DNA of 60,760 bases, counting the filler, from Basidiobolus ranarum (lineage: Eukaryota), in the NCBI GenBank assembly GCA_040143965.1. It is 5 parts of 5 records of this genome, joined end to end, with 100 filler letters (N's around TTAATTAATTAA, not from the genome) between each part and the next. Parts side by side here need not be neighbours in the genome. Positions count along the whole stretch, not along the records: positions 48,718 to 60,760 come from JASJQH010007446.1; 4 more parts are not named here. The stretch is one strand, 5' to 3'. The notes under the pieces were generated by a model. That model searched no databases and had not been told where the DNA came from. It was given only the letters and a program-made list of their open reading frames with translations. Position 1 is the stretch's first letter, and every line of letters begins with the position of its first letter. Both the position numbers and the translations under genes were made by a program. Of this stretch, positions 1 through 60,760 are shown piece after piece.

Positions 1-295
1 CATAGCTTGCCACCAGTTCATCCCGAGAGACACCAATGACCCAGCCATCAAGAACTTTGGAATGTTGAAAGCATCACTGATCCAGAAGGAGACGAAGTTG
101 AGAAGATCCCAGGTTTGTCTTTCTTCGGGGAGAGGAGCCATATCCTCACTCCAGTAGCGGTTATTTTCGTGCTCAACATCACCACCCTTGGGTTTGATTT
201 CCAACAAACTGAATTCAAATACCTGAGTTAGTGTTTTCGTTCTTAGTACAAGTCAAATCAGTTGAAAAAGAAACTTACTTCCGAATTCTCTCCAT
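1..295 (-). CDS. NCS1-family (Fur4/Dal4/Thi7-like) nucleobase/allantoin/thiamine permease, 5' end only
   Basis: Manual translation: ATG at 295, exon 1 295-279, intron 278-209 (GTAAGT...CTAAC...CAG), then NLLEIKPKGG...RYWSEDMAPLPEERQTWDLLNFVSFWISDAFNIPKFLMAGSLVSLGMNWWQAM. This matches the N-terminal pattern of fungal NCS1 permeases. Runs off the window edge. Confidence 0.85.
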
Positions 296-1380
296 GATAT
301 GTGTGTATTAGAGAAGATGATTGTTGGTTCTGACATTTAGGATTTCTTTTATGTCACTAGTGCCACAATTTACTTTTGACCATGGGAACTGAATATATAT
401 ATAACTGATAAGATTTTTAATGTATCAGCCTGGGATCAATTTACGTGTTATATTGGCTGATCAATATAATAAAAGTCTTGGTAGCTCAATGATATTACTA
501 TTATTAGTATGCTAGTTCGTCGACCGCTGTTTCTTTAATTCGTTGATTCTAAACTCCTGTTAGAAGAGAGTACCTTGGCATACTCGAAAACCTCGCAGTA
601 TTTACACCACCGCATTAATGAGATCAGTAAGTTGTAGAGTCTTTTTCTACAGAGAGGACATCCATTAGAAACGCTTACTAGTGACTTGGTATCAATTTCC
701 AAATCACCTAAAGTATGTTGCATTCTATGGAACGCTTCCGCTTCAGTAGTTGATTATCTTAGTAACACAATCTGTAATATATCTTACTAAAGCTTATTCA
801 GCACCACCAAGATAATCGTAATGAAGGTGTTAATGGATAAAAGAGAGTATTAAGTTTGTTTGTCGATTTTAACTTTTCAACCAACTTCTTGGTACATTTT
901 CACTGATGAAGGAAGGTGGTTAAAGCAGAGTTTATCTGACAATTTTAAAGGGAAATTTTGGTTCAAACCGATCATTAGTGTGGAAAAATCTGATCAACCA
1001 AGATGAACTTTCATATCCATATCGATCGAACAGGTTCAACCGGAATACAAAAACAATACTAGTCACTTGTATTATCTGGTCCGGATTAACCCAAATAGCA
1101 GACCCCAGTATCATATTCATGCCAACCAGAAGGTACTATTTTGAGCGACTAGGTCTTGAAATCAGAAACAGAGTAACCTATACATGTTTCTAGGACATGA
1201 TGGCTTAGTTTAGCTCGAAAACCTTTTACATCTGCAGCCATCTAAACCCAATATCTGATCTTCTTGACGAGAAATAAATGGAACATAATTCGTGTGAAAG
1301 GTGGAGATCTGCTATATAAGTCAGTATATTCTGTTAAGCATAAAGCAACTGAAACAGTATCACAAGTTATCTCTAATAAA

Positions 1381-1439
1381 TGTTGAAATTGACATTGCCT
1401 AAACACCTATATAGTATATATAGCTTAGTATTTAGTTAT
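1381..1439 (+). repeat. Fragment of a copia-type LTR end (TGTTGAAA...)
   Basis: tgttgaaattgacattgcctaaacacctatatagtatatatagcttagtatttagttat is nearly identical to the reverse complement of 25073-25131 and similar to that of 19477-19530. Confidence 0.75.
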
Positions 1440-2382
1440 CCCAGTATTCCTGTGCATGCCAGAGTTTTTTATGTAAATTTCACTGAGCTCAGATGTATGA
1501 GTTTCAAAAGTTGATTCCATTAACTTTTGTTCCAGACTCATTCTATCACCACATTGTATATAGGCAGAGATATCTTATGTTATTTCTAATCATGACATTC
1601 TTTTTCATCAGTAAGTTCTGAGAGTTTTATTGATAGAAATTATTTCAGGAGTTATCTTTGATGCTTTTTAACGTATTAATTAGAAGCATAGCCAACAATG
1701 TATAATTCTAGTGCAAAAAACATGTTGAACTCAAAACCGATTTACTGGTTGTCATGAACGCTGTTATTTGGGCTTTGACTAAGCTATGCAACAAATATCA
1801 AGTTGAATCATAAAGTGGATGCAGAGATATTATATGAACAAGTTTGAAAATTTGGTCTTTTCTCAACCTTTCCTCAATAAATTTTGATTTTCGAGAAAAA
1901 CATGTCAAACATGATATTTAGGTGCTTAACTATAGTATTTCAACTACTATATCAGCATAGACTGCATTAGACTCAATTTGCTCTGAATGCTTTTCTGTCC
2001 AGAATTGAATTTTTGAACACATAACCATGTCGTAATTTGGTTAATGCTTCTGTGAGTAATTTTTAAATGGGCCATCATGATTACCACAAATACCATGTTA
2101 CTCTTTAGTTATAGCTTTATTACGAGAGATATTTAGAAATGGACTCAAAGAGGAAATTGATGAGATAATTGTGGCTTTGGGTTAGGGCTAGGATACGAGA
2201 ATGATACTATTATAGTACTCACAGTTGTATGCAGAATATGCTATTCTTTATTATTTACTATTACTACAATCTAGGTTATAATCGAAACGGATAAGCGTAT
2301 CACGTTTGCCATACCATTATTAGTAATCAACAAATTTATAAGTGGGGCTGCAACCTTCTCAACGTATATTCTTAAACCCACC

Positions 2383-3477
2383 ATGACCAACAATCTCTTT
2401 GAACCTATTCAAGTAGGTCGCAACAAGTTAGAACACCGCGTTGTACTAGCCCCGTTAACACGCTTCAGAGCCAATGACCAAGGAGTCCCCCAGGATATTG
2501 CACAGCGTTACTATGAGCAACGTGCAAGCAAAGGCGGGTTGCTAATTACTGAGGCTACGTTTATTTCTCCAGATGGTGGAGGGCTTCCACACGCTCCAGG
2601 AATTCACACCCCAGCTCAGATTGAAGCCTGGAAGAAAGTGACTGATGTTGTACATAAGAAAGGAGGAGTAATTTATCTACAACTTTGGTTTTTAGGTAGA
2701 GCAGGTATGAGTATGTTTCTACCTGATCACCATCAACCCGTCTCCGCCTCAGCTATTGCAATTACTGGTCAAGTGCATCCAGGAATGCCCTATGAAACAC
2801 CAAGAGCGTTAGAGCTGCATGAAATTCCACCAATTGTAAATTCTTACAAACAAGCTGCTTTAAACGCTATTCAATCCGGCTTTGATGGTGTAGAGATCCA
2901 TGGAGCCAACGGTTACTTGATTGATCAATTCCTCAATTCTCACAGTAACAAACGTACTGATGCATATGGAGGAACCATTGAAAATCGATGCAGACTTGCT
3001 TTGGAAGTTATAGATGCAGTGACAAAAGCTGTTGGGGAAGATAGGACAGCAATTCGTCTCTCCCCTTACAACACATTTCAAGACATGAAAGAAGAAGCCC
3101 CGTTAGAAGTGTTTTCATATTTAACAACCGAGATTCAAAGATTGTATCCAAATATGGCATACCTACATTTCATTAAAGCTCGTATCTGTGGAGATACAGA
3201 GGTCGAGAGCCAGGAACAGCCTTTAACCCTAGAGCCATTCCAAAATATTTGGAAAGGTCCTTTCATATCTGCTGGTGGATACACAGCTAAATCCGCTATC
3301 GAAACGGCAGTAAATTCCAATGAACTTGTTGCCTTTGGCCGAGAATTCATCTCTAACCCAGATTTACCTAAGCGCATTAAAAACCAATGGGAATTGAATC
3401 CTTACAACAGAAGTACCTTCTATACCCCTGGTCCTGAGGGATATATCGACTATCCTTTCTATAGCAACTCTGACTAA
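2383..3477 (+). CDS. Old Yellow Enzyme / NADH:flavin oxidoreductase (12-oxophytodienoate reductase-like), single exon
   Basis: 364 aa ORF with LAPLTRFRA, ITEAT, GFDGVEIHGANGYLIDQFL (catalytic H/N/Y), RTDAYGG, FGREFISNPDL and TFY...GYIDYP. Confidence 0.96.
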   Translation: MTNNLFEPIQVGRNKLEHRVVLAPLTRFRANDQGVPQDIAQRYYEQRASKGGLLITEATFISPDGGGLPHAPGIHTPAQIEAWKKVTDVVHKKGGVIYLQLWFLGRAGMSMFLPDHHQPVSASAIAITGQVHPGMPYETPRALELHEIPPIVNSYKQAALNAIQSGFDGVEIHGANGYLIDQFLNSHSNKRTDAYGGTIENRCRLALEVIDAVTKAVGEDRTAIRLSPYNTFQDMKEEAPLEVFSYLTTEIQRLYPNMAYLHFIKARICGDTEVESQEQPLTLEPFQNIWKGPFISAGGYTAKSAIETAVNSNELVAFGREFISNPDLPKRIKNQWELNPYNRSTFYTPGPEGYIDYPFYSNSD

Positions 3478-3751
3478 GTACCCTCTCTATAACGACTTGG
3501 ATCAAGGATTCAAATTAATAAAGACTTGCATCAAACAGAACCGTATTTCTTGAGACAATTTATGTTGCATAATTGTAGCAGATGTTTAGACTTTAGAAAA
3601 GTCAGTATATTTACTTCACATAATTCTATCAAACCAGAATTTATTTTTGAAACACCAAGAAATCTCAGTCTAGTCGCATACTGAAACTGTAGATTCTCAC
3701 ATCGCGTATAAATGAGATATCGCTCTAATTAATCACCAAATTCATTCTAGC

Positions 3752-4183
3752 ATGTTGGTCTTTTTGTTTGTACCTCTTTCTCTTCTCTATCTCCTGGGAA
3801 CAGTTTCAGGGACGACAGATAACAATGCACTTCACCAATACGATGTGCTACATGGAGAGCTCTTAAGAGTGACTAAATTCGTAGGTGTCCGTTTAAAAAA
3901 ACTGGAGAAGAAGCTAAGGACGAACATCCTCAATACTGATATCCGAAGAAAGCGGGCTCAAGACGAATACATCGCATTGAATGAGAGAGTTAAGAACATT
4001 TATGAGGGCTGGCACCAAGCTATCGCAACTCTAGATGATGGTGAGCACCCAGTTGATAAAGGTTTACAAGAACGTCTCGAAAAAGATCAATACGACTATA
4101 TAGATATTCAGAACGAATACTATCGACGATATTTCAAAGCCGGGGCACATCTTCAAAATTTCTTGAAAAAATATGCAAAATAA
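3752..4183 (+). CDS. Small secreted helical protein of unknown function
   Basis: 143 aa ORF with a hydrophobic N-terminal signal-like segment, no Cys and a RRKR site. TATA-like tataaa about 45 nt upstream and AATAAA just after the stop. Confidence 0.65.
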   Translation: MLVFLFVPLSLLYLLGTVSGTTDNNALHQYDVLHGELLRVTKFVGVRLKKLEKKLRTNILNTDIRRKRAQDEYIALNERVKNIYEGWHQAIATLDDGEHPVDKGLQERLEKDQYDYIDIQNEYYRRYFKAGAHLQNFLKKYAK

Positions 4184-4246
4184 TTAACCATATAATAAAA
4201 ATCTCTTGATCTATACAAAGAAGGTTTATTGTTCAACATTGACTGG

Positions 4247-5529
4247 TTATTCGTTACGAAGATTGGCCAACACTTCAATCTTAATCTGTGTCATGACTTC
4301 GTCTCTAAGAAGGTCTTGAATAGGATAGTTGAGGGACGCTTCGTAAGCATAGATGATAGCAGTATCGTGAATAGACATGAACTGCTTATTCAGGGCTTGT
4401 ATACAGTTGCATACACGGGCGATAGTTTCTCTTTCGACAACCGAGATTTCCTATATTATGGTTTAGATAATATTCCCACAACTAGATACAATGAAAATAT
4501 GTACCTGATTCTTATTGCTATAGACAGTCTCTGGATTCAATTCAACCTCAGATTGTGGAACACTTTTGCTGACCCAGATGTATCCATTTAAACCCAAGAT
4601 AACATCCACACCAAATGGAAGAGTATGGAAATGGGAGCGACTTCTTTGGACTAACGATGGGGATACAACCACAAACGAACCGTTACGTAACTGAAAGGAA
4701 CATGTTCAAAATTGGGTTCTGTTCATCGTCAACATAAATGCCGCTTACCTTTCCGTATTTCAAACTACGAGTATGGAGTGACATAGCACCATCTCCGAAG
4801 AAAGCTTGCGCCTCAGCCTTCAAGGAAATGGATATTAGATGTGTTGGTATTTAAATTGAGGTTTGTTCTGCTTACCACTACTAAATCACCTTCTGCGAAA
4901 AATACTCGCATTTGAAGTTCATCAGACTCAGATTTTCTACGTTGTACTCCACCAGGTAAATTGACAGACGAAAGTAAAAGTACAGAATCTTGACGGGAGT
5001 TAGTATCAACTTTCCAACGTTTTTGACCAACCTAAAACATTATCGAAATGATTAGTAAGGAATCAATGCTCGCTCTGGACGTCAATTATTGAATAAATTC
5101 CAAGGATTTCGCAAATACTAACGTCAATGATACGGCCAACAACGACATCACCGATTTCACCTGTATATCTAAATTTTACATGAATATACAATAAATATAG
5201 AAATCAAGAAAATATATAGATTAGTTACCTAGAGCGCAAAGGCTTGACTGAAATCAATTTGTTAACACGTTCGACTACACCAGCAAGTGAAGATAAAACA
5301 CGTTCCTCATCTAAGTAGGTACCATGACCTCTGGTAAAGGCACGTGTTTAATAAGATAACTTTATACCAATTCAATTTAGGGTTTCGCAACTGACCTCAT
5401 GAAAGCAGTATCCGAAGTAATACATTCACCAGGAGTTACAATGTGACCAATCTGGTTTTCAGAATCTATAGGCATATCCTCATCTTTAAATTCTACTGGG
5501 GCTGTAGGGTTCAAAAAACGAATGTGCAT
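4247..5529 (-). CDS. RRP4: Exosome complex component RRP4 (7 exons)
   Basis: Manual spliced translation: IVTPGECITSDTAFMR|GHGTY...AGVVERVNKLISVKPLRSR|YTGEIGDVVVGRIID|VGQKRWKVD...SSVNLPGGVQRRKSESDELQMR...|AEAQ...SLHTRSLKYGK|LRNG...GVDVILGLNGYIWV...|...RETIARVCNCI. ATG at 5529, TAA at 4247-4249. Confidence 0.95.
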
Positions 5530-6156
5530 TTTGAAAATATATTTATATGTATAACTATTAAAGACTGGAGTAAAAGTTGAAAATACAACCCTTCACCAGA
5601 ATACTGTCTTCGACATAGTAAATGGAACTTTTTTTCTTTTTTCTCGCATACATAATTGATATTTTATATTTGATTTATGTTTAATCCAAATCTTATTCAA
5701 TTTGCCTTTTCTCACTAATCAATTTTTCTTCATTACATTGTATTCACGAATAAACTACTTTGGAATGAAAATGCCAAAGTATCATAATACTAGGGCCCTT
5801 TTTTAAATTAGCCTCATCAAAGATAATGAGCAGTTTGCTTTAGGAATCACACAACAAATTCATTCAGTATATATTATCAAAACTGAACTAGAGAAGCACA
5901 AATGTATTTCCTAGGCCCGTTTGTTAACCTAGCGCCGGATGATTTGTAAGTTTTATCAATGTTTGGGAATATTTTGAAGTATGTGGGGAACAGTGTGTGA
6001 GAACACAAATCGGTTGAATTTGTTCATCAAAAAGGAGAAGATTGTGACCCTAAAGTATCTTAAAGCTTTCCCACGATACAAAGTCAGGTGAATAAAGTTG
6101 ACCCATTATATTTAGCAAAGCTTAGTGTAATTATCATAAACGTTGAATCTTTTTTA

Positions 6157-7572
6157 ATGTTAAGAGCCATTGCTAACTCAAGTCTCAATTTCCGTTGTTC
6201 AGCACTATCACGCAGTGTCTTAACACAACTCAAGTGCGCTTATCAAACTTCTACTATGAGTAGCCACAAAGTTTTTGAGAATCGTAAGTAATCAGAAGGT
6301 GTTAACAACTTTAAACCGTGTATGTTGTTAACTGATTATTATTTCTATCCAGTGAGATCCTCTGCTTCGTGAGTAAAATAAGATTTCTATACATATTTTC
6401 TACAGAATTCACTTGGACCGTTTTATGCACTGGCTCTTATTCAATCCTAAAATGATTTTTTCAGCTAATATATATTAAGTTTAATAGTGATAGCACCTAA
6501 CCGCTGTGTCTCTAACGCTGAAGAATATGATTATAAAGTACTGATGTTACGTCGGTCAGTAATATAAACGCAAGTACTTCAGACCCATAGAGTATTAATA
6601 CGTGTTTCACTTATAAAGGTCTTCCAATATTTCGTCTTTTGTAAATGCTCATGTATTTCCAGGCGGAAATGTTGACGCCACCGAAAAGCTAGCGGAGTGG
6701 TTAGAACCCACAAAAAGCCCACTCTATCAGCAAACTGCACTTGACTATAATCCTGCTCAAGACGAATTACTAAAATTCAAGCTATGCGCCATACGAGAGA
6801 CATTCGAAGAGTGCGGTTTATTGTTGACTAAAGCCCAAAATGATCAGCATAAAGCTTTTGGTGCTGAGGAGCTTCAAAGCTGGCGCAATTTAGTATGGGA
6901 TTTCTGTAAGTTGAGTATAATTAACATAAAAACTAATATTTATTCAAGATCTACAGAGATGCGGACAAATTTATTGAAATTTGCAGAGAACATCAAATGT
7001 ATCCAACAGTTGAGCAACTTACCCATTTTTCTAACTGGATTACTCCCATAAACTATCCGAAGCGTTACGATACTCATTTCTTCCTGACTTTTCTAAACGT
7101 GGACCTTAACGAGCTCGAGTCGACTATAATTGCGGATGGACAAGAAAGCGTACATACCGTTTGGTACACACCCAGTCAGGCTCTAAGAGCATTTGAAAAG
7201 GGTGAAATCACGTTGTTCCCCCCTCAATGGTACACATTGAATGAACTCAGTCAGAGTAAAACAATATCAGAGTTGAGAGGATATTTAAGTAAATGCGACA
7301 AAATTGTCCCATTTGTACCCCAGTTTCAGAAAGCTAACTCGGAGGAAATTCACAACTTCCCTACCATAGAAAATACGGACACCGTTAAGCTGTTCTCAAT
7401 GTTGCCAGGCGATGAATCCTATTCTTTGCCAAGTGTAGCAGTCTCGAAGCCCGGTAATCGCCATCGTCTTTGGATTTGCAAGGACAAGAACACCCAAAGA
7501 ATGTTTAGCATTCAATTAGAGAAGAGTGAAGCAAAAACAAGCAACGAAACTAAAGTGTTCTCTAAAATGTAA
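6157..7572 (+). CDS. NUDT19: NUDT19-like Nudix (acyl-CoA/CoA diphosphatase) hydrolase, 5 exons
   Basis: Spliced: RSSAS|LIVIAP...YKVLMLRR|SS...FVNAHVFPGGNVD...KLCAIRETFEECGLLL (Nudix box with insertion)...FSNWITP...KRYDTHFFL...LFPPQWYTL. Ends in PTS1-like SKM. Includes a 16-nt exon (6353-6368). Confidence 0.88.
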
Positions 7573-8496
7573 TAAAATACTTGAGATCAATCAAACTAAC
7601 TTTCCTGTGGCAAAGTTTTGATATTATTACACGTCCATGCACTCCAAGCCCAAAATAAGAATAGGATTTTTTAGGGAAGTTTCTATTAGCTTTTAATTGG
7701 CTCTGACTGCCATCGTTTCATCGCTACATCATAGTTTACTAGTAACCAAACGCGTTTCAGAGCACCGATTTAAATCTCTTGACGTAAAATCATTGGATCA
7801 AGTTGTTTGACTAATGCTAACTTTGGAAATGTGATGGGACTGGTAATGTGGCAATATGTAAAGCCTGTCCTTAAGCAGTAATCAAAGTGAATTATAGACA
7901 ATGCTTTACTATACAAGCAATGGATAGTTTCGTACCGAAATCCTGGACTCTCATACAGCACGAAATCTCGCGTTGGTAGATATCTTTAAGGATAGGTTAT
8001 CATCCAAAACCGTTGCAACACACCATTTTAGGCGCAGAGGCGTTTGAATACGATTCAAGTAGCTAATTCTTTCAAAGACTAGATCATACTTTATTTTTTA
8101 CTATGAGGTGATAACGCCAAAGGAATCGATTTCTTCGATGATATATACGCGATACGTGTTAAAAAAATGCGAAATAATAAGATATAAGATGGCAGTAAAT
8201 GGCGGTAGTCACCTCCTTTATCATTTGAGTTCCATTTTACACATTTGAGAATCTTGCCTGCCTCCGATTCGGATACTGTTAGGTGCTCAATTAATTCGAA
8301 GTAATTGAGTGTTTTATATCCTGTAACTTTATTCTACTCTGTCTTTATTTTTCTCTCCATTCATTTCACTGAACGGGAAGGATTTGGAGCTTTAGCATCA
8401 AAACCTTAGAAATCATTCACCTTACAGCTATTGGTAGGATCTAAATCCTCTGACTGCCATACCTTTAATATCTATTATTCTTGATATCTGTCCAGC

Positions 8497-9108
8497 ATGT
8501 TTTCGGATCTATTCCTATCGATGAAACGTTACTTACATCAGCACTTCGGTTCCACTTCATCCTTACCATATCCGCATTGGAGTAAACGTGCGAACGCCTT
8601 GGATATTCCAATATTTAGCATAGCACCACAGGGGTGCGTTCCAAGTGAATATCCACGTAGTTTCCTCGAAGAGGTGCTTGATGACTTCCAATTGGAGCAC
8701 GTAGATGGCCCTGGCTCGTGGCTTGAGGAAGTGCGGGAGGGATTTATTGATTTCATGGCTCAACAAAGGCCAGTCCCGAATTCTCCAGCCTACAACCGGA
8801 TAGTTGCTCGTAGAAGATCTAAACTAAGAAAATCACGTAGAACCAACTCCATCCACTCTTGGGTTTCGAAAATCTCCATGCCAACCACTGAAGCCTGTGC
8901 AAAAATATCCAGTGATTCTATACCAACGATCGAAGATAGCATCAGAGTATCTAGTGATTCTTCGGAATTCTCCACTGTTCATACCGATGAAGAGAATATT
9001 GTACACAATCAACCTTCTATATCTTCACTTCCTCCGCCACTACCAGTATCACGAAAACCACGCCAAGGAATAGATATAGAGAGCAGGGTGTGGATAACGA
9101 TTGAATGA
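8497..9108 (+). CDS. Hypothetical protein
   Basis: 203 aa single-exon ORF with a basic patch and a Ser/Pro-rich tail. No family recognised. Confidence 0.6.
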   Translation: MFSDLFLSMKRYLHQHFGSTSSLPYPHWSKRANALDIPIFSIAPQGCVPSEYPRSFLEEVLDDFQLEHVDGPGSWLEEVREGFIDFMAQQRPVPNSPAYNRIVARRRSKLRKSRRTNSIHSWVSKISMPTTEACAKISSDSIPTIEDSIRVSSDSSEFSTVHTDEENIVHNQPSISSLPPPLPVSRKPRQGIDIESRVWITIE

Positions 9109-9744
9109 AAGACAACCCTAAACTAATCCAAGCCTTCTTATCATATTTTAGCGGATGTCTGAGGCTGTGGTATCGAACGAGATGGTACCAACACCACTTG
9201 ATATCTAACACTTTGTCAATAGCAGCTACCACTCAACACCTCTCCTCCCAAACATTCATTTTCATACATTAATAGCAAGCCAGTGTAAAATACAGTTAAT
9301 TAAAATGCCGCATCTATCTTAAATGTATATAACATTGTCTACAAGTAACCGATCGATTTCTACATATTTGGGAAGAAATCTTGATTCCTATAAATCAAGT
9401 TGGGGGCGGTTGAGACAATGTATAAAGTAGTTTCAAAATGCCGCTCAATAAGTAGTAGTCATTGATGGGCAGAGCATAATGGGTTAATTGTGACCACTCG
9501 TTTTTTATACCACCAACTGACACAACTAAGCAAATTGTAGAAAGCCAATGACCAGCAATAATAAGCTGAAGTGGTAATAACCAATTGAGTGGAATGGAAA
9601 ACGATGATAACAACCTGTCCTTGGCGCCTTTACTGACTAGCTATTTATTGATACCAATCTCTTGCATTTTTACTAGTTCATCCGTTTTCTTTTGACGAGT
9701 GTCATAGAGACTATTTTTTATCTTATGAGTTTATATTAGATTGT

Positions 9745-10974
9745 ATGTTTCAAGTGGATATCTTTCTCAGTATCTTGGGCGGGGTTCTTAGCACTTTGAG
9801 TTGCATTATAATTATTGTATCTTACTTTTTCTTTTCTCGGAGGGACTCCTTGCGTTTAAGGCTTATTTTATCACTAACATTAAGTGGTATGTTCCTAAAA
9901 GATTGGTTAGCTTTATATCTGGTTGGAAGTCTAACTCTATATTCTGTAAAACGCTTTTTAATACACCAAGATTTACTTACCGCTGTAAACTCCATTGTCA
10001 CTCGGTGCCTAGATATTGAGCATAAACTTGTGGTTGGCCGACTATGTTCCTTCAACGGAATAGTATGGCAAACTGCGATACAAGTAGGTATTTCACTCTG
10101 AAAATTTTCATTCCACACATTCTCAATGAGCCGTTCCCAACGTTTAGGCAGGTGATTTAAGCATATGTCTTATTGCCATTATAACTTACTGCTCGATCAG
10201 AGATCCTTTGAAATGGCTAAACATTACCACTTTTTGGCAACGTAAGGAGGTGTTCTTGTTTCTCGGCATATGGATTGTACCCTTCATTAATTCATTGGTG
10301 ATTCTATTCACTGTAGGGTACATACCAGGTATTTATGTTTTTAGTTAGTGTGTACTTGTTGATTTGAATATTTGACTGATAACTTAGTTAGTGACAGGAA
10401 ACTGGTGTTGGATTCCACGAGAGCCAATATGGGTTCGATTTGTATCCACACACATACCTCGTTATATGGTGATCGGGATAGTGTTCGCCCTATATTTTAG
10501 ACTTTACTTTAATGTTAGAAGTGCTTTTCGTTCGCACAAAGAGGATTTCGAAATTGCTGGTATACTATCCAGTCAAGGAAATTCTGTAAGCATATACATA
10601 GAAAATTCCACTAACCAAGAAACATTTCAAAGCGAATGTAAGTACTGCTTCCAGTTAGTTACTATGACCAGTTATCTAACTTTCTTTCTTGAGTTACTGA
10701 AGTATTGCCAGATAGCTCGTATCTGGGCAGATCCCCAGCAGATGAGCAAAGGTTAATCAAATCCATGAGATTGTTGACACTCTATCCAATTGTATATATC
10801 CTATTATGGTTACCAGGACTGATTAATCGAATTGTGGAGGCATTTGGACTCTCCATTCAAGTATTAATTATTCTACAATCATCGGTACAATTCGAAGGTC
10901 TGGCTAATTGTATTTTGTATGGGTTTACGGAGTCAAAGAAGAAAGAAATACTCGAGAGATTTTGTCGTATATAA
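9745..10974 (+). CDS. Git3/cAMP-receptor-like 7-TM G-protein-coupled receptor (5 exons)
   Basis: Exons 9745-9886, 9971-10083, 10148-10328, 10392-10637 and 10710-10974 splice in frame via GT-AG introns. Motifs RLRLILSL..SD, CSFNG, GNWCWI, LYPIVYILLWLPGLINRI, GLANCILYG. Confidence 0.85.
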
Positions 10975-12111
10975 GCACCGCTCATTATAAAAATAAACAA
11001 CTAACCATGCTTTGTTAAATCTTTGTGACATTAGCATGGTGTCGTAATATAGCCATCAAAGTGCAACATATTAATATATGAGTCAAGGTCAGAAGATATA
11101 TCGCCGAGAGAAGTATTCATGTTATCTTCTTGAAAAAGGTACACTATGATGTGGCGGGAAGTAGGACTACGGTTACAACATACTCATTAAAAACCTGCTT
11201 GTTTAACCAGTAACAAGATGTCAGAATTGGGAACAGCGAATGATTCAAGTATATCTTTGCAGCGGAAACCAAATAAACAAAGAACAGTGGTTCTGTTACA
11301 TGCAAATCCAGATTCGTTGAAACTGTAAATACAAACAGACCAACTACTAGTACGTTCGTATTGCGTGCCATCATGAGTGGTACTGAGTGGCCCAAGGAAC
11401 ACTGGATGGCTGTATTAGCCTGCTCACGTGAATGACCAATGAGGTCATGCTGCATCTTTCTCACTAGTAATGGGCAACTCTGTATGGAACATCTAGAGAA
11501 ATATTGGCTAAAATAGAGCTTTCACCAATGTAAAAGTAACAGCGGAGTCTGGTCAAGCAAGGCGTCTAAAATAATGCTACCTAAACCTGAACGATCAGCC
11601 AGTGCATTCAGCCAACCAATTGTCAAAGCGACAGCACACCTTATATCCCATAACAAGGAGACACATATGAAGAACTGCTAAACCAACTCATGACACTAGT
11701 ATGAAAAGTTACTAAACTAACTCAATTTCCCCTTGTACGACTTGGCGACACCTCTAAATCAAATCCGTATACGTTACATGTAAATAATAGGAAATAATTA
11801 TGAATTACGGTTCTTTCTATAGATTGTTGGCATTGAGCACATCCAATTAGCTTTGCTATATCAGGCACTCAGTGTACTGAGGTTATGGTATTCGTTTGCT
11901 GAACAAATTTTTGTTGATACTTTCCACCAATCGATTGCCACTATACAACTCGTGGTACTTTGAATGGTTTTTCGGTTCGTGTAACACTGCACGAATGATC
12001 CCACATATGGATAAGTCCCAAACCTGGTCCTAAGCCATATAAAATGTGTGTTGTACTCCAAAGAGGCTCTTTATGTCAGGTTTTTTTATTACATTATAGT
12101 ACGCATCCTCC

Positions 12112-12211
12112 NNNNNNNNNNNNNNNNNNNNNNNNNNNNNNNNNNNNNNNNNNNNTTAATTAATTAANNNNNNNNNNNNNNNNNNNNNNNNNNNNNNNNN
12201 NNNNNNNNNNN
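12112..12211. other. Artificial contig linker
   Basis: N44-TTAATTAATTAA-N44, a multi-frame stop spacer. Confidence 0.98.
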
Positions 12212-12928
12212 ACTTGAGACCGGTGTATTTTGTTCAGAGCCATTACTTGCACGACCTGACTCGGCTACTATTAGGCTTGGGAGAAATAATTGCGCTGATG
12301 GCACATATTTCATCGATGTGGCGGGTGACGAATTCAAGATGCTGCGCTCCTTGGCAGGGATAGCTCCGGTGGTGTCACGTGGTAGGCTAAATGATTCTAG
12401 AATTCGAATGGCCTCGAGCTCTACCTCCCCAAATCCATCCGGTAAAGGTAGTGGCTGGTCTATATTTTAGCTGCCTCTCACAGGCTTATCGATTAGAGGG
12501 TTGTTAAGTAACAACATCGAGTTTGGAATAGAATTGGAACGTTTTTTAGTGACTTGAAAGTAGGCTGATAAGTCCTCTGTGGCTTCTCTTTTCTCAAACT
12601 TACGGTTACGTAGGAAACATTCCTCTTGGACCGAAACTTCTTCATCAGAGTCGAACCTTGGTTTTATAAAATTTTCGGCGCCATAGAGTCTCCCCATATT
12701 TTTGTGGACAGTAGTTTCTGAAAAAGAGCAGTTACTTCTTGTATTGGCGGGAGAATAAGGCCAAGTGTTTTCTCTGGCCGAGACAGTTGAACTCATAAGC
12801 CTATTTTCAACTGAGTTTTGTCGGGAGCAGGAGAAGGCCTTAGGCACAGTCGCTAAATTAATAAGAATCGAAGGGGCTTCAGTTGTTATCGTTGGAGATA
12901 TCATTGACTGCTTATATGAATATTCCAT
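12212..12928 (-). CDS. Hypothetical low-complexity protein, 3'-truncated at contig end
   Basis: ATG at 12928. Intron 12603-12460 (GTAAGT...GCTAA...TAG) removes the TAA and joins in frame to HQPLPLPDGFGEVELEAIRILESFSLPR..., which is open up to the linker. Confidence 0.6.
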
Positions 12929-15900
12929 CCAAATGGAAGTACATGTAGGTTGAAAATGAAAAAAGAGAAGGGTTACTTGAAAGGCAGAATAAGCGATAAT
13001 ACGAAAACACTAGAACTGAAGTAACGAAAGCACTGCAATGAATATAAACCTACGAAGGAGAAACAAAATTTCGAATGGAGGAAAATAAATGTATAAAAAG
13101 TGGCTGAGAAATTTCGGACCTGTTAAAACTGATAGGAACCAGGTGTTGACAGATAAGCTGATTGGTTAATACACTTGAGGTGGTTTTAAAATCGATGCTG
13201 ATAAAAGCATGGAAGCTATAGAAATTTCACCAGGTCATTTTAAGTAAAGCTTAAATGTTATTATGAAATAACATCTCACTCTCCCATGAATGCAATGTTA
13301 TACGAATTGCCATGCTATAGTCTATGCTAAAACGTTACTAAGATGCTGACCTGTTGGTACCTTTCCATCCATCTACTCGCTTGGCAGTCCCGCCCTACAT
13401 GAAAGCTCACATCCTCGATCCAACTTGAACAGCGCAGCGTTGCTAGCAAAGTACTAATCAATTGTGCGAAGGTAGATCAGTCTTGGCCATCAGTAATTAT
13501 TCATTCACTAGTTGTTATGATTAACCTGGGTCGATAAACGTCACACTTTTCACCTCAAGCTTGACAGATACCTGATCTGCTTTCTACGAGGCAATACACA
13601 AGTACCGTGATTAATAGCATCATGTGGTTTGAGGAAATATGGCTTGTGAGACCACTGGAGATTGAGCTTTTCCCTAATACCAGTTACATTTTGTTCTACA
13701 AAATAACCTCCTACGATTGGCTTGGATCTTTTCAGTGATTATGATACAAATCAATTCGTAGTTCACATAAAACGTTTCAAGCTCATATATTCACTAAATC
13801 TTGACCTAGTCCGCGAGTAAGTAGAAAAGGCTGGTGACCGTATATTATACAGCAACATCGCACACATCAGTCACCGATACATGGCGCGCAGATGAGGTTA
13901 TCGTTAGTTCTACAAAGAACTGGTATAGCAAGAGTGGTCTTTTCGAATCTAGAATTGGTGTGATGACCATGCATCCTGCTAAATTATAACAAATCTTCCC
14001 CAGAAAACTGGTATATTCGAAAAAGGGCATCTCTTGATTGAGATACGAAAATTTTCGAGAAAAACCAGATTTTCCTAGCCTCTTTTAACGTCCCTTATTA
14101 ACCTATGCTTTCCGATTTGATTTATCGTCACTCTTGGTAAGTGATCGATCAGGTTTCCATGTGGTAAATTTGTGCCGCCCAACATTGGCTACTGTAAGTT
14201 AGGTACTTAATTTCTCAGGTGGGACAGTAGTTTGGCTACCTCAATCACGTTGAAGTAATGAATATGCGAGAGAATTCTCAGGGTGGAAGTATTAGGCGCA
14301 ATCGCAAATGTAAGAGAATATCAATGTTGACATCAGCGCATATCACGAGTAAGTTTAAAAATACTCGTGTGATATTGTGCAAATACTTTCATTTTCCAAA
14401 GCAACAAGCTCTCACAGGATACTGCATTGGCGTTTAAGTAATATGTCCATGTAGCAGGATAATTCTTTGGAGCACACACTCCTCCTTTTAGGTTTTGGCT
14501 GAGTTTGTGCATCCTGTGTTAACCGCGTAAATAATCCAGCAAAAAATACCGAGTATTTCTATTGTAGAATGCTCTCTGGTACTTCTATGCTTCGCATTGT
14601 CCTGTCAACGGGTTGGAGAATGTTAGAAGATCTCATTGATTAAATCGATGCTAGCTTAACCACGAGATGCAGGGATACTGGAAACAAGATAGCGCGTTCA
14701 TTGACAGACTACACTTAGAGTCGTTTAGTCATTAGATTTCAAGGTGATGGTCGAAAATGTTCAAAGAGTTTAGCCACTGGTTTTCATCGATTACTACGTA
14801 TCACTGGCACTAGCATTTTGTTTAGTTCATGGCCTATCGGTTACTTGTTCTGGTTGAATCTCCATTAGTCTAGGTTTGAAAGCTAGTAGCCAGCAGATAT
14901 AGGTGAAAAGTATTAAATCATTCCAGAAGCAGATTCTTTGCGCACCTGCCTTATTTGGGTCAGTTCTTGATCTGAGCGCCATCCACTTTAAGTACATGCT
15001 TTATCACAATAAGTGTGCAGCAGTGTGTGGGCCTCTATTGATCATCTGTGTTCGATATCTTGATATTTTGAAATCTGATCTTGGCTTAATGATTGTACCA
15101 AGAGTGGGGTCAATTAACAACTCGTTTAGTATTTGAAATATTTACACAAACATTGAGGCTTTTGGATATCTGAAGAGATGCTCTGCCATTTACATCTCCA
15201 TAAACACATACTCCTTTTACATTCATTGGTGCGTCCGGAATATGATCCCTTATCTCCTCTTCCTTTGAGTCACCTCCATCATATCACAGTTCCGTCAACT
15301 CCGTGCTTAAGTAAAATTGTATTTCCCTCTACTCAATAGCAATTGCGATCTCTTGGAGACTTCAAGATGTTTGGGATTTCCCCAGCATACTAACTTGGAA
15401 TTCGAAAGATAGATTTCAATCTTGCGTACACAATCCGTTTCACCTAAACCCTAGTTAGACAGGCATTTAAAGCCCATCAGCATCACATGCTTGTTTTCCA
15501 ACACCACCACTTTCACAAGAAAGTCAGTCCTGTCATGTGAGGTGTTCATGTCAATGACTTGCCCCATTTATTGTCAAGTTGAGCAGCAATCGATTTGAGA
15601 GATCATGGAGGATTCGGGGCTTTTGGCTTAGTACTCTAGAGAAGCGTGGTGCATATCAACAAGATCTGTTCTATCTTCATTGGGATCCGAATCCTGACAC
15701 ATGAGATTGGAATCAGGAACTAGCTGCATTGCCACAAATAAATTTTTGCAGTTTCAAGTCCTCACAGTTCTAATGGCTGTGTCTGGGCAGACTCAAACGT
15801 AATGCTAACTCATATCTTTCCAGTTCAACAGCAAAACCTATCGGGGCTATTTACCGGAAGTTTGGTCATATTGAATTCTGGAATTAATAGGGGCTACTAC

Positions 15901-16875
15901 AATGGGGTGTTTACTGCAGCTAATTATTTTCTCGCGTGTAGCTGCCGAAGAATCCCGCAGTCGGTTTTAAAAGGTGGTTTTACATAAGAAAATCCAGCAT
16001 TTTCATGTGAATAATATGCACCGGCTAGTTGAGCTTTGATTGTCAGGGATTCAAGCAGAGTTATTGATAGCATAATATATACGGATCTCAGTGCTAATTC
16101 TCTACAACACAATGTACAAAATAGCCAAAACACTCGAAATAAGCTAATATTGCCTAAATGTTTGATTGAAGGTGCTTTGCCATGTCCAATGATTGCCCAA
16201 GCGGTATGCTGGGTATCGATTGTGCTTCTGATTTGGCTTAGCCCCTATCTTACCTTGTTATTCATAGAATTAAGTGCTGCATCTTTCACTTTGCTGCTCG
16301 GAGTAGATCTTATGACTTCCATAGAGGCGCATTCTCAAAGCACTAATCGACTTCTTGCTTCTGTATTCGTACCGTTCTTGTGATGGACAAGAGTCTGCGG
16401 AAAGCAGTAGATAGCGAAGAGAGGTCACAGAAAAAACGTCCGCTAGTTAGCTTTTCCTTCGCTCGAGGTTGATGTGCTATTTGATTCTTGAAAATCAAGT
16501 GCCCTCAAATCAAGTATATTTTGAAACACTCTGCCGAAATGAAGGAGGTCGTCAGAATCTAACAAGATCAAAAGATCTGATTGATATTGGTGTCGAATAT
16601 TACTGTGGTACAGCAACCAATGAACGTAGTGGGAGTCTCCTCAAAGTTGGAGATCAAATCCGGACTCTATTACTGCGCTCATCATGGTATATAAAGGATT
16701 CATGTTGCGCTTGATGTATCGTATCAACTAATAATTCCTCCGTTCTCATTCAAGTTTATACCCTCTACTTACAATCCATTCTGAGGGACCAGGTGCGTCT
16801 TTAGCTCCAAGCGTACCCAGTTTAATTCTCATCTTCTCAACCGTCACTGTTACATCCACCTCAACAGATCTAAAG

Positions 16876-17448
16876 ATGATGAGAACCAAAACCATTGGCA
16901 ACACACAGCACAATCCTTACTACAAGCCACTCCCTCCCACTTTGATAAGTAAGTTAAATACACATCAGATTTGGCTACGGTCATTAGTAGCATTGGTAAC
17001 TAAACGAGAATTCACAGATTTCACCGCCGAGTCTATGTGCGGCCTTCTGAATACGAAAGATCGTCCTTTAACACACCTTTCTCTTCCAGAGCTCCTACTA
17101 TTCATTGAACGTGTTACTGAGCGTTCCCGTATAGATGCCATAACAGGCGTTGTCGCTCTTATATATATCTATAGACTGAAGGTTAAACTGCCTCGTACAG
17201 CACAGGGTGAATATGGAACCTCGCATCGTATTTTCCTTGCAAGCTTATTGGTAGCTTCCAAATTTCTTTACGCTGAGTGGGGACTAAGCAGTCGCGCCAT
17301 TGCCGAAATATCCGGCGTGTTTACCAATTCACAAGTGAATTTAATGGAGTTGGAATTCCTACGTTTACTGGATTATGATGTCTGGGTAAATGACATCCAA
17401 ATCAAAAAGTTCCTTGAGAATTATAAATCTGAGCTATGTTTTTTTTGA
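16876..17448 (+). CDS. Pho85-type (Pcl1/Pcl2-like) cyclin
   Basis: Cyclin-box motifs VALIYIYRLK..LP, HRIFLASLLVASKF and FTNSQVNLMELEFLRLLDYD. TATAAA at about 16690. Confidence 0.88.
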   Translation: MMRTKTIGNTQHNPYYKPLPPTLISKLNTHQIWLRSLVALVTKREFTDFTAESMCGLLNTKDRPLTHLSLPELLLFIERVTERSRIDAITGVVALIYIYRLKVKLPRTAQGEYGTSHRIFLASLLVASKFLYAEWGLSSRAIAEISGVFTNSQVNLMELEFLRLLDYDVWVNDIQIKKFLENYKSELCFF

Positions 17449-18399
17449 ATACAAACAAGAGCATATGTTCAGGAGTGAAGTTGTATCGTAGATAGAACAT
17501 ATAGGTGACAAATCTGGGCTAACCGCAACCCAAGCCACACTCTCAATGTATCTTTGATATCCTAAATCCAGTGCATTCCTCGCTACTCTAACACCGTGTG
17601 ATCTCGTGAAATCCTCACATGGAATTTTATCACTGGCTCTCAACTACCAGATTCGGCGATTAATACGTACCACGGTTTCTTGGGCTACTCAAATAGTGGA
17701 AATCTCTAAGAATAGAGCTAGTGTTTGATTAATTTCAGGCTTATGGAAATTTTAATTGGTGTGCATAATACCTCCAAATAGATTAGCTCTGGTGTATCAA
17801 CACTATACGTATGAACCATAGATTATTGGTAATTACATCATAGTGTTTATTCGACTCTATTGAGCATTTAACGAACTTGGGGTTACCCTAACACCTCTAG
17901 TTACATACACTCGAAGCAATGCCATATAGAAACTCAACTTGACTTAATGTAAATTTTCGCTACCAGTAAACATTGGTTTTGTGATTTGTCATCTTGGTAA
18001 TAAATCTTGAAAGCATACTAATTCTCTTATGAGTCTCACCCATTCACCATAAACACAATAAACAGTCACTTATTGTTATCTACAATTTTTGTATTTCAAT
18101 GATCATCTACAAAGAGTCCTTGGATTGTCATTAAAGCTAGTAAACTGTACCATGCCTCCTACAATTCCTTTGAGTTAGCTAGGTTTAATAATAAAGAATG
18201 CATTTGCCAATATTTTTGAGTGTTACAAAATCAATGAATAAATGCATATATTTATTATCTTTGTAAAGCTAATCCACAAGTTTTAGTTGCTGTATAGAGC
18301 CTTAATATTCCGCTACATGATACAAAACAACACTATGATCACAAAGTTATTTTATCACGTATTCAAGATAATACAAGATATCTTTTGATCTCCTCTATA

Positions 18400-19190
18400 G
18401 AAAGAAGAGATGAGCCTCACCCTATCTAAAAGCAATTTGAGTTTTGATTGGAAGACACCAACTGATACAATTTGCTTGTACAGTAAAACAACTAGTATTA
18501 GCCCTTGATATCTTGTGTGGCCACCAGTCTGAGAGTGCCAGTGCTGAGTGCACCAAGTCAGAGGACAAAGTACCTCCTGAGAGAAAACCCAAGAAGAAGA
18601 AAGGATATTAGGAGTTGGCCAATCTACATGCCAAACTAGCAACCTATACATTAACAGAGTGATCAAAGCATGATCTAAGCTTCAAGATCTCTGTAAAGGT
18701 TTAGCTATTCTCCTCCAGAAGGCTAACCAACCAGTTCAACCTTGACACATGGCATGCAAGCCTCATTCACAATATGTGTGGCAACCACACACACCAAGCC
18801 TAAGAATACAAACACCAATTCCATGAAGGAGTGCAGTCAAGATCTAGAATGCTTCAGCCCTCCTTTCTGCTGTTCACATGGGAAGATGTGCTTCAAAAGC
18901 CACAAGATCAGGCCTGCATGGAAGACAGATACTTTTTCTCATCCGGAAGTTGTTGAATCAGACAAAAGCATCAGTACATATTATCAACCTGTTGAAATTG
19001 GTCCCCATGCTTGTCAAGAAGCTCCTGGAAGGACTTCAAGAAGTGACCACCCTCAATGTCAGTTATATCACCTCAAACAAACCTCCACAGAGAACCTAAA
19101 AAGGTACTATGGCAAAAATAGAAGTACATGCACTCATTGATATGGGATCCTCCAGTATCATCATGTTTGACTTGTTAGTACCACTGCTTT
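18400..19190 (+). mobile_element. Degenerate Ty3/gypsy-like gag-protease remnant
   Basis: Broken frames contain a zinc-knuckle-like ICGNHTHQA and, at about 19103-19180, GTMAKIEVHALIDMGSSSIIM (retropepsin ALIDTG motif with T to M). CpG-depleted. Boundaries approximate. Confidence 0.6.
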
Positions 19191-19200
19191 AGCTAGATAT

Positions 19201-20160
19201 TGTTAAAGTAGTTCGGAGCCTGTTGGAAGTAGTTTGGGGTATTAGAATAATTAGTGGTTTTAACTAATTGATTTGTTGCTGTGAAAGTTGACATACATAG
19301 TTCTGTCAAGATATAAATAAACTGACATGCAAAGTGCTTCAAGGAAGATCCCATGAATATGCACACAAAATTTGGAGCTTCTAGAACTAGTTTAAAACAA
19401 TCAATACATCTCAGAACATCAAGGTAAATTCCATTATTGATCAATTGGTAACATCTTGGTTCAATAAAGGATTGCTAATTACTAAGCTATATATGATTAT
19501 ACTAGTATTTAGGCAATCTAGGTTGCAACACTCTCCTTCAACTAAATAGTTATATAGACTAATCCAGAGGAAGGCCCAAATTTCTCAAATTTCCTCTGGT
19601 CAAAGGTTTGGTTAATATAACATCAATCATGTTTTGTGCAGAAAAATAAGTCAAGTCAATAAGCCTGTACTCTGAAGTTTCTCAAGTACAATGATGTCCA
19701 ATAAAGATATGCTTGCTTCTAGTATGAAATGTGGGGTTTCTAGCTAATTTTATACAAATCTGATTATTGTCAAATATTGTAGTTGGTATATTTTGAGAGT
19801 AGCTCCAATCAGTTCCTTTATCTGCTTTTTTGTTGCTTCAAAAGCAGCCAGGTAGGTATTCTGCTTCTGTTGTTGAAAGTGCTACGGTTAGATATGTCTT
19901 TGAATTCCAAGATATAGCTCCATTACAGCAATGATTTGATCATATCCCTAATTTGAGGATATTAGCACACACCTCCCACAGAGTATACAATATCCAACCA
20001 TGTTCCAACCAGAATATATATCAAACTACCAACCATAGATTGATAAGGAAATTTCAGGCTTTCATTTGAATTCAAGAACATCTGATTTGAGCCATTTTTG
20101 GTCAGGTTACAATTTGCCTCTGTGGCATAGATATTGGATTTCATTCTTGCATTTCAAATC
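19201..20160 (-). mobile_element. Ty1/copia retrotransposon remnant: RT/RNase H end, polypurine tract and 3' LTR
   Basis: Minus strand PYQSMVGSLIYILVGTWLDIVYSVG, NGAISWNSK...VALSTTEAEY, DNNQICIKLARNPTFHTRSKHI and TKPL. Then purine tract GAAGGAGAG directly followed by TGTTG (LTR start at 19530; far end about 19201-19221). Confidence 0.9.
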
Positions 20161-20550
20161 TTTGCTGCAATTTAACAAGGAATAATCACTCAAATCCAAC
20201 TGGACAATGTTTGCAAAATCAGTATGTGTGTACTGATTTTGCTGCAATTTAACAAGGAATAATCACTCAAATCCAACTGGACATTATTTGCAAAATCAGT
20301 ACATATGCACTGATTTTGTTGTGATTTATTAAGAAATATTCACATAAATATGTCTTGATAACATGAACAAAATCAGTATGTGTGCACTGATTTTGTTGCG
20401 ATTTAACAAGGAATAATCACTCAAATCCAACTGGGCAATGTTCACAAAATCAGTACATGTGCACTGATTTTGTTGCAATTTATCAAGAAATATACACACA
20501 AATTTATCTGCACAATATTGTCAAAATCAGTATGTGTGCAATGATTTTCT
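20161..20550. repeat. Tandem array, 5 units, 77-bp period, each with palindrome CAAAATCAGT-N8-ACTGATTTTG
   Basis: CAAAATCAGT at 20214, 20291, 20368, 20445 and 20522. The intervening segments are of two types in order A,A,B,A,B. Confidence 0.92.
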
Positions 20551-20698
20551 GCCACATATGGTTAATAGTAAATGATTTAAACAAAATGACAATTGAGACT
20601 TAGCTAGTTGTACCCCTGGAATAATGATACTAGGGTAATTGAGGATAAAAGAGTTGTCAATAAAATATTCCACTTGCCTCTTCACCTAGATCTCAGTC

Positions 20699-21979
20699 AT
20701 GTCTACTAGTCTTAAAATCACTAAATTCACAAATATCTTAGTCTATGAAGAATATAAACAAGCCCTTGACATTGTCATGGATAACAAAGAACTTGTTGAG
20801 ACAGCTCTGTATATGCTAGCATTACATGACACAATGAAAGAGAGAAATATACAATACTTCTTGGATTGTGAGGACAATATTCATTTTGTCAATCAGGGCC
20901 AAGATTTTGTCTTGGATTCAAACTTTGTCTCCACCTCCACATGCAAGCATGCCAAACCGGAAGGGATGACGGCTAATAAAACCAAAAGTAATGCTCACAC
21001 TTCAGGTATGAGAAAGGACACTCTAACTATTTACAATAAACTTAGCTCAAGCATTGATATACAACCAGCTTCACAAACGGAAGAAATGAACATACTCTTG
21101 AGGTTGTCATTGCAGGCATATGACACAAATGAATCACCTTTGAACCGGGCGGTAGGAAGCCTGGTATCTATGACTGCATTGGAAACCCTTCAAAACTACA
21201 CCATTATTACTTCAAACCTACAAAACTTCTTATTTTATGTATCATACTGTGAATTATGGCAATCCTGCAGTCATGATACAATTACACTGGCAGCTTGTGA
21301 TAAACTCATATGCTCCAATATAAGATCTGCCGCCTCAAAAAAGGGATTAGAAATATCCATTGATGGTATATATAAATGATTGTTAGGTGGCATGTGTCTT
21401 TGGTTAATATGCCAACAAATTGGATATGGATTATTATATTGCCAAAATACCATCTCCAACAATATGTTAGCAAGACTACCTGTGACACAATTTTCATTAC
21501 TACTCAAACATATCTCTGACCACAAAGCTGACTTTCAGATGATGACAATAAATAATACCACCTTGGGCATACTAGGAACGTATACTGATGTCAAACACAC
21601 TTTTAGCAGCAATTTTGACCCCTGGATTCTGAAGTTGCCTTTGGGGAGTGAGCAACAAAAGAAATATGATTTGGTTCTGTAAAAACAGTCCCTAGATAAG
21701 GAGTTAAAAGATGTTCCTCCTCAAAGTCAAAAGGAAACTTGTGACAATATTCTACAAGTACACAAGCTATCAAGCAAGATAGCAAATTTAAAATCAACTG
21801 TATCCCCAACTGAACTTCAAAAAAGTCTAAAGACAATAAATAAGTTAACAGGCACACCTGTTGAGCCAGAACTTTGGCTTGAAAGTGTACATTCAAGTTC
21901 AGCAAGTGCTAACAATTCAGATGGTGACAACGTAGATAATACAACCAAACCAAGATGTTCTAAAAGAAGAAAAACATAG
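20699..21979 (+). pseudogene. Intronless 426-codon reading frame with two in-frame stops; unknown, probably mobile-element-borne protein
   Basis: ORFs 20699-21379 and 21380-21682 and the segment 21683-21979 share one frame, separated only by TGA (21377) and TAA (21680). Ends in NLS-like KRRKT. Strongly CpG-depleted. Confidence 0.7.
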
Positions 21980-22108
21980 ACTAAAGTAATGCTTATGGAA
22001 GTAAAATAAATACCAATCACATGAAAAAGCTTGTTCTTGTCATAAACTATTCTTATGCAACATATTATACTCATTTATATACTTTGTTAATATATAGATA
22101 GCTAATAT

Positions 22109-22348
22109 CACGTGACTGGCACATTGGCTTTGATGCCATCCCAATTGGACAAACTTTTCACAGAATCACCATAATACAGATTGCAAGCACGTGACTGGCA
22201 CATTGGCTTTGATGTCATCCAAATTAGACAAATTTTTCACAGAATCACCATATACAGATCCCAAGCATATGACTGGCATATTGGCTTTGATATCATATGG
22301 ATTGGACAAACTTTTCATGGAATCACCGCAATACAGATCCCAAGCATT
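22109..22348. repeat. Tandem array, 3 units of 78-79 bp
   Basis: Unit cacgtgactggcacattggctttgatg...gacaaacttttcacagaatcacc...tacagat..caag starts at 22109, 22188 and 22266. Confidence 0.92.
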
Positions 22349-23690
22349 TTATTTTTTTTGTGCTATTCAAAATTTCAGATGTTTTGCAATTGTTCCACCA
22401 TTAGTTTGCTGGTAAAGCATATTGATGTTGTTGAGTTATGTCTAATCAGTCAAATATGTGCATATGTAGAGACTAAACACAACAAGATTCTTGTATTTTT
22501 TGATTCTCATTATGGCTGGAATACCAAGCCTAAAATATCTAAATAAAGGCATGCATATTAATTCAAATTCCTACAGCAGTAAACCCAGTAATTTGCCATT
22601 CAAAAATTAGATTTTTGTGAAAATTGCCCAAAATTAAATAATGCATGCCAATTATGAGGATCAATATTTTAACATGTATGAATACTTTCAGAATATCATC
22701 ACAAAGCTGCCGTCAAACTGTCAAAATTCCTGGCAGAATGCAAGCCACCAATATTGTGATGGTTCTCTAATAGTTGTGTGATCTATAAGGGTGGATCCAA
22801 TCCACATCAACTCAATTTTATTTTTGTTATGGCCAACAATGATACAAGACCTTCAGAATGCTGTATTTGACCTAAAGCAAAATGCTGCTTCCTTTGTCCT
22901 TCTAATATGGGATTTGAACAAACCCCAGACCATATATATGAATGTCACCAACATAATCTAGCAGAGCAGAATATGTGTAAAAGGAACAGCAAAGGGGCCA
23001 GTGAGTTGAGGCTCCACTGTCTCACTGACCAAATTCTTCACCCCATTACCAAGATCTGTATTTCCAGAGTCAGATATGCTGGCAAAAAAGCTTAATTTCA
23101 CCATGGATCCATGTACACTAGCTGGAAGTGTGCCAAATTTGGAAGTTGATCTAACACCTGGCTCCTCTCAACAAGCTAAAACACTAGCAAATCAAATTCA
23201 TGGCTCTTCAACCTGAACTAGTACTTTTCAAATTATTGAAATTGGCCCAAAAGTTAGACGCAAGCAAAAGGTCACACCAACACTACAAAGCACCCTCAGT
23301 AGTGTCACACTACAAGGACAGATAAAAATAGTAAAAGTGCTTTAGGAGTATTTTCAAAAGTATGAAGGGAGAAACACAGTGCTAGTGTGCAGAAAGTGGC
23401 TTCAGAAGGAGAACATTCAACTTAACATTTAGTCTGGTGTTGACCATGCACATATCTGGGAAGAACTTAATACAGAGTGGCACAATACTGCAGGGTATCC
23501 ACCAGATAGCTGGAAAAGAGTTGATTCAGCAACATTAATACAATGGTAGGCTTTGATGGAGATATTGATATAAACTTGTGTCGGATATGAGTTAAACCTT
23601 GGGTATGGAGAACTCTATAAAAATATTCAAGAGAATGTATCAAAGAAAGTTGAGATTTTGAAGGTGACAAATTAGCATTCAAGTGATAAA

Positions 23691-24293
23691 TGTGTAAAAT
23701 TTGAGTTATGTTTTTGCACATGTGTAGATCAATAGTTCTCTGAGATTGTAGTCAATCATGTGCAACTATTTTAGGAAATCTTGGAATTTTGCTCCTTAAA
23801 CTGAAAAAATTGATTAAAATTAAACCTAACTTGACAATTTTATGAAGATAAGTAAATGGTCAATTTAAAATGCACTATAATGGTGAGGGTTTTCCTACAA
23901 TATCAATTGTCAAATTTTTGCTAGGTGGAGGCACTCACTTTGGGTCCATGAATTGGGTTTTGCCACAGTTATTGTGCTCAAGCAATGCAAAAACCCATGA
24001 GCACATTGAGCAGAGCTCTTTGTTGGAAGGTTAATATACTCTGGAGGTTCCTTAACCCCTAACAGAAATTTGAGGATTGTTATCGTAGGAATACCGTCAC
24101 AATTTTAATCCATTTGGGATTGACCGTTTACTTACCGTCATAAAATCGTCAAGTTAGATTTGATTTTAATCAATTTTTTCAGTTTCAGGAGTGAAATTTC
24201 TAGATCTCGCAAAATAGTTGCGAATGATTGGCTAAAATCTCAGAGAACTATGGATCAACACATGTGCGAAAAACATAACTCAAATTTTACACA
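23691..24293. repeat. Inverted repeat pair, arms about 175 bp (23691-23864 and 24119-24293)
   Basis: tgtgtaaaatttgagttatgtttttgcacatgtgtagatcaatagttctctgaga... is the reverse complement of ...tctcagagaactatggatcaacacatgtgcgaaaaacataactcaaattttacaca. The right arm is cut by the contig end. Confidence 0.9.
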
Positions 24294-24294
24294 A

Positions 24295-24394
24295 NNNNNN
24301 NNNNNNNNNNNNNNNNNNNNNNNNNNNNNNNNNNNNNNTTAATTAATTAANNNNNNNNNNNNNNNNNNNNNNNNNNNNNNNNNNNNNNNNNNNN
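24295..24394. other. Artificial contig linker
   Basis: N44-TTAATTAATTAA-N44. Confidence 0.98.
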
Positions 24395-24452
24395 GTACCA
24401 TACATTGACAGACTAGGTTAAGGTTCCCTAGCAATATAGGCAAAGCATACAA

Positions 24453-24525
24453 GGACTGATAGCTCAGTGGTTAGAGCACCTTGCTAGAGTGAAGGAGGTC
24501 CCAGGTTCAAATCCTGGCCAGACCA
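24453..24525 (+). pseudogene. tRNA-like sequence (pseudo-tRNA) in a repeat context
   Basis: 73 nt with A-box TAGCTCAGTGGTTAGAGC and perfect T arm CCAGG-TTCAAAT-CCTGG. Two mismatches in the acceptor stem, a G-G in the anticodon stem, and anticodon AGA (Ser) without a long variable arm. Confidence 0.75.
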
Positions 24526-24859
24526 ATATTTCTCTCTAAATAATTTCAACAGATCCTAATATGCATGAATCTTCATCTAGAAGTCTGCAAAATATATAAT
24601 TTAAGGTCCAATTGTCAGCCCTTATTGTTAGAGACTCTGAGACTGGCATGACAGATAATTCAGGACTGTAACTATGATATCCTGATCAGTAGTAGCTATT
24701 CCAATGCATTCTATTTCATCCACTGATATAGAGACTTAATTTGCCAGTGATTTTATATCTACCCCTGGCTTCATGTTTAAGTTAGAGAACTACCTGCTTG
24801 GAAACATCTTGTCAGCCACAGGGCATATTTGGTAGGTGTCTTACAAGGCTTTCCACATG

Positions 24860-25131
24860 TTGTTGGCAGTTTTGGCTCTTGAATGTTGAATTAGCAATTT
24901 GTATTTGACACATAAAACATGTTAAGGAAGGTCCAAGGAACATGTGTGCAAAGTTTGGGCCTTGCAGCACAAGTTTGAAAAATCTATATATCTGAGAACT
25001 TCCAAGTTGGTGTCAATATTCCAAGAAAATTCCAATTGAGAATAATGCGTAATATCTTAGTTCAATATAAAATAACTAAATACTAAGCTATATATGACTA
25101 TATAGGTGTTTAGGCAGTGCTAATTTCAACA
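24860..25131 (-). mobile_element. Copia-family LTR (solo or fragment), homologous to the LTR at 19221-19530
   Basis: 24905-25131 aligns by eye with 19322-19530 (aaggaaggtccaaggaacatgtgtgcaaagtttgg vs aaggaagatcccatgaatatgcacacaaaatttgg; shared actaagctatatatga). Ends TTTCAACA. Left boundary uncertain. Confidence 0.75.
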
Positions 25132-27809
25132 GGGATTGCTTTCAACAGAGCAAGATACAAGAGTTAATTAACAGCTAAGCAAGAATACTATATTTGCCAA
25201 TTCCACATACTCAAACTCTCCATTGTATGCGACCTACGAGTTGGTTCTCATTAGACCTGACTAAGCCATAGAAATTGTGATACAAGGACGAGATACAATC
25301 ATTCTACTTCATTGTATATATTTGAGAGTCATTGTTTGTACTCCAACGTCTAGGTAGGGAACCGTTGCAATATGTATCATAGTCTATCATTGGTGGAGTA
25401 TAAGTTAGTGTCGCATCTAAAACTAGTACAGAGCAATAGGTACCATAGAAATTGCCCTTGGGTGTATATGATAAAGCAGATTGTGCAAAGTCATAAACGA
25501 TCTAATCCATTGGCTTATGAGGATATGATTCTCAAGTGTATACACTAAAGTACTTATAAGCTGTGGATATAGCTTGGAAATACCAAGACAAGATGGCATT
25601 TTCATATTTGAAGCAATCATAAGCATCCAGCCCTTGATACCTACTGAATTCGTCCAATAGAACCCAATCAGTTACTTATGAATGATGTAGCGAAGAGCTT
25701 ATATAGTTCCAAATTAGTGGCACTGGTAAACCCATCTGTTTCCACATCAGATTGCTTTGTTACCAATACACAATCATTGCCATCACGTGAAAATTGCCCA
25801 TAATTAAATATGTCCAAGCCACAAATCTGCTGTATACAATACAGTCATTCATACCCGCCCCAGTCTAGCTGATTCATCATTAATTTGATATGCAATACCT
25901 TCCGGTATGATAAGCAACACTCTCGTTTTCCGGCGGCATATTTTTTTGTGATTTCCAACTGCTTGCCATAGTGCACTTGTCTTTGGAGTGATTGAATTAT
26001 ACTCTATTGGAGTCAGTATTTAGCAATGTTACGAGACACTCCTTCAGCCTATCTGCTCTAATACTTCGAGCTAAACTTCTTGGCTGCCGTATGCAGAAGG
26101 ATTAGAGGAGTTGCTGATTTCTTATGCTCGGCTGGCTAGAGGCTGCTGATTTTATGTGGTCCGATTTTGCACTTTGAATGGATGCCCGATTTGGCTGAGA
26201 TGATAAGTCTAAAAATAATGTGGATTAAAGAACTGTCATTGGCTGGTTTGTTAGAAGTCATGCTCATCTACGATATATGAGAGATACCAATACTTCACCT
26301 AACCGTTACAATGAGCGATAAGGTGAGAAAACTACAAGCGTTTCATTTCCACGAACCAATCCACTTGGATGAAAATTAATTTGCTCTAAATTGCGTGCTC
26401 ATTAATGGCATATGGAAGAGATTATCGGAACGGACTGTTTATTGATGCTCCTCCATTCTAGAGTTACGACGTGGTTATAGGAATCAAGCAAGTGCTGACA
26501 TGAATCAACTCGTCTTCTATGGTTACATATGAACAAACTTGAAGTTACCATACGTACACTACGCCTTTCGACTCTAGTCAGAAATCATCAATAGAAGCTG
26601 CATGCATAGACCATGAAGTTCTCTTTCAGAATGAAATCCCAACGACGCAAGTATAGTGTAGATCTGCAAGTGTTACCACTCTGACAGTCTGGAATCAGAT
26701 GGAGAGTTGCATACAACATCGGGTACTATGATGTTGATATGAATATTTGCCAATATACTTGATTTGTGGGAAAATCCCTGATGCCGCGGTACTTGTTCTT
26801 GAATGTACTTGACGAGTGCAAATCTATCTGAACTGCTAATATGGGACTCTGAGTATTCATCCTTGTGATACGGCGTCAAGGGGGTCACAATTCAATCCCT
26901 AGTGATTTCAGTCACCAAGGCTTGTGGCTGAACAATTACAACTAGATTCAGTCAGATGGTTACATCACTTGAGAATGATAATTCCAGTTTATAGCAGAAA
27001 ATATCCTAGAATGACGTAGCTTGATTCCCCGTCGAGATACGAAGCTGTGTTCTATTCTTGGATCCCACAGTGATTGGACTAAAGTGAGGGATTAATTCTA
27101 GAAACCCATTATAATTATAACAAATACCTCCCCAGTGGGATTCGTACTCTTGTCCCACCTGGAAATTTACGGCGGTAAGAGCCGAAAAACATCGGCCCAT
27201 AATGTCGCGTTATACAAGGTCGGATGTGCAAGGGTTATCTTGTGTAGCATCACGCGGTGGTACATTAAATGTGCACATCAAGTAGCACTCTTTCAGGTCC
27301 ATTCTAGATGACTGCTGAGAAATACAATGGTCATTTCTCAAGTTCATCCAAGTAATATCCATTTTTGTAAGGTTGTGATTGGTACTGAAGTTCATTTATG
27401 TTATTTCTTTGGTTGGCTCAATAAAAATAGATGTCTCAAAGAGAGGTAAAGTGAATATTGCGTTGAACCGTTAACTCTGCGTAATCCATTCATCCAGGGC
27501 GTTTTGTAGATTCTTAACTCAAATTGAAATTGACCTTGGTAGCGTGCGGCCGATCCAGATCTTATGAGGTGAATCTTGGGTCTTTTGGAAGTAGGAGAAT
27601 CTTCTATTAGGGAAATTTAATAGATGACTATCCAAAATACTCCAAGACTAAAGCAGTCAGAAAGGGTTTTTGGCGGGGATAACACAACTTGCAGTGCGCA
27701 AGATCACTAGACAGGTGAGCAAAATCTCCTTATATAAATGGTCCCATTGAATTACCAACACATCAGTATACATTCGATCTTTCTATCTCTATTTCAATCC
27801 TCTTCAATT

Positions 27810-28967
27810 ATGAAATTTCAACTCTGTACGTTGGTACTAGTCACTTTGGTATCTTCTAGTCTGACACAAGAGTTGGCTCCCATTAACCCAGAATGGACCA
27901 AGCAATACGACCTAACTAAAGTTCCTGATATATCTACCAAAAAGGTGGGCTCTGGTACTTGTCCTAACGCTCGATGTGATGGCAACGATTGCGAAACCTG
28001 CTGGGAGTCCTGTGGCAATTGCGCTCGCCCAGCCGATCTCTATGGATGCCAGGCTCACAAATGGGCCTTAAGCTTTGATGATGGACCATCCGAACATACC
28101 AGTGAATTGCTCGATATCTTGGCTGCTGCTAAGGTTAAGGCAACCTTTCTGATGGTCGGTTCTCAGGTAGTCCAATTCCCTGATATGGTGAAGAGAGCCC
28201 ATCAAGAAGGCCACTTGATAGCTCAGCATACCTGGTCTCATCCACATTTGATGTCCATTTCTAATGAGCAGATTATTGCCGAGGTGAGAGCAACTGAAGA
28301 AGCTATCCTCAACGTTACGGGTGTTCGCCCTGCCTACATTCGATCTCCTTATGGAGAAGCTGATGATAGAGTCAAGGGAGTTCTTACGGCTATGGGATAT
28401 CATCATCTACTTTGGAATATGGATACTTTAGATTGGGATATAGTGGACAAACATGAAAACCCAGAGAAGATTCTAGATTCGTTTCAAACTGCGTTGGATA
28501 AAGGAACTGAAATGAACGCCCATAATGACCCCGGTTTCATTTCCCTTCAGCATGATCTATATGTGGAGACTGTCAAGCAAGTGCCTAGCATAGAAAAATT
28601 GCTTGCTGCTCATGGATTCCATTTCGTTCTCGCTAATGAGTGTATTGGTGCCCCAATGTACAAGTCAGATATCACTAACTCCACCACTACTCCAGATACC
28701 GCTACTACAAATACCGTTTCTACAGCTTCATCTACTCTTGCTTCTACTTCCAATGTATCATCAGCTACTACCTCAGTGTCCCTATCCAGCTCATCGGCTA
28801 CTGTACCCGGTAAATCCACTGCTGCTTCCCCCAGTAGCTCAAAAATGCATAGCAGCATCTCACCTACCTTGGCCGTTGCTGCTTCAGATTCTACTCAAGT
28901 CGGTGCCACTAGCTTGCAATTGATGGCAGGCATGTTGCTTGGATTTGGTTATTTCGGTAGAAATTAG
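27810..28967 (+). CDS. CE4 polysaccharide (chitin) deacetylase, secreted, probably GPI-anchored
   Basis: Signal peptide MKFQLCTLVLV (ATG 27810), Cys-rich N-terminus, CE4 motifs SFDDGP, HTWSHP, RSPYG, DTLDW and LQHD, Ser/Thr-rich stalk, hydrophobic C-terminus. Confidence 0.93.
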   Translation: MKFQLCTLVLVTLVSSSLTQELAPINPEWTKQYDLTKVPDISTKKVGSGTCPNARCDGNDCETCWESCGNCARPADLYGCQAHKWALSFDDGPSEHTSELLDILAAAKVKATFLMVGSQVVQFPDMVKRAHQEGHLIAQHTWSHPHLMSISNEQIIAEVRATEEAILNVTGVRPAYIRSPYGEADDRVKGVLTAMGYHHLLWNMDTLDWDIVDKHENPEKILDSFQTALDKGTEMNAHNDPGFISLQHDLYVETVKQVPSIEKLLAAHGFHFVLANECIGAPMYKSDITNSTTTPDTATTNTVSTASSTLASTSNVSSATTSVSLSSSSATVPGKSTAASPSSSKMHSSISPTLAVAASDSTQVGATSLQLMAGMLLGFGYFGRN

Positions 28968-31503
28968 GAACCTACAACTTTTCAAGGTTGATTATACCCA
29001 ATATAGATCAGTTTCTCATTTTCACATTTAAATTGAAATGATCGTATTTTTTGAATTCAATCCAATAAATCATCTTTTTATAACGCATATCGACATTGAA
29101 TCGAAAAGAAATGGCTGAATTTTATTTCACTTAGATCAAATAGGAAACTCATAGAGACCCAAAAATGGAAATTCGGGAATATCACCACATTGTAGATTAA
29201 ATGATCGAAGAATGCTCATGAAGCTAGACTGCCTCTGTATATTTCTCTCTGCTCATAAAAACATTCTTAGATTGTTTTGGAAAGCCGCGTATTGGCCAGG
29301 TAAAACTTGTAACATACCTTCAAGGAACTATGTTACCTCTATATGTACTCTTCATTGTCTTGAGCTTTGAGGGCAACCCTGCTTATCAAAGTGCTATTAA
29401 TATGTGTAACTATTTGTAAGTTTAAGGGGCCTTTGTTGCCATACATGCATAATCTAGCTGACCTTATTCTAGCTGTTTCTGTTGAATCACATTTACAGTG
29501 AATTCCTAATAAAAGATACAGTTAGGCTTATCTGCTTCCAAATGGCTCACCTCATTCGCAGCACTGTGAATCAAATCGAAGGGTCTGCCATTTATATTTG
29601 CATTATACTTAACTTACTTAACCTTTTCTCAGGAGGGGCAACCAACAGGAATGTTATTAGCCATGCAATGCAATTAAATGATTAGGGAAATTTCAATAAT
29701 TTAGACCTGACAAGTTAAAACTACTCATAAAATTTGGAGTGGCTAAAATGGTCACCACTCAATTAGTTCAAAAAGAGGCAATGTCTCTTTGGATCTAAGA
29801 GGATGCATCTTAGGCCTAACATTGGGTTGTTTCGCTTTGTTCAGAGACGAGATTCAGATTTATATTCATCTTTAGTTTAGGCACCTAATACCCTAAATCT
29901 CATATGATAGCCACTCCTCATCTCAGAAGTGAAACAGCGTGTTGCTTGTTTGAGATCACACCCAGTACAATTCTCTAGATGGGCTCTCCGACATTGCAGT
30001 AAGGTATTGTATAAGTAACGCTTCCACCCCTCACCCTCTTATGCCATGGAATATTCCTTGCATCTCTATAGTCCTTGTTGAAATCTCCACACGCAATATA
30101 ACACTTGTCTAAATTCAAGCTACACTGCGGTGCAATTAGCCAGTAGATGTACTCGTCTCACATGTGATGCCCTTGACTCAGAAACAGCCAAGCCTAGCTT
30201 AATACAATCCCTCCTTTCAATTAATAACTTGAAAGCATACCAGATGAATTTGAGTAATCAGGATGTTCATAACAAGACTGTACACCATTAACAGGGATAA
30301 TATTATTGTAGCATCATTGAATTCCATATACTGTACTAGCCCTTCTTAGGCCTTACTTCGAGACAGCTATCTATTTTAAGCACAAACTGGTTGCGGTAAT
30401 TGAAATTCTTCTCTTTAGTGCGGTTACACCGCTTGGCAGAGTGGTAACCTAGATGCCACAACTAGGCTTTGTCGACTCTGAATGTTTGTTGCTTCCATGT
30501 TAACATAGTGGAAACCTGCTTTCTTAGAATGAACTACTTGCATTGTTGCCGAAACAAGGTACATCATTTGAGTATGGTACAACATCACACAGAACCTTCC
30601 CAATGACTGTACTTCGACATGCATATTTCTAATTCCCATCTACCATGGATTACTAAACAATCCGCAGATCTTGAGTCCTAATCTCTTGGAGGGGTGGAAT
30701 TTCATCTTTTACCGATGTAAATAGCACCAGCGAGTTGATGCTTCCAATCCGAACTTTTAGTGCACTTGAGATTAGATTAGCATGGGTACTACCATACTCG
30801 TAAACAGGATATCCTGTCTACATCTCACCCTTAATTCCCCATTTAGAAGAGATGAAAACCATCTGCAGGTGAGTCCTGGAAATTATCCCATTATTGCTAC
30901 GGCTAATGACGAGCCTGTGATGTTTCTGATGGCTTTAATTGCGAGAAATTACCCACATTCCATGGAATCTGATCTGACTAGAAACTATCGAGCAATGGTC
31001 ATCATCATCATGATGACTAGATTAGTTTACTAATCAAGATCACCAAAACCCTCGGTTTTTATCACGGCAAAAGCCCGGAACACAAACACTTACAATAACA
31101 ATGCATGTGTAGCTCGCTGGGACTTACCTAATTGGCTCTTCCGGAATCAATGACGTTTGACTAGTGCGGTTCAAAACATACATGATACATACGACTGATC
31201 CATATGACCCATGAAATTTATACGGAGTTGACCTCGTTTGGACTTGTAAGCGTCTTTGATTTGAGCCCCAGTCACATTTATCCTCCCAATTTTGTGATTC
31301 CGATCGGATACAAAAATTCTTGAGCTTCCTCTATCCTTCAACCATATAAAGCCAAGCTCATCGACCCTCTCTACTGACTACAACCTTACTTTCCACTTTC
31401 GCTATCAAGCACTTTAGCACTTCGACTTTGTTCTCCTTTCTTACAAGCAAGGTTTTCTATTTAAACTCAACCTTCTCTACACATACAACTCTCTTCACCT
31501 CAC

Positions 31504-32070
31504 ATGGAAGTAAACACCATCAACTACCGTATTTCCGAAACATCTGACAAAAGCGTTGTCCCTATACCAAACGAAGGACATTATTTTCGTAGAAGAGGAG
31601 TCAAACTACAGCTCAAAGGGTTACCAGAATTTCTAAGGCATAGTCTGAGTTCTTCCCCTACTTCCCGACTAGATTCTGCAAATTGGAGTTGTTCATCTGG
31701 TTCACTTACAGTGACCGACCGACGTATCACATATTTGGCAGACTTCCGAATCAACGGTATCGAAACTGTACTATTTCCACTGGGTACACTGGCATTAAAA
31801 GGAGGAGATACATTTAGCAACAAAACTGTGAAGGGTATTGTAAACTTACACAACATTCCTGTAACAGTGAGCTTCCGATTCTCCAAACGTGAAGATGCTA
31901 GAGACTTTATATCTTACGCTAGTATGCTCCAAGGCTCGATGATGGCAGCCAACCGATTACACCCTATTGAAGTAGACACACCTGATATGCTCACAGAATC
32001 GTATGATCAACAGCCGCCCTGTTACCACGATGTACTGCTACAGGAGAGACTGCCTGCCTACGCAGCGTAA
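31504..32070 (+). CDS. WBP2-like GRAM/PH-like domain protein with C-terminal PY motifs
   Basis: 188 aa. SSGSLTVTDRRITYL resembles the GRAM G-x-L-x-LT-x-x-R motif; the tail has PPCY and LPAY. Pyrimidine-rich leader and cataaa box upstream. Confidence 0.65.
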   Translation: MEVNTINYRISETSDKSVVPIPNEGHYFRRRGVKLQLKGLPEFLRHSLSSSPTSRLDSANWSCSSGSLTVTDRRITYLADFRINGIETVLFPLGTLALKGGDTFSNKTVKGIVNLHNIPVTVSFRFSKREDARDFISYASMLQGSMMAANRLHPIEVDTPDMLTESYDQQPPCYHDVLLQERLPAYAA

Positions 32071-35000
32071 ATATAAATTCCTATCCAATTCCACCTCCAC
32101 CAATTCGCATGTTGTCCTTCTTTCGAGTCCTATGATTGAATTCCATGTATTTATATATATATACAAGAACTATATTTCACTAGTTCTATTTGACATTTTA
32201 AATAGTTCCCTTCTCACCGTCAAAGTGACAACCTCTCCTAAACCTTCCACTAACGCACTGCTGATCAGCTTGCACTACATAGTTTATATTTCAAACAACC
32301 AAATAAATGAAATCGAAATACATCCTTCCAAACCAATAGATTGTTCGACTCTAATATGGCCAAGGACACAACTAGAGATATCCTGACTATGCCTCGACCT
32401 CCTGACATCATCTGATCGCACGTAAATACCTGAAAACTTGAGAGGATGCTGCATATGATTGAAAGCCATATTTAATTCACTTAATCCCACTCGATATCCA
32501 ATTCAACGTGCTCGGGCTTGTACATGAATCCAAGGCCAATCAACGACGCAGACTCACATGAAACGGTCTTGACTGTAAAAGTACCACCGTATGGAACGGT
32601 ACTATCGAGCAGAATAAGTGAATTGGCTCGGTCACCACTTTGATTCATTTAGGTAGTTGGCAGCTAGCCTAACCTCGACGGGGGTATTTCCTTGTCCGCC
32701 CGATATCGTTGACTTGTTCATATTCGGAGTATCAATCGATATCTTGTACTGATGCCGATATTTAATTTCGGATTCATGGATAATCATGCCCATCCTAATC
32801 AGCGCCAAGGTTATCATCCAAATTGGGGAATTTATTTTTAGTTGGGAATTCTACGCTATTAATAATTCCCTCAGTGCGGTTATTTTAACCTCACACGAGG
32901 AACGGTATGACTGCAGCTTCTATATCAGTGTCATCCTCCCCTCTAATGAAATCTTTACGCCGCCCTGCCAAACTATCACTTAGTAATCAGTATGGCTGTT
33001 TAGCCATGAGGAGCGCTGTGAGCCAATGGCTTGGGGGCGCATTTTAGAAACGTCTTAGTGTCCATGCACGAGGCGGTAAATCAACATCCATTTTACCAAT
33101 CAAGCGGTATGCATATCTATCTTCCTTTATCACGCCTTCACTGAATTCGTTACACTATGATTTTCTTACTCTCTTGAGACGTGCAACGAATGTGGGATGA
33201 CTTCAATATTTGCTCATTTATCATCCCCATATTGATATACCCACACATTTGACAGCAGTTGTTATCTTTGGGCCATATCGCATCAAATTCACGGCCATAT
33301 TTTCTGCCCGACTCCGCTGAGATCAAGCCATATTAAAAGGCCACACCAAGTTTATTAACAAACATTTGGACGATGTAGTCCGAAAGAGCGCTTCCAAGTT
33401 GTTACGCCTGACATAATTCTTTGCCAACACGTGTTACACGAACCAATGATTTCTTGGGATATGGTAACCCTTGTAGTGTTGAAAAATGCGCCTAGTAAAA
33501 GATAGAACGAAGAGATAATTCTTCATTCCACATGGAAGTTGGGCATATCAAGCGAGAATTCCAAAAATCACAACCCTAATCTATATGCACTTTGATTGGA
33601 GTTCTAGGATCAAAACTACGTCGTGAACGCTGGTAAATCTCATTGGAGTAGGAGGAGTACGATATGGTAATGCGAAATTTTCATAACTCGTGATTACTTA
33701 CTACCTAAACTATGGTAGGCTTAGTAACAATTACATAATCGTGAAATGTAATCAGCGTAAGACGCTTTCCTATTTCTGGCCAACAGTTATATCACCTATC
33801 TTCAATACTTTGCATCATAGTACATGTGTTTCGATAGATAAAGACACCGGACTTTTGGAAGTAGACCCCATATCATGCCCAACTACTCCAAATATATCTC
33901 CATCCCAATCCCAATCAATATTTTCATCAAAATTTAATGCCAATGCTTCGAAACTCGTGCTTCACCTGATTCTACATTAATCTAATTGAAAACAATAGGT
34001 TACATATATATACCGAACAAACATCACTTTGGCACCTGCCGTATTTACACATCGTTCTATTCTTCACATCTGGCAAGGTTATTTAGTCTCAAAAGAGCTT
34101 TTTGGTGTTACTCTACCTTTCTAGCTGATTTCCAAGACTAAAGGATGATATATGCAATCATGAGTAGCCATTTTTAAATCGCTATATTTGTAGAGAGGAG
34201 GAGTCTACAGTATCTAATACGGAACTTGTCTGCAGATGATGTAGATGTGATATATTCAACATAGCCGTTAAGCACATGTTTATGGGGATTTGTTAATTTA
34301 TCCGTCGAAGGCTGAATCAGCCATCGGTGAAGATTATTATTAACTTGATATATGGGGAGTTATTTTGAATTTATCCGAGGCTCAAATAGGCATCTAGAGC
34401 AGTAATCCATTGCTTTGGCGTTCACTATCAAACACGCCACCATTGTCAAATAAAAATATTGTGTATCAACGCCATAGATATATTCGAGATCTCAACATGT
34501 TACTAAGTTTCAAGCCTGCTACATGAAAGGTACCAACTATATCTCTAGAGAGAACTTCCAGTAGATAATACTTCCCAAGGTGAGCGATAAAAGTGCAGCT
34601 GCTTTGTTCTCGAATCATCCATTGCTATTGAAAACATCCTGACATTTTCGGCTAAATGTCAGATTTTTCCAAGCAAGTTAACAAACATACATCCGATATT
34701 TAGCCGAAAGTTTTGCTTGGAATACAAACTAGTTTGAGTCATTAATGTAAGAATATGGTTCTGCATATTCGGCTACCTTGGTGGAAAACCACACAACACA
34801 ACCTTATGTAACACTGATATGAACTTGCTATTTTTGACGATTTTAAAAATAACTTGCAGTGCCATGTAAGCGAAAACCAGTATGAAGTGATGGTGTTAAA
34901 GGAATATCTTTCCGGTGTGTTTCTAGGAAGTATACAAAGAGCTAATGGCTTGAATCATTACATTCCAAGAATTCTCAATGTTGTTGTTTAGCATACATAG

Positions 35001-35976
35001 GCATGGATCCATCAGGCCAAGGTTATCTGACTATATTGGACTGGTTTTGATAGAAGCTGGTCATACCTAGTGATGTATAGTGTCATATTGCGCCTTATAA
35101 CATTTAGAATACTTTGTCCAATAACAAACCGATCTCACTATCTGGCACTATACAACGAACCACTTCCATGTGGAAGGCTTAGTCCACTGTGGTCATCTCA
35201 TTTCTATGAAAGAAATATGTTCAAGCCAGCCTGTGGGATATAGAAATACCGCTGGTAGTACAGTCTTGATGTATAAAAATCACCACTGGTATGACTTGGA
35301 ATGTTAATGGTACTTCGATATGGATTCATAGTTCTATAGCTCTGCTATGTATCCAGAAGTTAAGCTAAACCATCTCTCATCACTGATTCACTTTTTTGTA
35401 GCCATGTTTCGTATGATAATATCTCTGCCTTCACTGTATGATCCAACTTCACATTTTGAACCCGTTGAATAATGGGCTTTGTCATTATTAAAACAGTTCC
35501 GCTACTCTTTGTGATGCCTATACATTTCTATTCGGTACTCACAGTAAATTAATTTTAAACTTTTATTGTTAAATTGTTATTTCGTCAGTAGCTATTTTTT
35601 ACCTCTTTATCGCAACAAAAGGTCACATAAGAAGTTCCTACCCGCGTGCTATTACTAGTGGGTCATTTTATACCATAAAGTGAGAACTGAGCAACCTGAT
35701 TGGCTAAAATCATCAAACTTGTGGCCAATCAAACTATTTTGCCACTTGAAATGTTTACCTTAAAATGAAAATTAATGTTACCCCTACTTGTAAATAAAAA
35801 TCACAGAGTTTAAGTCTAAGTCAGTAAGTGCATACATTCAAGATTCTATCAAAGGGCTTTGGAATTTTTCAATATCATAGTGGATGTCAATCTGATGGGG
35901 CTACAAAAAAATGCCTATAAACTAAATAGTGATACTACCACCAAACTTTTTCTTTTCCCCAGTTCAGGGATTAGAT

Positions 35977-36457
35977 GGGTTAGGGGGATGAAAAGCACCA
36001 GGTGGGCTTTATTTAGCTTACATACCAATCTAAACAAAGTGACAAGCAAAGCATCAATCTTTTAAGATATTGTGACATTACTGGATCATTTCCATACTCA
36101 ATTTGATGACCAATATTATCCAGTTCTGAGGATGTAAATATAGTGTTAAGGGGCAAAGATGGTAAGCAGAAAGGAAGATACTCATTAGGAACTAAATGAA
36201 CAATAGGCCAAAAACCTGGAATAATGGGGATCAAGAAAGGTGTCTTCAAGGTAAGGTATTGCTTCAAAAGATCTAGCTGGAAGTCCATGGCAAAATCCTA
36301 GGCTATTTTGTTTGATGCAGTTGTAGAGCTAATTCAGAAACAAGATGGTCATCTTGTATCAGCTTCCAGCATCATGGTGGTTAGGGTTAGGGGGACAAAA
36401 AGCACCAGGTGGTGTGGACTTTATTTAGTTTATATACTAATCTAAACAAAGTGACAA
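35977..36457. repeat. Direct repeats of about 70 bp (35977-36045, 36384-36457) flanking a CpG-poor spacer; probable transposon fragment
   Basis: gggttaggggga..aaaagcaccaggtgg...ctttatttag.tta.atac.aatctaaacaaagtgacaa occurs twice. On the minus strand each copy starts TGTCAC. Confidence 0.75.
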
Positions 36458-36463
36458 TCATGA

Positions 36464-36563
36464 NNNNNNNNNNNNNNNNNNNNNNNNNNNNNNNNNNNNN
36501 NNNNNNNTTAATTAATTAANNNNNNNNNNNNNNNNNNNNNNNNNNNNNNNNNNNNNNNNNNNN
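36464..36563. other. Artificial contig linker
   Basis: N44-TTAATTAATTAA-N44. Confidence 0.98.
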
Positions 36564-37381
36564 TGGATATCCAATAAAAGTGGTTTGATTAGCTCTACAA
36601 CGATAACTGGAAAGCTTTGCTTGGGCGAACATGGTTACATCAGAGATCATAACCTGGCGACACTTGTTGCTTTTAGTCCAAGAGTCAGGTTTTCTGGATA
36701 TTGCTGTTAGCTCCGGTATGGATTCTTGCTGCTAATGAGATAATGGTAAGATGGTGGCCTGATTTACTTAGTCAATGGATCCGCAAATACTCTTGAGTTT
36801 TAGCTTAGCATCTACTGTAAAGGTCTTTCCCCTTTGCGATTCAGTATCGTAGTCTCTGGTAAACTGCTTAAAACCAGGTGGTATGGTGCTGAGGGGTGTA
36901 TATTTCGGATTAAATCCGATACTGTGTACAAATGACCTAACAATCACAACACAGTTACCAAGTTTAACGAGTGCATGTGTAGCGGATTAGGGTAGAGCCA
37001 GGATAAATAGTATAATGGGGAAAGGAATTGAGTAACTTTCCTCTCACTCAGCAGGCTATCATTGGGTCTCACTCAAGTATTTTGATTGTTTTGGCTCGAA
37101 TCCCGAGAAATTGAGGTTTTGATCGCTTTGTGTTGTACAGAAATGTTGGTGCTCTAATATTGGATCTTCAGGGATCATAATAGCATGGGTCGAAAGTGCT
37201 TTATGATAGTGATAATGATAGGCAAAGAAGAGCATTCATATATCGTCTAAATAAGGCATAATTTAATTTGGGCTGGCTGCCTAGCAATATAAATACTGCT
37301 CTGGCAACAGAATATCAGTCATTATCTGTTACTTGAGTTAATTGAGCCTTTGGAGTCACCAATATTTTTTCTTCCTCAAAG

Positions 37382-38404
37382 ATGTGCGCCAAACACACAA
37401 TTTCCTCATCCATGTCACCTCATTATTTGCCCACCGATTCTTCCAACGCTCATGACTATTCCTTGGCACCACCACCAAAGCTTCGCAAGACACAAAGTAT
37501 GTGCTTGACGCGTGAAGAGTTTCTCTTCAGTCAAACCAGTAAATCATCTGTTTTGGACTCAGCAGGTCAATACCATACTTTGCCCTGTTACAATGGTAAA
37601 GAAGATATTCTCAAAAGAATATCTGCCAACACCGTATGTATTTTTCACTATGAATAATATAGTGAAAGAGAGAAACTGATCAACGTCTTGAATATTATAG
37701 CTCGATGATTTAATTTCAGGCAAATATACTGATCTGTATGACAACCTCATCATCATCGATTGCCGATTTTCCTATGAATACAATGGCGGCCACATTCAAG
37801 GTGCAATCAATCTAAATACCAAGTCCGAGTTAGAAGAGTATTTCTTCAACAGTTCTCGTAATTTTGAACGTACTATTGTGATCTTTCACTGCGAGTTTTC
37901 TGCCCAAAGGGGCCCAAGAATGTAAGTACCCATTCTAGAGTTATCTATATAGAGATAAGCCTAATCAAGTTCTTTTCTAGGGCACTATATCTTCGCAACA
38001 AAGATCGAGAACTGAATATAGCCAACTATCCCAACCTCTTTTTCCCTGAATTGTATGTGCTTGATGGTGGATATCGCCACTTCTACAGCACACACAAAGA
38101 CAATTGTGAGCCTCAGCAATATGTTGAGATGAATGCCACTCAATTTGATTCCGAATGTAAGAAGGGGATGATGCGATTTGAATCCAATTTCTTAATGAAA
38201 AGAAGTCGATCTCGCTCAGTGAGCTGGCCTAGAGAACCTGCTTCAGTGAAGGTCTCACTGATTGATAGAAGAACTCTTTACGCTCGTCGCTCCAATAATT
38301 CGAATGAATATGGTTCCTCTAGAGGCAGCCTTCTCAATCGACTTCGAACAAGATCCGACTCTGAGCCCATGAAACCCAACTTTCCAAACTTTCAGCCTTT
38401 ATGA
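37382..38404 (+). CDS. cdc25: Cdc25/Mih1 M-phase inducer phosphatase (rhodanese fold), 3 exons, 298 aa
   Basis: Exons 37382-37633, 37701-37921 and 37981-38404. Motifs IIDCRFSYEYNGGHIQGAIN, FHCEFSAQRGPRM (HCX5R) and YPNLFFPELYVLDGGY. Confidence 0.93.
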
Positions 38405-41400
38405 TTGTTATACATTGATATCTTTTATGTACTATACCCACTTTTAATGATGTTTATCTTTTGTTTATTTTTTGATATATATTTTCTCTTTACTGCTATC
38501 CTATCGAATCTATTTATTTCACGAATATTGTATATACAAATAAATGTTCCTCATGGTTAAATTGGAATCAACAATAAGAATTGGGTTTAAAAGGATCCTG
38601 AGAGCAATCTACAACTGTGATACTAGTTGTCCGCTTGGTCCATACCAAAACCCGAGAGTGAAGGAAAGCCATGGGTGCACACACAAAGGGGGTTCATAGA
38701 TATATGCGTGGTATAGCTAGCAGGCGATGGTCTAAAATCGCAGATAGGTGCGACATAGAAGACACGTACCATTTTCCAAACAACCCAGCTCGACTCAGAA
38801 ATGGTATTCGTATGCGTGCCCCTTCTCGGAAGAACGTCAAGATGAATGGGAGTATATTATTGCACATGCAAGACCCGTATAGATGAAATTCAAGTCTTCT
38901 TAGTTCAATCTCAGTAAAACTGATTCCCGATCCTTAAACCCCGATATAAAGAATAGGGTAGTGGTGCTAGCTCAGAAGTAAAATCGCCTTATTCGTTTGG
39001 CTATGTAGTCCTGTTGATCGATAAATACATATATGGATACCATTTCCTGCTTATACTTGTTTGAATTCACACTTGGATTTAGCACTTGATTTCTATTAAT
39101 CTTCGTAAAGCTTGTAAGAAGTTCAACTACCATCTTAAGACTAAGCAAGGTTTTGATCATCCGATTACTGATATAGTTGGAGTCATTGCATCTACATCAA
39201 TAAATTAAGAAATTCTGATTCTCCGTGCATTCGCTTTTAAGATGAGAATTAGAGTTACTACATTGGATATTCACGTGACCAGCCGTTGCTCATTCACCAC
39301 CTGTTTAACCTGGAACTTCCACTTGGTTTCTCTGAATAATAGAGCACTGGCAAGCTAATGCTTGTTTGACTCCAATTACTTCCATTAATCTGCATAAATC
39401 TGGTCAAATACGCTGGAATCATTTAGAGTCTCATTACTTGCGGTTTTTTTCAGCCTCACCTGAAGGTGTCGACAGTTTCAGGAAAACGAATCAAACACCC
39501 CCCTGTAATGGCAATACAAATATTCAATAAGCAGTAGGCGAGTGTTAGTGTTTATATCTTACAATGCTAAGACCATTGGTTTAATAGTATCACACGGAGG
39601 CATTCTGAGACGACTCTTGCCTCCTGTGACAAGTTGAAGAACACTCGTATGAAACCGATTAGAAGCTATCTTCCTTTGATATTCTATTTACATTATCATG
39701 GAAACACTCTGTTCTTAGCAACCATATGCATGTTCAGATTCGATAATTTGATTACATTCTAGAAGATCATACATAAACAACACGTTGATACGTATCTGAC
39801 ATAAATGCTACCAATACTATATACACACCATAAGCTCAGGCAGTACGATATATGTAGCAATGATGTGATGATCCCGTACATGGTGTAACACTTCAAGTTT
39901 AATTAAGATTTATTATTAGATCGCTTGAAGCGTCACATTCGAGAATCCTATCTCACTTAATCCAGAACTTGGATAGTATGTTGCAAATCGATTGAACTAG
40001 ATGAAATCATAAGGAGCATCAGATCCTAGTAACTTGCTTTTCCAAACCAAAGTACATCTTCTATAAATCGGTGAATCTATTTTGACACATTGAACATGAG
40101 ATCATTTGCGTTCCAAATTGCTAGGCAAATATTTTCACTTAAACGGCATGTGCTAATTGAATTCTTCATTCAATTTTAAACTTCCCTTTACAGAATGTTG
40201 TTGTCAAAGTGAAAAATTCTCACTAATCCGTCACAACTAAATGAGCCATTGTGCAATCAAAGGAAATGACTTTTTCCCATGTCTGTTTCGACTACATGAA
40301 GTAGAGTGCGCCACGATAATGAGAAAATAGCACCTAATATTCTTTTTCTGACGCGAAATATGCTGTTTCTCCGTAAGAAAAAAATTGGCTTCTATTGTAG
40401 CCAATTTCCGCCTGGAAGATCGACATATGATGACCCTTTTTTAATCCTACCAAGGCGGAAATATATTCTCACCGCCAAGGGTAATCCACGGGCGTAGAAT
40501 AATGAACTTCTATATTGTCCCTGGTTACTTGATACAGGCGGATGGTGAACAGGGCGTGGACAAGGCGATGAGGTCAGTGGTCAGTATAACATTACTTAAC
40601 CCGTTGAGCGGGATATGGAGAAGTTGTATGCAATACAAGTGCAACTACAACAACTCAGGTACCTCATTGACGCGCATTGGTGACCTACGTGTGAGTAATA
40701 CAAAGGGCTACTTAGTACCGGTATGCAGTAATAAAATCCATCAGTGGAAAACATGGTTCGTCATTTCTGACAATTAAGATGGTAACTAATAGATTGATGT
40801 TTGTGTAAATATTTGAAGTCCTCGTGTGACTTGAATTGTCAATGGTCTGATATTCCCATGGCGGAAACCTAAGCTGGCAATACCATTCACAGGATATGCA
40901 CAGCTTGAATGCTTTGAGGATAAATGTTTCGGACTTCTAACTAACTATCTTCTTTATCTATTAAGTAAAATCGAGCACGGGTTTTACTTAAAAACTGTAG
41001 CTACTATGCAGTGACGACGTGAGTGTGCATAAGAATTTCCATATGGCGATCGTACGTGTACATTGTGGTGACATTTATCATAGAGCTGGACGCAGAAACC
41101 AAGTCAGAATCCCTCCATTCCGTTACTCTTTTAGTATGATTTTGAAATTTTAGTATAGGCATCTAATATCTGCAAGTAGGAGCAACACTCTTACAGATAA
41201 CTCCCAATTGAACTGGTTGAGTCCACGCCATCATTCTATCAGTACGTTACTGCAATGTGTAAATGTGCTATATTATGAACTTTGAGAATCCCTCAAAAAA
41301 GAATATATAAGACTGATGATTGTTGGTATCACATAATTTACAGTTCTCTAATTGGTAACATGTAATGCTAAAGTCTATGCAACTATAACACTATGCAGCA

Positions 41401-42490
41401 AATTGCAGCAGTATTCTACTTTGGGCAGCTAGCGGTTAGTTGCTCTTCGATTAGTTACATTTCCCATATTTAGTATCTGTATAATACAATATTCTGCAGC
41501 GCTGGGGTTTGATAGCCAACAAAATAACACATTATAATCAGGCAGCTTTTCAAAGTGACTCTTGAATCTATACCACTATCTAAATGGGTGAGAAGTTGGC
41601 AACGCACATTAATCACTATCTCTAGCCCCCCAAACCTGATATAGTGCAGCTCAATATCCTTTCTGTAAGCAGAAATTCTGTGCCTGTTCATCAGAAGTAT
41701 CGGAACTCGATTGAAGTTTAGAAAAACATGAAGAAATATGTTCCGTGTGCGGAATGTTGTGTCAACCGATGATTGCTCATACAGGGCACGTGCATAGTCT
41801 TCGAATAACAAAATGTATTGCACACCAGAGATGCGGTGTGTATAAGTCATTTCCTCATTACTTAGTCTAACATCTCATGATCATATCCATAGTACACAGG
41901 TCTGGTTTCCTGTTGTTCAACAGTATGCAAAATTGACAACCATTAAATTTGCAAAATAACATTAGTGTATTCTTTATTCTTGGCCACTATTTTACTAACT
42001 TGGTTCAGTTACTAATTGTGTGGACAAATTTGTACTATTAATTATCTTTTTTTTTACTAACCAAGCTGTCATAGTACTCAGTCACCTATCATTGAGTTCT
42101 AAGCACCTGAGTGATATATAGAATATTCGAGATACTACTGAAAATGCTATAAGCCTTGTTGGTTGGTAAAATATAAAAATATGGGAGTATTTCTGTGTTA
42201 ATCTTAAGTCAATAGTAAGTCTACTTTGGTCAGGGCATTTTGTTTGATCTTTTGCTACATAGTTTGTGTTTTGTGGCAGAAGGACAGTACTTGTCACTAT
42301 GATGAAGATTAGAATATTTTATAGTGTACACTACGTAGGGAAGGTTAAAATACCGATCAATAGACTTAGCGATGGGTGAACGATTATTGATAAAAAGGAA
42401 AGCTTCCTAGGGAATCTATGCCAGAAGGGTTCCTCTGTCCTTCTTAGATTTTCACTTTATAATATATACCCTATCTTTAGACTAGTATCT

Positions 42491-43960
42491 ATGAAGAGGA
42501 TGGAGATAAAGAATTTCTCTCCAGTTCGATTTCTACGTTATGGATGGCGTTTCATTCGAAAGATCAATATCACTATTTGGATCCTCTTGGCTCTGTTACT
42601 TGGTATTCTTTGCGGCTATCTAGCTCCGAGTTTCTCATCCCACTTGGGTCCGATTTCCAATGTTTTCATTTACATGGTAAAGTGTCTTGTTGTTCCACTG
42701 ATTTTTTCTACCTTGACTGTGGGCATCGCAGGTCACGGTGCCGACCTCAAAACAATAGGTGTTATGGCTGTTAAAGCATTAGTTTACTTCGAGATTGCTA
42801 CGACAATAGCGCTGATCGTGGGTCTGGTGGCGGTAAACATAGCAAAGCCGGGTGATGGGATAGATTTGAAGTCCATTAACAAGAATAGTACCACCGGTAT
42901 CCCGGCCGAGAGTATCACTTGGGAGAAGGAATTGTACAACATTGTACCGGAGAGTTTCTTTAAAGCAGCAGCCGAAAATTCCATTCTACAGATAGTCTTT
43001 TGTTCCATCATGTTTGCACTTGGTATGTTAAAAGTGAATAACGAACGCTATACCAAGCCTGTACTTTTATTTCTAGAAGGTATATCCCATATCATGTTCA
43101 AAGTTACTTTTTTGGTGATGAACTTTGCACCAATTGGTGTGTTTGCTTCTATGGCAGTCACGATAAGTCAATCGGGGTTAGGAATCCTTTGGAATTTGGG
43201 AAAACTCATCGCAACATTATATGTAGCATTATTGGTATTTATGTTGATCACTTTTCTTCCATTACTCTTATTACTTCGCGTACCTATTCAGGAGTTTCTT
43301 AGGGCCATAGCTCGGCCAACTTTGATCACATTCAGCACCTCAAGCTCCGAAGCTGCTTTACCTTTAGCTATGGAGACGATGGAAAAATTCGGCGTACCCA
43401 AAGAGATAGTTGCCTTTGTTATACCAACTGGGTATTCCTTCAATCTAGATGGATCGACTTTGTATCTTTCAGTAGCTAGTATATTTGTGGCTCAAGCGGC
43501 AAATCGAGAATTAACCATCGGTGATCAATTAGTTATGATGCTTACCCTGATGCTTACTTCAAAAGGAGTGGCTGCCGTGCCTCGTGGTTCATTAGTGGTT
43601 CTAGCCGCGGCTTTGGCTAGTTTTAACCTTCCAGCAGAAGCGATTTCGGTACTTTTAGGTGTGGACCAACTAATGAATATGGCTCGAGCTAGCGTCAATA
43701 TCATAGGGAATTGCTTATCCTGCGTAGTAGTTGCGAAATGGGAAGGAAAATTCCGTCAAGATGAAACCACTTCTGTAGTAACTACCACCATCTACAAAGA
43801 CAACGTTGACGAAGAGACGAACGGAGAAACCATTCATGACATAGAAAGAAACTCGTATAAACTTGATGATCATCATCTTCCCATCAACACCTCCAACCCT
43901 CACGGTCAGCATTCTAATCATACTGATAGGAACCCCAAGGATCATATAATCTCCATTTAA
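42491..43960 (+). CDS. Dicarboxylate/amino acid:cation symporter (DAACS, GltP/DctA-like), intronless
   Basis: 489 aa multi-TM protein with FSTSSSEAALP, FVIPTGYSFNLDGSTLY, LMLTSKGVAAVPR and LGVDQLMNMARASVNIIGN. Confidence 0.95.
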   Translation: MKRMEIKNFSPVRFLRYGWRFIRKINITIWILLALLLGILCGYLAPSFSSHLGPISNVFIYMVKCLVVPLIFSTLTVGIAGHGADLKTIGVMAVKALVYFEIATTIALIVGLVAVNIAKPGDGIDLKSINKNSTTGIPAESITWEKELYNIVPESFFKAAAENSILQIVFCSIMFALGMLKVNNERYTKPVLLFLEGISHIMFKVTFLVMNFAPIGVFASMAVTISQSGLGILWNLGKLIATLYVALLVFMLITFLPLLLLLRVPIQEFLRAIARPTLITFSTSSSEAALPLAMETMEKFGVPKEIVAFVIPTGYSFNLDGSTLYLSVASIFVAQAANRELTIGDQLVMMLTLMLTSKGVAAVPRGSLVVLAAALASFNLPAEAISVLLGVDQLMNMARASVNIIGNCLSCVVVAKWEGKFRQDETTSVVTTTIYKDNVDEETNGETIHDIERNSYKLDDHHLPINTSNPHGQHSNHTDRNPKDHIISI

Positions 43961-46900
43961 GAAACAGTTGAGTTCTTTCCTCAAGTCAATGATGAACCAA
44001 TTTTGCCGATTAGAATTCTTTCATAATAAATAATCATCACAAATATTAATCTATACAGATGGCTTCATTAAAGAATGGTACAGCGGTGGGGAAGGGTTAT
44101 CATGGTTATGACACGAGGTTCACCTGAGTGAGTATGACGTGAAGTGACTCAATGTTCATGGTATTCAATCACACGGAAATAAAATCCATTATTTATTGCA
44201 CGAAGGCTTCCTATTGCTGAGAAGAACATGACAAAAGTTAGATCAATGTCCATTTGTTTCTTCAAGGTTCCTTACGCAACATGTAAACAGTTACGTATCA
44301 CGAACGAAGATAAGTAAACATTAATAGATTGCTGCAGATTGAAAAAATGGAATAAACTATACAACATTGAAGTATTGTGTGATAGTGATACAAAGGTAGG
44401 GGGAACTTCACCTGAAAAATGGGTAATCAAAATTATACAGATTAAATGGTGGAATCGAGGGCAATGAACAGAATGAACAAGAGAAAAAGAATCATCAATA
44501 GAAGCTTAGGGTTACAAAGGCAGTTAGTGAGTATACGCAATGTAGCTATGATACAAAGGTATGTGTTATAAATAGAGCGTTACTATTACAATTATTACAT
44601 TTAGGTTGCTTAACCCGCTTAAATTCAAGCTAGCAAGCACAGGAGACAGGAGAATGTGCAGTCACCGGGGAGTTATGTTGAGATAGGTTTCCGCAGTGGT
44701 TAGACATTCTGGCCGTATCAATTATGAGTTGAGGCCGAAACCGTCGCATACGAACCCACTCTCTTGGCGCAGGAACTTCGGTACCCCCAGTTTCTTTAGT
44801 TTGTACTGAACTAGGGCTGAACAGTGGAAAATAATTTATCAATATGTAACCCATGTTGTAGTACTTTCACGTAGGGGACTCTAAGCTTAGTTAGGGTTTT
44901 AGAAGATTAAAATATTGAACAACTTGGCTTCTCTTGCGTTGTTTTCAATTGCAATCAAAGGAAGGTTGAAATAGATAGACAAGTTAGAAGAATTATTAAT
45001 AGGTAGTAGTAGATCAACCGATCGCAGAACTTGATATGAAAATTGTGGTAAAGGCAATTAGGAAAGGTTAAGTTCAGAATACCAAGGTGTAGGGATCTCA
45101 ACAGTGGAAGAGAATTCGGTCCCATTATATAAGCCATTAGAAAACTCCTGGATCGACTTTCATTCCAATGGCTCCAATCAAATCGCCGTGAAAAAAACCT
45201 TTGTTTTAACACTGGTCCTATTTAGGGCAATTTCATTTACCTTGACTGCATCGGAATTTCCTTAACTAGGCAAAAGAATGGTACCTCCCAATATCATTGG
45301 CTCTTCCAGAGGTAACAAGTGTATTAGGCTGAGCTTTTGTAACCCCAAATATCGGGAGAAATCATCAAAATTCCACACCGCCCCAACCAGCAAAAACTAG
45401 TTAAGAGTAACTGGCCGATCTCTGACTTCAACCACCCTTATTATTTGTAGCAGTACAAGGCCACTGGGGAGCGGACCAGCCATTGCTTCTCCGTAGTGGG
45501 ACCATGCCAAGAAGAAAATGTGGCTATAGGTCTCATAAGTGGTTTCACGTGTAAATGAATTCAGGATACGACGGGTGTCGTATTGCATATTAATATACTG
45601 AAGATCGTAAAGCAAGTAAAAATGACTTCCGTACGACTCTGACCAGATTTTTATGTACCTTATGCACCGGCACTTATTCTCATTGTTCTTCGTTATATTG
45701 TACAAGTTCATCGGTTTGTATATATGGACCGATTCGCCCAGTTATTTACTCCAAAGGTTGTGACATGTGAATCGAAGCCTAGTGATTGCTCTGTAGATAT
45801 TGTACTTCAGCATCATCGTATAGTCGCTTTGCAGGATCCCCAAAGATCAAGTTTCTTTGTAGATTAAACCCATGGCATAAGCAAACTCTTGCTGTTAATT
45901 AGCGCATCCACCAAATATACATTAGCTCTAGCAAATATTGCTGCAACATTAGAAACCGCTAGAACTCTTTTCCTACAAATAAAACTGCTTCTGAGCTTTC
46001 ACGTGTGGCTTACTGTAACGAAGATTCAAACAGAAGGTTATGTCTCTGAACAGGGTTGGTGAGCTTGAGAGAGAATGAAGTATAAAAACTGGATTTATCT
46101 GAACCAAACGGTCATCTTCATGTCAGATGGTCGTTTGCTAGGAGACTGGTCTTGACGGGAAAGAAGGAGAACCCATCATTTCGAAATTAGTTTTAGGAAG
46201 GTGCACTCTGAGCTCCAACCAAAAGCCAGTCGTGCGTTATGTATTTGATTGGGACAAAGTGACACATTAGTCACTTGGATAACTTCAATTTCAAATCAAC
46301 CTGTATAATTTTGGCGTTGAACCATCATCCGTGGATACCGGTGATACCGCAGAGCCTCGACCATTGATCTTGTAAGAATAGGCCACTTGATCCTATGCTT
46401 ATTGTCCTGCAGATGTGAAGTATAATAGCAGAAGTATATTACCGATCCGCATTCATCAGAAATATCGATATTATTATAACATGCTATTGATTTCGAATTC
46501 TGCTACACAATACTTGCAAATAATTCTTTACACCTATCAGTAATGAATTGATTGTGTCAGTCTTTATTTTACTTTCTCTTTTTAATAGCTTGGATTTATG
46601 CTGGTTATGTCTTTGCGTCACTTCTTGGAATACCGAAAATCCTCTTGTCCTATCCCTGTCCTTATACACCTAACTATTTCATACATCATATCTAAGGTAG
46701 TTAACATTGTTCAGTTAAATATCACTTAGCTGTAAATCAGAATATATATTAAGTATATATGTGAATTATCCAAGAATTGGCAATGTTGAACTTGGAATTA
46801 TAAAGTCGTCTAAATTGACCTCGGGATAGCTCACTTTACCACAACCCCATTGATTGTTTTCTGTATTTCCATCGCCACCGATAAGTATAAAGAATTCATT

Positions 46901-48617
46901 TTTGGTCAATTAGTCAACATCTATCAAACTCGTAACATTTCTCAAAAACTCGTCCCAAACACCTCAAATTCCGCCAAGACTCAATAACCACTCAATTATG
47001 CTGCAATCCCTCACAAGTCAAGTTTCTAATAGATGACCAAAGGGAAATTGATATGTGTATGAAATCACCCTAATTAGAATTCCTAAAGCTTGGACTTCCT
47101 CATTTTTCCTGCCACATGCAGCTAGCTTTCAGAAGGTATTCTTCTAGATTTTAATGATATTCAAACTTCAACTGGCTTTTCAGTTGGTTTCCATACTCAC
47201 ATTTTCTACAGGATACAAGAAAACCTACCACTAGTGAGAATAAAACCACAAAAGCCAGATTGATCTCTGATGTGGTTAAATAATTCTGTAGCAAATCATT
47301 ATAGTGTGTCTGGTGTGCTTCAGGTAAACACAACACAAGAAAAATTTCACTGAGATCAAAGAATTCGGGTTACCGGACAATATTTGACATATACACCCGT
47401 AAGATAATCTAATGGTGGAAACATGGCTTTAAAATCCCTTGTCTGTGATAAGTGTATTTCCATTTGAACAATTTTCGAACCATGAGGTTCAAATGAAGCG
47501 CATTAATATTTTTTCGATAAAGTGCAGCGTAGATTTTGTAAACTCGTTAAGTAAGAACATCTCCAGCGGAACAGGCTGCTATTAGTGACCCAGACGCCAC
47601 ATCTACTTCAGCCAACCTCCACCAAACCAATACTACTTCAGTGTCAGTTCCAGAATCTCTAAAATATAACTAATTTTAGATACCCAGTCTCCGCTTACTT
47701 AGCTAACTTTTACTGGGAAATAACACATAATTTGCCCCAATATAAAAAACCTAACAGAGGTGCAGAACTTCCAGGATAAATACTGCCATCGATAGTTAAA
47801 CCTGGGTTTACTTGCATATAAAAATTAAAATTCCCAGCAATCAGTTGTTACCGAAAGCACCAGCTTGTTTAATTCAGGAATTTGGCACATATTTATATTT
47901 ATCGTATGCCCCGCTTCTTGCTTGTTTTTAAACACTATTCCAATAGAATCCATTGGAATAAGCCACAATATCTCCTGTACTAACAAGCAGACAATATTTA
48001 CAGCAATCCACTTACCGCTATAGCAGCAGGTAGCCTTCGCCACATACAATATATACCTTCCAGAATCGTATTTTCCAGTTCGCTGATCTTAAGCCATCGT
48101 AGTCTGATTTAGTACAATTGACGTTTCCCATGGAAGTGGTATATATCTAGAATAATCCAACAGTCAAAACCTGATCTCTCAGTAGCTATCAAAAAACAAT
48201 CTCAAGAAAGTCAAAGGATTTGCAAAGTAACAGTCGGGTTTTTTTTCTAAAAGCGACTGCTGCTCACTTGCCAACTGAGTATCAAAGTGCACCGGTTTGA
48301 ATTAGAAACGCCAATGAGGATTGTTTGTCCCGGAGCCGAAGTTGATGCTTTCAGGTTCTAACTAGATAGCTGCAATACATGAAATACCGGATATTCTGGT
48401 GTGTAGAGTAAAACATGACTGCCCTGATGTCCATTCACAATAGAGAATCGCTATGCCGTCATCATGGGGTTTGCAAATATATACGATAAGCACCTATCTC
48501 CTTAGAGCCGTGGCGAAATTGACCTATTTCGGAAAAAATGGGCAAATAAAATTAGAATATAATAAGGTAGACCCAAAACATACGGAAATGCTCACGGATC
48601 CATTTTTTGCGTAAAGA

Positions 48618-48717
48618 NNNNNNNNNNNNNNNNNNNNNNNNNNNNNNNNNNNNNNNNNNNNTTAATTAATTAANNNNNNNNNNNNNNNNNNNNNNNNNNN
48701 NNNNNNNNNNNNNNNNN
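48618..48717. other. Artificial contig linker
   Basis: N44-TTAATTAATTAA-N44. Confidence 0.98.
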
Positions 48718-50233
48718 ATATATCCTGAGTTAAAAGGGTTTGGCTAGTGGACTAACTGTCCACATGAGTGTCGTATAACCATCAACGTAGATAGAGCAAA
48801 AAGACTGGGGAGTTAGACCTATGGGCCGTTGACTCACTGGGGAGAAATGATTGCCTGCGCTATTGATTTGTTTAAGGTGGGCCATTTTAGTGAGTGATGG
48901 GAAGTTACCATATATGTACTCGGTTAAACTTTCACATTAAGTATACTCCGAGAGCTGTAGAACATTCCATTGGGGCACTCGCGACCCATGCTCTACTGGG
49001 CCTAGGAACCTTACATCGATCCAGTCTATATAGGGGGTTAATTTGAGCGTACCAGGTTATACTAGACTGATCCAACACAACGTGGTATACTCGATTAAGT
49101 TTAGGCAAAGTTTAACCCACCACGGCTGTCACGGTACATTGACTCAGGAACAATGAAGATGGTAGTTTGATATGCTCGTAGATGTCACTTGATTTAAGTA
49201 TGAGGTGGGTGTACAGGGATTGGAAATACAAAGTTTGTAGAATGAACATGAACGAAACCAGGTCTTTTCTTGGACAAGCAACATTGGTCTGTTTAGACAG
49301 TGGCAGTATACTTGTTACTGACTAGCCACCGTCACACTGTCCAGTGGACAGACGAGTACGAAGTTACACACATGAATTTGTATGAGGCATCATGAAATGG
49401 GTTATGAGTTATACACCAGGGCTTCAACATGGTCTCAAGCATATCTCCAGATTTTGGGATTAGGAATTTGGCACAAATGTCAACCTCAATTTCATGCTGC
49501 TTTATGTACATGCCAGATTTACTATATTCACACTGTTGCATATGAAAGATTCTTACAAAAGTATAAATATGGTGATGGTTTCAATGCTGGGCTTGATCCA
49601 AACTTGGTGATTATTAGCTGTGGGCTCCTCTTGCAGAAAAAATATATAGATGCTTTGCATAAGGTCCATAACAGCAAGTGCAGTGCTAGCTACAGACACT
49701 TTTTTGTTTTCCAACAACGTGTTTCTATACTAATGTGAACAATATAAGGCGGTTGTTTTGATTCTAAATACAAAAGAATTAAGGATCCGATCTATGAGGT
49801 GATCATCTAGCCCATAGCAAAGGACTAGACTACATTCCATGCAGGTTGGCTGGCGAAACGAATTCCTTATTCAATAAATCAGAATAAGAGCTATTGAAAA
49901 TTATATACCTGCCACTACAAGTGTAATAAAATTCAGAAATCGTCGTTTGGTGGCACTGATGTAACCAGTGAGTCATTTTATAATAGCATTTTCTTGGGTT
50001 TCATCAATTTGTGCTATCGTCAGCATCTACTACTGCCTAACAGCAAATAGATGCTGTTGATCATCTATCACAACGAGATAAAAAAATGATTTCTCCCTAT
50101 ATAAGACCCCGATACTGCTGCACATACGTTGTGGTTCTTCCAGCTCATCTCTTGGAATATAGCTCACTGGTACTGTTTATTCTGATAATTATTGTAACGT
50201 TTTTGCTTTTTCTTTTAGTTCGTGTGTGAAAAA

Positions 50234-51762
50234 ATGGGTACACTACAAGTTGCTGCTTATACGACAAGCATAGTTGTTTGCGTTGGTTTTGCCTTGTTTG
50301 CTTTGATTTGGAGTCGCAAGTTAAAGGAAAAGAATAAGGACGCTGACTTCTTCCTGACCGCTAGAAATTCTCAACCAACTGCAAAAATTATGTGGAGTTT
50401 TTATGCTGCTGCTGTTGGTGCATGGTAAGATCCGGTTTCTTGAGTAATACTCCATAGTTGTTTTATAGCTTGATTTCCTACAGGACTCTATTTGGCCCGC
50501 CTAGCTACGCATTATATGCTGGAATTCTAGGAATAACATTTTACGCTATCTCATGTGGAATTCCCATATTTCTCGTTGCATTCTTTGGTGGTAAAATCCA
50601 AGAACGTTTTCCCAGAGTTCAATCAATGGGTGACTTTGTTCGTTTGCGTTTCTGCCCTACACTTCAGGCTTTAGTCACCCTGATTATGCTGTTTAACATG
50701 AGTATTGGTCTGGCTGCGGAATACACATCAATTGGAGATCTCTTTGAGACAGTGATTGGAAGCAACCGTATACCTATCGTTCTGGTCATTGGCATATCCA
50801 CAATGCTGTACACGGCGTCAGGTGGTCTGTCAGTCTCCATCATTACCGATCAGGCCCAAGCCATTTTCAGTCTACTGTTTGTAGTGATCATGGCGATATA
50901 TATCGCAGTCACTTTCCGCGTTCCACTGTCATCGGAACTTCCTCCGGAAATTGCTCCAAATTACTATGGCTATTCTTCAATAATAGTTATGCCAATTTCG
51001 TTATCCTGCGCATCCTTTTATAACGAAGGATTTTGGCAACGTGTTTGGGCTTCCGCTGATGATCGTTCACTTAGAACTGGAGCTCTCTTGGCTATGGGAA
51101 TGGTAACAGTTGTTATTTTTTTCCTTGGATTTTGTGGATTTTTAGCTGCTTGGGCGGGATTAAATATCTCTAACCCTAACACAGTACTCTTCACCCTTCT
51201 TGGAGCCGGAGGTGAAGCACCTATTTGGATTACGGTGTTAGTAACAGTTTTAGCTGCTACTATGAACCAGTCCGCTGTTGATAGTTTACAAAATGCACTC
51301 GTGGATAGCGTTTCTTCGGTACTATTGAAGGGAAAATCTGTGTGGTGGTCGCGTCTTGTTGTTGTCATTGTCAACATACCACTGATAATCATCTCTTTAC
51401 AAGGATATCCAGTGATGAATCTGTTCTTACTATCGAATATGGTTGCGTCGTGTTGTACCTGACCCATTCTACTTGGTCTCTCTCGTCGCCTACAACCTTA
51501 TGTGACTAGCGGTGCTGTCGTATCTGGGTGGATCATATCTTTCCTTTCGGTTCTTGTATATGGAGCAATCCATCAGGGAAATGTTGGTGATGGCCTTCAT
51601 TTTACTTTCTTTGGTGAGTATGATTGGCCACCGTTTTTATTAGCGATTGTATTTTCAGTTATTGGCGTATTTCTGTATGGAATCCCAGCCCGTTACATTC
51701 GTGGTCCCGGACGTAACGTATTCGATCACGAAGTAGATGTTCCAGTATTGAACAAAAAGTAG
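50234..51762 (+). CDS. Sodium:solute-symporter-family (Dur31/NCU01977-like) transporter, putative thiamine or thiamine-precursor transporter; contains an in-frame TGA at 51460-51462
   Basis: Exon 1 50234-50424, intron 50425-50483, exon 2 50484-51762. Motifs FFLTARNSQ, YTASGGLSVSIITDQAQ, FWQRVWAS and SAVDSLQNA. 389 aa to the TGA, 489 aa if read through (...ASCCT*PILLGL...). Substrate inferred from the adjacent TPP aptamer. Confidence 0.85.
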
Positions 51763-51906
51763 AGCCTTTTCGGACCATGAAATCCTCAGATTACATTTTC
51801 TTGGTTGAAATTGAGAATTTGAGGATTTTGCAGATAATTTTTATTTCTTTTTCCAATTTCATTTTCGTCATTTGCCTTGTTATTCAAGATGTATCGAATA
51901 CAGACT

Positions 51907-52028
51907 GACAACTAGGGGTGCTCTGTGACATTTCATACTGAGGTAAGGGTCAGTGAGATGTTGCAAATGGGCTGAGATTATACCCTCGGAACCTGACCAG
52001 GATAATTCCTGCGAAAGGGAAAGTTGTC
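51907..52028 (+). ncRNA. TPP (thiamine pyrophosphate) riboswitch aptamer in the 3' region of the transporter gene
   Basis: P1 GACAACT (51907-13)/AGTTGTC (52022-28); P2 GGGGT/ACCCT; long P3 TGTGACATTTCA..CTGA/TCAG.TGAGATGTTGCA; conserved GCTGAGA; P4/P5 ACCTGACCAGGATAATTCCTGCGAAAGGGA matching the TPP consensus. Confidence 0.95.
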
Positions 52029-53241
52029 TAGTATTCTGATAATTTAACCTTATTTTGTAGTCTCAATAATAAATTATTTATATTCTGTTCCTAATTTCTA
52101 TTGACTGTTGGTTAGAGTAGTATCCGGACTTCTTGGGTGCGGGGCAACCTCAGATACCAGTTTGAAGACGATATATTGAATTCAAACACATTCTCGGATT
52201 CATTGCTTACAATGATCGGGAAGACAGCATTAATGTAGTTATTGATAGTTTGGCTCGCTCATGTCTGTGCTATGAAGCTTTACTTCCTGGTTATCAAGGT
52301 TAATTTGTTAGTCAAGAGACTTGATCTACTATGGTGTGGTGTGGTGAAGTAATAGTATTAAAATACATACACTGATCATGCCTATATAGAGAGTAGAATG
52401 CTTTTATCATTTGAATAAAACGAAAGAAAGTACTTGTGATGAGTTGTTTAAAATGCCAAGTTGTATCACGTTATACGAGGACTTCCAGGGTTACATTTCG
52501 AAGTAAGACTGGCTTTAGGTAGTTGAGATTTATTTTAAGCTGCACTACCATGAGATTCTTATTCTTATGAATCATTTATTTTCTCCCAGGATTGGTGTTC
52601 TACAAAAATAAGTAAAAGAAAAAATACTAACATAATGATTGGACTTTTCGAAAATGGCTTAACTTTCAATATACTCAATGGAAATAGAGGGATTTTGTGT
52701 AGAATTTTCTCTTGAGTTTGTGCAATCGGAATGTGCTAATCGTATCTGTACTGCTAGAACTATATACATAGTAAATAATAAATCGAAATGTTTATTTGTT
52801 TACAACGCTCACTACCAATCGAACTTAAAAGAACTGATAATATATGCCTCGGAATGAAGAAATTACTACCATATAGAGTTTCATGGGTATCACTAGTAAC
52901 ACATAAATATGTCACCTTAACAAGTATGTACAACCAGTTCCGAAGACTCAATCAGTTATTTAAATCAGCCAATGGAGTGTCAGAAGTCTCTCAAACAAAG
53001 CAATGTACAAGTATTAATGTGTTGCAGAGCACAAGCTTGCGTATTGAGATGCATGGGGATTTAGTGATGACCATACTGATGGAAGTGATGAGAATGGCAC
53101 AAGTAGTGGGGGGAGATGATGACAAAGGAGCTAGTTGTGGACTAAATAGTTTGCATACCGGACTTAGCCGGTCATCTATATATGGAAGGCAAGTCAACTC
53201 ACTCTATTACTCTACAAAACATCGCATCACACCACCGCCCC

Positions 53242-53427
53242 AATCTCCACCATTTTGAGGAAGAAAGGAAGGTGATGGTTTCTTGGAGATATCAGACCAG
53301 AGAAGGGTCCCTGAAGAAATGCTGGTCGTACCCGAGGTGCAGAACTCTTGACACACCCATTTTAGCCTAGTGTGAGATCGATCGATTTGATATATGAATT
53401 GGTCAAATTTCTATTTAGGGCGATCAT
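53242..53427 (+). repeat. Dispersed repeat; inverted copy at 60575-60760
   Basis: 186 nt ungapped manual alignment to the reverse complement of 60575-60760 with about 15 mismatches. Confidence 0.92.
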
Positions 53428-53890
53428 AGATGAAGCAAGAATACGACTCTTCATATGAAGTCAGATTTATAGCTAAAGCAATAGAGATTTTGTCAAGCAC
53501 CAATGTAATAATGTATAAACATCAATTTATTACTATTAAGCATGATTTCTTATGAAACATTGAACGATTGGCGCTAGAAGGAATACTGGTTTTATAATAA
53601 AATGTTTTACGTAGGTGGTTTGTTTATGTGGTACAGTCTCAACCGAAAGTCATCATAAATATGATAGAATATTTACTCACAATACCTACAATTAAAATAA
53701 TGTTCAAAAAGTACAAACATACGCATACACAATGGCAACGAAATAAAGGGACTTGGGCGAAAAATATATATCCGAGAGAGGTACGGAAATTGAGGTTGCA
53801 CACATGCGTATTTTGATTAGATTAAAATGTATGGAAACAAGTGCAATTTTCAATTTGCAGTAGAAGATGGTCGCTTTACATGAAAATCAA

Positions 53891-56800
53891 TCATGTCGTT
53901 TCTTGAAACTCCGAGCAGTTTTTCGTTAACCATTTTTGAAGCATCTGATTCAATTCTCCAAGTTTTACTGGCTTGGCTAAGAAGTCGTTCATTCCTGATG
54001 TCATACACTCCTTTTGTGTACTTTCAATACAACTGGCACTTAAGGCTACAATAGGAATATCCCGAACTGGTGCATCAAATAACTGTCGAACATCTCTGGT
54101 AGCTTCAAATCCATCTTTTATAGGCATAGCACAGTCCATTAAAACCAGAGAGAACTGATCTCCGGGTGCTTGTTTTAATAGATCCACCGCTTCAGCACCG
54201 TTTTTGGCTCCTGTTGAACGATAACCTAGGCGTTTCAATTGTCGATGTACGACCTCCATATTGACAGGATTATCTTCGACCACTAGAATCATATACCTAC
54301 CATTAACATGAACTGCATCACCAACTACGCCCACTTCCACATCTTTTTTACCAAGGCCACCAGGCGCCTTTTTAGCACTTGTGTTTAATAGCTTTCGGGA
54401 ATTCTTCTTTTTTGTAGTGATCGGTGAAATGGGTGACACTGTATCAGAATCATGAGGTGGTGGGGTGAGCGGTCCGGTATTTAGGTGAAGTACTTCAGAT
54501 GATTTTAGCTTGATATCTAGTTCCAGCTTCTCTTGATAAAAGTTTAGAAGCGCACACGTCAACTTAAATTTAGTCACTGGCATCGATATCCCAACTACTG
54601 TATCATCGAATTGGCTCACGACGGTTTGTGCTAAATGAAGTGATGATAGTGGAAATATCAATAGAATGTGGAGTGTAGGATCAAGAGCCTTAAGCTTGGC
54701 CACTGTATCCGAAAGTGAATTAACGGCTTCGTTTCCTGTTACATTTAGAAACACGCACTGGAAAGGATCGGATGTAGACTGGGTCTGCTTCAAAAGTCCA
54801 AGTCCCTCACTGTACGTTTTAGCTTGGACATGCGACCGGACTAGATCTTGAATCAACATGGCAATTGAGGTATCTTCAGCATCTCCAGCACATATTGTCA
54901 AGCATTTCTGTGTATGGATCATATCTAAATATTTGCTTTCAATCACGCGGTTAGGGTCTGAATCAGTAAAATGCCAAGTGAACCAAAACGAGGACCCTTC
55001 GCCAAGGGTAGATTCCACGCCAATTTGCCCTTCACCAATTTCAACCAACTCTTTACATATTGCTAACCCAAGTCCCACTCCATCGTATTTACGAGTCATG
55101 GATCCATCGATTTGATGGAAAGAGCGGAAGAGATGCTTATTAATGGCCTCTTTAGCAATGCCGATACCTGTATCTGTAACCCTAAATCGAAGAGTAATTC
55201 TATTGGTGTCTAGAATACTAGATTCGATTTGAGGCTCTAGCCTCTCCACGTGGATGGAAACCTGTCCTTGGTCTGTAAACTTGAATGCATTACTTAGAAG
55301 ATTCATTAGTACCTGCTGAACTCGAGCAGAGTCTCCAATAACGTTCTTCGGTACGTTCGGCTCACAGGTGCATGTTAATTTAAGGCTTTTCTCCTCCTTT
55401 TGTTTGGAGAAGACATTCATGGTAGATTGGAGTAGATCGGACAGACTGAAATCCATAGGTTTAAGTTTAATCTTTCTAGCTTCCAATTTGGCCATATCAA
55501 GGATGTCATTCACCACTCGTAGCAACACATCGCTGGCAGTAAGCATGATCTTCAACATCTCCCTTTGTTCCAATGTCAATTGGGTATCTTCAAAAGCACT
55601 CACTAGGCCGATAATGGCATTCAGTGGAGTTCGGATTTCTGCCAAATAGAATATATTAGAGTTATGAATCACAAGTGAAACTTCAAATGCAAGGCTTTAC
55701 CATGTGAGGTGTTTGCGAGAATAACACTTTTCGCTCGATTGGCGGCATTTACTGCTTCCATTTGAATTTCTTGGTTAATTTTTTCGCTAACCAGTTTATC
55801 ATGAGATATAGCTAAAGCAACTTGTGTGGCTATCTGCTGAATCAAAGTACATTGTAGTTCGCTCCATTCTAAACCAGGTACGTGACGTGCTGTGATCCAA
55901 CCCCAGCTCTCATCATCAAGCATGATCGGAATTCCAATAAAAGCACACTCTTGGCTAAAGTCAGGAGGAAATAGGGTGGCTATGTTTACACCATTCTCGA
56001 CAGTTTGGTCGATGTGTCGAAATGGCTCGCTCAGTTGATCCGAACTATAACCAAAGGTACGATTTAAGAATGAAGAGGTGGTTACGTTTCCGCGGAGTGC
56101 TTCAGCCTTGACTGTAAATTTGGGTTGATCGGTAACATTATGGCATATCAATATGCAGTCAGCATCCAATGCTTTTCTAACTTCATCAGCTGTCTCCTGC
56201 AGGATATCCTCAAGACCAAACCTAGCCCGGATTTTTCCTGAAATGTTGAGCACCATTTGCTTGCATTCTGTTTGCATCCGCTGTTGTATAAGAAGCTCAT
56301 GTCTCAGCTTGCTCAATATGACGTTCGTACGAACACGTGCGAGTAGCTCTTGGGCTGAAAACGGCTTAATGAGATAGTCATCCGCACCTGCCTCCACACC
56401 CTCAGCAGAAGCCGCGGGGCCTGCTCGAGCTGACAAAAAGATAATAGGAATGGTGGCAGTTTTAGGATTTTCTCGAAATGCTTTCAATAGCCCTAATCCA
56501 TCTAAATGAGGCATCATTACATCTATGCAAAGGTTCGGAGTGTTAATGAACGTTCAAAAGTGAAAATAAAAGTTTCACTTACCCGAGAGGACCAAGTCTG
56601 GAACTCGGAAGTTGATAATCTCTAATGCTTCAAGCCCATTCGTAGCTAATAAAACCTCGAACTCATCTTCTAGTAAGGTGTATATGTAACTACGCATATC
56701 ACTATTGTCATCGGCTAATAGAACACAAGGCTTTTGGATACTAGAATCAAGAGTACAGGCAGGAAGATTAGTGCTGTCCGGTAAACTCACATGCTCCTCA

Positions 56801-58814
56801 ATACGAGGTTGAGAATCCGTGGTAGTAGAGCCCCATTGCTGCATTTCATCTAGAAACAGAGTTGCGGTTTTCTTGATTCTAATATCAGGCAATTTCGGCG
56901 TATCACCTACAATAAACTCTGGGGAGATATGGGATTTTCCAGTTGGTATTGTCACATTGAATGCAGTTCCGACCAACTCCTTTGACTCGACATCAATTGT
57001 TCCCAAGTGGAAACGGACTAACTCCTGAACAAGGGCGAGTCCAATACCGGTGCCCTCATAAGAACGAGCTTCTACACTTCTTACACAATAGAAACGATCG
57101 AAAAGATGTTTCATGTCCTCTTTAGAAATGCCTATACCAGTATCAATCACTGATAACTGTATTGCCTCAACGGTTTCCCCATCTGGCATCTCCATAATAG
57201 TGGGCTTCAAGCTGACCGATACAATACCACTTTTGGTGAATTTAAAAGCGTTCGAAACTAAATTGAGTAAGATCTTCTCCCACATATCCTGATCAACATA
57301 GACAGGAAGTTCAGTAATCATCTCTGGGACATTTATAACAAACTCAACTCCAAGGGTAACTGCCGTTGATTCGAAAGAAGAAAGCAACTCTCGAGTAAAC
57401 TGTGAAATATTGGTTTGTTGAAAAGCAGCAGTATTCTTTCCAGCCTCGATTTTGCTAAACTCAAGAAGAGTATTCACCAGTTTTAGCAGACGTCTGGCAT
57501 TCCTTTGGACCATCAGCATATTCTTTCTAGCTTTAGGAGGGAGGGTATGATCATGCAAAGTCTGCTCAATAGGGCTAAGAATCAAAGGCAATGGTGTCCG
57601 AAGTTCGTGCGATACATTCTGAAAAAAAGCAGTCTTAGACCGATTCAATTCGGCCAAGGTTTCTATTTGTTTTTTCTCCTCTTCACAAGTAATACCCGCT
57701 TTAATTGCTGTTGTAACATACGCAGCGAGATGTGAAAAGAAATCTTGGTAATCACTATCAAGAAGTCGTAAAGTGTGTAGTCCACAGACCATCACTGCCG
57801 ATATCCGTCCTTCTGGCGCCCTAGAAATGAATAATGGAAGAAACACAGCTCTAGTACCATCGGGTAGTCTAATAAGCTCCGCTTCACCAGAAGCAGCAAC
57901 TTTGGCAACTGGCCAGTAAGCTGGGCAAGTATCATCATTATCCTTGATGGATACTAAATGTTCAGGAATGCAAGGATTGATTACACCGTCAGTAACATCT
58001 TCACCGAAACTACTTGTTACGAGCTCCAATGTCTTCGAGCCGTTCGATTGATAGGGGTAATAAATCATGGACCATGGTACATCAGTATTATTCTTCTTCA
58101 GAGCAGATGTAACTGAGTAACATGCTTCTTGATGGTTTTGAGCAACACGAGTAAGCTTGCCAACTTCATTCAGCGCAGTCAATCGCCTTTGACCAATATA
58201 CTGTTGCGTCTGCTCAAAAGTGGTATTTAACGCACCAACAACTTTACCATCTGTATCGAATATCGGTGAAATAGAGAAGCGAAACCACGTCTCTTCTTCG
58301 TAACCAGCTCGTTGCAACAAAAATATTTGATTCTCCAAGAAAGCGCCTTTTCCAGTTTCATATGCTTTTGTAATCAGAGGTTTCATAATATGCCATATTT
58401 CGGCCCAAACTTTATGCCCAGGCTCGCCAAAGGCTTTTGCAAAAGGGTTATTAATCAGTCGAAAGCAATGCATTATGCAATAGTTTTACCTTCAGGATGT
58501 TTAGTACCAAGAATTGCTGACCAAGCTTGATTGTATAACAGCAAGTCATCTTCACCGTAATATATAGCCATTGGGAAAGAAGAATGAAGAACGAGATTTA
58601 AAGTCCATTTAAAACAATCTGACCAATTTTCTTTCGGTCCTAAAGAAGTTTGAGACCAGTCTTTAAGTTCAACCAGCTCTGAAACTGTAACCCCAGGGGC
58701 TTTCAATTCTGGCACGTAGCTTTCCACATCGTTGGTATTAAACTTAAGATATGTCATAATATTCGAAAAGCTATGTTCTTCAGAAGAACAGTGAGTGGGG
58801 GCTGTTTTCAACAT
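53891..58814 (-). CDS. Dual hybrid histidine kinase (PAS/GAF-like, HisKA-HATPase, REC, GAF, HisKA-HATPase, degenerate REC, REC), 4 exons, about 1581 aa
   Basis: Exons 58814-58490, 58433-56583, 56522-55701 and 55638-53891 sum to 4746 nt in frame. Two H-boxes (VSHELRTPL, TSHEIRTPL), two N/G-box sets (NLVSNAFKFT, DTGIGI, GTGIGL; NLLSNAFKFT, DTGIGI, GVGLGL), receivers ADDN..SDVMMP..KPF and VEDN..MDCAMP..KP. Confidence 0.93.
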
Positions 58815-60574
58815 ATACTTCAAAGAAGTCTGAGGACTTGAGAAGTACTGTAAGAGATTTGAACCGAGTGCTTATACAAAAACTACTATTCTATCGAATG
58901 GATATAATATAAATGCAACTATTCACCACCAAGGGGAATTGATAGAGTAAAATAAGTCCAAAAGGATAGAAAAACAAATTGAAGCGAAGGCAACGAGGTA
59001 AGGACTTGGGATTAATATAAAAAGATTGCTAGGATCATCGGACTTTAAAATACCATACACCAAAGTGAGCCATGGGGAGGCAAAAATTCCCAACTGTTCT
59101 GAAGCAGCAATTGCAAAATCGATGAAGGCAATAAAAGATTATCCATGAAAGTATATTCACTCAATGCTTGTATAATTTAAAGAATCCTATATTGTTAAAG
59201 TGGAAATCCACATAAATAAATCTGGGGATTCCATTTTTAGCATTCATTTAATTATTCTAAAGAGGGAAGGTAGAGAAAACCAATAAGTATACACGGTATC
59301 GCTGACCGACATTAATTAGAATTTCTCTAGAATGAAGATCAACTTATTTGCTGAGGAAACCAGTTGCGAGAGACCAAAAGAATCAGTGGATCAGTCGGAT
59401 TAAGAGTGCACGGAGAATATGAACACAAATAGAGATATTCTTTATTTTGTATAGTTAGAAGAATTTGATCGGTGATCCGTTCCAATTTGCTAATACTTTT
59501 GTGGTTTAGTCGGCCCGCTTGCGTTTATCCAGTAAGTTTTTTGTGTGTCAAGTGGTTTTGTTGTTTGGAGTGCAAGGCGATTAGAGTCCAGAATATGAAG
59601 CCTGTGTTCCTCTACGTGACGAATCTACTAACATAAATAGGTAAACTACTGGCGGTCACTCGATATGTACCTACTGATCAGTATCAAGACCCATCTTATG
59701 CACCTCGTATTACGTCCAAGTCATCATGACCATTCCAATACCCTCTGCAACAGTCATGGTGGTGGATTCTTCGATACTTTGAATGCTTTTCTGGATCTAG
59801 AAATTGGTGCTACGTCCACATCAGCTAATTGAGCATCCTGGAATACCCTACCCCAAAATTGCTGACCTCACCATTGAATGGGATTGTGGCTATATATATA
59901 TATATTGATCCGCCACTCAACCACGAAGCCACGAAGCTAACCCCTTCATCAGTGTTTCTCACGAGAAAAAATCGCTAGCCATAAAACTAAATATCCATTC
60001 ATGTTGATTCCATTCAAACTTGACCGAATGCCATTTGGGTTGCACATCCATTTAGTTTCAAACATGTTTATGGATGGCACTACTCCTAAACCTTACTAAT
60101 TCCATTGCATTGACCAAGTGGAATTAACCCACCAAGCGCCCTTTAGCCTGGCCAAAAGGATGTTTTGATAAGAATGTGAGTTGGAGATTACTGGCTTTTT
60201 CATTAAATAACTCTTTCTATGATGGCTGTAGAGTTTTGCTTAACTCTTAGATTGGTTAGTATGCTATCTTCAACCCTAGATAATGACAGATTAGTACATA
60301 TGTTGCTTGTGCAACTAAACTGCATTCATCTTTTTGGTTCCAGTTTCTTTCGTTAAATGGCAGGTGAAGAGAATAGTCAGAATCTTTAGTCAGTTGGCAT
60401 TGACGAAGACATTAGTGCCGACTAAACTGAGTTGCAGTAATGATTCGATCTTAAATATATAAAAACTACCTGGACACCATGCTACTCTACGTCGACAACA
60501 GGATTCAACTGGCTATCTTTGAGTGATATGTTGGCCGTTGTTCAAGGGAGAAAGGAGTCACTGGCCTTCACTTA

Positions 60575-60760
60575 ATGATCGCTCCAAATAGAAATTCGAT
60601 CAACTCATATATCAAATCGATCGATCTCACACTAAGCTAAAATAGAAATGTCAAGAGTTCTGCACCTCGGGTACGACCAGCATTTCTTCAGGGACCCTTC
60701 TCTGGTCTGATATTTCCAAGAAACCATCGCCTTCCCTTCGTCCTCAAAGTGGTGGAGATT
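60575..60760 (-). repeat. Dispersed repeat; inverted copy of 53242-53427, cut by the window end
   Basis: Reverse complement matches 53242-53427 at about 92% by manual count. Confidence 0.92.

Follow-up and report, generated by a model that had tools for sequence, protein, structure and literature searches.

An in-frame UGA codon in a sodium:solute symporter gene of Basidiobolus ranarum, probably a recent nonsense change

A transporter gene of Basidiobolus ranarum (GCA_040143965.1) is interrupted by a single in-frame TGA codon. It was found in the window, the whole 60,760-nt stretch of DNA that was analysed. The interruption is probably best read as a recent single-base nonsense change (Cys codon TGY to TGA) in this lineage, in a multi-copy transporter family. 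The stop was found in no relative that covers the site. The rest of the gene is intact, and neither a selenocysteine insertion element, a stimulatory RNA structure nor an intron that would remove the stop was found.

Gene model and the in-frame stop

The window contains paired N runs (44 N, 12 bases, 44 N) at 12112-12211, 24295-24394, 36464-36563 and 48618-48717, with a spacing of ~12.15 kb. From these recurring runs the window consists of five separate ~12-kb pieces that are not contiguous. The transporter gene is on the last piece (48718-60760; 12,043 nt). The only tRNA in the window, a tRNA-Ser(AGA) at 24453-24525 (+), is near the beginning of the third piece, ~60 nt past an N spacer.

The gene contains 491 codons in two exons, with exactly one in-frame TGA. 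This codon was read directly from the sequence at 51460-51462, in frame with exon 2. The same frame is open from 50458 up to the premature TGA and reopens straight after it. The features of the gene and of its 3' flank are listed below.

50234..50424 (+): exon 1 of the SSS-family transporter, with the ATG at 50234; 63 codons and 2 bases (sequence; tblastn with P0002 residues 1-64, 82.8%)
50425..50483 (+): 59-nt intron, GTAAGA...ACAG, splitting a Trp codon (sequence; the joined frames match P0002)
50484..51762 (+): exon 2, whole (sequence; tblastn with P0002)
50484..51459 (+): exon 2 before the premature stop; identity to P0002 of 89.8% over 325 aligned full codons (tblastn, alignment, Pfam SSF PF00474)
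51460..51462 (+): in-frame TGA, whose next base, C, opens an invariant Pro codon; opposite Cys390 of P0002, in predicted helix 374-394 (sequence, alignment, model)
51463..51759 (+): continuation of the frame for 99 codons after the stop, with 83.8% identity to P0002; predicted to encode the tail of one helix, two long helices and a short one (alignment, model)
51760..51762 (+): TAG, the normal stop of the full-length frame (sequence)
51904..52038 (+): TPP riboswitch aptamer (Rfam RF00059; 59.5 bits against a gathering score of 54.3; E 3.7e-09)

The closest orthologue, P0002, is a protein of 492 aa from Basidiobolus meristosporus with 88% identity to the window gene. A tblastn search of the window with P0002 retrieved two gapless segments. 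Residues 1-64 aligned at 82.8% identity and residues 65-489 at 88.2% over 425 columns. The intron is supported by the ORFs at 50219-50428 and 50458-51462, which join as ...GAW/TLFGPPSY, the same as in P0002. No second copy of the transporter was retrieved from the window by tblastn; this gene alone matches. Because both segments are gapless, the TGA is the sole lesion in the gene, and the absence of other lesions claimed in the earlier note is borne out. That note had also quoted the string TCG TGT TGT ACC TGA CCC ATT CTA CTT GGT CTC, which begins at 51448, and had counted 99 further sense codons, which are present at 51463-51759 before the TAG. The post-stop frame is identical to P0002 at 83 of its 99 residues, far above chance.

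A public gene model of 278 aa (P0005; NCBI and UniRef) is 100% identical to part of the gene. It runs from an internal Met to ...SCCT and ends at the premature TGA, so the stop is already reflected in the public model. P0005 is the only identical public protein and the sole member of its cluster. It comes from one contig of 12,043 nt, as long as the piece that carries the gene, and is therefore probably not independent support for the base. The post-stop peptide has no match in the protein cluster collection.

Transporter family, predicted structure and the adjoining TPP aptamer

The gene is a sodium:solute symporter (PF00474, SLC5/SSS fold) by both Pfam match and fold. The read-through product scored 26.3 bits against Pfam SSF PF00474, with a cut-off of 22.8. 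The only NCBIfam match was the SSS superfamily TIGR00813 (E 6.5e-15), under its own cut-off. An AlphaFold2 model of P0002 from 45 sequences had a pLDDT of 92.1 and a pTM of 0.91. The model was matched by Foldseek to CHT1 (8j74; TM 0.76), SGLT2 (TM 0.74) and SiaT (TM 0.69). A sequence search of the PDB retrieved weak N-terminal matches only.

Among 67 relatives retrieved from the protein database, Basidiobolus proteins rank first, at 88, 73, 72, 63, 59 and 53% identity. After these come proteins from chytrids, Mortierellomycota and green algae at 38-50% identity. The paralogues from Basidiobolus meristosporus are P0004, P0006 and P0008, and the relatives from Basidiobolus ranarum are P0003, P0007 and the partial P0040.

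The P0002 model contains ~12 long helices. Cys390 is in the helix at 374-394, which is followed by helices at 406-428, 431-441 and 445-470. Termination would occur inside the third-from-last long membrane helix, with the loss of its final four residues and of the two long helices and the short one beyond it. The earlier note had placed about three hydrophobic helices after the stop. The model contains two long and one short helix there, and the end of the stop-bearing helix has to be added to that count. As judged from the model, the main product would be a truncated transporter that is probably inactive.

The TPP aptamer begins 142 nt downstream of the TAG of the transporter, on the same strand. 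The earlier note had called the transporter riboswitch associated. The aptamer does adjoin the gene, but it is located downstream of the TAG and is neither upstream of the gene nor inside it. No Pfam-matching ORF is encoded on the + strand after the aptamer before a convergent histidine-kinase gene, and an ORF at 52782-53255 has no family. With no such ORF, the aptamer may act from the 3' UTR of the transporter, which would be unusual for fungi. In known fungal systems, the aptamer is in the 5' UTR or in an internal intron, whereas here it is 142 nt past the stop codon. A sequence resembling a 5' splice site (GTAAGG; 51943-51948) is inside the long P3 insert of the aptamer.

Immediately after the TAG there is a 14-bp hairpin at 51776-51829 (+), with the arms GAAAUCCUCAGAUU and AAUUUGAGGAUUUU. 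The 141-nt 3' flank after the TAG has a folding z of -2.0, and 6 of 200 shuffles fold as well. The hairpin might be part of the expression platform of the riboswitch or of 3'-end formation.

The convergent gene is large (53891-58871; -) and encodes two successive sensor modules, each with GAF, HisKA, HATPase_c and receiver domains. Its first receiver domain is split over two same-frame ORFs at ~56553-56577, where GGTAAAT suggests a short intron.

PF00474 transporters with a TPP riboswitch include the algal SSSP and SSSQ, and the SSSQ group takes in 113 fungal homologues and N. crassa NCU01977 (PMC4260697). Dur31 of Candida is a thiamin transporter homologous to NCU01977 (PMC5997356). The window gene resembles SSSP/SSSQ, NCU01977 and Dur31 in its PF00474 domain and in the TPP aptamer that adjoins it. 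Its relatives in chytrids, Mortierellomycota and chlorophytes are a further likeness to the riboswitch-linked SSS transporters. The ~12 long helices of the P0002 model compare with 13 predicted for SSSP/SSSQ (PMC4260697). The gene belongs to a multi-copy family of sodium:solute symporters with a putative link to thiamine.

The stop column in relatives and readings of the UGA codon

Alignment A1 contained the window gene and 14 homologues. At the TGA column, six homologues have Leu, two have Ala (P0003 and P0004), two have Val, two have Ile, one has Pro and one has Cys (P0002). None of the 14 has a stop there. The residue after the column is Pro in 15/15 sequences of the alignment.

A metagenome scan retrieved 32 related loci at 31-55% identity. 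The best was 55% over a short segment, and the best at full length was 50%. None is Basidiobolus-like and some are near-duplicates of one another, and they served solely to read the codon at the site. The TGA column is spanned by 29 of the 32; L017, L021 and L032 fall short of the site. These 29 loci have Leu (10), Val (6), Ala (4), Phe (4), Pro (3) or Ile (2) at the column, and none has a stop or Cys. Cys is thus found in one of 43 relatives (14 homologues and 29 metagenome loci), the nearest orthologue P0002 only. The column is a variable hydrophobic position of a membrane helix and is not a redox site.

The earlier note had entertained recoding that is conserved, to be dropped if close relatives carry a sense codon. 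The orthologue and paralogue alignment found no TGA in any of the 14 homologues or the 29 covering metagenome loci. The closest orthologue has a sense codon (Cys) and no relative has a stop, so conserved recoding is refuted by the note's own criterion. Among the marks of programmed readthrough, coding conservation past the stop is present (83.8%), but a conserved stop is absent (0/14 and 0/29).

The earlier note had also pointed to UGA followed by C as the leakiest stop context, and this agrees with published yeast data. In yeast, UGA-C gives the highest readthrough among UGA-N contexts and favours near-cognate Cys-tRNA (PMC4748822; Beznoskova et al. 2016). In human cells, tRNA-Cys also promotes UGA readthrough (PMC10573299). 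The window gene has the same tetranucleotide as these yeast reporters, and the residue inserted by such a leak would be the Cys of P0002. Its context, in contrast, stems from the Pro codon (PMC4748822 for the reporters). The Pro codon is invariant after the column, so any stop there automatically has C at +4, and the leaky context needs no selective explanation. As the alignment reads, the +4 C is forced by the protein and need not have evolved for leakiness.

An advantage of making a little full-length transporter, at a tuned level, by near-cognate Cys- or Trp-tRNA decoding might have preserved the UGA-C. Past the stop the frame stays open, with conservation equal to that of intact genes, and the yeast preference for UGA-C and Cys-tRNA (PMC4748822) would suit such a role. 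Against this, the stop is absent from all 14 homologues and all 29 covering metagenome relatives, and the +4 C is imposed by the Pro codon. The 100 nt downstream also fold like shuffles (z = +0.10; an equal or better fold arose in 108 of 200 shuffles). Extended readthrough motifs include UGA-CUAG and CAR-YYA, and the CCC AUU after the window stop matches neither. We consider it quite unlikely that the UGA is kept by selection with full-length product made by recoding. Were it so, the most plausible route would be Cys-tRNA readthrough that restores the ancestral Cys and gives a low level of a thiamine-linked transporter; Sec would be far less plausible.

Selenocysteine would place CxxU where the orthologue has CxxC. 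The UGA is opposite Cys in the closest orthologue (SCCT-C-P against SCCT-UGA-P), which is the classic Sec/Cys signature, and some early-branching fungi use Sec (five among 1197 genomes; Mariotti et al., bioRxiv 10.1101/314781). The CxxU peptide raised in the earlier note does align with the Cys of P0002, but it mirrors a lineage-specific CCTC only. P0002 reads CCTC at the site, and the other Basidiobolus paralogues read CCAA, CFIL and CCGP. The column is variable, hydrophobic and in a membrane helix, and Cys or Sec is not found across homologues (1/14 homologues and 0/29 metagenome loci).

No SECIS family of Rfam had a match in 51300-53300 on either strand at E <= 10, which argues against Sec. 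A loose ad hoc pattern (NTGAN..AA..GA) yielded 2 matches, at 52439 and 53542 and thus a long way downstream, where 0.44 were expected; this is close to chance, as 27 of 300 shuffles reach 2. The hairpin at 51776-51829 was considered as a SECIS and rejected. It starts with AUGA, but it has no apical AA at the right distance, no 3' GA and no Rfam match.

The known Sec-using fungi are Harpellales (7/9 species), Bifiguratus and Gonapodya (PMC10386755; 10.1101/314781), which also counts against Sec here. Basidiobolus has no mention in the main text of 10.1101/314781, whose 1197 genomes may not have included it, and it is not among the users named in the text of PMC10386755. PMC9457484 gives 11 Sec-encoding genomes, and 10.1101/2021.02.26.433065 lists the B. 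meristosporus genome. All candidates for novel selenoprotein families in the screen of Mariotti et al. were discarded (10.1101/314781), a further point against Sec. The window gene resembles the fungal selenoprotein genes of that study in having an in-frame UGA opposite Cys in one homologue. It differs in having no SECIS match, a variable non-redox site, a family that is not a known selenoprotein family and a genus that is not among the reported users (10.1101/314781). We regard Sec as very improbable.

A-to-I editing of the mRNA in some life stage would convert UGA to UGG (Trp). In its favour, filamentous ascomycetes are known to repair premature stops by such editing (PMC10776026, PMC11156358). 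In these accounts, fungal editing strongly favours U at -1 and hairpin loops, it acts mostly on UAG and UAA, and the fungi named are ascomycetes only (PMC10776026, PMC11156358). The edited A is thus expected after U in a hairpin loop (PMC11156358), but the A of the window UGA is preceded by G. Shuffled sequences fold as well as the local 61 nt (z = +0.50), and no relative among the 14 homologues and 29 metagenome loci has Trp at the column. Editing appears extremely improbable.

An unrecognised intron might remove the stop, or TGA might be a sense codon in this organism. The stop is spanned by 103 in-frame GT/GC..AG pairs of 40-400 nt, but a GTRNGH donor is absent from all of them. Splicing at the shortest pair (60 nt; 51450-51509) would excise 20 codons, each aligned with a residue of the orthologue, and with them the invariant Pro and a Gly that is also invariant. 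The statement in the earlier note that no intron restores the frame therefore holds. As for a sense TGA, other ORFs in the window end at TGA, and the gene has exactly one in 491 codons. The histidine-kinase ORF at 53891-55696 ends at a TGA 15 residues past the receiver domain. Long ORFs for OYE, SDF and polysaccharide deacetylase span whole Pfam domains with no internal stop. The intron and alternative-code readings were ruled out by the donor motif, the orthologue alignment and the use of TGA elsewhere in the window, and we give them a negligible probability.

Origin, age and meaning of the probable nonsense change

The TGA may not be the only allele of the organism. It might reflect a wrong base call or consensus in a draft assembly that is broken into pieces, or a heterozygous site of which the contig retains a single haplotype. 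The assembly is fragmented, as the gene's own piece spans only 12,043 nt and abuts an N spacer. Apart from the TGA the gene has no flaw, and its post-stop part has no decay, as expected were the real codon sense. Zoopagomycota are often diploid-dominant, which favours the heterozygous site (PMC9457484). The other long genes in the window, however, contain whole Pfam domains in uninterrupted ORFs, which argues that base errors are not frequent. Single-base substitution errors in a consensus are also rare relative to real nonsense polymorphisms. An error or a collapsed site is unlikely.

The divergence after the stop bears on the age of the lesion. Identities before and after the stop position were compared with those of two intact pairs.

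Window gene and P0002: 89.8% (292/325) before, 83.8% (83/99) after
P0003 and P0004, both intact: 92.6% before, 72.3% after
P0006 and P0007, both intact: 86.5% before, 71.4% after

By this comparison, the post-stop part appears no more diverged than is expected for a less conserved C-terminal region. The 99 codons after the stop have no decay, which suggests that the change is young. The lack of downstream decay and the substitutions, which are all conservative, would fit continued selection on the full-length protein as well as a very young mutation.

A relative-rate count with P0003 and P0004 as outgroups gave 17 changes in the window lineage and 6 in P0002 (p = 0.035). With P0006 and P0007 as outgroups, the counts were 9 and 7; the skew was gone and is outgroup-dependent. 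Relaxed constraint may explain the skew of 17 to 6, as may gene conversion among the paralogues; the signal vanishes with the other outgroups. The paralogue pair P0003 and P0004 has the opposite skew, with 5 and 16 private amino-acid changes.

The earlier note had proposed TTA or TCA as the source codon. The ancestral codon was likely a Cys codon (TGT or TGC) instead, judging from the residue of the P0002 protein at the column. A single substitution converts either TGT or TGC to TGA, and TGT is used for both Cys residues a short way upstream. The lesion is single and absent from all relatives, and P0002 has a sense codon; both points support the more mundane explanation of the earlier note, either a nonsense change of one base or an error.

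In the nonsense change that we favour, the Cys codon would have become TGA by one base after the split from B. meristosporus. It would be recent, with nothing else in the gene decayed yet. Other family members are present in both sequenced Basidiobolus proteomes, and the loss of one copy would be tolerable. The gene would have at most an ordinary low-level UGA-C leak and no dedicated recoding device. Such a leak through near-cognate Cys-tRNA would be passive and, by analogy with yeast, would restore the ancestral Cys in a small full-length fraction.

The gene resembles a young nonsense allele or unprocessed pseudogene. It has a lone, lineage-specific stop that is one base from the codon deduced from the P0002 protein, it is otherwise intact, and paralogues are present. 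It differs in having no secondary lesions or decay so far.

For annotation, the public 278-aa P0005 is a fragment of a 491-codon, one-intron gene that begins at 50234 and has one nonsense codon. Were the stop to prove fixed and to be decoded with high efficiency, the gene would be a rare example of functional readthrough within a membrane helix of a fungal transporter. On present evidence the finding matters little, since the codon is probably a common kind of premature stop in one member of a transporter family with several copies. It also carries a caution, that a UGA aligned with Cys in a single nearest relative can mimic the signature of a selenoprotein.

Follow-up and report, generated by a model that had tools for sequence, protein, structure and literature searches.

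A TPP riboswitch aptamer beyond the stop codon of an SSF transporter gene in Basidiobolus ranarum

No riboswitch class other than that for TPP is, to our knowledge, known from eukaryotes. The fungal examples that have been studied act through an intron, located either in the 5′ untranslated region (UTR) or early in the coding sequence (CDS), and the SSF "urea-transporter-like" group is a known target that includes a proven thiamin transporter in Candida (available text of PMC5997356 and PMC5882874). In the NCU01977/DUR31 system (PMC3597705, PMC5997356, and types II and III of PMC5882874), the aptamer is housed in a 350- to 900-nt intron that interrupts the 5′ portion of the CDS and comes with alternative donors and premature stops. 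Placement beyond the stop codon is described for plant THIC, where the aptamer is preceded by the regulated donor and a processing site is lost on splicing (available text of PMC5997356), and SSS-family and other genes of algae carry TPP aptamers in the 5′ or the 3′ UTR according to lineage, often with a splicing-free mechanism (available text of PMC4260697). The sole published fungal 3′-UTR placement that we found, in the accessible part of PMC5882874, concerns eIF5B copies in Postia placenta, a gene unrelated to thiamine whose aptamers the authors' structure-based method could not validate. Here we describe a TPP aptamer that follows the stop codon of an SSF transporter gene in Basidiobolus ranarum, located in a 60,760-nt stretch of DNA that was analysed as a whole (the window; Table 1).

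Table 1. Features of the transporter gene and its 3′ flank, in window coordinates
Feature	Positions	Strand	Basis or remark
Exon 1, SSF transporter	50234-50424	+	ATG 50234; residues 1-63 plus two bases of a Trp codon
Sole coding intron, 59 nt, GTAAGA...CCTACAG	50425-50483	+	No aptamer inside
Exon 2	50484-51762	+	TAG stop 51760-62; in-frame TGA 51460-62
Other possible donor GTAACG	51713-18	+	Sequence; in CDS
Stop-to-aptamer spacer, T-rich	51763-51903	+	14-bp hairpin, 51779-92 with 51816-29
Other possible donor GTATCG	51891-96	+	Sequence
GAAUAC	51896-51901	+	Could lengthen P1 by pairing with GUAUUC 52031-36
TPP riboswitch aptamer	51904-52038	+	Rfam match and MFE fold
P1, GACAACU with AGUUGUC	51907-13 with 52022-28	+	Sequence and fold
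Extended P3	51920-51972	+	Rfam alignment and fold; P3a absent
P3 terminal loop, 8 nt, GGUAAGGG	51942-51949	+	Sequence and fold; holds donor-like G/GTAAGG
Candidate donor GAG/GTAAGG	GT 51943-44	+	Inside P3 loop
Candidate intron, 118 nt	51943-52060	+	P3-loop donor to TAG
CUGAGA core (pyrimidine sensor)	51972-77	+	Rfam alignment
UAAU	52003-06	+	Rfam alignment
GCG (pyrophosphate sensor)	52011-13	+	Rfam alignment
Branch-like TTTAAC (52043-48), pyrimidine run, TAG (52058-60)	52043-52060	+	Candidate 3′ splice site
AATAATAAA	52065-73	+	Sequence
AATAAA	52068-52073	+	40 nt past P1, 306 nt past stop
Alternative branch CTAAT or TTGAC with acceptor GGTTAG	52091-52115	+	Sequence; putative

The sequence-only reading of this DNA had proposed a complete TPP aptamer at 51907-52028, and all of the sequence features that it listed were found again when the sequence was re-read. 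The check that it suggested, Infernal with RF00059, returned a match over the full model (1-105) that scored 59.5 bits against a gathering threshold of 54.3 (E = 3.7e-9 for the whole window). This was the sole TPP match in the window, and an Rfam scan of 48000-54500 at E values of up to 5 found no second TPP aptamer. The MFE fold of 51904-52030 recovered the canonical architecture (P1, P2, extended P3, P4, and P5) at −43.4 kcal/mol (z = −3.0), with none of 200 shuffled sequences as stable. The aptamer is therefore genuine, far beyond chance. The motif set CUGAGA, UAAU, and GCG, as listed in PMC5882874, is present with all ligand-contact motifs intact, and the aptamer is predicted to bind TPP. 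The GAAUAC element just 5′ of the aptamer has an alternative partner, GUAUUCGAU, at 51718-26 in the CDS, a 9-bp match at chance level. This inverted repeat (I7) and a further one between CDS and aptamer (I1) were set aside, as we estimate that about 0.6 to 0.8 such pairs would arise by chance in 650 nt.

The gene upstream has two exons and matches Pfam PF00474 (SSF; E = 5.1e-6). The two-exon model aligned end to end with 492-aa Basidiobolus proteins (tblastn placed residues 1-64 of P0002 at 50234-50425), and the product is 88% identical to a 492-aa protein of Basidiobolus meristosporus, a species with at least four paralogues. Relatives are named Na+/solute symporter or, for some UniRef entries, Urea transporter. 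The transporter probably belongs to the SSF "urea-transporter-like" group, as do Candida DUR31 and Neurospora NCU01977. In a profile search, neither of these two named proteins was among the matches listed, and the assignment is to the group, short of direct orthology. The in-frame TGA in exon 2, which the sequence-only reading had not noted, falls in a column occupied by Cys in the B. meristosporus protein, and a product stopped there would miss the last quarter of the protein. An intron that skips this TGA was ruled out, as homology continues straight across it. Because frameshifts are absent from the CDS and its 88% identity to the orthologue holds on either side of the TGA, any inactivation would be recent, or the TGA a base-call error; this copy of the gene may thus be a pseudogene or may carry a base error.

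P1 begins 145 nt past the TAG on the transporter strand, with a gap of 141 nt ahead of the Rfam match, so that the earlier placement of the aptamer 3′ of the stop holds, the only coding intron being free of it. In the spacer, neither AATAAA nor ATTAAA was found, nor any GTRAG-type donor (GT[AG][AT]G). The T-richness of the spacer resembles that of the region 5′ of the transporter ATG. The AATAAA past P1 is the only canonical poly(A) hexamer in 51500-52400, and 10 of the 14 long-ORF ends in the window have an AATAAA within 400 nt. Its position past the stop and ahead of the first AATAAA would be compatible with a THIC-like aptamer in a 3′ UTR. Farther 3′, searches by tblastn, Pfam, and homologue retrieval detected no coding sequence on the plus strand between 52061 and 53890: tblastn with 10 family proteins found no SSF remnants 3′ of the two exons, Pfam returned only insignificant matches for 10 ORFs in 52116-53816 (hAT, 0.035; MCM5_C, 0.038), and the homologue search with a 158-aa downstream ORF was empty. 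A hybrid histidine kinase gene, in convergent orientation, comes next. Because no plus-strand gene follows and the only nearby AATAAA lies 40 nt past P1, the aptamer is best read as part of the transporter 3′ UTR. For the same reasons, the 3′-end expression platform that had been suggested for this locus is the most economical reading.

We therefore favor, at a probability of about one in two, a functional TPP aptamer in the 3′ UTR of an SSF transporter of thiamine or a thiamine precursor that regulates the gene through the 3′ end of its mRNA. The aptamer would be transcribed within the transporter mRNA, with transcription ending at the AATAAA, and high TPP would most likely lower transporter expression by altering events at the mRNA 3′ end. 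Two versions of this mechanism can be envisaged. In the first, aptamer folding would expose the branch and 3′ splice site at 52043-52060, and a 3′-UTR intron with the P3-loop donor (51943) as its 5′ boundary would be removed; the junction left 180 nt past the stop would make the mRNA a target of nonsense-mediated decay, and use of the acceptor at 52115 would delete the poly(A) signal as well. In the second, closure of P1 would make 52038-46 available for pairing with the AAUAAA region, and cleavage and polyadenylation would be weakened. In a thermodynamic model, imposing the aptamer fold raised the unpaired probability of the branch (52043-48) from 0.34 to 0.62 and that of the pyrimidine tract and AG from 0.35 to 0.52, and it lowered the exposure of AAUAAA. 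The donor loop was equally open in both states (0.78 unpaired), so any ligand dependence would have to originate on the 3′ side.

Pairing tests did not statistically detect an expression platform. A 10-bp helix in the MFE fold that joins the CUGAGA core (51973-82) to the candidate 3′ splice site (52056-65) was rejected as not clearly above chance (p = 0.17 to 0.31): equal pairing of the J3-2 core with the 3′ splice site occurred in 31% of the random windows of 102 nt and in 17% of the shuffled sequences. Pairing of the 3′ strand of P4/P5/P1 with downstream sequence gave p = 0.024, uncorrected for three tests, and no complementarity of the aptamer to splice or poly(A) signals was clearly above chance. 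For long-distance alpha-alpha′ pairing of the NCU01977 type, which joins the right shoulder of P1 to a site close to the distal donor over at least 11 bp, the best duplex (−15.8 kcal/mol) was matched by 60% of shuffles, and the longest contiguous run, an AU/GU-rich stretch of 11, was equaled in 41%. Pairing of P4/P5 with the candidate donors, of the NMT1/THIC type, was weak (−6.4 to −10.7 kcal/mol). The fold of the entire 3′ region had a z-score of −1.14.

These null results are in line with an aptamer that is nonfunctional or disused, either because it adjoins a pseudogenized paralogue or because it binds TPP in a 3′ UTR without regulating. The in-frame TGA and the presence of several paralogues in Basidiobolus fit this alternative, as does a report that predicted 3′-UTR TPP aptamers of diatoms were unresponsive (available part of 10.1101/2022.01.04.474978). 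Against it stand the score above gathering, the intact ligand-contact motifs, and the otherwise undamaged CDS, and we regard it as rather unlikely.

For the favored reading, regulation at the mRNA 3′ end, one specific form is that originally put forward, namely, TPP-controlled use of the 118-nt intron, which would excise most of the aptamer and alter 3′ processing or mRNA stability. The donor-like GAG/GTAAGG does lie in the P3 terminal loop, as had been noted. Introns in this region are 55 to 85 nt long, with GTAAGT, GTAAGA, or GTAAAG donors and YTAAC or CTAAT branches, and by this standard the candidate has what appear to be good splice signals at both ends: its donor resembles local donors, and TTTAAC with the pyrimidine run and TAG resembles local 3′ ends. 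Taken alone, splice-like motifs are not beyond chance: the frequency of GTAAG across the window is 0.80 per kb per strand. Chance would give 0.064 copies of a loose composite (GTAAG...YTRAY...YAG) in 122 nt; for the strict composite, with a pyrimidine run added, the expected number is 0.012 in 122 nt or 0.029 in 298 nt. The strict form is rare, with 12 occurrences in 121.5 kb, two of which (50425-50483 and 37922-37980) are introns confirmed through alignment to protein or through long ORFs on both sides. The position of the predicted junction, 180 nt past the stop, also speaks for the intron, and aptamer-splitting introns, with splice sites inside the aptamer as in the candidate here, are reported for the related SSSQ of Guillardia theta, albeit in the 5′ UTR (available text of PMC4260697). 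Several observations weigh the other way: the loop is open in both modelled states; a 20-bp P3 capped by an 8-nt loop would, from established knowledge, be a poor U1 target; the length is about twice that of local introns; the AATAAA lies outside the intron, which would leave a tiny terminal exon (pairing of the loop donor with the acceptor at 52115 would instead take out the AATAAA); and P3 truncation in NCU01977 and NMT1 did not impair regulation. As to conservation of the loop donor, to which the sequence-only reading had pointed as a check, GTAAG is missing from P3 of the sole other downstream-placed aptamer found (below). Regulated splicing of this particular intron is thus improbable as it stands.

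To place the locus among its relatives, we considered the aptamers near 22 metagenomic homologues. Four of these (L005 to L008) have gathering-level TPP aptamers 5′ of the gene, and two more (L017 and L021) have weak upstream matches, for a total of six; in relatives of this 5′ type, the P3 stem is short and P1 is followed immediately by an ATG. The one downstream case, L001, is a Mortierellaceae-like contig whose orthologue is 77% identical to a Podila protein and is interrupted by a plain intron where the B. ranarum protein has 50425-50483. Its aptamer scores 42.4 bits, below gathering, and lies on the same strand, about 430 nt past the orthologue's stop. Ahead of it is a CT-rich tract of 250 nt, a similar tract precedes the gene's own ATG, and the contig stops right after the aptamer; this context is ambiguous, and the L001 aptamer could instead belong to the 5′ leader of a different gene. 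No aptamer was found in L003, the one further fungal-like relative whose 3′ flank is complete. A broader proposal, in which early-diverging fungi (Basidiobolus and Mortierellaceae) share a post-stop TPP riboswitch on a DUR31-type thiamin transporter, with a P3-loop donor joined to an acceptor past P1 and TPP-dependent splicing that destroys the aptamer and marks the mRNA for decay or removes its poly(A) signal, is, in our view, very doubtful.

That the B. ranarum aptamer is itself the 5′ leader of a separate downstream unit (an unannotated, very small, noncoding, or recently lost gene), adjacent to the transporter through clustering or loss of a tandem paralogue, would agree with the position 5′ of or within the regulated gene of all characterised fungal TPP riboswitches and the six upstream matches here, with the CT-rich tracts ahead of both the L001 aptamer and the L001 start codon, and with a spacer as T-rich as the region 5′ of the transporter ATG, but it is improbable given the scant room that 141 nt offers for a terminator and a promoter, a plus strand without coding signal at 52061-53890, a convergent adjoining gene, and an intactness not expected of a long-orphaned element.

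No literature linking Basidiobolus with a riboswitch was found, and a survey of medically relevant fungi does not mention the genus. Nor did we find an earlier record of such a placement in the available text of PMC5882874 and PMC5997356, whose per-locus supplementary tables may bear on this point; an aptamer after the stop of a transporter gene appears not to have been described in fungi. The locus shares with NCU01977/DUR31 its aptamer class, probably its transporter group, and the expected logic by which TPP represses a thiamin importer. It differs in that the aptamer is past the stop, the 59-nt coding intron is empty, and alpha-alpha′ pairing is not above chance. With plant THIC it has in common an aptamer 3′ of the stop with splice-like and poly(A) signals nearby, so that a 3′-end mechanism is conceivable; in contrast to THIC as presented in the available text of PMC5997356, there is no GTRAG-type donor between stop and aptamer, the only good donor lies within P3, and the AATAAA is outside the 118-nt candidate intron. 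The SSS-family hosts of 3′-UTR aptamers in the available text of PMC4260697 are algae and cryptophytes, whereas the host here is a fungus. If the B. ranarum aptamer works, it would have been redeployed within fungi to the opposite end of a gene of the same transporter group, the transporter would be the probable thiamine importer of Basidiobolus, and the locus would represent a second, independent 3′-UTR riboswitch system besides plant THIC.

The TPP riboswitch element downstream of the transporter gene was one of two matches at the gathering threshold in an Rfam scan of the whole window (RF00059, positions 51904 to 52038, plus strand; 59.5 bits against a gathering threshold of 54.3, E = 3.7e-9), and the match covered the full model. 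A permissive Rfam scan of positions 48000 to 54500 detected no second TPP-like element. The unconstrained minimum free energy (MFE) fold of 51904 to 52030 had the canonical architecture of a 7-bp P1, P2, a long P3, P4, and P5 (−43.4 kcal/mol, z = −3.0; 0 of 200 shuffles as stable). The complete aptamer proposed by the sequence-only reading was therefore borne out, and each motif that it had listed was found in place by direct reading of the sequence. P3a is missing and 40 nt are inserted into P3, the pattern of eukaryotic aptamers. CUGAGA, UAAU, and GCG, described as ligand-contact motifs in PMC5882874, were all seen in the RF00059 alignment. Judged from match and modeled fold, the aptamer itself is real, and chance is ruled out for it.

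Features of the transporter gene, the aptamer region, and confirmed introns in the window
Feature	Position	Strand	Basis
Transporter exon 1	50234-50424	+	tblastn block
Transporter coding intron, confirmed, 59 nt, GTAAGA...CCTACAG	50425-50483	+	protein alignment
Transporter exon 2	50484-51762	+	tblastn block; Pfam SSF PF00474
GTAACG	51713-18	+	sequence reading
Stop codon TAG	51760-62	+	sequence reading
GTATCG	51891-96	+	sequence reading
P1 strands GACAACU and AGUUGUC	51907-13 and 52022-28	+	sequence reading
P3 terminal loop, 8-mer GGUAAGGG		+	MFE fold
Donor-like GAG/GTAAGG	GT at 51943-44	+	sequence reading
Branch-like TTTAAC	52043-48	+	sequence reading
Candidate acceptor TAG	52058-60	+	sequence reading
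AATAATAAA	52065-73	+	sequence reading
Confirmed intron	37922-37980		protein alignment or long flanking ORFs
Confirmed intron	55700-55639	-	protein alignment or long flanking ORFs
Confirmed intron	56582-56523	-	protein alignment or long flanking ORFs

When ten family proteins were aligned to the window by tblastn, residues 1 to 64 and 65 to 489 of the best relative mapped exactly onto the two transporter exons, and no further matches were detected outside these blocks. The nearest proteins belong to two Basidiobolus species, B. meristosporus (492 aa, 88% identity) and B. ranarum (73%), followed by Mortierellaceae, chytrids, and green algae, so the host is Basidiobolus-like (Basidiobolomycota in current taxonomy). 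The window protein ends in ...VPVLNKK*, versus ...VPVLNKQMRV in the orthologue. Because it stops where its relatives stop, the aptamer is not concealed in a terminal coding intron.

According to Donovan et al. (PMC5997356), Candida Dur31, an SSF protein homologous to Neurospora crassa NCU01977, is a thiamin transporter, and an intron ~58 codons into its gene contains the TPP riboswitch that controls it. Mukherjee et al. (PMC5882874) name the same group the "urea transporter family," with intronic riboswitches of types II and III, and McRose et al. (PMC4260697) group NCU01977 with chlorophyte sequences in an SSSQ clade. Named DUR31 or NCU01977 proteins were not among the matches to the window transporter in homology searches; several of its relatives carry the label "Urea transporter," and their taxon spread agrees with SSSQ. 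Gathering-level TPP aptamers were present in 4 of 22 metagenomic loci encoding relatives (L005 to L008), all 5′ of the coding match, and weak upstream matches occurred in two more (L017, 27.8 bits; L021, 28.9 bits). Aptamer adjacency is thus a trait of this protein group rather than coincidental. Label, taxon spread, and the aptamers of relatives support a link between the window transporter and the DUR31/NCU01977 group. L005 to L008 are algal-like (~40% identity), with short-P3 aptamers and an ATG within ~10 nt past P1, a 5′-UTR arrangement that leaves no room for splicing. At 330 to 470 of L017 is a palindrome that scored below the gathering level of 75 bits with the plant MIR898 model (49 bits on one strand, 47.9 on the other) and is probably an inverted repeat rather than a miRNA.

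On the best-supported reading of the locus, a thiamine-transporter-type gene carries a bona fide TPP aptamer in its 3′ UTR. The earlier placement of the aptamer after the transporter stop held, with the Rfam match beginning on the same strand after a 141-nt spacer in which a motif search detected no AATAAA, ATTAAA, or GTRAG-type donor. The only AATAAA in 51500 to 52400 lies at 52068, 40 nt after P1 and 306 nt after the stop. Within the window, AATAAA occurred ≤400 nt downstream of 10 of 14 long-ORF ends, and by our own calculation its background of 0.84 per kb per strand gives a ~29% chance of one per 400 nt. The aptamer might instead belong to a separate transcription unit downstream of the transporter. 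No plus-strand coding sequence was detected as far as 53890, nor any SSF remnants by tblastn; ten downstream ORFs had no significant Pfam match, and the largest (158 aa) had no homologue among 5.8 billion proteins. The next gene is convergent; its product is a hybrid histidine kinase in which the GAF-HisKA-HATPase-REC module is duplicated. The short spacer, the sole nearby AATAAA past P1, the lack of a following plus-strand gene, and the convergent neighbor favor 3′-UTR placement.

A comparable arrangement was found in L001, a metagenomic locus whose protein shares 77% identity with a relative from Podila (Mortierellaceae). The permissive Rfam scan, which took in 11 of the 22 loci, gave a sub-gathering TPP match at 3299 to 3421 (42.4 bits, E = 3.3e-6 for the locus), on the same strand and ~430 nt after the stop TAG (2865 to 2867). 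The L001 coding intron (~110 nt) is aptamer-free and lies at residue 64/65, the same protein position as the window intron. L001 suggests, as an ambiguous case, that downstream placement is common to two early-diverging lineages. Its contig stops 4 nt beyond the match, and ~250 nt of CT-rich sequence precedes the aptamer, with a similar tract before the locus's own ATG, so the L001 aptamer could belong to the leader of the next gene. No TPP aptamer was found by the permissive scan in L003, the second fungal-like locus whose 3′ flank is complete; L002, L011, and L015 end inside the CDS and fell outside this comparison.

A second alternative, in which the transporter is a pseudogenised paralogue and the aptamer next to it has fallen out of use, draws on an in-frame TGA at 51460 to 51462 (next base C, a UGA-C context), which the sequence-only reading had not mentioned. 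This column is Cys in the B. meristosporus orthologue and A, A, L, L, P, V, I, and I in eight other aligned proteins. Homology carries on as before through the 99 codons past the TGA; since it is uninterrupted across the TGA, no intron takes the TGA out, and the alignment points to a base error or to a nonsense mutation that arose recently.

Elsewhere in the window, the histidine kinase gene (53891 to 58485, minus strand) comprises two successive modules and has 60- to 62-nt introns at 55639 to 55700 and 56523 to 56582. The 1.8 kb between the convergent genes (52100 to 53890) contains no recognizable gene, with raised G+C at 53000 to 53500 and a weak hAT dimerisation-domain match in an ORF at 52921 to 53064 (E = 0.035), and may be a decayed transposon. 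The spacer contains a strong hairpin (51779 to 51829; 14-bp stem, GAAAUCCUCAGAUU with AAUUUGAGGAUUUU). A 73-nt tRNA-like gene at 24453 to 24525 (Ser, anticodon AGA, by ARAGORN; Rfam, 51.8 bits) has mismatched stem pairs and no long variable arm, which a tRNA-Ser should have; it may derive from a tRNA, or its anticodon may be mis-assigned. The filler joins (12112 to 12211, 24295 to 24394, 36464 to 36563, and 48618 to 48717) appear as paired 44-N runs with 12 bases between, every ~12.17 kb, a regularity that speaks against assembly gaps.

Confirmed introns in the window are 59 to 62 nt long, and other likely introns reach ~85 nt. They start with GTAAGA, GTAAAG, or GTAAGT and have CATAAC, CATTAAC, or CCTAAT as branches. 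The intron proposed by the sequence-only reading fared unevenly: its splice-like signals are present and conform to this local grammar (GAG/GTAAGG ... TTTAAC-CTTATTTTG-TAG), but its 118 nt are ~2-fold the length usual here. GTAAG occurs 97 times in the window on both strands (0.80 per kb per strand), with YTRAY...YAG 45 to 200 nt downstream in 64 cases; adding a pyrimidine run leaves 12 composites, among them the candidate itself and two of the confirmed coding introns. These 12 give an expectation of 0.012 per 122 nt and 0.029 per 298 nt (stop to acceptor), a rarity that is suggestive of the candidate intron, not proof.

The aptamer presumably represses the transporter at high TPP through mRNA 3′-end events. 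In one conceivable platform, splicing from the P3-loop donor would remove a 3′-UTR intron and leave a junction that, at 180 nt past the stop, could trigger nonsense-mediated decay; use of an acceptor at 52115 would delete the AATAAA. In another, the AAUAAA would be occluded. We modeled partition functions for 51763 to 52130, unconstrained or with the aptamer fold imposed. The donor was 0.78 unpaired in both states. With the fold imposed, the branch became more exposed in the model (from 0.34 to 0.62), as did the pyrimidine tract and AG (from 0.35 to 0.52), and AAUAAA became less so (from 0.52 to 0.22). The equally open donor, the absence of GTAAG from the P3 of L001, and the retention of regulation after P3 truncation in NCU01977 and NMT1 weigh against the donor as the point of ligand control.

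In the unconstrained MFE, UGAGAUUAUA (51973 to 51982) pairs with UGUAGUCUCA (52056 to 52065), spanning the candidate acceptor, and AAGUUGUC (52021 to 52028, P1 3′ strand) with GAUAAUUU (52038 to 52045); in the folded state, AUAAUUUA (52039 to 52046) can pair with UAAAUUAU (52070 to 52077), over the poly(A) signal. This modeled three-strand layout resembles an expected expression platform, with weak statistics. Of 2348 random windows, 31% paired as well as the core/acceptor duplex (−10.8 kcal/mol), as did 17% of 2000 shuffles; the P4/P5/P1 3′-strand duplex gave an uncorrected p of 0.024 among three tests, and the whole 3′ region folded no better than shuffles (z = −1.14). Neither NCU01977-type alpha-alpha′ pairing nor NMT1/THIC-type P4/P5-donor pairing stands out in the window locus.

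Nothing on Basidiobolus riboswitches was found in print, supplementary locus tables of fungal surveys lying outside the scope, and a survey of medically relevant fungi has zero mentions of Basidiobolus. Placement of TPP aptamers in 3′ UTRs is known in plants and algae, and PMC5882874 gives one unvalidated fungal case, in an unrelated gene of Postia placenta. By analogy with other eukaryotic TPP riboswitches, the same ligand would be sensed and the predicted target of repression is probably the same. The fungal intronic types do not include it, since tests put the aptamer outside the coding intron. Nor does it replicate plant THIC: no GTRAG-type donor was detected between the stop and the aptamer, and the poly(A) signal is outside the candidate intron.
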